Source: Vibrio sp. | GTDB taxonomy: Bacteria; Pseudomonadota; Gammaproteobacteria; Enterobacterales; Vibrionaceae | Assembly (NCBI GenBank): GCA_050296215.1 | Contig: JBNKRC010000001.1 | Coordinates: 40 to 64,039, forward strand | DNA: 64,000 nucleotides | Reading direction: 5' to 3' | In this document: positions 1 to 64,000 of the stretch, one piece after another | How the letters are laid out: every line of letters starts with the position of its first letter | Position numbering within the stretch: position 1 is the stretch's first letter | Notes under the pieces: generated by a model | Told to the model about the DNA's origin: nothing | The model's input: only the letters and a program-made list of their open reading frames with translations | Databases searched by the model: none | Position numbers and translations under genes: made by a program

Positions 1-2
1 GA

Positions 3-1289
3 CGGAGAAGACTGAGAAGCGGAGTGGTCCAGCGGTTCAGGCTCAACCGGGACCGAAACAGTTCCGTCGACCTTATCAGGTGCCGTGCTGACGACTCCCA
101 TCTCAATAGCGGCCTTACTGACTGCCGAAGAAGGTACCGGGTGATTATCCAGCAGTGCATCCACCACATCGGAAGTAATCACCACTCGCTGGCGGTCTTG
201 ATCATCAATACCGACACTCTCGCCATTTGAGATCACGGTTGGCGGTAAGGCATCAGAATCATCCATCGCATTTGGATCGATGTTTGTGGCTGAAGAGGAA
301 ACCGGAGCGGAATCAACAGGCCCCGGAAACACTACCGCAGACGTCTGCTCATTCGCTGACAACGACAGATTATCCCGGCTATCGTCAGGAGGAGACGTCT
401 CCGATGATAATGTCGGAATAACGGTCTGTTCACCGTTCATGCCAGACAATGCATCTTGCTGAGACTGATCCGCCGGTTCATTCTGTTGAGCCACATCAGG
501 GACACTGGTCTGACCGAGGAACCACCAGTACCCGCCACCAATTACCAGTGCCAGCAACATAATCACGACCGCGATATTCATCGGAGCCCCGACAATAGAG
601 CGAATGATGACCCGTTTTTCCATTTTCTGCTCTCCTAACGCCATAATTTCACCGGGTAATTTCTTTACCTTACCATATGCGGACCGGACTGCTCGTTCCA
701 TTTTGTCTTCGACAAACCGCATAACAAAAAATTCAAACAGACGATCGGCAGCTTCAGCCGGTAAGACTTCAATTTCTAAATCAACCGGCTTTTGCTCCTG
801 ACCGTAACTTAAACGAGTCAGCACTCTGTCAAGAATATCAGGCAGGGCGAACAGAATAACGTTAATTGACCATTTCGGCTGATTTTGCGCTTCCAGAACC
901 AACAGCCAGAGCTCACTCAACATAGCTTCCGAAAGTAACTGCGCATCATCAATGGCAATCACCACATTGCAACTGTCATCACCAAACAGCTGATAAAAAC
1001 TGTCGACAAGTTCAGCATCCGGATCAAAACGGCTGTTGGGACGTAACTGACTGAGAATAGTATGACGGCGCAGGGGATCAGATTGATTGTGGAAACACAT
1101 CAATAAGGATTGATTCTTATCCTGAGCCCAGGCTTCAAGATAACGCTGAGCGATCCAGGTTTTGCCGGAACCCGTTTCGCCGGTGACATGGATGAGATTA
1201 GAACTGAAATTAGTGAGAAGCTGCATCCGTTCAAGCAGTGCTGCCTGGGACGATAATTCCTGCACTCTCGGTTCAAGCGCTAAACTCAT
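3..1289 (-). CDS. DamX-related AAA-family/SPOR cell division protein, partial (runs off the left edge)
   Basis: Not in the ORF track because it is truncated. The minus-strand ATG at 1289 reads MSLALEPRVQELSSQ...IHVTGETGSGKTWIAQRYL (Walker A). It follows aroB, the usual damX position. Confidence 0.8.
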   Translation of the reverse strand, partial: MSLALEPRVQELSSQAALLERMQLLTNFSSNLIHVTGETGSGKTWIAQRYLEAWAQDKNQSLLMCFHNQSDPLRRHTILSQLRPNSRFDPDAELVDSFYQLFGDDSCNVVIAIDDAQLLSEAMLSELWLLVLEAQNQPKWSINVILFALPDILDRVLTRLSYGQEQKPVDLEIEVLPAEAADRLFEFFVMRFVEDKMERAVRSAYGKVKKLPGEIMALGEQKMEKRVIIRSIVGAPMNIAVVIMLLALVIGGGYWWFLGQTSVPDVAQQNEPADQSQQDALSGMNGEQTVIPTLSSETSPPDDSRDNLSLSANEQTSAVVFPGPVDSAPVSSSATNIDPNAMDDSDALPPTVISNGESVGIDDQDRQRVVITSDVVDALLDNHPVPSSAVSKAAIEMGVVSTAPDKVDGTVSVPVEPEPLDHSASQSSP

Positions 1290-1311
1290 ACTCTGTCCTT
1301 AGAAAACAAAT

Positions 1312-1341
1312 GAAAACTTCACACCATGGTGTGAAGTTTTC
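1312..1341. repeat. Perfect 30-bp palindrome (intergenic hairpin between aroB and the damX-like gene)
   Basis: gaaaacttcacacca-tggtgtgaagttttc, fully self-complementary. Confidence 0.75.
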
Positions 1342-1359
1342 TGGATTTTGCTAACAGAA

Positions 1360-2448
1360 TCAGACGGTACGACAGTAATCGATCGCCTGCTCAATCACAC
1401 TTTCAGGTGTGTCTTTTCTGACTTCGGAGCTGCCGATACCGGTTGGCAACACCAGACGTAATTGTCCGGCCAGCACTTTCTTATCCCGCATCATATGCTT
1501 GATAAAATCAGCGTAAGACATACTTTCCGGAGTCTGCACCGGCAACTTAGCCTGTTTTAAAATGGCAATAATACGGGCTAACTGTTCATCACTGATCAGA
1601 CCCTGTAATTGCGCCGTTTTTGCCGCCATGGCCGTACCGGCCGACACAGCTTCACCATGCAGCCAGTTACCATATCCCAACTCGGCTTCAATCGCATGAC
1701 CGAAAGTATGGCCAAGATTCAGCAATGCCCGGATTCCCGATTCTTTTTCATCCTGAGCAACCACTTCCGCTTTAATGGAACAACAACGGGCAATGGCATA
1801 AGAAAGTGCCTGATTATCCAGGCTATACAACCGGTCCATATTTTGCTCAAGCCAGTCAAAAAATTCAGCGTCATAAATAATGCCGTATTTGATCAATTCA
1901 GCCATACCGGCAGCAAATTCCCGTTCAGGCAGCGATGCCAGACAATCGGTATCAATAATCACAGATTTAGGCTGATAAAACGCCCCAATCATATTTTTAC
2001 CGAGAGGATGGTTAACCGCCGTTTTCCCCCCAACCGAAGAATCAACCTGTGACAACAGGGTAGTCGGAATCTGAACAAAATCGACACCTCGCTGATAACA
2101 GGCGGCAGCAAACCCCACCAGATCTCCGATGACACCACCTCCAAGCGCAACCAATACCACATCACGGCTATAGTTGTTCTCTATAAGAAACGTCATCACC
2201 GTATTAAAAGTATCGAGGCTCTTATACTTCTCACCATCCGGCAATTGTAAAACCGACGTCTGACACCCCTGCTGTTCGATCAGCGCAACAACACGATCAG
2301 CATACAATGGTGCAACCGTTACATTGGTGATAACGACGACTTTTTGCTTAGAGGAAATAAAAGAAAGAAGGGCCGGATCATTAAATAATCCGGCACCAAT
2401 CGAGATTGGGTAGCTACGTTCATCTAAACTGACCGTAATCCGCTCCAT
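1360..2448 (-). CDS. aroB: 3-dehydroquinate synthase
   Basis: [27 protein letters not shown] and [12 protein letters not shown] motifs. Confidence 0.98.
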
Positions 2449-2473
2449 GGGGGGTACTCCAATATCTGTTATA

Positions 2474-2992
2474 TTATTGTTCTTCTAACATTTTTACGAT
2501 CTCATTGGCTACAACTTTAGCACTTTGATCGTCTGTTTTCACAACAATATCGGCAACTTCTTCATAAAGAGGGTTGCGCTCTTTAGCCAGATTCTCAAGA
2601 ACTTCTCGAGGATCATCGGTTTGCAGCAGCGGGCGCTTTTTATCGCGGTTAGTACGGGCAAGCTGCTTCTCAATTGTAGTTTCCAGATAAACAACCACAC
2701 CGCGAGCCGAAAGACGGTTGCGGTTTTCTTTGCTTTTAACTGAACCACCACCGGTTGCAAGTACAATGCCCTGCTCCTGAGTAAGATCGTTCAGCACAGT
2801 TTCTTCGCGCTTGCGGAAACCGTCTTCACCTTCAACATCAAATACCCAAGCAATATCTGCTCCGGTGCGTTCTTCAATCACAGTATCTGAGTCAACGAAC
2901 TCCATATGAAGTTGTTGTGCCAGGTATCTTCCGATTGTACTTTTGCCGGCACCCATCGGGCCAACAAGAAAAATATTACGTTTTTCAGCCAT
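2474..2992 (-). CDS. aroK: Shikimate kinase I
   Basis: [32 protein letters not shown]. Confidence 0.98.
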
Positions 2993-3179
2993 GTTTAGCA
3001 GTAATTTGTAATGTTAATTCAATGACATCGCCACAAGATCACTCACCGATTTTATTTACAAAATCAGCCTTGTGGCACCAATTCCTCACAGATAATTCGT
3101 GATAAGACCCGAAATTATCTAGATCTGAGTGACCGAATGCAACTTTATTTTTTTAACGCATCAAAAAATAAGGGGTAAC

Positions 3180-4391
3180 TCATTGAAACATCAGGGTTGG
3201 TGTGACAAATATTAGCAATTCATTTTTACTTGAATGCTGATAGTCCCGGCGGAACAGCGCTCCGACCAACGGCAGATCGCCCAGCACGGGCACTTTATCA
3301 CGACGGTTAATCGTGCTCTGCTGATAGATTCCCCCCAGCACAATCGTTTCTCCATTACGTACTTTAACCTGCGTCGAAATACGCTGAGTGATGATCGCCA
3401 CGGCTTCCCCGGTTCCGGTTTTAACCACTTCGCCGGGACGGTCCTGTGTAACGCCTAACTCCAGAATGAGCTGATCGTTATCACTGAGAAACGGAGTCAC
3501 TTCCAGACTCAGCACCGCTTTTTTAAAAGCGATGCTTGATTTGCCATCTTCATTCGACTCCTGATAGGGGATTTCGGTTCCCTGTTCGATATAAGCTGTT
3601 TTCCGGTTGGTGGTTAATAATCGAGGACTGGAGATCACTTCGGCTTTAGACTCACTTTGTAAGGCCGACAACTCCAGATCCAGCAAGGTTCCGGAACCCA
3701 GTTTTGCTAGTTGAAAAGCCAGCGCGGATGCATCACCCGAACCAGAGGGCAAATTAACACTCAATTGTTGATTGATCCGTTCACCGGTTTCCCCGGCCGT
3801 ACTGCTTCCCTCAATAGAACCACCGATTGGTAATGTTGTGGTCTGATTGACCAATCCCCAGCGGACTCCGAGTTCGTCCAGTTCACCCTGATTGATAATC
3901 ACTATCCGGGCTTCAATTTCTACCTGCCTGATCGGCACATCCAGCGTTGCCACCAGTTGCCGCACCTGTTCTATCACGTCGGGATAATCCATCACCACTA
4001 AGCTGTTGGTTCTGACATCGACACTTAATTGCCCTTCAGGTGACAATAAACCGCTTCCTTGTCCGCTCTGGAATACCTGAGCGATATCGTCGCTTTTAGC
4101 ATAAACAAGAGGAAGCACCGCAAATTCTGATTTTTCAGGCTTAACCGCTTCAGGCTCAGGACAAAAGGCTTGCCTGACATCCGATATAATATGACCGGTA
4201 AGCGACGCATCCTCCTGATGAACGGCAGATGATAACGGGACACCGGTAGCAAACGGGTCAGGTGGACTTTCCTGAGCCTGAACCAAACCGCTCAAAAACA
4301 GCCCCATAAATAAGTGGAGCGCAAGGGCCCGCCTCAGACTGATACAGAAATGATCCCTACGCATAATCCATTGTGAGAGATAGCTAATCAT
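3180..4391 (-). CDS. pilQ: Type IV pilus secretin PilQ/HofQ, N-terminally shortened
   Basis: D.RTNSL, QVEIEARIV, IEQGTEIPY and KVPVLGDLPLVGALFR...ELLIFVTP secretin motifs. Only 403 aa. Confidence 0.88.
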   Translation of the reverse strand: MISYLSQWIMRRDHFCISLRRALALHLFMGLFLSGLVQAQESPPDPFATGVPLSSAVHQEDASLTGHIISDVRQAFCPEPEAVKPEKSEFAVLPLVYAKSDDIAQVFQSGQGSGLLSPEGQLSVDVRTNSLVVMDYPDVIEQVRQLVATLDVPIRQVEIEARIVIINQGELDELGVRWGLVNQTTTLPIGGSIEGSSTAGETGERINQQLSVNLPSGSGDASALAFQLAKLGSGTLLDLELSALQSESKAEVISSPRLLTTNRKTAYIEQGTEIPYQESNEDGKSSIAFKKAVLSLEVTPFLSDNDQLILELGVTQDRPGEVVKTGTGEAVAIITQRISTQVKVRNGETIVLGGIYQQSTINRRDKVPVLGDLPLVGALFRRDYQHSSKNELLIFVTPTLMFQ

Positions 4392-4948
4392 TGTAATGCC
4401 TCCGGCAACGAAATAAGCCAGTACAGACTGGCCTGAGCCTGAACATCGATCCTGTCACTATCTGGTGCATCTCTTTTCCATGTCACCTGACTAAATACCA
4501 CCACAGGATCCGGTTCTCCAATACGTAATAAAAAGTCACTAATCTGTGTATAATGCCCGCTCAATTCCACGATAAACGGGGACTGAACACGTTCTGCTGT
4601 ACGTTGTTCGCCAAGCCATTCAATATGTTCAATGGTTACCTCCGAATCCTGAGCCGAATCTGCCATATGTTTAACCACAAACGCAGAATCATATGACACT
4701 GAAAAACGGGCGGCCTCGGCTTTCCAGGATTGAATGTCTTGCTCCCACTCCTCTTGCTTTAGTCTGAACTGTTCTAACTTTCTCTGCGCCATATTCCGCT
4801 GGTGATGCAGAGGAACAATCGCTTGACTGAGCTGATCGACCTGACGGTACTGATTCGGCCAGAAAAACAGATCAAGCAGCAGCCATATACATGTAATGAC
4901 AATCACAGTGACGATCCACGGTAAACATTTCTGTTTCACACTACTCAT
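4388..4948 (-). CDS. pilO: Type IV pilus assembly protein PilO-like
   Basis: N-terminal TM, coiled coil, 'PFIVELSGHYTQISDFL' PilO-like motif, operon position. Confidence 0.75.
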   Translation of the reverse strand: MSSVKQKCLPWIVTVIVITCIWLLLDLFFWPNQYRQVDQLSQAIVPLHHQRNMAQRKLEQFRLKQEEWEQDIQSWKAEAARFSVSYDSAFVVKHMADSAQDSEVTIEHIEWLGEQRTAERVQSPFIVELSGHYTQISDFLLRIGEPDPVVVFSQVTWKRDAPDSDRIDVQAQASLYWLISLPEALQ

Positions 4949-5520
4949 TACTCATTGTCACCCTCTTGCCGCTGCCACGTTTGCATCTCTATTCTCAACT
5001 CAAAAGGATGAAACCATTGCTGCCAGCGGGTTACCGGAGTATCGATTCGAAATTGATCTATATTTTGGACAAATGGCGAAGAGTGCAGATTGGCGGCAAA
5101 CAACGCCGCGCTTCCCTGATCCGTGACAAGCCCGGTAATCAATAGCGTACTGTCCGTTAACGTCAGGGAATCAAGATAAACACCGGCAGGAAGCGTCTGC
5201 TGAATCATCTGCATAACCTGGTATGGACGCTGACTGGCGTCCAGCCAGGATGTGCGGACATCGGAATCGGTTCGTAATATCTGCTGTTGCCGGGCCCGTT
5301 GCTGCCACTGATCAAGCTGTTGCCGGATGTCGGTAAGTGATGACCGGGTCCGAGCCTGCTGCCATTGCCAGTGTTGCAGCCCGGTCTGGTAATCCTGCCA
5401 CACCATCCATTCAATGGCCGACAAGACACAACACCCCGTTAATAACGCGCATCCCCAGTGATGGTACCGCGCTTTCTTGCGGGCGCTTCGCCAGTCACAA
5501 AAATTAATCTCATGCAGCAT
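4948..5520 (-). CDS. pilN: Type IV pilus assembly protein PilN-like
   Basis: EINFCDWR (INLLPWR-like), TM helix, LPAGVYLDSL motif. Confidence 0.8.
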   Translation of the reverse strand: MLHEINFCDWRSARKKARYHHWGCALLTGCCVLSAIEWMVWQDYQTGLQHWQWQQARTRSSLTDIRQQLDQWQQRARQQQILRTDSDVRTSWLDASQRPYQVMQMIQQTLPAGVYLDSLTLTDSTLLITGLVTDQGSAALFAANLHSSPFVQNIDQFRIDTPVTRWQQWFHPFELRIEMQTWQRQEGDNE

Positions 5521-6430
5521 AATGAGACTTCACCGCATTGATTCCGCGTAGAGCGATTCCGCAGGCTTTCATCATGGGTAAGCAGCTTTCAGGTTGCCAT
5601 GATCTTTTTGCAGAAAAAACCGTACAAACCGGATATGCGTCAACAGATAGTCCGGTATGTACAGCTATCTGAGTAATCAGATCATCATGATCCAATTGCC
5701 CGATAAACCAGATCCCATCCCAGTCTGACTCCTGTCTGAAACAACCGACTCTTTCTAACTCCTGACCTAAACGTGCAGTTATCCCCTGAATATTCCCCTG
5801 TGTATCCGGTTCTTCGCTGACCAGCGGAAGGTGACGGTAAAATGGCTCATGCTCATGGATATAGGCAATCGTCATCGTGTGTTCCGTTATCTCCAGTAAA
5901 ATACGCTTTGAATTCAATCTCTCCTGAGCGGCGATCAATAACTGCAGAAACGCCTGCTTTTCGCTATCAACCAGAGAAAGATGCATACCCGCCTGCCGCA
6001 CCGGACGGCAACGTTGTTCAAGTGATTTTCTTTTTGCGGCACACACCAACATTCCCTGTCCGGTTTCAACAAAATCCAGAACCAGTTCATCTATCGGTAG
6101 TGGTGATGAGGTAGCAAACTGATGAGTTGCTGATAATCGGCGCTGTTCCTCCGGTAATCGTTTATCCGTCTGGAAAATTCGGCTCATTACCGCATTTTCA
6201 GGAATAGCAATGGCAGCCCGGTGATGAAACAAAGGCTGGCGATATTTAACTTTAATCAGTTTCCTGACAATATCCTGATAATTATCCACACCATTATCAG
6301 TGAAAATATCCGCTGAGAATTCGAAGTGCTCAAACGCCAGAATTTTAGGTTTATTGTGAATCAGTGCAACAATCGCTGCATTTAATGCCCGTACACGAAA
6401 ATCAAGACCTGTAACTATGATGCCAGCCAT
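5510..6430 (-). CDS. pilM: Type IV pilus assembly protein PilM-like (divergent)
   Basis: IVTGLDF, AAIAIP, PLPIDELVLDF, GIALRG; divergent from mrcA. Start set at the ATG at 6430, which has a GGAG RBS. Confidence 0.8.
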   Translation of the reverse strand: MAGIIVTGLDFRVRALNAAIVALIHNKPKILAFEHFEFSADIFTDNGVDNYQDIVRKLIKVKYRQPLFHHRAAIAIPENAVMSRIFQTDKRLPEEQRRLSATHQFATSSPLPIDELVLDFVETGQGMLVCAAKRKSLEQRCRPVRQAGMHLSLVDSEKQAFLQLLIAAQERLNSKRILLEITEHTMTIAYIHEHEPFYRHLPLVSEEPDTQGNIQGITARLGQELERVGCFRQESDWDGIWFIGQLDHDDLITQIAVHTGLSVDAYPVCTVFSAKRSWQPESCLPMMKACGIALRGINAVKSHYAA

Positions 6431-6560
6431 ATCTGCTCCAAAATCGGCTCTGTAAAATGTTTGGTTTGGTAGTACAATAACCAATCTTCTAAGGGCTAAA
6501 TTTTTAGCGGAAAGCGGATGAAATGACATCTGTACCAATTGACTAATCAGGGATTATCCG

Positions 6561-9041
6561 GTGAAGTTCATAAAGTATTTTTTGATATTTACATTATTTT
6601 GCATTGTGCTGGGAGTGGGAACGATTTTTGGTTTTTATACCTATGTAAAACCAGAATTGCCTGACGTCGCAGAATTAAAAGACGTGCAATTACAAACGCC
6701 AATGCAGGTATATAGCCAAGATGGCAGACTGATTGCTCAATTTGGTGAAAAACGTCGTATCCCGTTACACCTCAATGAAATGCCGCCGCTTTTAGTTGAT
6801 GCCTTTATTGCCACCGAAGACAGCCGCTTCTATGAGCACTTTGGGTTCGACCCGATAGGCATTACACGGGCGGCATTTGCCGTACTCTCTTCCGGCTCGG
6901 CAAGCCAGGGAGCAAGTACCATTACCCAACAGCTTGCCAGAAACTTCTTCCTCTCTAACGAGAAGAAGATCATGCGGAAAATTAAAGAGATTTTCATTGC
7001 CGTTCATATCGAACAGCTACTGACTAAGGATGAAATTCTCGAGCTTTACCTCAACAAAATTTATCTTGGCTACCGCTCTTATGGTGTCGGAGCTGCGGCA
7101 CAATCCTATTTTGGTAAGAGCCTGGATGAACTGACTCTGGGTGAAATGGCGATGATCGCCGGTTTACCGAAAGCCCCGTCGACACTCAACCCGATCTATT
7201 CACTGGAACGGGCGACCCACCGCAGAAACGTTGTTCTGACGCGTATGCTGGATGAAAACTACATTACTCAGGAGCAGTATGAACAGGCTCGTAATGAGGT
7301 CTTAACCTCAAAATATTACGGCGCGGAAATTGAAGTAAATGCACCGTATGTAGCAGAAATTGCCCGGGCGTGGATGGTCGATCACTATGGTGAAGAGGCC
7401 TACACGTCAGGCATGCGGGTGTTCACTACCGTAAAATCTGACCTTCAGCAGGCGGCAGATCATGCTGCAATCAGTAATTTGTTCGACTATGACCTGCGCC
7501 ATGGCTATCGCGGCCCGGAACAAGTGCTGTGGAAAGAGGGCGAACCTGCATTTGACCAGGAAAAAATTACTGAGCACCTGAACGACCAGCCTACGTATGG
7601 TGAGCTAATCCCGGCGGTGGTTACTCATGTCAGTGACAAATCCGCGATGGTTTGGGTAAAAAATGCTGGTCTGAAAACCATTGACTGGGATGGAATGAAA
7701 TGGGCGCGCCGCTATAAAACGGATCGCCATCAGGGCCCGGCACCTAAAAATGCTACAGAAATTCTGGCCACCGGCGAACAGATCTGGGTCCGTAAAGCAG
7801 AACAGAATGATGGGACTGAGCAATGGCAGCTTCGTCAGGTACCATTAGCCAATACCGCTTTCGTTGCTATGGATCCCGACAGCGGTTCGGTACTGTCTCT
7901 GGTTGGCGGATTCAATTTCGTTCACAGTAAATTTAACCGGGCTACTCAGTCATTACGTCAGGTGGGGTCCGGTATCAAACCATTTATTTATGCCGCGGCT
8001 TTAGATAAAGGATTAACCCTTGCAACCCTGATTAATGACGCTCCGATTAATCACTGGGATTCAAGTATGGGTACAGCGTGGAGACCGAAAAACTCGCCGC
8101 CGACCTACAATGGCCCAACCAGGCTGAAAATTGGTCTGGCACAATCGAAAAACGTCATGGCCGTTCGTGTGTTACGTGACGTCGGCATCAGTAATGCCCG
8201 TCAGTATCTGTCGCGCTTTGGTTTCGACATCAACAACCTGCCAAATACCGAAACGCTGGCTCTGGGTGCAGGAAGCCTGACACCGATGAAGCTTGTGCAG
8301 GGTTATTCGGTATTTGCGAATGGCGGCTACTACGTCGAGCCTTACTTTATCGAGCGTGTGGAAGATCCTTATGGCAATGTAGAGTTTCAGGCCACTCCGA
8401 AAGTCGTCTGCCATGAACATTGTCAGGACGTCGACACAGCTACGGTCGATATGGCTCAGGAACCTGTCTATGCGCCACAGGTTATCACTCAGCAGAATGC
8501 GTTCCTCGTGCGTCAGATGCTGTATAGCAACATTTGGGGCGGCGGCGTTTGGGGTCAGGGAACAGCCTGGCGCGGTACGGGCTGGCGTGCTCAGAGTTTG
8601 GGACGGCATGACGTCGGCGGTAAAACCGGCACTACCAACGACTCTAAGGACGCGTGGTATAACGGATTCGGCCCCGGTATCGTTGCTACCTCATGGATCG
8701 GCTTCGATACCCATGATCCGGATCTTGGCCGGACATCCCGCAACTCGAATCTGGCCAATAATGAACAGGCTCCCGGCGGTGAATCCGGTGGTAAAACCGC
8801 TCAGCCGGCGTGGATAGAATTTATGAAAACGGCTCTGCATAATGTCCCGGAGAAAAATGAAGACATTCCGGAACATATTATTCAGGTGAAAATCGATCGC
8901 GACACCGGCCTGCTGAGCAATGCCAACGACTCAAGTTCTATGTTTGAATATTTCCGTGAGGGGACCGAACCGAAAGAGTACACCAAATCGGCTTCCGGCA
9001 GTATTTACACCAGCGACAACGGCGAAGAAGAACTGTTTTAG
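6561..9041 (+). CDS. mrcA: Penicillin-binding protein 1A
   Basis: EDSRFYEHFG and GASTITQQLARN (transglycosylase); SGIK, SKN and KTG (transpeptidase). Confidence 0.97.
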   Translation: MKFIKYFLIFTLFCIVLGVGTIFGFYTYVKPELPDVAELKDVQLQTPMQVYSQDGRLIAQFGEKRRIPLHLNEMPPLLVDAFIATEDSRFYEHFGFDPIGITRAAFAVLSSGSASQGASTITQQLARNFFLSNEKKIMRKIKEIFIAVHIEQLLTKDEILELYLNKIYLGYRSYGVGAAAQSYFGKSLDELTLGEMAMIAGLPKAPSTLNPIYSLERATHRRNVVLTRMLDENYITQEQYEQARNEVLTSKYYGAEIEVNAPYVAEIARAWMVDHYGEEAYTSGMRVFTTVKSDLQQAADHAAISNLFDYDLRHGYRGPEQVLWKEGEPAFDQEKITEHLNDQPTYGELIPAVVTHVSDKSAMVWVKNAGLKTIDWDGMKWARRYKTDRHQGPAPKNATEILATGEQIWVRKAEQNDGTEQWQLRQVPLANTAFVAMDPDSGSVLSLVGGFNFVHSKFNRATQSLRQVGSGIKPFIYAAALDKGLTLATLINDAPINHWDSSMGTAWRPKNSPPTYNGPTRLKIGLAQSKNVMAVRVLRDVGISNARQYLSRFGFDINNLPNTETLALGAGSLTPMKLVQGYSVFANGGYYVEPYFIERVEDPYGNVEFQATPKVVCHEHCQDVDTATVDMAQEPVYAPQVITQQNAFLVRQMLYSNIWGGGVWGQGTAWRGTGWRAQSLGRHDVGGKTGTTNDSKDAWYNGFGPGIVATSWIGFDTHDPDLGRTSRNSNLANNEQAPGGESGGKTAQPAWIEFMKTALHNVPEKNEDIPEHIIQVKIDRDTGLLSNANDSSSMFEYFREGTEPKEYTKSASGSIYTSDNGEEELF

Positions 9042-9096
9042 GATGGTAATGGTCACGGCCTGATGAGAAGGCCGTGACCGATAAGCAGCAGTTCAG

Positions 9097-9990
9097 CTAA
9101 GCAGACTGATTGAGTTGCTTAACCATTACTTCAGCTAACTGTTCAAAACGTTGCCGGATCGGAGAGCCTGGGCGGTAAACCAGAACCAGCTGACGCGAAG
9201 GAACCGGGTTATAGGCAGGTAAATAGCATACCCCGTCTTTTTCCCGGCAATCCGGTAACGACAGCTCGGGTAACAACGTAATTCCCGCTCCCGCCGCCAC
9301 CATATTTCTTAATGTTTCCAGACTGGTCGCTTTAAAGCGCTCGTCATCTTTGGCTCCTGCGGCAAAACAGAACCCCAGAGCCTGATCCCGTAAGCAGTGA
9401 CCATCTCCGAGCGATAATACGGTCTTACCATTGAGCAAATCCAGATTGACTTTATCTAACCGGCACCATTCATGATCGCTAGGTACCGCGATACTTAAAG
9501 GTTCATTGTAAATCTCAATCTCTTTAAAGGGTTTGGTTTCTTCAACCGCAGCCAAAACCAGGCAGTCAAGTTTACCATCCTCTAACTGTTTGATTAGCTG
9601 GCTGGTCTGTGCCTCATGCAGATAGAGTTCAAGATCAGGAAACTGATGCTTTAATGCAGGTACAATTCTCGGTAATAGGTAAGGCCCCACAGTGGGAATA
9701 AAACCGATATGGATCGGCCCGCTCATTTCACCACTATAACCGCTTGCCATCTCTTTAAACGTTTTGACCTCTTTCAGGATACGTTTGGCCTGTTCAACCA
9801 GCTGCAGACCAGAATCGGTAAACAAAACCCGCCGGCTGCTGCGTTCGAGCAGAATAGTACCTAATTCATCTTCCAGTTTACGGATTTGTCCGCTTAACGT
9901 TGGCTGGCTGACAAAGCAAGCTTCCGCCGCTTTTCTGAAATGTTTATGTTCTGCGAGTGCGATCAGATATTCAAAATCACGAATGTTCAT
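9097..9990 (-). CDS. oxyR: H2O2-sensing LysR regulator OxyR
   Basis: MNIRDFEYL...; GHCLRDQALGFC redox cysteines. Confidence 0.97.
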   Translation of the reverse strand: MNIRDFEYLIALAEHKHFRKAAEACFVSQPTLSGQIRKLEDELGTILLERSSRRVLFTDSGLQLVEQAKRILKEVKTFKEMASGYSGEMSGPIHIGFIPTVGPYLLPRIVPALKHQFPDLELYLHEAQTSQLIKQLEDGKLDCLVLAAVEETKPFKEIEIYNEPLSIAVPSDHEWCRLDKVNLDLLNGKTVLSLGDGHCLRDQALGFCFAAGAKDDERFKATSLETLRNMVAAGAGITLLPELSLPDCREKDGVCYLPAYNPVPSRQLVLVYRPGSPIRQRFEQLAEVMVKQLNQSA

Positions 9991-10001
9991 TACACCACCT
10001 A

Positions 10002-10038
10002 ATCGAGTATAACTATCGAAGTTATAGTATCAAACGAT
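10002..10038. promoter_or_regulatory. OxyR operator
   Basis: atcg-N7-ctat-N7-atag-N7-cgat matches the ATAG-N7-CTAT-N7-ATAG-N7-CTAT pattern, between divergent oxyR and the peroxiredoxin. Confidence 0.75.
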
Positions 10039-10137
10039 TAGAGCTATCAAAATATTTTTTCAATAATAACTACACCGAAACGGAGCAATAAGCGTTAAGC
10101 TTCATACCAGTTAAGACAACATTTAAGGAAATAGATC

Positions 10138-10866
10138 ATGTTTACATCTAAAGAAGGACAAGCTGTACCCAAAGTTACTTTTCCTGTACGCCAGGGTGAT
10201 CAGTGGGTCAATATTACTACAGATGAACTGTTTAAAGATAAAACCGTAATTGTATTCAGTCTGCCGGGTGCATTTACGCCGACCTGTTCCTCAGCTCACC
10301 TACCTCGCTATAATGAGCTTTTCCCGGTATTCAAAAAACAAGGTATCGATTCCGTACTCTGCGTATCGGTTAACGATACGTTCGTAATGAATGCCTGGAA
10401 AGACGATCAGGAAGCCGACAACATTACTTTCATTCCGGATGGTAATGGTGAGTTCACGGATGGTATGGGTATGCTGGTTGATAAAAATGACCTTGGCTTC
10501 GGCAAGCGTTCATGGCGCTACAGTATGTTAGTTAAAAATGGCATTGTGGAAAAAATGTTCATTGAACCCAACAAACCGGGTGACCCGTTTGAAGTGTCTG
10601 ATGCCGATACCATGTTAAAATATATCGCTCCCGACTATCAGCCTCAGGAATCCATCACTCTGTTTTCCAAACCAGGTTGTCCGTTCTGTGCTAAAGCCAA
10701 AAAGCTGCTGGCAGACAAAGGTCTTCAGTATGAAGAGATCGTATTAGGTAAAGATGCTACAACTGTCAGCCTGCGCGCCGTATCCGGCCGCACAAGCACA
10801 CCTCAGGTATTTATCGGTGGTAAGCATATTGGTGGCAGTGAAGAGTTAGAAGCGTATTTCGCCTGA
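10138..10866 (+). CDS. Hybrid peroxiredoxin (Prx5)-glutaredoxin
   Basis: PGAFTPTCS Prx motif plus C-terminal CPFC glutaredoxin domain. Confidence 0.95.
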
Positions 10867-10879
10867 TATATCGTTACCT

Positions 10880-11116
10880 ATGCCTTGTCGTAACTGTGAT
10901 CAAAGCTGGTTCTGGAAGAAAATAGGCCGCTGCAACCGCTGCATGACACAACTGGTGGTGCTGTGTCTGTTGGTGTGGATATTCTGGTTTACATGGGGAA
11001 GTGAACACGCCCGGCAGATAGAAACGATTGCCGTTCTCTGTTTCGGTCTGGGCTTTCACATCTTACTTCTGGCCCACCTATGGATGAAATGGCTGATTAT
11101 TCCCAGACACAAATAA
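10880..11116 (+). CDS. Small Cys-rich membrane protein (DUF3624-like)
   Basis: CxxC...FWKKIGRCxRC followed by two TM helices; conserved position in Vibrio. Confidence 0.7.
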   Translation: MPCRNCDQSWFWKKIGRCNRCMTQLVVLCLLVWIFWFTWGSEHARQIETIAVLCFGLGFHILLLAHLWMKWLIIPRHK

Positions 11117-11121
11117 CAGGC

Positions 11122-11191
11122 AAAATAAAAGCCCCGTAACCAAGACTCTGGGTTCGGGGCCTCTTAGATTCTTCTAAGAAAAAGCAGTGGT
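11122..11191 (-). ncRNA. micV: MicV sigmaE-dependent sRNA
   Basis: 5' end ACCACTGCTTTTTC (RybB/MicV seed), then a hairpin and Rho-independent terminator (gccccgaacc...ggttacggggc-tttt). Lies between the DUF3624-like gene and argH, as in V. cholerae. Confidence 0.88.
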
Positions 11192-11196
11192 ACAGG

Positions 11197-11224
11197 TATA
11201 GACTCTGCTCTTTCTTATAAGTTC
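11197..11224 (-). promoter_or_regulatory. sigmaE (RpoE) promoter of micV
   Basis: Minus strand GAACTT-N16-TCTATA, 5 nt before the seed start. Confidence 0.88.
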
Positions 11225-11446
11225 AAAATAAATTGAGATCTTTTTGATCTTTTTTCCACCAAAAGATCAGCATTTTATTTTCAACAAGTTATAACAACTA
11301 CCTTAATAATCTGAACAAAATGAATTCGATTCCACAAACCGCTCAAGGTGTCCCTATATCGCTTTCCAAGGGCATCCTTGCCCTCGTTCGTTTGTTCCAT
11401 CGAACACATTTTTCTAGATCAACCATTTAATAGAATTGGTATTGCC

Positions 11447-13348
<1,902 letters not shown>

Positions 13349-13477
13349 CTATCGCGCCCAGGTCCTCACATTGCTTCTGTGCTGAAAATTATATACCCAA
13401 ACTGATTTAAGTTGCAGCCTGATGATCAGTAAACCGAGAACATCACTGCTGCAACATTAAGTACGATGGGAGAGTAC

Positions 13478-14698
13478 TTATTTTTTGCTTGCTGCGTTAA
13501 GAGCGCGAATACGGCTGGATAGCGAGTACAGACGGATAAAGCCGCCAGCGTGGCTTTGGTCGTATACTTCGTCTTCACCGAATGTCGCAAACTCTTCTGA
13601 GTACAAGCTGTTCTCAGAACGTTTCTGAATTGCAGTCGCATGACCTTTGTAAAGTTCGATAACCACTTCACCGTTAACGTCATTTGCCAGAGACTCAGCA
13701 GCCGCAAATACCGATTCGCGTAGCGGAGTGAACCAACGACCATCGTATACAAGATGAGAAGCTTTAATACCTAATTCTTCACGGAATTCGAAAGACGTTT
13801 TGTCCAGTACCAGTTGTTCAACTGCACGTAGCGCTTCCATCATGATAGTGCCCCCCGGAGTTTCATAACAACCACGAGACTTCATACCTACAAGACGGTT
13901 TTCTACGATATCGATACGGCCAACACCGTGTTTCACACCTTTCTCGTTCAGGTAAGTCAGCACTTCGTATGGAGACATAGCTTTACCGTCAACCGCTACT
14001 ACTGCGCCTTTTTCAATTTTCAGAGTAACTTTTTCTGCTTCATCCGGTGCTTTCTTAGGATCAACTGTCCAAGCCCAGCAATCATCGTTTGGCGCATTCC
14101 AGGTATCTTCCAGAACACCACCTTCAGTAGAGATGTGCCATGAGTTTGCATCACGAGAATAGATCTTAGTCAGTGAAGCTGCACAAGGGATGTTGCGCTC
14201 TGCCAGGTAATCAAGACACTGTTCGCGGCTTACAAGATCCCATTCACGCCATGGTGCGATTACGTGCAGGTCAGGAGCCAGCGCAGAGAATGCACCTTCG
14301 AAACGGATTTGGTCGTTACCTTTACCGGTACAACCGTGAGCCAGTGCATCAGCACCCACTTTACGTGCCACTTCAACCTGAGCTTTAGCGATAACAGGAC
14401 GAGCCATAGACGGACCCAACAGGTATTTACCTTCGTAGTAAGCGCCTGTTTTCAAAGTCGGATAGATATAATCTGCTACGAATTCATCTTTAAGGTCAAC
14501 AACGTGACACTCTGATGCACCAGAAGCAATTGCTTTTTCTTCGATACCAACAAGTTCGTGAGCGCCCTGACCGACATCAGCAACGAATGCCACTACTTCA
14601 CAACCATCATAGTTCTCTTTCAACCATGGGATGATTACTGACGTATCCAGACCGCCAGAGTATGCAACAACAACTTTTTTTACTTGTACTTTGCTCAT
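13478..14698 (-). CDS. argG: Argininosuccinate synthase
   Basis: [29 protein letters not shown]; start set at MSKVQ after a GGAG RBS. Confidence 0.97.
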
Positions 14699-14827
14699 TT
14701 CTGTTTTCTCCAAATTCCCGGCTCTGCACATGGCGGTCAGTGCCAAGGGTTCATACTATCTGTAACAATAAGATGTCAGGTAAACTACCTGACAGCTTAG
14801 ATTCATTTACTAAACTACGCCTGTTTC

Positions 14828-15616
14828 TCAATCAACTTGAGGTAAAAAGCGGGTACCGATACTCTCACCGGCAAAGACCTGAGAGAGTAACTCAGGATTA
14901 CGCCATCCCGCTACCTCTATTGCACGTCCGAGATCGTTTGCAGCTTCTAAAGCCGCTTTAACTTTAACAATCATACCGTCGGTAATAACGCCATCCGCAA
15001 TCAGTTGTTCTGCGGTTGCCTGATCCAATGACTTAATCAGTTGCTTGTCAGCATCCAGTACACCGCTTACATCCGAAAGCAGAACCAGTTCCGCATCCAG
15101 TGTTTTTGCCACAGCCACTGCCGCATCGTCCGCATTAACGTTCATCAGTTGGCCCTGAGCAGTTAAACCGATCGAGCTGATGATTGGCGTACCACCTGCA
15201 ACCATAATCGCATTGACGACGGTAGCATCGCCGGCAGAGGCCCGGCCTACTGCACCCAGTTCAGGATCCAGCTCGACCACATCACACAATCCGGCATCGC
15301 CTAAACACAAGCCTACCGCCTTTAAACCACTCTTCAGCGCTTCACCCTGAAGCAGTTTATTAGCAGTACCGGCAAGCGCACCGGCAATATATGGAATCTG
15401 ATCGTAAGGGGTCACACGCAGGCCATTTTTCTTCACTGTCTCAAACTGAAGTTTATTCATCAGTTCATCAACAAGAAAACCGCCACCATGCACGACCACA
15501 ATCGGGCGCTGAGGCTGGTATTGCGCTACCGTTGCAAATAACTTAGCCAGCGTCTCTTCACTGGAAAGGACCGCACCGCCAAGTTTAACTACAACCGGAG
15601 TCTTTTGATTTGCCAT
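14828..15616 (-). CDS. argB: Acetylglutamate kinase
   Basis: VVKLGG, VHGGG, GLRVT, NVNAD, GMIVKV. Confidence 0.97.
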
Positions 15617-15625
15617 ACAGTTTCC

Positions 15626-16630
15626 TTACACCAGAGCCGTCAGCTCTGGATATCCATAATGAATATTGAGACATTGCATCGCCTGACTGGATGCCCCTTT
15701 CAGCAGGTTATCAATCGCAGACACAACAATAACGTGCTGGCCTTTAACTTTCCAGCCGATATCGCAGAACGGAGTAAACTCTACATTCTGAATACGTGGT
15801 AATGCAGCCTGATCAATACGGACTGCAGGTTTATCCGCATAAGCCCGCTCGAATGCCTGAGCCACCGCGTCTGCCGATACGCCATCAGCCAGCTTCATTG
15901 TTATTGTTGCCAGAATACCGCGCTTAAAGTTACCAAGGTGCGGAGTAAAAATCACATCACAGCCTAAATGAGAGGCAATCTCTGGCTGGTGACGGTGAGT
16001 AAATATACCATAGGGCTGCAGGCTGACTTCACAGAAGCTATTGGTCATGGTCGCCTTACGGCCGGCACCGGATACACCACTGGTTGCATTGATAACAGGC
16101 CACTGGTTAAGGTCAAGCAGACCGGCTTCAACTAATGGTTTGATCGCAAGCTGAGAAGCCGTTGGATAGCAACCGGCTACCGCGACTAACTGAGCATCTT
16201 TTACTGCGTCCGCATTCCACTCAGCAAGGCCATAAGCCGCTTTCGTTAACCAATCACCATGCTGGTGTCCAAAACCATAAAATTCGGTATAAAACTCATC
16301 GCTGTTTACACGATATGCGCCTGACAGATCAAACACCTGACAGCCATTGGCGAGAAAGACCGGAGCAAGATCATGACTCACTTCATGCGCAGTACATAAG
16401 AACACCACGTCACAATCTTTCGCCGCCTGTTCAGGATCAACCAGAGGCTGAACCTCCATATCAACCACACCGGCAAGTTTGCCATGCAGTTGTGCAATGG
16501 TTTTACCTGCGTCTACACTGTTGGCTGAAACGTATAAACCTGATAGCGTTAGCTCTGGGTGCTTCTGCACCATGTAGGCAAGCTCTGCGCCTGTATAACC
16601 GCTGGCGCCGATGATGGTCGTTTTTAGCAT
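15626..16630 (-). CDS. argC: N-acetyl-gamma-glutamyl-phosphate reductase
   Basis: [32 protein letters not shown]. Confidence 0.97.
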
Positions 16631-16701
16631 GTTGTGTTACCCGGATGAGTCGTTAAAAACCTAAGACAAAACTGATTATAAATTTTACAAAGTCAGCTGA
16701 A

Positions 16702-16740
16702 TTTGGTTTTTTATTCAGTAAAAGTGATTTAATATGTCTT
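16702..16740. promoter_or_regulatory. Tandem ARG boxes (ArgR operator)
   Basis: Two imperfect 18-bp boxes, ttTGGTTttttATTCAgt and agTGATTtaatATGTCtt, 3 bp apart, between divergent argC and argE. Confidence 0.6.
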
Positions 16741-16785
16741 TTACCTTCTCAGCATTACTCTGTCAATAGTAGGAGCCAAGATTCT

Positions 16786-17922
16786 ATGTATTTACCCGAT
16801 TTCCGAGAGGTTTATGAAGGACTGATTTCATCCTCATCAATTAGCTCAACCGACCCGGCCTGGGATCAAGGTAATGAAAAAGTTATTGAAAAACTTTCGG
16901 ACTGGTTTATCTCGCTTGGCTTTGAAGTCGATATCACCACCATCGCTCCGGGAAAACACAACCTGATTGCAAAAAAAGGCTCCGGAGAAGGTGGTCTGTT
17001 ATTATCGGGTCACAGTGATACCGTACCTTTTGATGAAGGCCGATGGAACTTTAACCCCTTGGCACTAACGGAAGCAGATAATCGCTTCTATGGTTTGGGT
17101 ACAGCAGATATGAAAGGTTTCTTTGCCTTTATTATTGAAGCTGTTAAAAAAGTCGACTGGGTAAATCAGAAGAAACCGCTGTACGTTCTGGCGACCTGTG
17201 ATGAAGAGACCACCATGCTGGGTGCCCGCCATTTCTCTGCAGAAACACCAATCAAGCCCGATTACTGTATTATTGGTGAACCAACCAGCCTGACTCCGGT
17301 CTATGCTCATAAAGGCCATATGGCCAACGCCATCCGCGTAACCGGCAAATCCGGTCACTCTTCCAATCCGGCATTAGGTGTCAATGCGATTGAGATCATG
17401 TATGAAGTTCTCTACGCCATGATGCAATTACGCGACCGGCTGATAAAACAGTTTCGGCACCCGGGCTTTGAACTGCCGTCACCTACCCTGAATCTGGGGC
17501 ACATACATGGCGGCGACAGCCCGAACCGCATATGTGGCTGCTGTGAATTGCATTACGATGTGCGCCCTCTTCCCGGCATGAGCTTAGAAAGTCTGGATGA
17601 TTTACTGCGTGATGCACTAAAAGAAGTATCCGCAAAATGGCCGGGACGTATTGATATATCACCGCTGCATGATGCAATTCCCGGATATGAGTGCCCTCAT
17701 GATCACCATTTTGTCAGGGAGATAAGCACCCTGTGTGATAAACCGGCAGAAACGGTCGGCTACTGTACGGAAGCGCCATTTTTGCAAGATGTCTGCCCGA
17801 CATTAGTAATGGGACCGGGCTCAATCGATCAGGCTCATCAGCCGGATGAATTTCTGGCATTTGAGTTTATTGATCCAACAATCAATGTGTTAGCGAAAGC
17901 TATTCACAAGTATTGTTTTTAA
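16786..17922 (+). CDS. argE: Acetylornithine deacetylase
   Basis: [24 protein letters not shown] and QAHQPDE M20 motifs. Confidence 0.96.
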
Positions 17923-18138
17923 TCAAAGCTTCTTATACGGAACGTTATCCACTATAGATGGCAAATCGTAAGAAACTTTCAACAAATTTATTGATCTAGT
18001 CAGCGTCTATTTAATAGATTGATATGGATAATAAATAGAATATTGGCAAGCTTTAATTGACTTAGCGTGATACATTTCGCTAGATTGTTTAGCTAACAAA
18101 GAACATTGGATGTAATTTTATTTCAAGGCAGGACGACA

Positions 18139-20772
18139 ATGAATGAGAAATACGCTGCACTAAAAAGTAACGTAAGAATGCTTGGCAAATTGCTGGGGGA
18201 CACTATCGCAGATGCGGATGGTAGCGTTATTTTAGAAAAAGTGGAGACAATTCGACAACTATCAAAGTCTGCCCGCGATGGTAATCAGGCCGATCACCTC
18301 GCTTTGGTCGAAGAAATCAAGAATCTCCCCGACGACCAACTGACTCCTGTAGCTCGTGCGTTTAACCAGTTTTTAAACCTGACCAATATCGCCGAGCAAC
18401 ACCATACTATCTCTCGCTACAGCGACTCACAAATCTGTGAGCCGGATGCAATCAACGCTCTGTTTGAAAAACTAACCAAGAATAAGGTTAGCAAGCTTGA
18501 TGCTGCACAAGCGATTCGTGAACTGAATATCGAACTGGTACTGACGGCTCACCCGACTGAAATCACACGTCGCACGATGATCAATAAGTTGGTCAAGATC
18601 AATAAGTGTTTGTCAAAACTCGAGCAGTCTGAGCTGGCAAACAAAGATCGTGTTAAAACAGAACGTCGCCTTGAGCAGCTTATCGCTCAGTTCTGGCATT
18701 CAGATGTGATCCGTAAGCAACGTCCGACACCGATGGATGAAGCGAAATGGGGCTTTGCCGTTGTAGAAAACTCTTTATGGGAAGCCATTCCTGAATTTAT
18801 GCGTGATCTTAATGAACGCGTAAAAAATTATATCGGCGAAGATTTACCTATCGATGCCAACCCGGTTCATATCTCGTCCTGGATGGGGGGCGACCGCGAT
18901 GGTAACCCGTTTGTAACTCATAAAATTACCCGTGAAGTTCTGCTCCTTTCTCGCTGGAAAGCATCAGACCTTTACCTGCGTGACATCAATGAGCTTGTTA
19001 GCGAACTATCAATGACCAAGTGTAATGATACTGTTCGTGAACTGGCCGGTGATGATCAACACGAACCATATCGTGCAATCCTGAAGAAGCTACGCGCACT
19101 ATTAAACGATAATATCGAAATCTTAGACGCTAAGATTCATGGTCAGAATCTGCCAGTTAAAGCGCCTCTGCGTGATGCAAGCCAGCTTTGGGAACCGCTG
19201 TACGCCTGTTACCAGTCACTACATGAATGTGGAATGGGCTCAATTGCGGATGGTTCGCTACTGGATACTTTACGTCGTATCAAAGCTTTCGGTGTTCACC
19301 TTGTTCGTCTGGATATCCGTCAGGAAAGCACCCGTCACTCAGATGTACTATCTGAACTGACCCGTTATCTGGGTCTGGGCGACTACGATCAGTGGAGTGA
19401 GCAGGATAAAATCACCTTCCTGACTACTGAACTGAATTCTAAGCGTCCGCTATTCCCTCGTGACTGGGAGCCTTCAGAACAGGTTAAAGAAGTTATTGAT
19501 ACCTGTAAGACCATTGCCAATCACCCTCGTGATGCATTTGGTGCTTATGTTATCTCAATGGCCCGTACCGCATCCGATGTACTGGCGGTTCATTTGATTC
19601 TTCAGGAATCAGGCTGCCCTTACCGCATGGATGTTTGTCCATTGTTCGAAACACTGGAAGATTTGAACAATGCTGAAACCGTTATTCGTCAGCTGATGGA
19701 TATCGACCTTTACCGCGGTTTCATCCAGAACCACCAAATGGTCATGATCGGTTATTCAGACTCAGCAAAAGATGCCGGTGTAATGGCAGCAGGCTGGGCT
19801 CAGTACCGTGCAATGGAAGCTCTGGTTAATGTCAGTGAAGAAACCGGCGTTGACCTGACTCTGTTCCATGGTCGCGGTGGCACAATCGGTCGTGGTGGTG
19901 CTCCTGCACACGCCGCATTACTTTCTCAGCCACCTAAGAGTCTGAAAGGCGGCCTGCGTGTAACCGAACAGGGCGAAATGATCCGCTTCAAGCTTGGTCT
20001 TCCTGAAGTCGCAGTAAACAGCTTCAATATGTATGCCAGTGCGATACTGGAAGCGAACCTGCTTCCACCACCGGAACCAAAACAAGCATGGCGTGATCTG
20101 ATGGATGTGCTGTCTGAAGTCTCATGCGAAGCCTACCGTAAAGTGGTACGTGGCGAACCGGATTTTGTTCCTTACTTCCGTCAGGCTACACCTGAACTGG
20201 AATTAGGCAAATTACCGTTAGGTTCCCGTCCGTCAAAACGAAATCCGAACGGTGGCGTAGAAAGCTTACGTGCCATTCCTTGGATCTTCTCATGGAGCCA
20301 GAACCGTCTTGTACTGCCAGCATGGTTAGGTGCCGGTGAAGCAATCCAGTATTCTGTCGACAAAGGTCACCAGGCTCTGTTGGAAGAAATGTGCCGCGAA
20401 TGGCCATTCTTCTCTACCCGCTTAGGTATGCTGGAAATGGTCTACAGCAAAACTAACATAGAAATTTCTCGCCTGTACGATGAACGTCTGGTTGAAGAAC
20501 ATTTACGTCCGCTGGGCGAACGCCTGCGTACTCAGTTACTGAAAGATATCAAATCGGTACTGAACGTAGAAAATAACGAGAACCTGATGCAAAGCGATCC
20601 TTGGGGACAAGAATCGATTAATCTGCGTAATATTTATGTAGAACCACTGAATATGCTTCAGGCAGAGTTGTTATACCGTACCCGTCAATACGAAGAAGCG
20701 CCAAGTGAGCTTGAAGAAGCATTGATGGTTACTATTGCTGGTATTGCTGCAGGTATGCGTAACACTGGTTAA
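18139..20772 (+). CDS. ppc: Phosphoenolpyruvate carboxylase
   Basis: [35 protein letters not shown]-terminal GMRNTG. Confidence 0.98.
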
Positions 20773-20797
20773 AATTTAATTTCAAAAATTTAGAAAT

Positions 20798-20820
20798 AGG
20801 CCGCATTTTGCGGCCTTTTA
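20798..20820 (+). terminator. ppc Rho-independent terminator
   Basis: aggccgca-tt-ttgcggcct-type stem followed by a T-tract. Confidence 0.75.
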
Positions 20821-20837
20821 TTTTGCGATCCATGCCC

Positions 20838-20859
20838 TATTGAGAATAATATCAGTTTT
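20838..20859. promoter_or_regulatory. LuxR/HapR-type operator at the aphA promoter
   Basis: TATTGAGAATAATATCAGTTTT resembles the HapR/LuxR dyad (TATTGA...TCA) described upstream of aphA; recalled, not aligned. Confidence 0.65.
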
Positions 20860-20980
20860 TTATTGGAAAACCATACCGTATTCTACTTTATGCTTATTAT
20901 TTAGATATACTACTGCACCTCTGCGATACCAACACTAATAAAAAGAGATCGTAGCGAGGTATGCATACGCATAACTACCT

Positions 20981-20988
20981 CTAGGTGA
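20981..20988 (+). promoter_or_regulatory. Qrr sRNA pairing site in the aphA 5' UTR
   Basis: CTAGGTGA is the reverse complement of the conserved Qrr core TCACCTAG, ~140 nt upstream of the aphA ATG. Confidence 0.55.
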
Positions 20989-21121
20989 TAAACGGCTTTA
21001 AAGGTGACAGGCGAACTCAATTTGAGTCGAACAGTTTGAATGCATTAATGATTGGATGCCACAGAAGCCCAACGCAATTTCAGACTGATTATATTTTTTA
21101 TTAACTATTTGGATCTACGAC

Positions 21122-21661
21122 ATGTCATTACCACACGTTATCCTTACCGTTTTAAGTACTCGGGATGCTACCGGTTACGATATTACTAAAGAGTTTTCGT
21201 CTAGCATCGGTTATTTTTGGAAAGCAAGTCACCAGCAAGTTTACCGCGAACTCAATAAAATGGGCGAGCAGGGCATGGTTACTTGTGTATTAGAACCACA
21301 AGAAGGCAAACCGGACCGTAAAGTCTATTCGATTACGGATTCGGGGCGTGATGCCCTGGCAGCCTGGTTTGATCAGCCTACCGCTCATCCGACAGTCCGT
21401 GATGAATTCAGCGCTAAACTGATGGCCTGCTCCGTCCAGGAAGCAGCACCCTATCGTAATCAGTTAGCGGAGTTGATTGAAGACTCTAAGAAACTGGTTA
21501 ATCATTACAAAGAAATTGAAGCGGCGTACTATGCCACTCCGGCTTCGTTAGATAATCATCAGCGTCTTGAACGTTTAACACTGCGTCGCAATATCCTTAT
21601 GCGCAGTGCGTGGGTTGAATGGGCAGAAGAAGTTCTGTCTGAGCTCAATGATATGGCTTAA
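21122..21661 (+). CDS. aphA: PadR-family quorum-sensing regulator AphA
   Basis: MSLPHVILTVLSTRDATGYDITKEF...ASHQQVYREL...GKPDRKVY, 179 aa, between ppc and cysE. Confidence 0.95.
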   Translation: MSLPHVILTVLSTRDATGYDITKEFSSSIGYFWKASHQQVYRELNKMGEQGMVTCVLEPQEGKPDRKVYSITDSGRDALAAWFDQPTAHPTVRDEFSAKLMACSVQEAAPYRNQLAELIEDSKKLVNHYKEIEAAYYATPASLDNHQRLERLTLRRNILMRSAWVEWAEEVLSELNDMA

Positions 21662-21685
21662 CCATCAATTCACAAATGTATAAAA

Positions 21686-21719
21686 AGGGTCAGAGTCAAT
21701 TAAAGTTGACTCTGACCCT
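21686..21719. terminator. Hairpin terminator between convergent aphA and cysE
   Basis: agggtcagagtcaa-ttaaag-ttgactctgaccct with an A-tract on the left. Confidence 0.7.
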
Positions 21720-21738
21720 GGTTGATCGAGTAATACAG

Positions 21739-22560
21739 TTAAATCCCGTCACCGCCAATAAAGGTTTGTGAACGGATATTAAACTGCTGATCCATATCCA
21801 GTGACGGTTTATCACTTTGCGGACGGCCGACAATTTTAGCCGGAACACCAGCCACGGTCGTGTGTGGCGGTACGGGCTGCAATACCACGGAGCAAGAGCC
21901 GATCTTCGCACCCTTACCCACTTCAATATTTCCTAAGACTTTCGCCCCGGCACCGATCATAACCCCTTCACGGATTTTAGGGTGACGATCCCCCGACTCT
22001 TTCCCGGTACCGCCAAGCGTCACATCCTGCAAGATAGAAACATCATCAGCGACAACGGCTGTCTCACCAATCACAATACCGGTTGCGTGGTCGAGCATAA
22101 TTCCGCATCCCACTTTTGCAGCAGGATGAATATCAACCTGGCAGGCCACTGAAATCTGGTTCTGCAGATACGTAGCCAGAGGCTTGCGCCCCTGCTTCCA
22201 TAACCAGTTCGCTACCCGGTATCCCTGTAAAGCATGAAATCCTTTCAGGTAGAGTAATGGAATAGAGTAATGACTTACCGCCGGGTCTCGGGTTACGGTT
22301 GCGCAGATATCACAGGCAGCGGAATCAATGATGGACGGATCAGCAGCAAATGCTTCTTCTACCACTTCCCGCACCGCCATTGCCGGCATGGATGCCGTCA
22401 TGAGTTTATTGGCTAAAATATAGCTCAGCGCCGCCCCCAGGCTGTCATGCTTAATAATCGTGGCATGGTAAAAACTGGCCAGCATAGGCTCTTGCTCAAC
22501 CAGTTTACGCGCTTCCTGTATGATGGTTTCCCATATGATCAGATTTTCGCAACACTTCAT
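21739..22560 (-). CDS. cysE: Serine O-acetyltransferase
   Basis: RDPA, KGFHALQGYR, DIHPAA, DHATG, TLGGTGKESGDRHP. Confidence 0.97.
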   Translation of the reverse strand: MKCCENLIIWETIIQEARKLVEQEPMLASFYHATIIKHDSLGAALSYILANKLMTASMPAMAVREVVEEAFAADPSIIDSAACDICATVTRDPAVSHYSIPLLYLKGFHALQGYRVANWLWKQGRKPLATYLQNQISVACQVDIHPAAKVGCGIMLDHATGIVIGETAVVADDVSILQDVTLGGTGKESGDRHPKIREGVMIGAGAKVLGNIEVGKGAKIGSCSVVLQPVPPHTTVAGVPAKIVGRPQSDKPSLDMDQQFNIRSQTFIGGDGI

Positions 22561-22634
22561 TTTTCTGACTGTTCTCCTCATAAATGAGTAAGACTTTCTC
22601 AATTTTTATATTCGATTTTAAGAATGAAGGGGAA

Positions 22635-23666
22635 TCATTCTGATTTTTTATCCCGGGCCAATAAATCCTGAGCGGCCAGTCTTGCGTCTTTACCTTGATA
22701 CAACACTTGATAGATTTGATCAACAATCGGCATTTCAACCTTCATGCGTTTCGCCAGCATCCACACTTCTTTGGTGTTACGGTAACCTTCGACAACCTGG
22801 CCGATCTCTTGCTGAGCCGTTTCAACACTTTTTCCCTGCCCCAGCGCCAGACCAAAACGGCGGTTACGCGACTGGTTATCGGTGCAGGTCAGTACCAGAT
22901 CCCCGAGTCCGGCCATTCCCATAAAGGTTTCGGCCTGTGCGCCCAGAGCCGCCCCCAGACGGGTCATCTCAGCCAGCCCGCGTGTGATTAACGCGGTTCT
23001 GGCATTCGCACCAAAACCGATACCATCCGACATTCCGGCACCGATGGCAATAACATTTTTTACCGCACCACCAAGCTGAATCCCGACAAAGTCATCATTG
23101 GCATAAACGCGGAATGTTTTACTGCAGTGAATTTTTTCCTGAAGATCAGTCAGAAATTGCTGATCAGGCGACGCGACCGCTATGGCAGTCGGCATCCCCA
23201 TCGCCAACTCTCTGGCAAAGGTCGGCCCGGAAAGCACGGCAAGCGAATATTGTTTTCCGAGCACATCGAATGCCACATCCTGAAGCAGACGTCCGGTTTC
23301 CGGTTCAAGTCCTTTGGTTGCCCAGCAGATACGACTGTCTTCACGCAGATGAGGCTTGATACTATTCAGCACAATGCCAAACACATGGCTTGGAACCACC
23401 ACCAACAGATCGCGGCACCCCTGTACTGCTTTATGGATATCCGATTCGACAATTAACGAATCCGGAAACTTCACATCGGGCAAAAACTCACGGTTTTCAC
23501 GGTCAGCTTCCAGCCTTGCCATATGCTCGGGTTCATGCCCCCACAGCACCACGTTTCCGCCATTTCTGGCTAATGAAATAGCTAAAGATGTCCCGTACGA
23601 TCCCGCTCCAATCACCGTCATTTCAATCGGTTGTGGATAAATGGAATTTGTTTGCTTTTCTACCAT
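22635..23666 (-). CDS. gpsA: NAD(P)H-dependent glycerol-3-phosphate dehydrogenase
   Basis: [31 protein letters not shown]. Confidence 0.97.
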
Positions 23667-23778
23667 GACTATGCCCAATTTAAACAGCGAATTCGGTTAA
23701 ACAAAAAATGCACGCAACATGAGTATAATCCTCATATGTTCGTGCATTTTTATTTATTCCCAAGCTTAAGTAATAATC

Positions 23779-24252
23779 TTATGCCTGAGGTTCTTCAGCT
23801 TTTTCTTGCGCCTGTTGTTGCAGATAATTCATAAACAACGCATCAAAATTAACCGGAGCCAGGTTCAACTGAGGGAAAGTACCTTTCACGACCAGACTTG
23901 AAATAGTTTCACGTGCATACGGGAAAAGAATATTCGGGCAGAATGCACCCAAACAATGAGCCAGCTGGCCCGCTTCCATTTTCTCTGCAGTGAAGATACC
24001 CGCCTGCTGAACTTCACATAAGAAAGCTGTTTCTTCAGCATTCGTTACGGTTACGGTTAAACGAAGAACAACTTCATACACCCCTTCACCGAGTTCACGG
24101 CTCTGAGTATCCAGATCCAGATTCACATTCGGATCCCACTCTTTCTGGAACATTACCGGTGAATTTGGCGCTTCGAAAGAAACATCTTTCAGATAGATGC
24201 GCTGAATGGTGAAGTTTTGTTGCGGCTCTTGTTGCTGTGCTGCGTCTGACAT
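23779..24252 (-). CDS. secB: Protein export chaperone SecB (housekeeping copy)
   Basis: [35 protein letters not shown]. Confidence 0.97.
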
Positions 24253-24434
24253 TTTTTAATCCTTAATTCTCTGTAAAATATTAAACTGCCGAACCAATCA
24301 GGAAAGGTTAAAACAAGTTGACGCCTTCCCCAAGTACGATAACTAAATGCACGGTTGTTATCACACTTAACCCAATCATCCGGGCAAAAAACCATCAGAT
24401 GAAGTTCATCAGTTTTGCTTATAGTAAGAAACGA

Positions 24435-24869
24435 TTACTTCTTTCCACGGACCAGAGGTAAATTGGCTTCATTCCATGCGGTAATGCCATTCGTAAGTAC
24501 ATTAACGTTTGCAAAACCGGCAGTAACTAAATCATTTGCTGTCGCCTGCGCGGTCTGCCCTGAACGGCATACAACAATAATAGGGTCAACTTTATGACTT
24601 TCAACGCCAGTCAGGTTTCCTGACTTAATATCAGATGGTAAAACATGGACTGAATCCGTGATATGGCCTTTTGCAAAATCATCTTTGCTTCGGATATCAA
24701 TGACTAAGCCATTTTCTTTATTGACCAGATTGGTTAGTTCTGCCACCGAAACAAATTTAAATTTCGCCGTTGCCGATTTAAAAAAGTTAAAAATCAGCAT
24801 GGCCAATATCGCAATCCACGCCAGGCACAAAAATGTATGTTCTTGAAAAAATTGAATATATTCTTGCAT
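24435..24869 (-). CDS. Rhodanese-like protein (YibN family)
   Basis: N-terminal TM, IDIR...GHI, VCRSG, W..ANLPL; upstream of secB. Confidence 0.9.
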   Translation of the reverse strand: MQEYIQFFQEHTFLCLAWIAILAMLIFNFFKSATAKFKFVSVAELTNLVNKENGLVIDIRSKDDFAKGHITDSVHVLPSDIKSGNLTGVESHKVDPIIVVCRSGQTAQATANDLVTAGFANVNVLTNGITAWNEANLPLVRGKK

Positions 24870-25007
24870 ATTTTTGCTCTTATCTTTGCTCGTGCAATGA
24901 GTGTACATAAATAAAAAACGAGTATAACGAGGTTAACCTCGTTACGCGAGTACTAACGATGCCCCTCTCTTACAGGATTGAGCCTGTTTCACACTTTCTT
25001 TTTCCGG

Positions 25008-25982
25008 TTAAGCACGCGAGAACGGGAAAGCAATCACCTGTTCAATCGATTCCAGGCCCAGCGCCAGCATAATTAAGCGATCAATACCCAGTGCCACTCC
25101 GGCACAGGCAGGTAAACCACTTTCCAGTGCGGCAAGAAGGAGTTCATCAATCGGCTGAACCGCCAATCCCATTTCACTCCGCATCCGGTTATCCGCATCA
25201 AAGCGCCGGTGCTGTTCCTGAGCATCATCAAGCTCATGAAAACCGTTCGCCAGTTCAATGCCTTTAAAATAGACCTCAAAACGATCCGCTACCCGGGCGT
25301 CATCAAGGCTGATTTTGGCTAATGCCGCCTGGGATGCAGGAAAATGGTAAACGAAAGCCGGTACATCCTGCCCAATCTCAGGCTCAATCAGCATACTGAA
25401 CAGCAGTTGCAGCAATGTGTCACGATTGGTTTCATCCTGCGCAATATCAGCAAAACCATGCTTTGCGGCGTACTCACGCAGCTCATCAAGCGACGCCTCC
25501 AGAGGACAAAAGCCTAACACGGTCTGAAACGCCTGTTGATAGGTCATTTTCCGGGCCGGCCCCGTCAAGAGAATCAGTTGCAGTAACTGATCCATTTCAT
25601 CCATCAAATCATGATGATCAAATCCGGTTCGGTACCATTCAAGCATGGTGAACTCCGGATTATGATGCCGCCCGCTCTCTTCATTACGGAATGACTTGGT
25701 GATCTGGTAAATTGAGCCGCTTCCCGCCGCTAACAGACGTTTCATATGGAACTCAGGGCTGGTCATCAGATAGACATCCTGACCTGATGCATGCCCGGGG
25801 CCGACAAAATGGCTTTTAAAGGTCTGAAGATGAATATCCGTAACCGTTGCCTGACTCATCACCGGAGTTTCCACTTCCAGCACTTGTCTTTCACTAAAAA
25901 ACTGGCGTATTGTCTGAATAAGCTGTGCACGGTGTTGCAGGCTTTCTAAGCCGGCGCTGGGGCGCCATAATGTTGAGTTCAT
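25008..25982 (-). CDS. epmA: EF-P beta-lysine ligase
   Basis: [42 protein letters not shown]. Confidence 0.96.
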
Positions 25983-26104
25983 GGTTGTACCGGTTAAATT
26001 AATCGCGGCTGGCATTTTAGCCGATTAGCTAATGATACCCAAGTTACCTCAAGAGGTTAGACGGTAAAGTAGTCATGGCTGATATCAACATGAATAGACA
26101 AAAA

Positions 26105-26120
26105 CGTGATCACCATCACA
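26105..26120. promoter_or_regulatory. CRP-type site upstream of frdA
   Basis: CGTGA-N6-TCACA. Confidence 0.55.
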
Positions 26121-26278
26121 TAGGGGCGATATTTTATGCTTCCGATTACAGCTCTCTCTTAAAAGCCCAACAAAATCAATTTTTTCGTTACATGGCTCAT
26201 TTACACTGCCATAAGTCTCAAAAGTTTTTAATTTCAAAATAACTAGCGGACTCGTCCGCATACAACTGGAGGATAACT

Positions 26279-28081
26279 GTGAAAATAGTAACCACAGATA
26301 TCGCAATCGTCGGCGCAGGTGGCGCTGGGCTTCGATCCGCAATCGCAGCAGCAGAAGCTAATCCCGACGTTGAAGTCGCACTGATCTCGAAAGTCTACCC
26401 CATGCGTTCTCACTCAGTTGCTGCAGAGGGTGGTTCTGCGGCAGTCATTAAAGAGGAAGATAGCCTGGATAATCACTTTAACGATACCGTTGGTGGTGGT
26501 GACTGGCTGTGTGAACAAAACGTTGTGGAATATTTCGTTGAGAATGCTACACGTGAAATGATCCAGATGGAGCAATGGGGTTGTCCGTGGAGCCGTAAAG
26601 AAAACGGTGAAATCAACGTTCGCCGCTTTGGTGGTATGAAAGTAGAGCGTACCTGGTTTGCTGCCGATAAAACCGGTTTCCATATGCTTCACACTCTGTT
26701 CCAGACGTCAATGAAATACCCGCAAATCAAACGATTTGATGAATATTTCGTGGTTGATTTGCTGGTTCATGAAGGTGAGGTTCAGGGGCTGATCGCGATT
26801 CATATGGCTGAAGGTGAATTAGTCGCGATTAAAGCCAAGTCCGTGATTCTGGCGACAGGTGGTGCTGGCCGGGTTTATCACTGCAACACCAACGGCGGTA
26901 TTGTTACCGGTGACGGTATGGCAATGGCGTACCGCCATGGCGTACCGCTGCGTGATATGGAATTTGTCCAGTATCACCCGACCGGTCTGCCGGGTACCGG
27001 TATCCTGATGACCGAAGGTTGTCGTGGTGAAGGTGGTATCATCGTCAATAAAAACGGATACCGCTATTTACAAGACTACGGTATGGGACCAGAGACTCCG
27101 GTTGGCGAACCTAAAAACAAATATATGGAACTTGGTCCGCGTGACAAAGTTTCGCAGGCATTCTGGCATGAACAGCAAAAAGGCAACACCATCGAACACC
27201 CGCTCGGTGATGTGGTACACCTTGACCTGCGCCATCTGGGTGAAGAGTATCTTCACGAACGTTTACCATTCATCTGCGAACTGGCTAAAGCCTACGTTAA
27301 CGTCGATCCGGCGAAAGAGCCGATTCCGATTCGTCCTACCGTGCACTACACCATGGGTGGTATCGAAACGGATGCTCAGTGTGAAACCCGCATCAAAGGT
27401 CTGTTCGCCGTGGGTGAATGTGCCTCTGTCGGCCTGCACGGTGCCAACCGTTTAGGTTCTAACTCACTGGCTGAGTTTGTGGTATTCGGCCGCGTTGCCG
27501 GTGAAGGTGCGGTAAAACGTGCATCTGAATTCAGCGATTGGGATCAGGATGCCATTCAGGCGCAAATGGATGCGGTCGAAGTACGCATCAATCAGATTCT
27601 GAGTCAGGAAGGCGAAGAAAACTGGGCCGATATCCGCACAGAAATGGGTAAGACCATGGAAGCCGGTTGTGGTATCTACCGCCAGGAAGATCTGATGCAG
27701 CAGACCATTGAAAAAATTACCGAACTGAAACAGCGCTATAAAAACATCAGCATCAAGGACAAAGGCAAAGTATTCAACACCGACCTGTTTTATGCGATTG
27801 AAGTGGGTTATGGCCTGGAAGTGGCAGAAGCGATGGTTCACTCAGCTATCCGCCGTAAAGAATCCCGTGGTGCACACCAACGTTTAGACGAAGGCTGCAC
27901 AGAACGTGATGATGAAAAATTCCTCAAACACTCATTGGCTTTCTATCAGCCTGATACTGCACCAAGCATTGACTACAGTGATGTCACCATCACTAAGTCA
28001 CAGCCTAAAGCGCGTCTCTATGGTGAAGCAGCTGAAAAAGCAGCGGCTGAAGAAAAAGCAAATCAGGCAGAGGAGGAATAA
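26279..28081 (+). CDS. frdA: Fumarate reductase flavoprotein subunit
   Basis: [16 protein letters not shown] (FAD-His), [11 protein letters not shown]; GTG start. Confidence 0.98.
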
Positions 28082-28083
28082 TC

Positions 28084-28827
28084 ATGCCAGCAGAACGAAT
28101 GCAAAAAGTGAACATCCTCCGCTATGATCCGGAGAAAGATGCCGAGCCGTACATGCAGTCATTCGATGTTCCGTACAACGAAACCATGTCGGTACTCGAT
28201 GCAATTGGCTATGTAAAAGACCATTTGGACAAACATCTGTCCTACCGCTGGTCGTGCCGCATGGCGATCTGCGGTTCTTGTGGTGTGATGGTAAACGGGA
28301 TTCCGAAACTCGCCTGTAAAACCTTCCTGCGCGATTACCCGGATGGTGTAACGATCGAGCCACTGGCAAACTTCCCGATCGAGAAAGATTTAATTGTCGA
28401 TATGACGCCGTTTATCGAACGTCTTGAAGCGATAAAACCTTATATTATCGGCAACGACAGAACACCGGAAGATGGTCCGAATAACCAGACACCGGAGCAA
28501 CTGGCCAAATACAAACAGTTTGCCGGTTGTATCAACTGTGGTTTGTGTTATGCCGCCTGTCCTCAGTTTGGCTTAAACCCCGAGTTTATCGGTCCGGCTG
28601 CACTGACTCTGGCTCACCGCTACAATCTGGACAGCCGCGACAACGGTAAAGCAGAACGGATGAAACTGATTAACAGCGATAACGGCGCATGGGGCTGTAC
28701 GTTCGTCGGTTTCTGTTCTGAAGTATGTCCGAAGAATGTTGACCCGGCTGCCGCGGTTAACCAGGGTAAAGTTGAATCATCAAAAGACTTTGTCATTGCG
28801 ATGTTTAAACAAGGGGAGGCTGAATAA
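28084..28827 (+). CDS. frdB: Fumarate reductase iron-sulfur subunit
   Basis: [34 protein letters not shown]. Confidence 0.98.
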
Positions 28828-29210
28828 TGAGCAACCGCAAACCCTATGTAAGAGAAGTGAAACGTACCTGGTGGAATAAACTCGCCTTTTACCGTTTCTA
28901 CATGTTGCGTGAAGCAACCGTGCTACCATTGATCCTGTTTACCTTATTCCTGACCATTGGTTTAGGCTGTCTGGTAAAAGGTCCGCAAGCCTGGTATGAA
29001 TGGTTAGAGTTTATGGCAAACCCGGTTGTGATCGCGATTAACGTGGTCGCACTGGCAGGCAGTCTGCTACATGCTCATACCTTCTTTGGCATGATGCCGC
29101 AAGTGGTACCGATGCGACTGAAAGGCAAGTTAATCGATAAGAAAATTATCGTACTGAGCCAATGGGTTGCTGTTGCCGTGATTTCTGCACTTGTGCTCAT
29201 CATCGTTTAA
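28827..29210 (+). CDS. frdC: Fumarate reductase subunit C
   Basis: RKPYVR...WW...FYRFYMLRE, three TM helices. Confidence 0.95.
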
Positions 29211-29220
29211 GGAGACACAC

Positions 29221-29583
29221 ATGATTAACCAAAATCCAAAACGTTCAGATGAACCCGTCTGGTGGAGCCTGTTCGGTGCAGGCGGCACCTGGTTCGCTAT
29301 GATCACGCCTGTGACTATCCTGGTGTTAGGTATTCTGGTTCCGCTGGGTATCATTGATGCCGATGCATTAAGTTATGATCGTGTCGCTGACTTTGCCACC
29401 AGCATCATCGGTGCGCTGTTTGTGATTGCGACGCTGGCACTGCCAATGTGGCATGCCATGCACCGTGTTCACCATGGTATGCACGACCTGAAATTCCATA
29501 CTGGTGTGGTTGGTAAGATCGCTTGCTACGGCATTGCTGGTTTTATTACCGGTCTTTCGGTTGTGTTTATTTGTATGATTTAA
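29221..29583 (+). CDS. frdD: Fumarate reductase subunit D
   Basis: [29 protein letters not shown]. Confidence 0.95.
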
Positions 29584-29605
29584 GTTTGTGTTTATATTCC
29601 GAGCT

Positions 29606-29636
29606 TAAAAAAGCGCCGAATTTTTCGGCGCTTTTT
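29606..29636. terminator. frd operon terminator (bidirectional type)
   Basis: aaaaaagcgccgaa-ttt-ttcggcgcttttt. Confidence 0.8.
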
Positions 29637-29673
29637 GTTTGTTCTGTCGGTGAGTTTTTCGGGGATATGGTGG

Positions 29674-29764
29674 GTATAGTGCGCGTTTCGTTTTTCGGTC
29701 AGTTTGGGTTGTTTGTCAGCGCCCCAGTTACTTTTGCCAGGCAGCAAAAGTAACCAATAATGCC
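29674..29764 (+). repeat. Left arm of a ~91-bp imperfect inverted repeat (REP/MITE-like) with an internal GTTACTTTTGC...GCAAAAGTAAC hairpin
   Basis: Reverse complement aligns without gaps to 31321-31411, 12 mismatches in 91 bp by manual count. Confidence 0.9.
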
Positions 29765-29883
29765 GCATTAAGACATAACCAACGCGTTTGATTAACCGAA
29801 ACCAATGTACTCAAATAAGTAAATCCAGCTCATAACGCAAAATATTTGCCGTTGAGAGTTACTATCGAATGCTTTGTACGAGG
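29755..29883 (-). mobile_element. Degenerate Vibrio-type integron attC site (~129 bp)
   Basis: Minus strand, directly after the chaperone stop: cctcgTACAAAGCATTCG...CTCAACG...GGTTTCGGTT...GCGTTG...CTTAATGCGGCATTA. Compare the recalled VXR form TAACAAAGCATTCAAG...CTTAATGCGGCGTTA. Both core sites are mutated. Confidence 0.7.
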
Positions 29884-29884
29884 T

Positions 29885-30268
29885 TTAGTTGCCTTCGACT
29901 CGCTGAGTCATTGCTTGAAAGTTTACCGTTGGTAGCACCAAAGTTTCATATCCAGCATTTAATGTTAACAAACTAACAAAACTACGAAGATAAGGATATG
30001 CGATTGCAGGAGCATTAACGGTAGGGAAGTGTGAGTTTCTAAATTCTGTCGAGATATCTTCATCAGTTTCAAATTCAGCCACATATCCTAATTGAAGCTC
30101 ATAGCCATGTTCAGAGGTAATTTCAACATCAAACTTAACAATGAAAGAGTTAAGCTCTTTATCTGAGTAACCATTAGCCATACCTAAAGAGAAATTGTCT
30201 TTTGTAATCTCATCATTTGAAATAAGATTTAGATTCTCAACTCGAGTGTTTTTCAGTTGAATTTTCAT
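29885..30268 (-). CDS. SecB-like chaperone of a TAC system (CmdC-like)
   Basis: NAPAIAYPYLRSFVSLLTLNAGYETLVLPTVNF is the SecB-like C-terminal motif; third gene of the operon. Confidence 0.88.
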   Translation of the reverse strand: MKIQLKNTRVENLNLISNDEITKDNFSLGMANGYSDKELNSFIVKFDVEITSEHGYELQLGYVAEFETDEDISTEFRNSHFPTVNAPAIAYPYLRSFVSLLTLNAGYETLVLPTVNFQAMTQRVEGN

Positions 30269-30272
30269 AAAG

Positions 30273-30521
30273 TTATGCCGCTAACTGGAATGTAGAATCG
30301 TTCGCAGTTCCTAACATGAAATTTTCTTCACAACCACTGAGGGACACACTATGCCTGTATGTAATTGTCCCCGTGTCTGGAAGAAAACTCTTCTCAGACA
30401 TATTGAAAGTAAGTTTACGAACTGGGGTGTACCCAGCTTTAACGCACTCAGTTTCAAATTCATCTGCTGTCATAGAGTCAATATGTGCAAGAGCTTCATC
30501 TAACATCTGTTGTAAATTCAT
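30273..30521 (-). CDS. Putative antitoxin with ssrA-like C-terminal degron (CmdA-like)
   Basis: 82 aa, start overlaps the toxin stop (TAATG); ends ...TANDSTFQLAA, cf. ssrA tag AANDENYALAA. Confidence 0.8.
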   Translation of the reverse strand: MNLQQMLDEALAHIDSMTADEFETECVKAGYTPVRKLTFNMSEKSFLPDTGTITYRHSVSLSGCEENFMLGTANDSTFQLAA

Positions 30522-31075
30522 TACATTACCTCCCCATCACAAACGATTTCTATAGTTTCTTTAACTATAGAAGCTGGTACTTTAACACACAAGACCGTTG
30601 TATTAGGAACATTTGAGCCAATTTTCTTTATCCGTTGTATCTTAGATTTTATATAAAGATTATGCACCACTGCATCGAGTTTCATTGTTTGCGCCACTAA
30701 ATTCCACATAATGCGGTCATCACACCAAACGTTCCTGTTCTTTTGGAAACACTCATCGTGTTTTTTTATCAATGCATCCCTGAGAGTATTAAATACTTTC
30801 AAACCGTCTAGGTTCGTTGTATCTAAAACTCGGCCACATACAACTTCTGCTTTAAAAACAACAAACTTATCGTAATCAACTTTGCCCTTGTTATATGCTT
30901 GGTTTTTCGCCCACTCCATGGCGTTTTTTTGTGGGTCACTTATACCATCTACAAAAAAGTAAACACCATACCCTAACCATTCATCTTCATTTTCGCTTTC
31001 TCGGAAGTTTTCCGACAAGATAGAGTCGATGTTATCAAAATCTGATCCGTGAAAGCCATTATATTGAATTGTCAC
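30521..31075 (-). CDS. Putative ADP-ribosyltransferase toxin (CmdT-like)
   Basis: GFHGS (His9) and WLGYGVYFF (Tyr39), typical of H-Y-x ART folds; first gene of the toxin-antitoxin-chaperone operon; GTG start. Confidence 0.78.
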   Translation of the reverse strand: MTIQYNGFHGSDFDNIDSILSENFRESENEDEWLGYGVYFFVDGISDPQKNAMEWAKNQAYNKGKVDYDKFVVFKAEVVCGRVLDTTNLDGLKVFNTLRDALIKKHDECFQKNRNVWCDDRIMWNLVAQTMKLDAVVHNLYIKSKIQRIKKIGSNVPNTTVLCVKVPASIVKETIEIVCDGEVM

Positions 31076-31320
31076 AAAAACTATCCGAGTTATTTTGCCC
31101 TAAACGTGGTATTTCAAAAATAGAAACTATTATGCATTCTGACACACAATGCTATCTATTAAAACCTTAACAGTTCTTATACGAGCACTATTCGTATAAC
31201 TCATAATGGCCCACTTTCGTTTCAGAAACTCACTGCACCAGGGAAAATTTCAGGGATGAAATTTTAGGTTTTGGCGCTTGGAGCGATCCAAAACCGACCG
31301 GACCACGAGCTCGAATCCCA

Positions 31321-31411
31321 GGCATTTTTGGTTACTTTAGCTGCCCGGCAAAAGTAACTGGGGCGCTGGCGAATAACTCAAATTGGCCGAAAAACAAAAA
31401 GCGCACCATAC
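31321..31411 (-). repeat. Right arm of the ~91-bp inverted repeat
   Basis: ggcatttttggttactttagctgcccggcaaaagtaactggggcgctg... is the reverse complement of the left arm. Confidence 0.9.
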
Positions 31412-31430
31412 TCCCCCACCCCAAAATAAC

Positions 31431-32558
31431 CTACAAATGCTTATGAAACCGCTTAGCCGCCACAAAAATCCCCACACAGGTAAAGCCAACCAGCCACAAC
31501 GCATCTTTACTTAAGGAGAAGACTTCCGCTTTTCTTAACACCACCCCGCGCACCATGCGGATGAAATGCGTTGCCGGGAAGACTTCCGCAATCCACTGAG
31601 CCGCCGCAGGCATCGCTTCATAGGGAAACATAAAACCGGACAACAGGATCGACGGCATTAACACGAACACGGTCATCTGCATCGCCTGTAACTGGGTCTT
31701 GGCAATCGTACTGATCACCAGCCCCATCGTCAGGCTGGCGCAGATAAACAGTAACGAGGCAAGCAACAACGAATCCAGCCCGCCGCGAATCGGCACCGAA
31801 AATACCCAGTGCCCCACCCCAAGGATAATGGCTACCTGAATTAACCCGACCAGAACATAGGGTACGATTTTCCCGACCATTAATTCAAACGGCTGAACCG
31901 GCGTTACAATCAAAAACTCCATATTCCCCAGTTCACGTTCACGGACTATCGCCGCGGAGGTAAACATAATCATGGTCATGGTCAGAATAACCGCCAGCAG
32001 ACCCGGCACGGTGTTGACCACTGAACGCTGCTCGGGATTGAAATATTCCACCACCTCAAACGTCGGCACACTCTGAACGACGGAACGCCCGGCCACTTCA
32101 TCCAGTGGTAAATTACGTAATGCACGGATGCTGGCTGCCACCATGGTATCGGAGCCATCAAGCAGCCACTGACCGACCGGCTGAGTGATCGGCGACATCT
32201 CACGCTTACCGTCAAACGCCGGATGATTCACCAGCCGGTGACCTAAATCGGGAGGGAGATACAGTACGGCTTTAACTTCTCCATTCGTGATCGCTTTTTC
32301 TGCCTGCGACAGTGAGGTATAGAGATATTTAAAATCAACCACCTGAGTTACGCTGATTGCCTGTTCGATTGCCCGGCTGTAGCTGCTCTGACTCATATCC
32401 ACCATACCGGCAGGGATATGGCGCACATCGGTATTGATCGCGTAACCAAAGAGCAGCAGCTGTAACATCGGGATCATAACGATCATACCGAACGTCATAC
32501 GATCCCGCCGGAGCTGTTTCAGCTCTTTGATCACAATCGCCATCAGTCTAGCCAACAT
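31431..32558 (-). CDS. ABC-2 transporter permease (YbhR/S-like)
   Basis: KELKQLRRD, IVRERELGNME, GKIVPY, LLSGFMFP. Confidence 0.92.
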   Translation of the reverse strand: MLARLMAIVIKELKQLRRDRMTFGMIVMIPMLQLLLFGYAINTDVRHIPAGMVDMSQSSYSRAIEQAISVTQVVDFKYLYTSLSQAEKAITNGEVKAVLYLPPDLGHRLVNHPAFDGKREMSPITQPVGQWLLDGSDTMVAASIRALRNLPLDEVAGRSVVQSVPTFEVVEYFNPEQRSVVNTVPGLLAVILTMTMIMFTSAAIVRERELGNMEFLIVTPVQPFELMVGKIVPYVLVGLIQVAIILGVGHWVFSVPIRGGLDSLLLASLLFICASLTMGLVISTIAKTQLQAMQMTVFVLMPSILLSGFMFPYEAMPAAAQWIAEVFPATHFIRMVRGVVLRKAEVFSLSKDALWLVGFTCVGIFVAAKRFHKHL

Positions 32559-33504
32559 GACGACCTCCCGTACTTAATACAAAGACATCTTCCAGACTGG
32601 GGCGAACCTCATCCATCTGATAATCGGGACAACAGGATGCAATTAACGCTTTCGGGTCGGCGTGTTGCTGCCGGATAAGTACCCTCAGACGGCTGCCGAT
32701 CTGCGACGCGGAAATAATATCATCCACACCGCTGAGACGCTGTTTGACTCCCCGTAAGTCATCGCCTCTGATTTCAATCACTTTCGCGCCCATTGATTCC
32801 ATCAGATCCCGGGGAGAGCCATCGGCTCGTTTCACCCCTTTTTCCATGATGGCTAGCTGATGACAGCGTTCCGCTTCATCCATATAGTGGGTCGATACCA
32901 GAATCGTGGTGCCTGCCGAGCAGAGATCGAACAGACTTTCCCAGAAATCACGCCGGTTCTGCGGGTCGACGGCGGATGTAGGCTCATCGAGAAAAAGCAG
33001 TTCCGGCCGGTGCATGGTGGCGCACGCTAAAGCCAGGCGCTGCTTTTGGCCGCCACTCATGGTACCCGCCAGCTGTTTACTCCGTTTACTCAGCTCGTAC
33101 TGTTCCAGTAACTCATCCACACGGTATTTATCTTTCACACCATAAATCTTGCCTACAAAACGCAGATTTTCTAATACGGTGAGATTGTCGTATAAGGAAA
33201 ACTTTTGCGTCATATACCCGATACGGTTTTTGAGTTTTTCTTCATTACCCGCCAGCGGCTCACCAAGAATATTCACCTTCCCGGCCGAGGGCGGCAGCAA
33301 TCCGGTCAGCATGCGGATAAGTGTCGACTTGCCGCAACCGTTCGGTCCGAGAAATCCGTAAATGCTGCCTTTGACCACCTTGAGGTCCAGTGAATCCACG
33401 GCGGTTAAATCCCCGAAGCGCCGCGTCAGTCCGTACGCTTCAATCGCATAGTCTGTCGCATAATCTGTTGCATAGCCTGCGTCGTTCATCTCCGCTCCGC
33501 TCAT
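32548..33504 (-). CDS. ABC transporter ATP-binding protein
   Basis: GPNGCGKS, MSGGQKQR, LFLDEPT, THYMDEAE. Confidence 0.95.
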   Translation of the reverse strand: MSGAEMNDAGYATDYATDYAIEAYGLTRRFGDLTAVDSLDLKVVKGSIYGFLGPNGCGKSTLIRMLTGLLPPSAGKVNILGEPLAGNEEKLKNRIGYMTQKFSLYDNLTVLENLRFVGKIYGVKDKYRVDELLEQYELSKRSKQLAGTMSGGQKQRLALACATMHRPELLFLDEPTSAVDPQNRRDFWESLFDLCSAGTTILVSTHYMDEAERCHQLAIMEKGVKRADGSPRDLMESMGAKVIEIRGDDLRGVKQRLSGVDDIISASQIGSRLRVLIRQQHADPKALIASCCPDYQMDEVRPSLEDVFVLSTGGRHVG

Positions 33505-34439
33505 GGTAAATGCACCTCAACACCGATGCCGACCACCAACGACTCATCTTGTGGTAACTCAATATCAGTGAGATACATCAAACGCGCACGATCACGTTCA
33601 TTCAGCGCAAAATAAGGGGTAAATGCCGGGCGACTTCGGATGTTTGAAACTTTCCCCCTGACCGGCTTATCCCGTCCGGAAACCAGCACCTCTACCAGAT
33701 CACCCTGATGAATTTTATTCAGCGCCGTCGCGGGAAGGTACACCCGTGCATAAGTCCGCTTATCCGACAACAGGGTAATTAACTGCACGCCCGCCGCAAT
33801 GCGATCCCCTTGCTGCCAGGGCAGGATATCCACCACCCCAGATTCTGGCGCGACTAAGGTTAAATCATCCAGTGACTGTTTTGCATAATCCAGCTCCGCC
33901 TGAGCCAGCCGTACCTGTGCCTCAGCCTGAGCCACCTCTTCACTGCGAGCCCCGTTTTTTAACTCTAACCACTGCTGATTTGCCTGAGCCAGCTGAGCCG
34001 CACTTTGATCTTTTTGTGCCCTTGCGGCATCCAGTTCGGCTTTATTTGCCACATTTTGTCCATATAACGTCTTGATGCGCTGATAGCGCTTATCTGCTTC
34101 ATCAGCCTGAGCCCGAGCGGCCTGCACCGCAGCTCTGGCGGCCGATAACTGTTCACGCCGCGCACCGCTCTGCACCTGATCTAACTGAGCTCGCGCCAAA
34201 TCCAGTGACGCCCGCTTCTGTTCAACCACCGCCAGGGCATGGCGATCATCCAACTGAAGCAGAAGATCCCCGGCCTGCACCGGCTGCCCCTCCTCTACCG
34301 CAATCATACGGATCGGTTCCGATGCGGGTGCCGAGAGAACGATCCGGTCACGCTCTACCACGCCCATCGCCCGATCGCCCTGTTCTTCTCCACAACCGAT
34401 CAGGAGAAAGATCAGTAACGCACTGAGAAAATATTTCAT
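33501..34439 (-). CDS. HlyD-family periplasmic adaptor (lipoprotein-like)
   Basis: LLIGC lipobox, VEEGQPVQAGDLL, long coiled coil, FTPY motif. Confidence 0.9.
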   Translation of the reverse strand: MKYFLSALLIFLLIGCGEEQGDRAMGVVERDRIVLSAPASEPIRMIAVEEGQPVQAGDLLLQLDDRHALAVVEQKRASLDLARAQLDQVQSGARREQLSAARAAVQAARAQADEADKRYQRIKTLYGQNVANKAELDAARAQKDQSAAQLAQANQQWLELKNGARSEEVAQAEAQVRLAQAELDYAKQSLDDLTLVAPESGVVDILPWQQGDRIAAGVQLITLLSDKRTYARVYLPATALNKIHQGDLVEVLVSGRDKPVRGKVSNIRSRPAFTPYFALNERDRARLMYLTDIELPQDESLVVGIGVEVHLP

Positions 34440-35116
34440 TGTTCAACTCCTGATTCACTTAAGTCAGGTAAAGGAAAACGGAATAAACCCTGACTCATAA
34501 CCTGACTATTATGCACCAGCAGTTTGTCGAGCATTTCCGGGCAGATTGACAACTCCAGCTCATCAAGCAACAATTTTGGGGCAATCAATGGAAATACCAT
34601 CAAGCTGACAAAACTCAGTTTGACCAGATTAGGATCAAGGTTTGGATTTAATTGCTGCCGTTCGGCTAACATAAAAACCCATTCACCAGCGCTGCCGAAT
34701 ATTTCCCGAAAAACGGTAGACAGGATGTTATAAGCTTCCTGATTACTCTGCTGTTGCAATACCTGAAAAACCAAACGAGACAACGCCGGAGAGCTGGACA
34801 TCATTTTGTAATATGCACTCATCAAATCGAGCGGGGAATCTGCCATGCTATGGCTATTCTTGCGCAGCATGTCCACAACCGGAGAAAATGTCTCTCTGAC
34901 CATGGTTTCAAACAGCCCTGCTTTTGAGCCAAAGTAATAGCGAATCATAGCAGGATCAACATCTGCTTTATGCGCAATTTGCCTTAACGAGACCCGATCA
35001 TAGTGATTGTGCAGAAAACAGTTGCGTGCAGCCTCTATTAACGCCGTTCGGGCATGCACATCATTTTTAGGTCGTCCGGGTTTGGCTGGCATAGATCCAC
35101 TCTCATATAATTCCAC
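34436..35116 (-). CDS. TetR/AcrR-family transcriptional regulator
   Basis: GRP...SLRQIAHKADVDPAMIRYYFGSKAGLF HTH; the start could also be 35092. Confidence 0.92.
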   Translation of the reverse strand: MELYESGSMPAKPGRPKNDVHARTALIEAARNCFLHNHYDRVSLRQIAHKADVDPAMIRYYFGSKAGLFETMVRETFSPVVDMLRKNSHSMADSPLDLMSAYYKMMSSSPALSRLVFQVLQQQSNQEAYNILSTVFREIFGSAGEWVFMLAERQQLNPNLDPNLVKLSFVSLMVFPLIAPKLLLDELELSICPEMLDKLLVHNSQVMSQGLFRFPLPDLSESGVEQ

Positions 35117-35253
35117 ATACGTTGAATATAGCGAATGAAAGATGAATTGGGGTGAGAATTAATTCTACAATTTGCCACATTGTGAAGAATAGAACACAAA
35201 AAAAGACGAGCACTCAGGCTCGTCTCAGATAATCGTATCGGTAAGAAGCGTAA

Positions 35254-35820
35254 TTATTTAACGCGGCTTACGTATTCACCAGAACGGGTATCCACGCGAA
35301 TCACTTCACCAATCTGAATGAACAGAGGAACACGAACAACCGCACCGGTCGATAGTGTTGCAGGTTTACCACCTGTACCTTGAGTATCACCTTTCAGACC
35401 AGGATCCGTTTCAGTCACTTCCAGTTCAACAAAGTTTGGCGGTGTTACCGAAATAGGGTTACCATTCCACAGCGTTAAAGTACAAGTGTTGTTCTCAACT
35501 AACCATTTCACGTTGTCGCCCACTGCTTTTACATCAGCCGGGATCTGTTCGAAGGTTTCGTTGTTCATAAAGTGGTAGAATTCGCCATCGTTATACAGAT
35601 AATCAAGATCGATATCTATTACGTCAGCCACTTCAACGCTATCACCAGATTTAAAGGTTTTTTCCAACACTTTACCTGACAGAAGCTTACGGATCTTAAC
35701 GCGGTTAAATGCCTGACCCTTACCTGGTTTTACATACTCGTTTTCGAGAATGACACAAGGCTCGTTATCAAGCATAATCTTGAGACCGCCTTTAAATTCA
35801 TTCGTGCTAACAGTAGCCAT
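35254..35820 (-). CDS. efp: Elongation factor P
   Basis: [24 protein letters not shown]. Confidence 0.98.
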
Positions 35821-35853
35821 TTTTTCCTCTTACCATTCTTCGAGTTAACATCA

Positions 35854-36876
35854 ATGCCGCACATAATAACCCGAAAAATTGAATCTGTTGAGCAAAACTG
35901 GCTCAAAGAACTAACGAATGCGATCTCTGATCCTGAAAAGTTACTCAATTATCTCAATATCGACCCGGCCCCGTTCGCAAAAGGCTTCAGTGCCCGTACT
36001 CTTTTTGCGCAACGAGTCCCGGTCAGCTTTGCCAATCGCATGGAACCCGGGAATCCGGACGACCCTCTGCTGCGCCAGGTTCTGCCGCTGGAACAGGAGT
36101 TTGAGTTTCACCCAGGTTATTCGTCAGATCCGTTGGAGGAACAGGATACCGCTCAGCCCGGATTACTCCATAAATACAAAAACCGGATACTGTTAATCGT
36201 AAAAGGCGGCTGTGCGGTCAACTGCCGCTACTGTTTCCGCCGCCATTTTCCCTATCAGGAAAACAAAGGCAGCCGCTCGGTCTGGCAGCAAAATCTTGAT
36301 TACATTGCTCAGCATCCGGAAATTAATGAAGTGATTTTGTCCGGCGGCGATCCGCTGATGGCAAAAGATCATGAACTGGCGTGGTTAATCGAAGGGATTG
36401 AAGCCATTGAACATGTTCAGACGCTGCGGATTCACACCCGCCTGCCCGTGATGATACCCAGCCGCATCACAAGCGAACTTTGTTCTTTACTCAAACATAC
36501 CCGGCTTAACACCGTATTAATTACGCATATCAATCATGCCAATGAAATCGACCGGGAACTCGCACTGGCGATGAACCGGTTAAGAGACGCCGGAGTGACA
36601 TTACTCAATCAATCGGTACTGCTTAAAGGGGTGAATGATTCCGCCGAAGCGCTGATAAAACTGAGTGAAATGCTCTTTTCTGTCGGCATTCTGCCCTATT
36701 ACCTGCATGTTCTGGATAAAGTTCAGGGGGCTCACCATTTCTTTGTGCCGGATTCGCAGGCGCGGGAACTGATGCACCGCATCATTAAAGAGCTTTCCGG
36801 GTATCTGGTGCCTCGTCTGACCCGCGAAACTGGCGGACGGGCCAGTAAGACACCATTAGATCTTTACTTAGAGTAA
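35854..36876 (+). CDS. epmB: EF-P beta-lysylation radical SAM protein
   Basis: CAVNCRYCFRRHFPY, SGGDPL; divergent from efp. Confidence 0.96.
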   Translation: MPHIITRKIESVEQNWLKELTNAISDPEKLLNYLNIDPAPFAKGFSARTLFAQRVPVSFANRMEPGNPDDPLLRQVLPLEQEFEFHPGYSSDPLEEQDTAQPGLLHKYKNRILLIVKGGCAVNCRYCFRRHFPYQENKGSRSVWQQNLDYIAQHPEINEVILSGGDPLMAKDHELAWLIEGIEAIEHVQTLRIHTRLPVMIPSRITSELCSLLKHTRLNTVLITHINHANEIDRELALAMNRLRDAGVTLLNQSVLLKGVNDSAEALIKLSEMLFSVGILPYYLHVLDKVQGAHHFFVPDSQARELMHRIIKELSGYLVPRLTRETGGRASKTPLDLYLE

Positions 36877-36877
36877 G

Positions 36878-38329
36878 TTACCTGGAACCGGAGGTTGCCA
36901 CCGCCTGATACCCCCCCTCTTCCAGCGGATAGAAATCGACGTAATGATTAATCGCCGGCAAAGAGTCTTCCTCATGATGCGTCACATACAGCAACTGACT
37001 CAGATTCAGTTCGGCAATCCGTTCCAGTGTGTGATACACCAGTTTGCGGTTTAAATAATCCAGTCCCTGATACGGCTCATCCAGAATCACAATCGCCGGT
37101 TGTTTAATCAGCGAACGGGCAATCAGCAGCAACCGCTGTTGTCCGTAATCGAGCGACTTAAAGCTGCTATTGGCATATTGTGACATTTCCAGTGCCTGCA
37201 GCCAGACTTTTGCCAGTTGCAGTTCTCTGGCAGAAGGCTGCGTGTACAGACCTATCGAATCATAAAAGCCCGACAGCAACACTTCTATCGCACGACAGTT
37301 CACCCGGTATTGCAGATGCAACGCCGATGACACCACGCCAATATTTTTCTTGATATCCCAGATACTTTCACCCGACCCGCGCTTCATGCCGAGCACACAA
37401 ATATCGTTGCTGTAACATTGGGGATGATCGCCAAGAATCAGACCTAACAGGGTACTTTTGCCACAGCCGTTAGGACCGCGAATCTGCCAGTGCTCCCCCG
37501 CCTTAATGATCCAGTCTAAATCCTTAAATATCAGTCCGTCGGTATACTCCACCTTAACCTGATTCATCACCACCCGGAGATCAGGATACACCGTCGGTTC
37601 CTGATGCTGACGAATCAGTTCAATCAACACATCGCTTTTTTGTTCAGAAATAGCAGATAACTGCTGAATAACCGGATGATGGTGCCACTGTTCGGCGGTC
37701 ATGGTCTGAGTTAACCGCTGCTCATCAAACAACGCAATATGAGAAATACAGCCGGGTAACTCATCTTCACGGGAGGTCATCAGCAACAGCTGTACAGTAC
37801 CGGCCAGCTCGTCCAGCAATCCGGTCAGCCATTGACGGTGTGCAATATCCATCCCGGCATAAGGATCATCCAGAACCAATAAATCGGGGTGAGTTGCCAG
37901 TGCCCGCGCCAGCATCAGACGGCGGGTCTCGCCGGTGGATAACTGACGGAAACCTCTTCGACGCAGATGCAGCAGATCCATCCGTTCCAGCAAGGATTCA
38001 GTTTCGCTCTGTTCCAGGCAAATTTCTCCGATTAATTCTTCAACCGTCGAACCGTAATCAATACAGTCCATAAAATCGGTATCATCTTCAGCCAGTTCCC
38101 GCTCAAGTAATGTTTGCTGAAGAGCAAGAGAAACCACAGCGACTGAAGGAGGAATGTCAGACAGAACATCTGCCATGCCGGGAATATCCTGCATAAAAAC
38201 ACGGGATAACAGCTGAGCGGTTTGTGCCCGGGTCGTAAATACGCCCCAGTGCTGCTCCGGTTCGATAAACCAGTCATCAATACTCAATCCCTGAGTATCC
38301 TTTTTATAGTGAAGTCCCTGAATGCGCAT
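36878..38329 (-). CDS. Duplicated ABC ATPase, ModF-like
   Basis: LSTGETR, GPNGCGKSTLL..I.GDHPQCYSN, RGSGESIWDIK; start set at MRIQG (38329). Confidence 0.85.
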   Translation of the reverse strand: MRIQGLHYKKDTQGLSIDDWFIEPEQHWGVFTTRAQTAQLLSRVFMQDIPGMADVLSDIPPSVAVVSLALQQTLLERELAEDDTDFMDCIDYGSTVEELIGEICLEQSETESLLERMDLLHLRRRGFRQLSTGETRRLMLARALATHPDLLVLDDPYAGMDIAHRQWLTGLLDELAGTVQLLLMTSREDELPGCISHIALFDEQRLTQTMTAEQWHHHPVIQQLSAISEQKSDVLIELIRQHQEPTVYPDLRVVMNQVKVEYTDGLIFKDLDWIIKAGEHWQIRGPNGCGKSTLLGLILGDHPQCYSNDICVLGMKRGSGESIWDIKKNIGVVSSALHLQYRVNCRAIEVLLSGFYDSIGLYTQPSARELQLAKVWLQALEMSQYANSSFKSLDYGQQRLLLIARSLIKQPAIVILDEPYQGLDYLNRKLVYHTLERIAELNLSQLLYVTHHEEDSLPAINHYVDFYPLEEGGYQAVATSGSR

Positions 38330-39980
38330 TGTGATCCTTCTCTGACGTTGAAATATTACCTTCAAGTAAGGCAAATTGTTCCACCTTGTCTGCCTGATGA
38401 ATCCGGTAGTGCCCTTTACCGTTACGTTTTACTTCGTACATAATACCGTCAGCGCTTTCAAGCAGAGCCGTAATATTATACCCCTCCGTTATCGACGTAC
38501 TAACCCCGATACTAGCTCCCACGTGGGCCGATATCGTCGAGCTGATTTCAATCTCATTACGGAAAGAAGCCTGAATTTCATCAAGAATAACATGTAGCCG
38601 TTGCAAATTATCCAACAGCAGAGAAATAACAAATTCATCACCACCCCAACGCACGACGATATCATCACTGCGTAAGATACTACGTAAACGGGAGGCCACT
38701 TCTTTCAGGACAATATCTCCGGCTTCGTGACCATATTTGTCATTAACAGGTTTAAAATCGTTTAGATCCAGCAGTAATAATACAAAAATGGCATCGCTCT
38801 GTTTTGCAACAGCCATCTGCCTGGCGAACTTAATTTCACCGCCACGACGATTGAACAAACCGGTTAACGAATCATGGGTGGCATTGTATTCAAAATGACG
38901 TTCAAGCGCAGCGCGGTCAGAAATATCGTACACCACCATTTCAACAAACTGCCCCAGTTCTCCGCGCTTATCATCAATTAGTGAAAACAGCGAACGAACC
39001 CACACGTCATCATGTCCTTTGACTTTAAAATCACGAAAAATATTAATGTGCTGCTCACGAACCTGACGAATGACATCTTCCATTTCCGTTTTTTCTTCGA
39101 CTAAATCCGTCGCATAGTAATATTGCGTTTTATCCGTTGAGTCATTTTTGAATACGGCCTCAAATGCCGGATTGGAGAGCAAGACTTTATTCTGCGCATT
39201 AATCAGAGCTATTCCCGCATGAGAATACTCAAAGATCATCCGGAACTGTCTTTCCAGATGAGCAATTTTGGTATTTTTCTCAGAATCAAGTGAATAAGAA
39301 TCATGAATCTTTTTCACCATGATATTCATGCTTTCAGCCAGAAAACCAATTTCATCATCACTGGGAATTGTGATTGCCTGATGAGTGGTTGTAATGCCGA
39401 TTTGCACCGTGCGTAACTGAGCAACCAGGCTTTGAATGGGGCGGGATACGACTGAGCGAAACAGCACCAGGAAAACAATGACCACCATAAGAATCAGCAC
39501 CACCTGCCATACAACCAGAGACAGGCCCTTCTCTTTAGCCTGATGATTAACGAAATCCTGATTGATAAAAATGTCCAGTGAGCCAACTTGCCGGGTTTTT
39601 TCAAACTCCGTTTTCAGGCTGATATGAATATCTGAAACCGACGTATAGCGTACTTCCCCATTCGTCAGTTTCACGCCTGAGGATAGGGTAAAAATCACCC
39701 CTTTTATCTCAGGGATAGTACCAAGTCCGTTAACCGTTTCGGTCGCAAGTGAAAAATCATTAAGATAAGCCGCCATTGAGGCATTATTCCTGACCACAGA
39801 AACAAATTGCTCAATGCGGGAACGGGCATCTTCCTGTGCAGCACTAAATGCATGATGATAGCTGAGGATAGTGGTTGCAGGAATAAATAAGACCGCAACA
39901 ATAACAATTGATGCCAGTATTTTTAATTCAATATGTTTAGTTACCCATATGAATAACGAAAACGGTCTTGATGTTCTCAT
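38304..39980 (-). CDS. Membrane diguanylate cyclase (TM-periplasmic-TM-HAMP-PAS-GGDEF)
   Basis: DEIG HAMP motif, PAS-like region, DSLTGLFNRR, FKPVNDKYGH, RSDD I-site, RWGGDEF. Confidence 0.93.
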   Translation of the reverse strand: MRTSRPFSLFIWVTKHIELKILASIVIVAVLFIPATTILSYHHAFSAAQEDARSRIEQFVSVVRNNASMAAYLNDFSLATETVNGLGTIPEIKGVIFTLSSGVKLTNGEVRYTSVSDIHISLKTEFEKTRQVGSLDIFINQDFVNHQAKEKGLSLVVWQVVLILMVVIVFLVLFRSVVSRPIQSLVAQLRTVQIGITTTHQAITIPSDDEIGFLAESMNIMVKKIHDSYSLDSEKNTKIAHLERQFRMIFEYSHAGIALINAQNKVLLSNPAFEAVFKNDSTDKTQYYYATDLVEEKTEMEDVIRQVREQHINIFRDFKVKGHDDVWVRSLFSLIDDKRGELGQFVEMVVYDISDRAALERHFEYNATHDSLTGLFNRRGGEIKFARQMAVAKQSDAIFVLLLLDLNDFKPVNDKYGHEAGDIVLKEVASRLRSILRSDDIVVRWGGDEFVISLLLDNLQRLHVILDEIQASFRNEIEISSTISAHVGASIGVSTSITEGYNITALLESADGIMYEVKRNGKGHYRIHQADKVEQFALLEGNISTSEKDHNAHSGTSL

Positions 39981-40371
39981 TTTCGTCTCCCTTTAAAATG
40001 GACCCCAGCGCACTGGGGTTTTCCGACACCAGTTTTGCAATCTCTTTACTATCCGAAACCTGCATTGGCGGCGTAGCCCTGCCGCTGAACATTAAGCGCG
40101 CCCAGTAAGCATTGACTTCGGGTAAGGACATGCCGACCAAAGAGTAATAAAACTTCGTGCGCAATTCTGAATCGCCCGGAGCATCTATTTTAAGGACAGT
40201 CCCGCCTGACGGAAAATAGTGCGTCCGGCCCATATATAAATCGGTTAATTGCTGTTTAGTCAGCAACCGGATAGGATTTCGCTTATTTGCAACGACGAGG
40301 ATATCCTGAGCACACACCAATCCGGGCATCAATAAGCAAATAGCAATAATGTTAACAATGATGCACTTCAT
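39937..40371 (-). CDS. Small exported periplasmic-binding-fold protein (phosphate-ABC SBP-like)
   Basis: Signal peptide; VVANK.N....T..QL..LY.G, YWARLMFSGRATPP and V..NP.ALG motifs. Confidence 0.7.
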   Translation of the reverse strand: MKCIIVNIIAICLLMPGLVCAQDILVVANKRNPIRLLTKQQLTDLYMGRTHYFPSGGTVLKIDAPGDSELRTKFYYSLVGMSLPEVNAYWARLMFSGRATPPMQVSDSKEIAKLVSENPSALGSILKGDENENIKTVFVIHMGN

Positions 40372-40480
40372 TGAATACCATACAAATTTCCGACCGACTG
40401 TGGATAGGTCAACTCATTGAGAAACATTCATATAACCTCCCTCAGACCATGACACCGACTTATTAACGACATTGTAGCGA

Positions 40481-41716
40481 CTAAAAGATAAAACTCACGA
40501 GCAGGGTATAATTATCCAGAGACTGCGATACATTATCGTCATTCCGTGTATGTTGCTCCCATAAAAAAGCCTTATGTGCAGCAACCCTGGAGTGATCCCA
40601 TTGAGCCTTCAAAGCCACTCCGCGACAGATATCCCACCGGGTACCAAACGAAATCGTTTGCTGTTCACTATCGGTATAACCGAAAATGCCTTGAAGTGAG
40701 TCAGACATGATCAGATTTTCATCGACCTGACGCGGCGTCTTCGTCGTTTTTATAAATGAACCGATACCATAAATGCCCCAGTCACCAAACCGGCGGAAAA
40801 TACTGGCATATCCGGAAACAAATGGAAGGACGACCTCTGTTTCTGTCTCTAAATAAGAAAGCTCTGAATCATATTTCCAGTCTCCGTCCCGGTATTCAAA
40901 GCCCAGTGTATAGTAGTGAAAATCCCGGCCTTCCAGCTCCAGCGCACCAATCAAATCAGAAGCATCATAATGATAATACTCAGCCAGTTGGGTTAAAGTA
41001 TCGGTCAACTGAGTATAATCAGCATTTGCAAAATTGGCGACCTGTGACTGAGCATACCCTGCCCGCATCGTCATGTTATTGTTATCAAAGCGAACCGAAG
41101 CAGCAATATAAGGGGATAAATCATAGGAACTGTCTTCTGACACGGATAATTGCAAATCACTGGCCTGGCCGACAAACAGACGGGTAGACAACATTCCCTG
41201 ACTGAAAAAAGTACTGTAGGTGACATCACCGCCATCAAAATAATAGACAGGGATAGAACCGTAATACTCTACCGGTGAGCGTACCCAGTCGTAGGCATAA
41301 CCGACACTGCCAAATTCCGAAATCAGCGAGGTGTCATTGGAAATCCGTCCCAGACGAAATGTCCAGTTCGGATTCAGACTGTAAGTAAAATGGGCCCACT
41401 CCACATAAGAAGGCACATCATGAGTGATTCGGTCTTTAGCAATAAGCTGAGCACTAAAGCTAAGCGATGAGAAAAGAGGGGTGTCCACCTGAATACCCAG
41501 CACGGAATCCGTTTTCAGCTCCCATCCGCCAAACTGTCCATCCTGACCAATATCATTCCGGAATCCAAGTTCGCGGTTTCCTGCATGAGTTAGCGCTATG
41601 GTTCCGAATCCCCGGACCGATGAATGTTCAGTAACGGAGGCCATCGCCGGTTTAAAACAGATCAATATAAACCACACCATAACTGACGGAAAAAATATTA
41701 AGTAACGACAAATCAT
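40481..41716 (-). CDS. Putative outer-membrane beta-barrel (porin-like)
   Basis: Signal peptide, GFGT, VEWA, GYAYDWVRSP.E.Y, amphipathic strands, C-terminal Phe. Confidence 0.7.
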   Translation of the reverse strand: MICRYLIFFPSVMVWFILICFKPAMASVTEHSSVRGFGTIALTHAGNRELGFRNDIGQDGQFGGWELKTDSVLGIQVDTPLFSSLSFSAQLIAKDRITHDVPSYVEWAHFTYSLNPNWTFRLGRISNDTSLISEFGSVGYAYDWVRSPVEYYGSIPVYYFDGGDVTYSTFFSQGMLSTRLFVGQASDLQLSVSEDSSYDLSPYIAASVRFDNNNMTMRAGYAQSQVANFANADYTQLTDTLTQLAEYYHYDASDLIGALELEGRDFHYYTLGFEYRDGDWKYDSELSYLETETEVVLPFVSGYASIFRRFGDWGIYGIGSFIKTTKTPRQVDENLIMSDSLQGIFGYTDSEQQTISFGTRWDICRGVALKAQWDHSRVAAHKAFLWEQHTRNDDNVSQSLDNYTLLVSFIF

Positions 41717-41877
41717 AATTATTCATATGCATCTGATGGAATCTAGTGCGCTATTCTATGTTATTTCAGACAATTATCCTACCCGTCAAACAGCATAAAT
41801 CAGCCAAAAACAACCAACTTAATCTTATGAATAATAAAGAAATTTAACCTTGTTTTCGTTATTTTTACGTTACATAT

Positions 41878-41905
41878 AAAAAACGAGGCTTAAAGCCTCG
41901 TTTTT
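41878..41905 (-). terminator. groEL terminator
   Basis: aaaaaacgaggct-taa-agcctcgttttt. Confidence 0.75.
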
Positions 41906-41933
41906 CTCACATTTAAGAAGGTATAACAAAATA

Positions 41934-43589
<1,656 letters not shown>

Positions 43590-43632
43590 TCAATTCGGTT
43601 TTATTAGTTCGTTATTGAAGTAAGAGCCAAAA

Positions 43633-43923
43633 TTACTCGACAATTGCCAAAATATCGCTCTCAGAAAGAATCAGCACTTCTTTGCCATCAATCTTTTCTG
43701 ATTTTGTACCGTAACCTTCAGCGAAAATTACAGTATCACCAACTTTAACATCCAGAGGCTGAACGGTTCCGTTTTCAAGAATGCGGCCTTTACCCACAGC
43801 AAGAATTTTACCGCGAGTTGATTTTTCCGCAGCAGAACCAGTTAAAACGATTCCACCAGCAGATTTAGATTCAACTTCTTGGCGTTCAACGATAACTCGG
43901 TCATGTAATGGACGAATATTCAT
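43633..43923 (-). CDS. groS: Co-chaperonin GroES
   Basis: [12 protein letters not shown]...SAGGIVL. Confidence 0.99.
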
Positions 43924-43993
43924 CGGTCGTCTCTCCTGATTTAAATGTTCTGTATTAGTTAATAAAAAAGCTATTCATTAGCTCGTGCTACAT

Positions 43994-44024
43994 ATGTGGG
44001 GGATAAAAAGCCATAACCCAAGGG
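43994..44024 (-). promoter_or_regulatory. Probable sigma32 promoter of groES
   Basis: Minus strand CCCTTG...CCCCCACAT, an imperfect RpoH consensus. Confidence 0.5.
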
Positions 44025-44177
44025 GCGGCTATTAAAAAATGTGATCATTTTTGCGAATCACAAATTTCTCTGCTTACCTCGGGGGAGGGGCCGTCATCCG
44101 CTCCTGCGATAAATAGTCAACTATTTACTTTATTAACAACAATTACCATAATAGCTCATGCATCAATGAGGAATAGC

Positions 44178-44792
44178 ATGAAAACAGTCGATAAAATTCT
44201 CCATACCATTAAGCGTGATGGAGCAGTTACGGCCAAACAGATTGCCGAACAGTTTGACATAACCACGATGGGTGCCCGCCAGCATTTACAAAGCTTAGAA
44301 AATGATGGCTTAGTCGACTTTTTTGATGTGAAAGTCAAAGTTGGCCGACCTGCGCGTCACTGGGCTCTTACCGACAAAGGACACGAGCAGTTTGCCGACC
44401 TGCATGGTGAGCTGACCATCCAGGTCATTGAAGCAGTCGAACATCTTTTTGGCAGTGATGGACTGAGAAAAGTCACGCAAGAAAGAGAAGCACATACTTT
44501 AGCGGCCTATCAGAAAGCTCTGGCGGATTGCACAACGCTGGAAGAAAAGGTTTTTACCTTGGCAAAATTGCGGGAAAATGATGGCTATATGGTCGAAGTG
44601 GAGCCGATTGAGTCAGGTTACCGGTTAATTGAAAATCATTGTCCGATTTGTCGCGCCGCAATGCGCTGTCCCAGCCTGTGCCAGTCAGAATTAAATGTTT
44701 TTAGGCAGATATTAGGTTCTGAAGCCGAGATTTCCCGTGAAGAGCACATAGTTTCAGGGCAGCGACGCTGTTGCTACCTGATTACTTGTTGA
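44178..44792 (+). CDS. Winged-HTH regulator, SufR-like (Cys-rich C-terminus)
   Basis: N-terminal HTH, VGRP, ENHCPIC..A..CP.LC..EL, C-terminal RCCY. Confidence 0.8.
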   Translation: MKTVDKILHTIKRDGAVTAKQIAEQFDITTMGARQHLQSLENDGLVDFFDVKVKVGRPARHWALTDKGHEQFADLHGELTIQVIEAVEHLFGSDGLRKVTQEREAHTLAAYQKALADCTTLEEKVFTLAKLRENDGYMVEVEPIESGYRLIENHCPICRAAMRCPSLCQSELNVFRQILGSEAEISREEHIVSGQRRCCYLITC

Positions 44793-44913
44793 AAAAAATG
44801 TCTTAAAAAAAGAAATCCCGCCGATCAGCCGGTCCTTGCTTTTTTTTTTAGCCACACCTGTCCTAGTGTTTACAAAGTACCCATGTGAATTTGTATCCAT
44901 GCCGAGGTAATGT

Positions 44914-45243
44914 ATGTCTGACACCAGGACCTATCTACAACTTCCCCCATTTGAGGAATTAGTTGCCCTTGCCGAAGAAAATCCGGAAGCCTTCTCACTG
45001 CTAAAACAAGAACTTTGTGAAGAAGCCATATTATCTTCGCCATCAGCCATTCAGGATCGTTTATGGGCACTCCAGAGCCATATCGATCGCATAGTTGGGA
45101 GCTGTAAGAATCCGAATCATGTTAACGCCCGTTTAATACAGGAATTAAATAAGCATTTTGTCCGTTTTCAGGCAACTTTAAACGGTCACTATCAGCCTGA
45201 ATCTTCCGCCTCAGCGACAATTATTCCTTTCCCCCGCCACTGA
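44914..45243 (+). CDS. DUF3135-like protein
   Basis: LPPFEELVALA..NPEAF...Q..ID....CKNP; C-terminal IIPFP. Confidence 0.7.
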   Translation: MSDTRTYLQLPPFEELVALAEENPEAFSLLKQELCEEAILSSPSAIQDRLWALQSHIDRIVGSCKNPNHVNARLIQELNKHFVRFQATLNGHYQPESSASATIIPFPRH

Positions 45244-45318
45244 GAATGGCGCTATTTTCAATTCCGTCGTTGAATACGCTTCTACTTATACTACCAGGAA
45301 GCTTATTCAACGGCCGGA

Positions 45319-45669
45319 CTAAAAACAGGTCACTCTCGAATACCCGCTTACCTGGATATCCCTGATTTTGACGGTCAGGCTCTGAACATGTGCCGCCTGT
45401 TCACTGAGAATGGCCATTAACTGTTCCGATAGCGTACTTTTTTGCTGGGCAGAAAGCCCCTCGAGAGGCTCTAGCGTAACATGAATAAAATCAACCGAAT
45501 CACTCAGTTCGCCAACTAACCACTGATGCAGGCGCATTGCTCGCGACTGTATTGAATTAACCTCAAAATACTGGCTTTCAATAAGCGCGTTGTGCAGATC
45601 TTCCAGCAACGACTGCACATTTATTCTTTCATCAACGGAGTGAGTGTACTCCATAATTAAATTAGGCAT
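45319..45669 (-). CDS. 5-carboxymethyl-2-hydroxymuconate isomerase-like tautomerase
   Basis: N-terminal Pro (MPNLIMEY), FIHVTL; conserved next to tpiA. Confidence 0.8.
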   Translation of the reverse strand: MPNLIMEYTHSVDERINVQSLLEDLHNALIESQYFEVNSIQSRAMRLHQWLVGELSDSVDFIHVTLEPLEGLSAQQKSTLSEQLMAILSEQAAHVQSLTVKIRDIQVSGYSRVTCF

Positions 45670-45902
45670 AAACTCTCCATTTTCTCTTTTGTCCGATATG
45701 GTTAACTGCTTTTTCAACTAGCTTACAGTGAAATCTATGAATTCGCCCACAGATATCGTGGCCCTAGATCACATTTCAATAACTGCTAGTTTTTTATATA
45801 TCCAACAAAGTCATGTCCCTAGTCATGATCTACGCGATTTTATCTGGTATATTCACTTTCAATCTTATTTATTTTTCACTAACTGAATTTGGAGATATTC
45901 CT

Positions 45903-46673
45903 ATGCGTCGTCCTGTTGTTATGGGTAACTGGAAGCTAAATGGTAGCAAAGCAATGGTAACTGACCTGCTAAACGGTCTGAATGCGGAACTTGAAGGTGT
46001 GTCAGGTGTTGACGTTGCTGTTGCTCCACCAGCACTTTACCTTGATCTTGCAGAACGTCTGATCAAAGAAGGCGGCAACAAAATCATCCTTGGTGCACAA
46101 AACACTGACGTAAACAACAGCGGTGCGTTCACTGGTGATATGTCTCCTGCAATGCTGAAAGATTTCGGTGCTTCTCACATCATCATCGGTCACTCTGAGC
46201 GTCGTGACTACCACAATGAATCAGATGAGTTCGTTGCTAAGAAATTCGCATTCCTGAAAGAAAACGGTCTGACTCCTGTTTTCTGTATCGGTGAAACTGA
46301 AGCTCAAAACGAAGCTGGTGAAACTGAAGCAGTATGTGCACGTCAAATCAATGCAGTTATCGACGAGTGTGGCGTTGAAGCATTCAACGGTGCAATCATC
46401 GCTTACGAACCAATCTGGGCTATCGGTACCGGTAAAGCAGCAACAGCTGAAGATGCACAACGCATCCACGCTTCTATCCGTGCTCTGATCGCAGCTAAAG
46501 ATGCAGCAGTAGCAGAACAGGTTATCATCCAGTACGGCGGTTCTGTTAAACCAGAAAACGCAGAATCATACTTCGCACAACCAGACATCGACGGTGCTCT
46601 TGTTGGCGGTGCATCTCTTGATGCAGCAAGCTTTGCAGCAATCGCTAAAGCAGCAGCTAAAGCAAAAGCTTAA
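45903..46673 (+). CDS. tpiA: Triosephosphate isomerase
   Basis: [35 protein letters not shown]. Confidence 0.99.
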
Positions 46674-46700
46674 TTCTGGCAATAGCCACTTTTATACTGA

Positions 46701-46726
46701 AAGGTCAGCGAATGCTGGCCTTTTTA
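46701..46726 (+). terminator. tpiA terminator
   Basis: aaggtcagc-gaat-gctggcctt followed by a T-tract. Confidence 0.7.
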
Positions 46727-46802
46727 TTTGTCCGAACTAACCCGCTAGGAGAATGTCTTACTATCCAGTATTCTAATAACAAAGCCTTTACATACGTCCT
46801 AT

Positions 46803-48143
46803 ATGCAAGATAAACACGGCCTGCTATCCGATCCCATTAATACCGTACTGAGAAAAATGACGATTCCGATGGTCTTCGGTCTCGTATCCGTGTTGATGTT
46901 TAGCCTGGTTGATACCTTCTTTGTTTCCTTACTGGGAACCAAATCCCTTGCAGCGATGAGCTATACCTTTCCGGTAACCTTTGCCGTCAACTGCATCACA
47001 ATGGGAATCGGAACCGGGCTTTCCACCCTGATTGGACGCTCGCTCGGACGGGGCAACGTCAACAACGCCGGCACCTTAACCACTCATGGCTTACTATTAG
47101 CTTTTACTCTGGTATCTGTCACCTCTCTGGCCGGCCTCCTGACCATCAAACCGCTTTTCAGTCTGTTGGGAGCCTCCGATGACCTCATTGTACTTATCGG
47201 GCAATACATGAATACCTGGTATCTCGCCGTGCCCCTGCTGGTGATCCCAATGGCCGGCAACAGCGCGATCCGGGCGACAGGTGATACTCAGACACCGGCC
47301 AAGCTTATGATATTCTCCGGTTTAATCAATGGAGTTCTCGATCCATTACTAATTTTTGGCTTTGGTCCCTTTCCTGAACTCGGCATTCAGGGCGCCGCCG
47401 TTGCCAGCGGATTCAGCTGGTTCGGAGGACTGCTGGGATCGTTCTATATCCTGATAGTGCGGAATAAATTCATTCGTCGGCCACAATGGAACAAATTTCT
47501 GCAGGACTGGAAACGAATCCTGTCTATCGGCACACCTGCCGCACTGTCCATCGCGATGAACCCGTTATCCGGAGCCATTTTGATGACTCTGCTTTCCACC
47601 CACGGTACCGCTGCCGTAGCAGCATATGGTGCAGCGCAACGAATTGAATCTCTGTTGATTATTGTCCTGATGTCATTAACTTCTGCCTTAACTCCATTTA
47701 TGGCACAGAATTTTGGTGCCAAACAGTCCGGACGAAGCTTTAGCGCCCTGTTTTTAAGCATGCGCTTTTCCATCGTATTCCAGTTATTGGTGTTTGTGAT
47801 GATGGTGCCGATTAGTGTTCCGCTCTCCAGGTTGTTTTCTCAGGAACAACAGGTACGTGAACTGTTATGGCACTACCTGTTAGTGGTCCCGCTCAGTTAC
47901 GGTTTTCAAGGCATTGTGATGATGCTGGTTTCCGGGCTGAATGCCATGCATCAGCCGATCAAGGCGTTTAGTTGGAATTTTATGCGCCTGTTTATTTTTA
48001 CCCTGCCCGGCGCCTGGATTGGTTCTTGGTATTACGATATCGAAGGTTTGTTTATCGGTATGACCATCGGTACCACTCTGGGGGGAATCGTCGCATACCT
48101 TTATGCTCTCAGATTAAAACAGTCATACCGACCCGATGAATAG
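46803..48143 (+). CDS. MATE-family efflux transporter
   Basis: LVDTFFV, RATGDT.TP, N.VLDPLLIFG...GIQGAA; ~12 TMs. Confidence 0.93.
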   Translation: MQDKHGLLSDPINTVLRKMTIPMVFGLVSVLMFSLVDTFFVSLLGTKSLAAMSYTFPVTFAVNCITMGIGTGLSTLIGRSLGRGNVNNAGTLTTHGLLLAFTLVSVTSLAGLLTIKPLFSLLGASDDLIVLIGQYMNTWYLAVPLLVIPMAGNSAIRATGDTQTPAKLMIFSGLINGVLDPLLIFGFGPFPELGIQGAAVASGFSWFGGLLGSFYILIVRNKFIRRPQWNKFLQDWKRILSIGTPAALSIAMNPLSGAILMTLLSTHGTAAVAAYGAAQRIESLLIIVLMSLTSALTPFMAQNFGAKQSGRSFSALFLSMRFSIVFQLLVFVMMVPISVPLSRLFSQEQQVRELLWHYLLVVPLSYGFQGIVMMLVSGLNAMHQPIKAFSWNFMRLFIFTLPGAWIGSWYYDIEGLFIGMTIGTTLGGIVAYLYALRLKQSYRPDE

Positions 48144-48200
48144 AAAAAAGCCGGTAACATCGTCACCGGCCTTTTTCATGATTCATTCACTGACACAGCG

Positions 48201-48743
48201 TCAGATTTCTTCCTGTTCATCAATAATAACGTCTTCATCATCCAGATCGTCTTCATAGCCTTCTTCACTTAACGCTTCGGGCGAAATGATAATACCCGTG
48301 CTGTCGGCATACAGATAATCTTCAGGAAGGAACGTTACCCCACCGAAATTAACCGGGATATCAGCTTCGCCAACACCGTGATTAGAAGCGCCAACCGGAA
48401 TCGAAGCCACCGCCTGAATACCCAGATTCATTTCTTCCAAATCATCGATTTCGCGAACGCTACCGTAAACGACGATACCTTCCCATTCATTTTCCTCTGC
48501 AAGTGCTGCCAGTTCAGCATCGATCAGAGCACGACGCAGCGAACCACCACCATCAACCAACAGAATCCGACCGGTACCATCCTGATCCAACACATCCCGG
48601 ATTAAACCATTATCTTCATAACACTTAATCGTCGTGATCTGGCCTGCAAACGAAGTGCGACCGCCAAAATTACTAAACATTGGTTCCACAACATCAACCT
48701 GGTCAATGTACATGTCACAAAGTGCAGACGTATTGTATTCCAT
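48201..48743 (-). CDS. rraA: Regulator of RNase E activity RraA
   Basis: [30 protein letters not shown]. Confidence 0.95.
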
Positions 48744-48819
48744 AGAGGTAGCTCTCATAACGAAGGTCTTCTCAGTTGAGTATAAAGGGTGAATAAGTCA
48801 TTGCAATGACAAAGCTCAA

Positions 48820-49740
48820 TTAACTAACAATAGTTTGAGCAACTAATACCGCAACAAACAGTAAATTGGTTACCACCGAGCATTTAACAATCACCGGTAA
48901 CATCGGTGCAATCTGTACCGGATAGCGAGCCTGTTTAACGGCGGTTGCATGCTTAGTCACAACAATCAGACTCAGAGCAAACGGCAATCCTAGCCATACC
49001 GGCTCCGTTTGCAGTACCAGATAACCACTAAAGGCGATAAATGCGCCGAATATCAGAGAAAAGTGATATTTCTTAGCCAGTTCCGGGCCCAAACGTACCG
49101 CAACCGTTCGCTTACCACACTCTTGGTCATTTTCAATATCGCGCATGTTATTCACATTCAATACCGCGACAGCAAACAGACCACAGCCAATTGACGGCAA
49201 CAATAAGCGTGATTCAATCACTCCGGTATGCAGAAAATAGGTACCGCACACCCCAAGCAGACCAAAAAAGATAAAAACCGATAAATCACCCAGCCCCACA
49301 TACCCGTATGGTTTATTACCCACGGTATAAGCGATCGCCGCCAGCATAGCCAGTACACCAAGTCCGATAAATGCGATGATGCTTTCAACGGAATTTAAAG
49401 CATACAGGATCAGGCACAAGCCGGATAACATGGTCAGAACAAGGTTAATCACAATCGCCTGACGCATCTCTTTCAGTGTCACTGCGCCTGACTGCAGGGC
49501 CCGTACTGGTCCCAGACGGGCATCGTTGTCAGTGCCTTTGACAGCATCGCCATAATCGTTAGCCAGGTTAGACAGAATCTGAAGTAAAATCGCAGTCAGT
49601 AAAGAAAGCAGTGCCACCATAGGAGAAAAATGTCCCATCGAGAAAGCGAGCGAGCTTCCGGTCAGAATGGAGACTAATGCCAATGGCAATGTTTTAGGTC
49701 TTGCGGCACTGAGCCAAACGGATATTGAGCGATTCATCAT
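48820..49740 (-). CDS. menA: 1,4-dihydroxy-2-naphthoate polyprenyltransferase
   Basis: RPKTLP, NLANDYGD..KGTD, NNMRDIEND...GKRT. Confidence 0.96.
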   Translation of the reverse strand: MMNRSISVWLSAARPKTLPLALVSILTGSSLAFSMGHFSPMVALLSLLTAILLQILSNLANDYGDAVKGTDNDARLGPVRALQSGAVTLKEMRQAIVINLVLTMLSGLCLILYALNSVESIIAFIGLGVLAMLAAIAYTVGNKPYGYVGLGDLSVFIFFGLLGVCGTYFLHTGVIESRLLLPSIGCGLFAVAVLNVNNMRDIENDQECGKRTVAVRLGPELAKKYHFSLIFGAFIAFSGYLVLQTEPVWLGLPFALSLIVVTKHATAVKQARYPVQIAPMLPVIVKCSVVTNLLFVAVLVAQTIVS

Positions 49741-49873
49741 TCAGGCTAATTTAAATACGTTAACTGCTATTATACGCCCAAATGGCTTATATGAAAAAGC
49801 CCGTCTGTGACGGGCTTGATCTTAACACCTAAAAGGCATACCTATAAATGCACCATAATGCATAAAGACAAAT

Positions 49874-51208
49874 CTACAGGATAAAGCGGGTTAAGTCTTC
49901 ATCTTCAACCAAATCACCCAGACAGTTTTTCACATATTCCTGATCGATAGTGAAGGTTGAGCCGGAGCGCTCGGAAGCATCGAACGAAATTTCATCCATT
50001 AAACGTTCCAATACGGTATGCAGGCGACGGGCACCGATGTTTTCGGTGGTTTCATTAACACGCCATGCCGCTTCAGCAATCTGAGTGATCCCGTCTTCGG
50101 TAAATTCCAGATTCACGTCTTCTGTTTTCATCAGCGCCATATACTGTTCGGTCAGTGAGGCTTTAGGCTCGGTCAGAATACGTTTAAAGTCTCCGCTGGA
50201 GAGAGCTTCCAGCTCAACACGAATCGGCAGACGACCCTGTAATTCAGGAATCAGATCCGATGGTTTTGCCACCTGGAAGGCACCGGAGGCGATAAACAGG
50301 ATATGATCGGTATGAACCATGCCGTGTTTAGTCGAAACCGTACTGCCCTCAATTAGGGGAAGCAGATCGCGCTGAACCCCTTCACGGGAGACATCCGGCC
50401 CCGATACTTCACCGCGCTTACAGATCTTGTCGATTTCATCAATAAACACGATGCCATTGTTTTCAACGTTGAAGATCGCCTGCTCTTTCAGCTCTTCCTG
50501 ATTCACCAGTTTCGCCGCTTCTTCTTCCGCCATCGCTTTAAGTGCGTCTTTTACCTTCATCTTGCGTTTTTTCTTGGTATCACCTGCAAGATTCTGGAAC
50601 ATCCCCTGAAGCTGGTTGGTCATTTCTTCCATACCCGGAGGTGCCATAATTTCTACACCCATCTGAGGTGCCGCGACTTTAATTTCGATCTCTTTATCAT
50701 CCAGATCGCCTTCACGCAGTTTTTTACGAAAAACCTGACGGGTTTTAGAGCTGTCTTCCGTCGGAGCTTCACTCTGTCCCCAGGCATCTCGAGGCGGAGG
50801 AAGTAATGCATCCAGTACTCGGTCTTCGGCTAACTCTTCAGCGCGGTATTTCACTTTTTCCATCGCTTGCTGATGAGTCATTTTTACCGCCACATCGGTA
50901 AGATCGCGGATGATACTCTCCACTTCTTTACCTACATAGCCAACTTCAGTGAATTTCGTCGCTTCGACTTTAATAAACGGTGCATTCGCCAGTTTAGCCA
51001 GACGACGGGCAATCTCGGTTTTACCCACCCCGGTAGGACCAATCATCAAAATATTTTTTGGTGAAACTTCGACGCGCAGGCTTTCATCAAGCTGCATACG
51101 ACGCCAGCGGTTACGCAGTGCAATCGCGACAGCGCGTTTTGCTTTATCCTGACCGATAATATGGCGGTTCAGTTCATGAACAATTTCACGAGGTGTCATT
51201 TCAGACAT
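49874..51208 (-). CDS. hslU: ATP-dependent protease ATPase HslU
   Basis: [30 protein letters not shown]. Confidence 0.98.
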
Positions 51209-51245
51209 AATTAACAATCCTTAACTTTGGGTAACACGCTATCTT

Positions 51246-51797
51246 TTATTTTTCTTCAACCGATTGTGTTTCGGGAACATCTAGTTCTTCGATAGTGTGA
51301 TGATGGTTGGTAAAGACACAGATATCGCCGGCAATATTCAACGCCTTCTCGGCAATAGTGCGAGCGTCCAAATCCGTATTTTCCAGCAATGCCGTCGCCG
51401 CTGCCTGGGCAAAATTACCACCGGAACCGATAGCAATCAGATCATGCTCCGGCTGAACCACGTCACCGTTACCCGTAATGATCAGCGATGCCGTTTCATC
51501 AGCCACGGCCAGAATGGCCTCCAGACGGCGTAACGCGCGGTCACTGCGCCAGTCTTTAGCAAGCTCAACCGCAGCCTTGGTCAGATGCCCCTGATGCATC
51601 TGCAGTTTACTTTCAAAACGTTCAAACAAAGTAAAAGCATCCGCGGTGCCACCGGCAAACCCCGCCAAGACCTTATTGTTATACAGACGGCGCACCTTAC
51701 GGGCGTTGCCTTTCATCACGGTATTGCCCAGCGATACTTGCCCGTCACCGGCGATCACAACTTTATTATTACGACGTACTGATACGATGGTAGTCAC
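51246..51797 (-). CDS. hslV: ATP-dependent protease subunit HslV
   Basis: GTG start then TTIVSVRR (catalytic Thr), GSGG, ICVFTN. Confidence 0.97.
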
Positions 51798-51839
51798 GAG
51801 GTGCCTCTTACTTTTTGTTTCTGATGTTGATAAAAAAGT

Positions 51840-51868
51840 ATATGAGGACAAGCAGAAGAGAATTCAAG
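51840..51868 (-). promoter_or_regulatory. sigma32 promoter of hslVU
   Basis: Minus strand CTTGAA-N15-CCTCATAT. Confidence 0.6.
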
Positions 51869-51920
51869 AGGTGATGTGATTTTGCACACCACCTCCTGAG
51901 AGGTTCATTTAACCAGGCCG

Positions 51921-52469
51921 CTACTGAGGTTCTTTCCAGATTGCGCAAGGCTCAATTTTCGCCCGCTGCAATTTATGCTTATCACGTTCCGCATCACGCT
52001 TAAATTTATATGGCCCCAACACCACCCGGTACCAGCTACTCTCCTCTTTTTTGCGAATTTTGCTGGTGATCCCCTGAAAAGCAATCATTGCCTTGCGCTC
52101 TTCAGCCTGAGCCATGGTTTTATACGCTCCGCACTGCATAATGTAAGGTATCTCGGAAACAACCAGCTCCTTGGCCGTCACTTCAATTTCCTTGTTCGGC
52201 AGAATTTTTTCGTAATCCCACTCCTGTGCCGGGGGTGGTGGCAGAACTTCTTTTTTCGTTGCTTTAGGCTTTGGTGCCGGAGCCGGCCTGCTCACTTGCT
52301 TTTTCGGCGGTTCAGGGCTCTGGCTGAGAAACGTTAAGCCATAGCCAAAGATCGAAACGGCGGCAATGGCAATCAGACCACTACGAACAGGCAGGGGTCG
52401 GCGCGTTTTCTTCGGCGCGGGTTTTCGTTTTGACCCACTGCCTCGTCTTACATAATCTTTACTGGCCAC
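51921..52469 (-). CDS. ftsN: Cell division protein FtsN (SPOR domain)
   Basis: KDYV N-terminus, TM, W.Y...L essential segment, QCGAY...WYRVVLGPY SPOR domain. Confidence 0.9.
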   Translation of the reverse strand: MASKDYVRRGSGSKRKPAPKKTRRPLPVRSGLIAIAAVSIFGYGLTFLSQSPEPPKKQVSRPAPAPKPKATKKEVLPPPPAQEWDYEKILPNKEIEVTAKELVVSEIPYIMQCGAYKTMAQAEERKAMIAFQGITSKIRKKEESSWYRVVLGPYKFKRDAERDKHKLQRAKIEPCAIWKEPQ

Positions 52470-52562
52470 AATTACTTAGAATTTTTCCAAACATGGGACC
52501 TATGGTAATGGAAGAACGTAGTTTAACTCAACCGTGATATACATGATCGAGTCATAAACCGG

Positions 52563-53570
52563 TCAGAGAGATCGTGGCGGCGCGACACTGTCCCGAATCA
52601 CCAGTTTGGTTTCAAGCAGGCGGGAACCGGCAACCACATCGTTGCCACGCAACACTTCAATCATCATCAGCATAGCCTGACGGCCAATTTCATATTTAGG
52701 CTGAGCCACTGTAGTCAACGGAGGATCGCAATATTGTGCAAATTTAATATCATCAAAACCCACCACCGAAAGATCCTGAGGAACACGCAGCCCTAACCGC
52801 TTCGCCTCCTGAATCGCACCTATCGCCATCATATCGTTATGACAGAAGATCGCGGTTGGCGGCAAACTAAGATTCAACAACTGACGCACCGCTTTTGCTC
52901 CGGCTTCAAACGAGAAATCACCAAACAACAGATACGACGGATTCATCGTCAGATTTCCCCGGCGCAGTGCCTGTAGATATCCCTGGTGGCGGAACTGACA
53001 TAATGCCGCATTTTCAGGACCGGATACTTCAGCGATTTTTTTGTGGCCCATCTGAGTCAGATAGTTCACCACCTCAAATGCAGAAGTCAGATTATCGATA
53101 TGTACCGTAGGTAATTCCAGTTCCGGCGCATATTCACAAGCCATCACCATTGGCGGAAGATTCTTCTGCTCCGGTTTGCTGGCATCAAACGGCAGGTCCG
53201 TTCCCAGCAACAACATACCATCCGCCTGTTTGGTAAAGACTAAATTTACAAATGAGCTTTCTCGACGTTTCTGCTGAGCACTGTCACCGAGTAACACCAG
53301 ATAACCGTGCTCAACCGCAGCATCTTCGATACCCCGGATAATTTCAGAAAAATAGGGATCACAAATATCCGGCACGATAGTGACGATTGTTTTTGATTCA
53401 TTACGACGCAGATTGCGGGCCAGAGAATTGGGTGAATACCCCGACTCAAAAACCGCCTCTTCAACTCTTTTGCGCGTCGTGGGTGATACTTTTTCTGGGT
53501 TCATTAATGCCCGAGATACCGTCGCGGTCGACACTCCTGCAAGCTGAGCAACGTCCTTCATTGTTGCCAT
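52563..53570 (-). CDS. cytR: LacI-family regulator CytR
   Basis: ATMKDVAQLAGVSTATVSR; priA-cytR-ftsN synteny. Confidence 0.95.
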   Translation of the reverse strand: MATMKDVAQLAGVSTATVSRALMNPEKVSPTTRKRVEEAVFESGYSPNSLARNLRRNESKTIVTIVPDICDPYFSEIIRGIEDAAVEHGYLVLLGDSAQQKRRESSFVNLVFTKQADGMLLLGTDLPFDASKPEQKNLPPMVMACEYAPELELPTVHIDNLTSAFEVVNYLTQMGHKKIAEVSGPENAALCQFRHQGYLQALRRGNLTMNPSYLLFGDFSFEAGAKAVRQLLNLSLPPTAIFCHNDMMAIGAIQEAKRLGLRVPQDLSVVGFDDIKFAQYCDPPLTTVAQPKYEIGRQAMLMMIEVLRGNDVVAGSRLLETKLVIRDSVAPPRSL

Positions 53571-53710
53571 ACTGATTCACCCTCTTGATTAATCCTGACA
53601 AAGATGTTTGCATACAATTTATCGTTGTCCGGCAAAATTGATGCACTTGCCTAGTGTAAGCAATTCATGAAGTAAAATGTCGGTCTATCTAACAAATCTT
53701 GCATTATAAG

Positions 53711-53726
53711 TGTGAAGAAGTTCACG
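53711..53726. promoter_or_regulatory. CRP site upstream of cytR
   Basis: TGTGA-N6-TCACG. Confidence 0.6.
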
Positions 53727-53840
53727 TTAAGAGGTATTTGAATTTACTGATACAATTGCCGATATCCTGCCGCCGGTATGGATTAAAGGCTGTAGCACAA
53801 GAATAACAGCCCCGGCACTCATAATCACCGGAAGGAATCA

Positions 53841-56042
53841 TCAGGAGAGATCGTACGGCTCAATATCCAGGTTCCATTTTACTTTCGAGGCCAGCGGTAA
53901 CATGGCAATTGCAGGCTTCGTCCCGGTCAACAGGTGTTGCATCACTGAACGGGTCTGAGTCTGCAACAGGAGATGCCAGCGGTATTTCCCGGCCCGTTTT
54001 GCCAGCGGTGCAGGAACCGGTCCTAATACGGTACAGCTGTCATCAAACAAAGGATGGACTTCAAATGTCTGACGAACCTGACGCAGAAAGTTTTCGACTT
54101 GCTCAGTAGTGGTCGACTCCGCCCGGATCAGAGTCAGAAAAGTGAATGGCGGCAGCCAGGCCATTTTTCGCTCAGCCAGTGCTGACTGAGCAAAATGACC
54201 GTAATCCTTCTCGACCAGAGCTCTTAGCAGGGTATGCTCCGGGTGATGAGTCTGTAATACTACCTCACCCGGCTTACTGGCCCGGCCTGCACGGCCAGCA
54301 ACCTGGATAAATAACTGCGCCAGACGCTCTGCCGAACGAAAATCACTGCTGTATAACGCGCTGTCCACGTCCAGTAAACCAACAAGAGTCACATCAGGAA
54401 AATGATGGCCTTTAGCCAGCATCTGAGTACCGATTAAAATCTGGTATTCTCCCTGATGGATAGAATTCAGTGCCTGTTCCAGACTCCCCTTGCGCCGGGT
54501 GCTGTCACGATCAATACGTAAGGTTTTATATTCCGGGAATAAACTCTCCAGCTGCTTTTCAAGCTGTTCCGTCCCGACCCCGACGGTCACCAGATTAGTG
54601 GAGCCACAGGACTGACACTGATGAATAACCGGACGCTGTGAACCGCAGTGATGACAGCGTAGTTCGTTACTATTCTGATGATAGGTGTAATAGGCATCAC
54701 AGCGTTTACACTCGGCCAGCCATCCACACTCATGGCACATTAACGCCGGTGAAAATCCGCGCCGGTTTAAAAACAGTAACACTTGATTACCGGCAGCGAG
54801 ATGACGCCTCATTTCGGCAATCAATGGCGCCGACAGCCCGCCTTCCAGATAAAGGTCTTTAATATCTAATACCCGGTTTCGTGTCGGTGAGGCCTGCCCG
54901 GCACGCTGAGTTAATTTAAGATGATGATATTTACCGCTTAGCGCATTATGTAATGTTTCCAGAGCTGGTGTTGCCGATCCTAAAATAACCGGAATATTTT
55001 CCTGGCTGGCACGCATCACCGCAACGTCTCTGGCATGATAGCGCAGACTGTCCTGCTGTTTGTAAGAGCTGTCATGTTCTTCATCGACAATAATAATACC
55101 AAGCTTCTTAAATGGTGCGAACAAAGCCGAGCGGGTGCCGATGACGATGCCCGCCTGACCATCACGGGCGCCTAACCACGCATTTAAGCGTTCAGTATCG
55201 TTTAACCCGGAATGAATCACTTCGATAGGCACATCGAAACGGCGCTTGAAGCGATTGATGGTTTGCGGCGTCAGCCCGATTTCTGGAACCAGAATCAATG
55301 CCTGTTCACCACGAGCCAGCACCGGAGCAATTAAATTTAAATAAACTTCCGTCTTACCCGATCCGGTGACGCCGTCGAGCAGATAACAGGCAAAATCAGA
55401 GTGACTGTTCACCGTGGCCACCGCCACAGCCTGTTCCTGATTGATTTTAGGCTTATCGAATTGGTTTTCCGGCTCTGACGGCCAGCTTCCGGCTTCCGGC
55501 AAGCGTTCTGCGCACTCGACCCAGCCTTTCTCTTCCAGCGTAGTCAGTACCGAACGGGGAATTTCCTGCTCAATAAACTCTTCATGACTCACAGACCCCG
55601 CCTGCAGCATCGATAGGACTTTGGCTTGTTTGACGGCCCGTCCCAGTCCCTGCATCAGACGGTCCCGCCCGGATTCGGTCAGTGACCACTGAATCACCGG
55701 CGCCAGAGCTGCACCTTTGCCTTTACGTAACGCAGCCGGCATCGCAATCGCAAAGGTGTCTCCCAGCGGATAGTGATAAAACTGACTGCACCAGTTGATT
55801 AAAGCATAAAGCTCTGCGTTCCATAGCGGTTCGCTATCCAGCACTTCCTGTATCGGTTTTAACTTTTCCGGAGGCAGATCCGATTGAGTAACAAATCCGG
55901 TAACGACGCCGACTAGCGTCTGACGGCCAAACGGCACACTCACCCGTCCGCCAATAACCGGAAAGCAATGGCTCGGAATAAGATAGTCAAATTGCTTATC
56001 AAGTGGAACGGGCAACGCTACACGTGCAATAGTCGGGCGCAT
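53841..56042 (-). CDS. priA: Primosomal protein N' (helicase)
   Basis: GVTGSGKTEVY, DEEH, SATP, Cys-rich zinc region, QVAGRAGR. Confidence 0.98.
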   Translation of the reverse strand: MRPTIARVALPVPLDKQFDYLIPSHCFPVIGGRVSVPFGRQTLVGVVTGFVTQSDLPPEKLKPIQEVLDSEPLWNAELYALINWCSQFYHYPLGDTFAIAMPAALRKGKGAALAPVIQWSLTESGRDRLMQGLGRAVKQAKVLSMLQAGSVSHEEFIEQEIPRSVLTTLEEKGWVECAERLPEAGSWPSEPENQFDKPKINQEQAVAVATVNSHSDFACYLLDGVTGSGKTEVYLNLIAPVLARGEQALILVPEIGLTPQTINRFKRRFDVPIEVIHSGLNDTERLNAWLGARDGQAGIVIGTRSALFAPFKKLGIIIVDEEHDSSYKQQDSLRYHARDVAVMRASQENIPVILGSATPALETLHNALSGKYHHLKLTQRAGQASPTRNRVLDIKDLYLEGGLSAPLIAEMRRHLAAGNQVLLFLNRRGFSPALMCHECGWLAECKRCDAYYTYHQNSNELRCHHCGSQRPVIHQCQSCGSTNLVTVGVGTEQLEKQLESLFPEYKTLRIDRDSTRRKGSLEQALNSIHQGEYQILIGTQMLAKGHHFPDVTLVGLLDVDSALYSSDFRSAERLAQLFIQVAGRAGRASKPGEVVLQTHHPEHTLLRALVEKDYGHFAQSALAERKMAWLPPFTFLTLIRAESTTTEQVENFLRQVRQTFEVHPLFDDSCTVLGPVPAPLAKRAGKYRWHLLLQTQTRSVMQHLLTGTKPAIAMLPLASKVKWNLDIEPYDLS

Positions 56043-56225
56043 GGCAAAAATTCTGCATCAAAAAGGAACTGACAGTCTAAACGATGAATTTATTAATTTC
56101 GAGCGGTTAAAGTGGTGAAAATAACGTCAAAACAGGTTGATCCAACCACGACTATTCTTTAATATAGCGCGCCTTAAAGCTGTATCGATATTTTCGGACT
56201 GCTTTAGCTACTTTTATTAACGATA

Positions 56226-56264
56226 CGTGTGGTGTCCGGCAACGATCCGGATAGCGACACGGCC
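56226..56264 (+). promoter_or_regulatory. rpmE (L31) leader, probable autoregulatory RNA structure
   Basis: CGTGTGGTGTCCGG...CCGGATAGCGACACGGCC hairpin resembling the gammaproteobacterial rpmE 5' UTR. Confidence 0.65.
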
Positions 56265-56282
56265 CAATATTGAGGTTATCCC

Positions 56283-56501
56283 ATGAAAGCTGGTATCCAC
56301 CCAGAATACAAAGAAGTAAATGCAACTTGCTCTTGCGGCAACGCGTTCACTTTCAAATCTACTCTAGATAAAGATTCTCTACACCTTGACGTATGTGACA
56401 AATGTCACCCATTCTACACTGGTAAACAACGTATCGTTGATACCGGTGGTCGTGTTGATCGCTTCAACAAACGTTTCGGTGCTCTTTCAAGCAAGAAGTA
56501 A
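56283..56501 (+). CDS. rpmE: 50S ribosomal protein L31 (zinc-binding type A)
   Basis: [34 protein letters not shown]. Confidence 0.98.
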
Positions 56502-56542
56502 TCACTTCCTGACACTGAATGTAAAAAGGACGCGATATCGCG

Positions 56543-57971
56543 TAATGCCGGTCAGTTAAGCTGACTGGCATTTCTTTTATTAGGGTATTTACTTGGTTTA
56601 GGTTTCACCACCCTCGGATATACTCTGTCTTCTCGCCTTATTGGTAGCCGATATACACCAAGTTGTTCTATGAGGAACTCGTAGTGCTTAGGTAAATTAC
56701 CGGGACTCGTTAATGGTAAAGTCTTTAGATATACCAATACTGCTCGTGAACAGCTTGCAAAACTTAATTGGTTCGGCCAGATATCTTGTTTATGCGCTGC
56801 TTCTGTCATTGCCTGACGGATAAGGTTGTAAGCTAATAAAAGCCCCCATAACTCCTGCTCTACCATCTCTGGCTTTTTGCTTCTTAGCGTGTACTGGCTA
56901 TTGAGCAGCGTTTGTTTCATTTCACGATAGCCAAGTTCAATTTCCCAACGGTGGCTGTACAAGTCTACGATTTCCGAACCAGGGTAACGGATTGGGTCTG
57001 TCATAGAGGTAATGACTTTGTAGTTTTTTCCTTTAATGGTTTTACTCACGAGTCTTGCTTCAACGTACTCAGGTAACTCTGGATTTTGCTTACGAGCTTG
57101 AGGTGTAGTCGTTAAACGTATGTGATTGTCTTGGCGACCATTTGAATGGAGAACTTCATATTGTAAGTCTTTTTTAGCAGGGATAAGCCAATGCTTTTCA
57201 TTTCCTGATTGATGCCATTTATAGAGTAGATTTAACGAATAAAATCCTTTATCAAACAGGGTTAAGCTGTTGTTTGGTGTCGCGCCTATAAGCTCTTCGG
57301 CAAGCTTCATTTCATTTGTCCGATAACCACTAAACACGCTATTTAATAACTGATGGCTTGTTAGCTCCATATGACAAACCATCCGAATTTGTGGAAAAGA
57401 TGTTTGTCCGTGTTGGTTGGATGGAGAGCCAAATTGTTCTCTATTTTCTTCACTATCCGACGTACGCCAGACAACACCATCTACGGCTAATAAATTTAAT
57501 CCGCACCATGTTTCAAATTGAGTTTGATGGAAGAAGTGTTGAGCCATCATTTGAAAAACAAGTCTGACACTCTCGGCACCTAACCGCTGTCTTGCTTGAA
57601 CCAAGGCGCTAGGAGCAACAAGTGGCTTTTTCCCTGGCAACATTAAATCCATATGTGTAGCCAGATCCCATACCGATTGCTGACGATATAGGCTCATACC
57701 AATAACTGACCACATAACGGCTTCTAGTGGTAGTCGACGCTTTCTAACGGTTGCAACACCGGCTGTTTGGAATGCCTGACGAACAATATCATCATCTAAA
57801 AACTGATTGAGCTTTTCATAGCTTAAGAAGTCTTGATTAGATTCAACAGTGGTACACAGAGCTTGTTCTAGGTTCATAAAAAAATCCGACATCATTACTG
57901 ATATCGGATTTTTACATGTTCTAAGGATCGTTCAACTGATCTGCTAATTTTCTCTTAACTGATCGGCATTA
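56543..57971 (-). mobile_element. IS4-family insertion sequence, 1429 bp
   Basis: 18-bp terminal inverted repeats TAATGCCGGTCAGTTAAG and CTTAACTGATCGGCATTA (1 mismatch, E. coli IS4-type ends); no flanking direct repeat. Confidence 0.95.
56552..57895 (-). CDS. IS4-family DDE transposase
   Basis: AVDG, FDKGF and [13 protein letters not shown] (YREK) motifs. Confidence 0.96.
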
Positions 57972-57998
57972 GGCATTGCCTCCTTTTTTCATTCAGAT

Positions 57999-59996
57999 TT
58001 AAGCTTCCGGTGTGGTTTCTGTCTGAGGAGCGTCAGCAAATACCTGAGTCGGTTTGGCAACCAGACTGCGGTTTTCCTGATTCACTTCGGTCAGTACCAC
58101 TTCCAGATTGTCGCCAAGCTTATAAACGACTTCTTTATCAATGGAAAGCATACCGGCATCGCCGTTGCATTCGATACGCTCTTTATTATTAAGAACCAAA
58201 GCACCCGGAATAAATGCCGTTGCTCCGTTTTCTAACAGGCGTACACGCATACCGGCACGATTGATATCAAAGATTTCTGCCGTATAGCGGGTTTCATTGG
58301 CCGGCTCATCGGCAAGCGTACGGGCATACAACCAGTCACTGACATTGCGCTCGGCAATTTTGTGGTGTTTACGGTGTATCGCTAACTCTTCACCAACGGT
58401 TTCGTCTGGTACCTGAACCGGTTCTTTACCCATGACGTGCGCTTTCAGTAAACGATGGTTGATCATATCGCCATACTTACGGATCGGAGACGTCCAGGTT
58501 GCATAAACATCCAGTCCCATTGCGAAGTGAGGAAGAGGCTGATTGCCGACTTCACTGTAGGCCTGGAATTTACGAATCCGGTTATCCAGATAGGTGGTTT
58601 CCTGAGCGCAGAGGCTACGGCGCAGGCGGGCAAAGCCGTCAACTGTAGCTAACGTTTCAGCGGTCTGATCGGTAATGCCATATTCGACCAGCAGTTCAAG
58701 AACTTCGGCCATTTTTTCCGGTTTGATGCCTGAGTGAGTATTAAATACGCCAAGGTTAAAGCTGGACTGTAATACCCGGCCGGCACAGATGTTCGCCGTA
58801 ATCATCGATTCTTCTACCAGACGGTTTGCGCTGCGGCGCAGATCCGCATGAATCGCGACGACATCGTTATCTTCGCTCAGTTCAAAGCGGTAATCCGGAC
58901 GGTCCGGGAATACCACGGCATGCTCTTCCCGCCATTGAGCGCGAACTAATGAGAAATCATACAAATCTTTAACGACCTGAGCGATTTCTTCTGACGGTGT
59001 CCAGTTCTCGGATTGTCCGTTTTCTAAGTAGTCAGAAACGTGATCATAAACCAGACGGGCGTGTGATTTAATGTTTGCGGCAAAGAAACGGATATCATCA
59101 CCGATAACACCATCTTTAGCGACGGTAACGGTACAGCACAGGGCAGGGCGTACTTCGTTTTCGATCAGAGAACAGAGCTCATCGGCCAGATCGCGTGGCA
59201 ACATTGGAATGTTGCGTCCCGGAAGGTAGATGGTATAACCACGTTCGCGGGCGACTTTATCCATCGAATCATCCGGAGTGATATAAGCAGTCGGATCCGC
59301 AATGGCAATGGTCAGTTCAAAATCACCGGAATCTAATTTTTTCGCATACAGGGCATCGTCCATATCTTTAGTGGATTCACCATCGATAGTAACGAAAGGC
59401 ATCGCCGTCAGATCTTCGCGGACGAGCGCTTCGTCGTCTTTCAACTGCCAGTTATCAATACCTTCCGGTTCTTTATTCGGCAGATCATTTTGAGCCAGAG
59501 TTACCCACCATGGTGCGATTTTATCGTCAGCATCAGTGATTTTTTCTGAGATTTCGGCAAAAAAACCATTATCACCCTTAAGCGGATGACGGGTTAAGTT
59601 GGCGACAACCCAGTCACCCTCACTAATCTCGTTCGGATTCAAGCCTTTTGCCACTTTTGCTTTCAGTGGTTGCTTCTTCAGCTGAGGATGATCAACAGCA
59701 ACATTAAGTTTGCCCTTAATCAGTTTTACGCGGCCGATAAAACGGGTTAAAAATGGTTCAATCAGCTTCTCCGGCTCTGCGACTTCGCGTTCTTTTTCTG
59801 TACGAATAATCGCCATGACTTTGTCGCCATGCATACATTTTTTCATGTATGGAGGTGGAATAAAGAAGCTGGTTTTGCTGTCTACTTCGAGAAAGCCAAA
59901 GCCTTTATCGGTTGCTTTAATTGTGCCTTCTTTTTTCGGCAGGTTTTCTTGGATCTGTTGCTTTAATTGAGCGAGGAGCGGATTGTCTTGGAACAT
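57999..59996 (-). CDS. rnb: Exoribonuclease II
   Basis: [36 protein letters not shown]. Confidence 0.97.
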
Positions 59997-60340
59997 TGTG
60001 TGATTATAAACCTTTGACTTTAATGAGGGTTAAACTTACCTCAAAATCTTCCCTAAATTCGTCCCCCAAAAAACTACAGTGAGATCTATGGGAACAATCA
60101 TAGGTATGAATAACTTTTGAAAGACAGTTACTGTCGCACATACTACTAGGTAATGTGATGAATGTATATTTGTCATCTCGACAATCATTCTCATCAGTCC
60201 TGTTTAATATGCCGATACGATCCTGAATCTATGGTTAACCCCATAGACTACAATTGATAAAGAGGGAAAGGGGAAATCTTGAGCCATATCCTGAACAATA
60301 TGAGTATCTCCCTGTTTTAACGTATATAAGGAATATCCTT

Positions 60341-61009
60341 ATGTTTAAACAAATCGTTAACTTGCCGGCCGACGCCAGGATATTTGTGGTTGGCGATATT
60401 CATGGTGAAATTAGCAAACTTAATAAAGAGCTGGCTAAAATTGGGTTTAGTGAGAAGGCAGACATGCTGATTTCAGTGGGTGACCTTATTGACCGTGGGG
60501 AAGACAGTGTTGCCGGGCTGGAGCTCATAACTAAAGAGTGGTTTAAAGCGGTGCGCGGGAACCACGAAGATATGATGATTAACGGGTTGTGTAATGGTGA
60601 TAAGAATATGCTGTCTAACTGGGTATTCAATGGCGGTTCCTGGTTTTTTCGGTTAGATCAGGTCCGGCAGGAATATGCTAAGAGTCTGGCTGAGATGGCG
60701 AAACACATTATGCCGTACATTATTGAAGTACGACGTAATGACGAAAAATATGTTGTGTGCCATGCCGACTATCCATCCGATCATTATCCTGCCGAGAATG
60801 AAGAAGCTCTGGCTTTTGATATTATCTGGTCGCGCAGCCGTATAAAAAAAGTGATGAATGATTTACCACATAAAGCGATTAAAGGGGCCGATCTGTTTAT
60901 TTTCGGGCATACGCCTTTGCGGGAAGTTATCCGGGCCGATAATTGTGTATGGATAGATACAGGTGCTTGTTATAGCAGCAGTAATCCATTGACGGTTCTG
61001 CAGCTTTAG
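60341..61009 (+). CDS. Ser/Thr protein phosphatase (PphA / lambda NinI-like metallophosphoesterase)
   Basis: GDIHG, VGDLIDRG, RGNHE, FGHTP and IDTG motifs. Confidence 0.9.
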   Translation: MFKQIVNLPADARIFVVGDIHGEISKLNKELAKIGFSEKADMLISVGDLIDRGEDSVAGLELITKEWFKAVRGNHEDMMINGLCNGDKNMLSNWVFNGGSWFFRLDQVRQEYAKSLAEMAKHIMPYIIEVRRNDEKYVVCHADYPSDHYPAENEEALAFDIIWSRSRIKKVMNDLPHKAIKGADLFIFGHTPLREVIRADNCVWIDTGACYSSSNPLTVLQL

Positions 61010-61294
61010 TTCTTGGTCTTTAATAAAGAAGAAAAGGATAATTTTTGTGCAGGTTTGGTGATTCTCAGGTCAAGGAAGTATGAAATCCTTAAATCAGAAA
61101 TAAATATTTGTGACGAATTTCAATTTTTTCTGGCTTTTTATCAGGGTTTAAGGAATAATCCGCGTCCTTTGAGATGTCCCTAGTCGCTTTGGAGTGTTTC
61201 GGTAACTCCGCATCTGAATGGATTCTTTCCGCGTTGAAATTGGAATTGGTGGAGCGTATGGGACCTGGTATTTATGTAATTTAGTGGGAACCCC

Positions 61295-63154
61295 ATGCAA
61301 GAAACTACGATTCAATTCAGTGAATTAGCGTTAAATAACGAAATCCTTTCAGCTCTTAATGAAATGGGTTTTACAACACCAACGCCAATTCAGGCCGCAG
61401 CTATTCCTTTCCTTCTGGAAGGACGTGATGCGCTAGGTAAAGCCCAGACCGGTACCGGTAAAACCGCGGCTTTTTCTCTTCCTATTTTAAATAAACTTGA
61501 TCTTTCTCAGCACAAACCACAAGCAATTGTCCTTGCTCCGACTCGTGAGCTGGCGATTCAGGTGGCCGCTGAGGTTAAAAACTTAGGCCAGAATATCAAA
61601 GGACTGAAAGTTCTTGAAATTTATGGTGGTGCTTCAATTGTTGAACAGATGCGTGCACTTCGCGCCGGTGCTCATATTGTCGTTGGTACACCAGGCCGTG
61701 TTAAAGATTTGATTACCCGCGATCGTTTACATTTGGACGAAGTCGGTACTTTCATCCTTGATGAAGCGGATGAAATGCTGAAAATGGGCTTTGTTGACGA
61801 TGTAACCTGGATCATGGAACAAGCTCCGGAAACGGCGCAGCGCGTACTGTTCTCGGCAACTATGCCTCCTATGGTTAAAGATATCGTTAACCGTTTCCTT
61901 CGTGATCCTGCACGTGTAGACGTTGCCGGTGCTAATCAGACTGTGGCAAAAGTAGAACAGCAGTTCTGGGTTGTAAAAGGCGTAGAAAAAGACGAAGCAA
62001 TGATGCGTCTGCTTGAAACAGAAGACACTGATGCATCTATCGTATTCGTTCGTACCCGTCAGGATACCGAGCGTCTGGCAGACTGGTTGTGTGAGCGCGG
62101 CTTTAAAGCGGCGGCATTACACGGTGACATCCCTCAGTCACTACGTGAACGTACCGTTGATCATATTAAAAACGGCGTGATTGATATTCTGGTTGCAACA
62201 GACGTTGTTGCCCGTGGCCTGGATGTGCCTCGTATCACTCACGTATTTAACTACGATATTCCGTTTGATGCTGAATCCTATGTACACCGTATCGGTCGTA
62301 CCGGTCGTGCGGGACGTAAAGGTAAGGCGATTCTTTTGGTTCGTACTAACCAGATTCGTATGCTTCGTACGATTGAGCGCGTTACCCGTTCAACAATGGA
62401 AGAAATCCAGCTGCCATTGCGTGATCAGGTTGCGGAAGCCCGCCTGGTTAAATTAGGCGCTGAACTGGCGGCTGAAACAGAACATAAAGCATTAGATAAG
62501 TTTGCTGAGCTGGTTGAAAAGCTACAGACTTCTCTGGAGATCGATGCAACGACACTGGCGGCTATTCTGTTAAAACGTCAGCAAGGTAAGCGTCCTCTGT
62601 TCTACATTGGCGAAGATCCGATGATTGCTGAGATTGAGCGTGAAAAAAACCGTCGTCGCGAGCGTCGTGAAGGTGGTAACTCTCGTTCTAACAATCAGGA
62701 CTGGGATACATACCAGCTTCAGGTTGGCCGTGAACAGGGTGTTCAGGTTAAAGATATCGTGGGTGCGCTGGCAAATGAACTGGGTCTGACTAAAGGTTCA
62801 ATTGGTGCGATTAAACTGGCTCCGGCACATACTTTTGTTCAGCTTCCTAAATCAATGTCTTCGGAAGTTACCCGTAAATTACGCAAACTGCGTATCCGTC
62901 AGAAAGATGTTGGTGCGGTTGTCTGTGATTTTGATGATTTCCGTGAATCTCGTGGCTCACGCGGTTCTCGTCGTGATGGTGGTTCATTTGGTGGTCAGCG
63001 TGACTCTCGTGAGAATGGCCGCCGTAGCGGTGGTGGTCGTGGTAACGGCAACGGTGGCGAACGTCGTTTCGACCGTAATCGCGGCGGCGACAGCCGTGGC
63101 AGCTACCGTGGCGAACGCGGTCACAGTCAAGGTCGCCGTCGCGCAGAAGGTTAA
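61295..63154 (+). CDS. deaD: DEAD-box RNA helicase DeaD/CsdA type
   Basis: AQTGTGKT, PTRELA, DEAD, SAT, HRIGRTGRAG, DbpA-type domain, RG-rich tail. Confidence 0.93.
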   Translation: MQETTIQFSELALNNEILSALNEMGFTTPTPIQAAAIPFLLEGRDALGKAQTGTGKTAAFSLPILNKLDLSQHKPQAIVLAPTRELAIQVAAEVKNLGQNIKGLKVLEIYGGASIVEQMRALRAGAHIVVGTPGRVKDLITRDRLHLDEVGTFILDEADEMLKMGFVDDVTWIMEQAPETAQRVLFSATMPPMVKDIVNRFLRDPARVDVAGANQTVAKVEQQFWVVKGVEKDEAMMRLLETEDTDASIVFVRTRQDTERLADWLCERGFKAAALHGDIPQSLRERTVDHIKNGVIDILVATDVVARGLDVPRITHVFNYDIPFDAESYVHRIGRTGRAGRKGKAILLVRTNQIRMLRTIERVTRSTMEEIQLPLRDQVAEARLVKLGAELAAETEHKALDKFAELVEKLQTSLEIDATTLAAILLKRQQGKRPLFYIGEDPMIAEIEREKNRRRERREGGNSRSNNQDWDTYQLQVGREQGVQVKDIVGALANELGLTKGSIGAIKLAPAHTFVQLPKSMSSEVTRKLRKLRIRQKDVGAVVCDFDDFRESRGSRGSRRDGGSFGGQRDSRENGRRSGGGRGNGNGGERRFDRNRGGDSRGSYRGERGHSQGRRRAEG

Positions 63155-63176
63155 TTCTTTCTGACTGAATAGATGC

Positions 63177-63206
63177 AGCCCATGAGAATCTCATGGGCTT
63201 TTTTTT
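63177..63206 (+). terminator. deaD terminator
   Basis: agcccatgaga-a-tctcatgggct stem followed by a long T-tract. Confidence 0.8.
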
Positions 63207-63212
63207 GTTTGG

Positions 63213-63848
63213 TCAGAACTGTTCTATTTTCTGTTTGAACAGGGGAAGAATCCCTTCAAATTCGGGATTGATGGTAAAAGTCTCGGAATCAGAATCGTAT
63301 CGGCCGATTTCTTCGCTGCTGGGGCGAAACGTCAGCCTGAACTCCTGTCCTTGTCTGTCTATCGAGAATTCATCATGCCGATACTGTTTTTTATGTTCGG
63401 GACTGAAACAACGTTCAAAAAATTGCAGCAGCTCATGGGCGGCCGGAGACTTGAAGCGTAGTTCGCCAATCGTCGCACCGGTTTGATCCGAAACATGAAC
63501 CAGATAATCGTGCTGGCTGTACTTCATGATGTCAAAGAGCTTACGTCGTTGTAACTGGGTGGGTTTAGCCGCAACGTGTACCCGACCTTTTGCTTCATAA
63601 CGGATAATTCCGGTTACTGTCATCAGGTTTACGATGGTAATTTCATCGCATATCCCCTGCATATTGTCAGGAACCAGTGCGGCAACGGTCCTGTGATATT
63701 GTTTGATGGTTAAATCGGAACGATTTAAATTGAGCAGGTGTCCGTCAGGAAGGATATATCCCCCATCTTTGTTGGAATCGGTGACACCAAAGTGATCGAT
63801 CAATTTGTCCAGTAGTTCCTGTTTTAGTTCATGTTGTTCCATAGCCAT
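63213..63848 (-). CDS. Hypothetical protein
   Basis: 211-aa ORF with RBS and plausible composition; GGYILPDG motif; no family recognised. Confidence 0.7.
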   Translation of the reverse strand: MAMEQHELKQELLDKLIDHFGVTDSNKDGGYILPDGHLLNLNRSDLTIKQYHRTVAALVPDNMQGICDEITIVNLMTVTGIIRYEAKGRVHVAAKPTQLQRRKLFDIMKYSQHDYLVHVSDQTGATIGELRFKSPAAHELLQFFERCFSPEHKKQYRHDEFSIDRQGQEFRLTFRPSSEEIGRYDSDSETFTINPEFEGILPLFKQKIEQF

Positions 63849-64000
63849 ACCTATGCCTCTTTTTCCGCGGGCGTGTTGCTCATCATTTATGAGTTGCCGA
63901 CAGAAATCAATGCATCATGGTTTATAACTGTGGTTTAAGCAGGGGAAGTTAGTCAATTTGATAGGTTGATCAATTTGTTATGTGATAAATTCCCCGACTG

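Follow-up and report, generated by a model that had tools for sequence, protein, structure and literature searches.

The window, a 64,000-nucleotide stretch of a Vibrio sp. genome, carries a three-gene toxin–antitoxin–chaperone (TAC) operon. This assignment is real and well supported by the gene order, a CmdC-type chaperone, a toxin with a modelled ADP-ribosyltransferase (ART) fold that has H9 and Y39, the layout of the antitoxin, and its ssrA-like tail. We consider the operon to be probably an abortive-infection phage defense system, in which a predicted ADP-ribosyltransferase would be released when the chaperone is drawn off the antitoxin. It is very likely that TAC logic holds for the operon, and an anti-phage role is likely. 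The target of the toxin may differ from that of the CmdT toxin of Escherichia coli ECOR22, since it belongs to a separate lineage and has a different active-site residue. The features of the locus are as follows.

23779-24252: housekeeping secB, 5.6 kb from the operon
29608..29636, plus strand: terminator-like hairpin of the frdABCD operon, the left boundary of the insertion (hairpin scan)
29669..29764, minus strand: left arm, a partial copy of a dispersed multi-hairpin repeat, inverted relative to the right arm
29885..30268, minus strand: SecB-like TAC chaperone ORF of CmdC type, 127 aa (PADLOC, Pfam)
30273..30521, minus strand: putative antitoxin ORF, 82 aa, ending in FQLAA (ORF call, alignment, structure model)
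30276..30308, minus strand: C-terminal 11 codons of the antitoxin (TANDSTFQLAA), which align in register with (A)ANDENYALAA, the tag encoded by the genome's tmRNA
30521..31075, minus strand: toxin ORF, 184 aa, GTG start (ORF call, sequence, fold model)
31129..31158, minus strand: candidate sigma-70 promoter, 54 nt upstream of the toxin start (from a scan at chance level)
31227..31416, plus strand: right arm, a full copy of the same repeat family (repeat search)

The operon, its chaperone and its position

All three operon ORFs are intact and lie on the minus strand, to the right of the frdD terminator-like hairpin. The stop codon of the toxin gene and the start codon of the antitoxin gene share a TAATG at 30521, and 4 nt separate the antitoxin from the chaperone. 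GC content is 0.37 for the toxin, 0.40 for the antitoxin and 0.35 for the chaperone, compared with 0.457 for the genome. These results agree with the original prediction of three coupled AT-rich genes after the frd terminator, and the motifs it reported in the 184-aa protein are all present (FHGS, which contains H9; WLGxGVYFF, here WLGYGVYFF, which contains Y39; and NTTVLCVK). Sigma-70-like sites were no commoner than chance in the promoter scan (5 found versus 5.3 expected).

The chaperone matches the PADLOC model PD-T4-9_C (CmdC; PDLC04071) at E = 3e-40 over 123 aa and Pfam SecB at E = 1.6e-8, over the cut-off, and it falls far below the cut-offs of the NCBIfam housekeeping SecB models. PD-T4-9 is CmdTAC. 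The window's own housekeeping SecB is 33% identical to the chaperone over only 42 aa, and the chaperone groups with TAC chaperones, distinct from housekeeping SecB. The TAC-type, SecB-like chaperone proposed earlier is thus borne out by both models, and the separate housekeeping secB, said to be about 6 kb off, is where it was expected. In G029, an ECOR22-type CmdTAC (L021:5493-6754) lies between a prophage tail region and an integrase beside a dusA-like gene. The chaperone of this system and that of the window share 47% identity, though the two toxins belong to different clades. Identity to the chaperone of the E. coli prophage locus L093 is 34%. The chaperone tree mixes partners of both toxin types, but with support for just 2 of its 14 branches it has poor resolution, and we draw no conclusion on chaperone swapping.

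In 8 of 19 relatives frdD is followed directly by efp, and in none of the 19 does the operon follow frdD. The window has two insertions between frdD and efp, namely the operon and an ABC/TetR block of four genes. That block (31431-35116, between the cassette and efp) comprises ABC permease, ATPase, HlyD-like and TetR-like genes, named by sequence inspection, and is found elsewhere in the genomes of relatives. The nearest relative by the neighboring permease gene (79%) has this gene away from frdD. An empty insertion site was not found: frdD occurred in none of 25 permease-homologue loci, which reach 1.5 kb. An independently assembled contig from sequencing run X1, possibly the source sample, covers 29244-31269 with 4 differences. 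Runs X2 and X3 had no coverage of the cassette, and neither showed a joint across it. A low-depth contig from run X2 is 99% like the window to the right of 31419 and then continues into a diverged outer part of the repeat, weakly hinting at a related strain with a different repeat arm.

Mobile contexts and flanking repeats

Toxin, short middle ORF and chaperone occur together in all 10 of the closest genome loci (at least 36% identity), among which one toxin and one antitoxin/chaperone pair look broken. Among the 25 best near-full-length loci, taken from 114 viral and metagenome loci that the search recovered, 17 have the chaperone, 5 are cut by the contig end and 3 are without it. Gene order is kept in 27 of the 30 close loci with room (10/10 genome loci and 17/20 viral or metagenome loci); the other 3 of those 20 lack both antitoxin and chaperone.

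The setting of the operon is mobile and hotspot-like. The two closest matches in the viral collection (79% and 64%) are toxin and antitoxin genes downstream of Zot-family morphogenesis genes, on contigs that end at the antitoxin stop, and we place them in filamentous phages or prophages because of that position. An accessory slot after a Zot-family gene of filamentous phages (L211:1327-4803 and L212:962-4818) holds this toxin–antitoxin pair and one extra gene, encoding an 88-aa protein of unknown type in one locus and a 266-aa PLD-like protein in the other. An E. coli/Klebsiella prophage has a 29% toxin homologue adjoining terminase genes. Only 1 of 251 Vibrio species genomes, the window's own, gave a strong toxin match, and two others gave weak matches to a different sub-family. 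Close toxin homologues were present in isolates of V. parahaemolyticus, V. cholerae and V. vulnificus.

A different arrangement was seen at L213:917-2894 and at L214 and L215 (around 1480-4522), where a 38% toxin homologue without antitoxin or chaperone stands back-to-back with a gene whose 346-aa product is membrane-anchored and weakly matches a macrodomain (E = 0.008). These loci also carry a cytidylyltransferase-like gene and have either a P4-like primase or P2 tail genes as neighbors; the macrodomain-like gene of L214 is disrupted by an IS. We regard the arrangement as a candidate for a new ART/macrodomain defense module.

The operon is enclosed by 96-nt inverted arms (29669-29764 and 31321-31416) that are 85% complementary and had been missed in the original prediction. 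The repeat unit is about 150 bp long with several hairpins, and it gave 10 profile matches on 7 contigs of the window's genome. It was matched in 25 of 251 Vibrio genomes, at few to tens of copies each. None of the 38 further loci scanned that have a TAC-type system or a toxin homologue (L021, L029-L038, L092, L093 and 25 viral or metagenome loci) carries the repeat, which speaks against its being part of the TAC system itself. It marks the site rather than the system, because no other toxin-family locus carries it. A known RNA family was also ruled out, as no Rfam match came near the gathering score.

We looked at 21 intervals of at least 600 bp between successive repeat copies, in 20 regions hand-picked by repeat matches. 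Nine of the 21 face outward like the window's, with GC of 0.31-0.43. The eight of these outside the window comprise two with PADLOC defense genes (SLATT with a UG17 reverse transcriptase; a type IV restriction enzyme with a TIR protein), one with a RAYT gene, one within or beside a degenerate IS200 and four without a PADLOC match. In another interval, Gabija lies between same-strand copies. Because the sample was hand-picked and has no control, we take this as an association of the repeat with AT-rich inserts and not as defense enrichment.

At L126-L137, L208-L210 and L023 the repeat often forms outward-facing pairs or alternating clusters, and the cargo around the copies includes DRT UG17, type IV restriction with TIR, Gabija, RAYT, a VgrG-linked cluster and several unknown genes. 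The bracketed AT-rich genes without a PADLOC match, at L126:2291-4781 (373, 158 and 104 aa), L023:1018-2171 (251 and 127 aa), L135:4960-6486 (120 and 304 aa) and L210:1488-3093 (361 and 125 aa), are candidate accessory or defense genes. On contig C35 of the window's genome (11356-12838), an IS110-like gene pair, encoded in two ORFs, is flanked by two repeat fragments of the same strand and seems to have split a single copy.

One inverted repeat pair brackets a RAYT gene (L132), so the repeat was suspected of being the REP sequence of a RAYT. This idea was dropped after the palindromes and Y1_Tnp loci were compared. The RAYT of L132 has its own shorter palindrome, and the same palindrome follows the RAYT of the window's genome, beside which the repeat was not found (the 5' side of that gene is cut off). 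The repeat was present at 2 of 38 Y1_Tnp loci, both in one place, and 4 of 10 repeat-bearing genomes had no Y1_Tnp match in a search that also missed the L132 RAYT. Like REPIN/RAYT sequences as described in bioRxiv 10.1101/2021.07.10.451892, the repeat is extragenic, palindromic, multi-copy and sometimes in alternating clusters; unlike them, it is about 150 bp with several hairpins, and the RAYT that it brackets has a palindrome of its own.

Toxin active site and antitoxin tail

The AlphaFold2 model of the toxin has a mean pLDDT of 90.2, and its best Foldseek matches are PARP2 and PARP1 (E = 2e-4 upward). VIA-align against 48,161 chains placed 22 at Z of at least 8. The top rows are ART-superfamily folds, including MbcT and NatT at 9.9, PARP1 at 9.5 and diphtheria toxin at 9.1 (best row Z 9.9, rmsd 3.4, 135 aligned residues), with PARP15 and PARP10 at 7.5-7.8. 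Judged from the model, the toxin has an ART fold, as first proposed; the leading matches are all within about 1 Z, and no sub-family is singled out. The best PDB profile matches were the mono-ARTs PARP15, PARP10 and PARP14 (E = 0.003, N-terminal motif only), with an HGT...GxGxYF motif common to the toxin and the PARPs. Haemagglutinin matches in the same search were taken as noise. The clusters recovered from ESM Atlas were all unnamed apart from one with 18% PARP, below the threshold for recognition. RES-family toxins such as MbcT and NatT have an Arg-Glu-Ser motif and an Xre-type antitoxin; the toxin matches them in fold and had no Pfam RES match at E ≤ 1.

The search recovered 31 other toxin homologues at E ≤ 4e-27, and the profile search reached 92, 407 and 1838 representatives of 50%-identity clusters at E ≤ 1e-30, 1e-10 and 1e-3, respectively. 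Residue conservation was scored in the 174 of 181 stored homologues that are 165-240 aa long. H9 is present in 172, Y39 in 173, N158 in 172, and G35 and G37 in at least 172 each, so that these five positions are 99% conserved, down to about 25% identity. Position 161 is Val in 92 and Ile in 71 (163 together) and Glu, Asp or Gln in none. The mono-PARPs (PARP10/14/15) and Tpt1 work with a hydrophobic third residue. The clade further conserves Lys/Arg and aromatic residues (W33, W55, Y141, K143, R148). The toxin is net acidic, with a pI of 5.4, and the ECOR22-type protein has a pI of 6.2.

For comparison, L093 was used as a stand-in for ECOR22 CmdT (RCP66309.1). It has Tyr at 41, as in PMC11618068, and matches PD-T4-9_A, B and C at E = 3e-96, 5e-39 and 1e-60. 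The L093 system sits between the replication and portal genes of a P2-like E. coli prophage. Y39 of the toxin aligns with Y41, mutation of which abolished ECOR22 CmdT activity according to PMC11618068, where the CmdT triad is given as H-Y-[E,D,Q]. Within the CmdT family of L093 (38 proteins) the motif QQxCV is invariant. A joint MAFFT alignment of 34 proteins that included bridging QIQ and HIQ clades placed the second Gln opposite V161 (PNTTVLCV in the toxin, TRQQMCV in the ECOR22 type); this register comes from MAFFT, and the hhalign alignment stopped short of that strand. The toxin thus has the first two triad residues, H9 and Y39, and departs at the third, where in this provisional register V161 stands opposite Gln. 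The original prediction had noted that no acidic third residue lies near NTTVLCVK. This is true, but ECOR22-type CmdT is also non-acidic there, with an invariant Gln.

By sequence comparison, the toxin family is homologous to ECOR22-type CmdT yet forms a separate clade. The family profile matches ECOR22-type CmdT at a probability of 97.2 over residues 1-139, BLASTP of the toxin gave only E = 0.024, and in an 18-row tree the toxin clade (95/93 support) is separate from the ECOR22 type (100/100). The toxin clade is spread over many Proteobacteria. The PADLOC CmdT models match the toxin at E = 0.008 and 0.01, over the N-terminal part only, and detect 46 and 30 of 148 clade members at E ≤ 0.001 (best 4e-8). 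Because of the third residue and the marginal model match, we kept the toxin out of the ECOR22-type CmdT family. Of the checks proposed with the original prediction, PADLOC supports the chaperone and matches the toxin only marginally, and Foldseek supports the ART fold through PARP1/2. The operon is of TAC type, as predicted, but to call it a divergent Vibrio member of the ECOR22 kind would be too simple, given the toxin's separate clade across many Proteobacteria, the BLASTP score and the antitoxin result below. A related ART sub-family with an HIQ motif was found behind a short upstream ORF at L095:1190-2076, L039, L040, L045 and L047; no SecB-like gene lies downstream in the genome loci checked, and these are possibly two-gene systems.

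The antitoxin gave no family match in PADLOC, Pfam or NCBIfam and no profile similarity to ECOR22-type CmdA (probability 0.2). The discoverers of CmdTAC/PD-T4-9 describe its antitoxin gene as highly variable and do not require sequence homology. The model has helices at residues 3-16 and 19-28 (pLDDT about 85) followed by a low-confidence tail, with pLDDT <50 for most of 59-82. The tail was modelled from a 13-row alignment, and its low confidence may be an effect of that shallow depth. Six aromatic residues follow residue 30.

The genome's tmRNA encodes ANDENYALAA. In register with this host tag, TANDSTFQLAA is identical at 6 of 11 positions, including A-N-D, and has Phe for Tyr; one antitoxin homologue matches the ssrA tag at 10 of 11. 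All 14 aligned antitoxins end in Ala and 12 of them in Ala-Ala. Asn at -9 is found in 10 of the 14 antitoxins of the toxin's clade, six of the 14 being close kin; none of the 6 ECOR22-type antitoxins has it. Every aligned sequence has N74, but its distance from the C-terminal end varies. A terminal LAA occurs in only 5 of the genome's 4370 six-frame ORFs. Genes for tmRNA and SspB are present in the genome. The search for clpX and clpP was negative, which is uninformative in an assembly of 77% completeness. On sequence grounds, the tail suggests removal by SspB/ClpXP. The degron-bearing middle gene of the original prediction fits this predicted tail and the CmdA-like layout.

Proposed mechanism and comparison with known systems

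By analogy with the CmdTAC systems of ECOR22 and O112ab:H26, we propose that the antitoxin helices would assist folding of the toxin and block it, and that a tetramer of the chaperone would cover the aromatic tail. During infection, a newly made phage structural protein would outcompete the tail for the chaperone, and the exposed tail would be degraded by ClpXP, probably with the help of SspB since the antitoxin keeps the AND..F half of the ssrA tag. Against the SspB part stand the limited occurrence of Asn at -9 and the close kinship of six of the sequences. Once free, the toxin would consume NAD+ in ADP-ribosylating RNA, with single-stranded mRNA as the most likely target, and translation would stop. 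The acceptor is the weakest step, because the active site is altered. We lean toward RNA as the acceptor. The chemistry of ECOR22 CmdT, which according to PMC11618068 ADP-ribosylates N6-adenine in GA of ssRNA and is activated by a phage capsid protein, is conceivable here but rather doubtful.

Several findings count against a CmdTAC-like reading: the third triad residue is Val/Ile and not [E,D,Q], the PADLOC CmdT models barely match, the antitoxin has no homology to CmdA, the best fold matches are the RES-family NAD-consuming MbcT and NatT, tied with PARPs, 3 of 20 loci are without antitoxin and chaperone, and the toxin is acidic (as is the ECOR22-type protein). In a rival reading, which we think unlikely, the same TAC switch and anti-phage role are kept but the H-Y-Val toxin modifies a different acceptor (phosphate ends of RNA, a different base, DNA or a protein) or simply destroys NAD+. 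The Val/Ile at 161 with nearly invariant N158, the mono-ARTs among the weak N-terminal profile matches, the place of MbcT and NatT at the head of the fold list, and the three loci that pair a 38% homologue with a macrodomain-like protein rather than with antitoxin and chaperone would all suit such a toxin. However, its nearest characterized relative by profile is CmdT, both characterized CmdTs modify mRNA (PMC11618068 and 10.1101/2024.02.24.581848), the conserved W33, W55, Y141, K143 and R148 would suit a nucleic-acid substrate, and a Pfam RES match is lacking.

The patchy distribution, the mobile contexts and an unstable-antitoxin design that would permit post-segregational killing could also be explained by an addiction module that stabilizes the repeat-bracketed cassette or a carrier prophage without phage sensing. 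We consider this improbable, as the two CmdTAC systems, MqsRAC and HigBAC of E. coli are all four phage-defensive in the published descriptions consulted, and a dedicated chaperone would seem unneeded for addiction. Still less credible is a catalytically dead ART-fold protein or a decaying operon: the third residue is not polar and frameshifted relatives exist (L036, L038, L182), but all three window ORFs are intact and H9, G35, G37, Y39 and N158 are almost invariant among the 174 proteins. An abortive-infection TAC system remains our preferred reading.

In its boldest form, which as a whole we think unlikely, the operon would represent a second and widespread lineage of ART immunity gated by a chaperone, one that current models under-call. 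Its H-Y-Val/Ile and Asn site would perform ADP-ribosylation unlike that of CmdT and closer to the interferon-induced mono-PARPs, and its antitoxin would copy the ssrA tag in full, so that SspB is recruited and release is fast. It would move from filamentous prophages to chromosomal slots and back, the slots being marked by a Vibrio repeat family, so far undescribed, that brackets defense cargo.

Two characterized CmdT enzymes were found in the literature. The clade described here (92 representatives at E ≤ 1e-30) keeps the CmdC chaperone and changes the third residue and the antitoxin, and so offers a natural test of how RNA-directed ARTs select their acceptor and of whether the recruitment of an adaptor modulates the triggering of TAC systems. 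The clade is probably under-counted, because the PADLOC toxin models barely detect it. This would extend to isolates of V. parahaemolyticus, V. cholerae and V. vulnificus, and the close homologues present there could have a bearing on vibriophage therapy. Further accessory cargo in Vibrio might be located by means of the flanking repeats. In the literature searched, which for the CmdTAC papers meant passages of the main text, we found neither the toxin clade nor the repeat described, and no TAC antitoxin with a complete mimic of ssrA. It is possible, if somewhat doubtful, that the clade has already been counted as CmdTAC or contains the O112ab:H26 toxin.

The toxin has the overall fold of the RES toxins MbcT and NatT and of the mono-ARTs PARP10/14/15; unlike these, which share 8-18% identity with it, it is accompanied by a SecB chaperone. 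M. tuberculosis HigBAC and E. coli MqsRAC and HigBAC likewise combine a chaperone-addicted antitoxin with a SecB-like chaperone, but their toxins are RNases and the window's is ART-fold. The CmdTAC of E. coli O112ab:H26 (bioRxiv 10.1101/2024.02.24.581848; CmdT WP_097333619.1) resembles the window's operon in its ART toxin, an antitoxin ending in Ala-Ala, which is degraded by ClpXP, and a SecB-like chaperone; it differs in an antitoxin of 121 aa rather than 82. The accession of its CmdT was absent from the homologue search results for the toxin, leaving it unplaced in the tree, and it may belong to the same clade.

With ECOR22 CmdTAC/PD-T4-9 (PMC11618068 and PMC9519451), the operon shares the T-A-C order, a CmdC-type chaperone, an ART fold with His and Tyr, and relatives in prophage accessory slots, and its antitoxin resembles CmdA in the modelled helix pair, a putatively unstructured tail and terminal LAA. 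ECOR22 CmdT alone is non-toxic because CmdA is needed for its folding, and toxicity appears with T+A, according to PMC11618068. The original prediction was therefore wrong to treat a lack of toxicity of the toxin alone as evidence against it. The window's operon differs from ECOR22 CmdTAC in its toxin clade, in Val161 in place of Gln, in an antitoxin that is not homologous and whose tail resembles the whole ssrA tag, and in its chromosomal position between inverted repeats.
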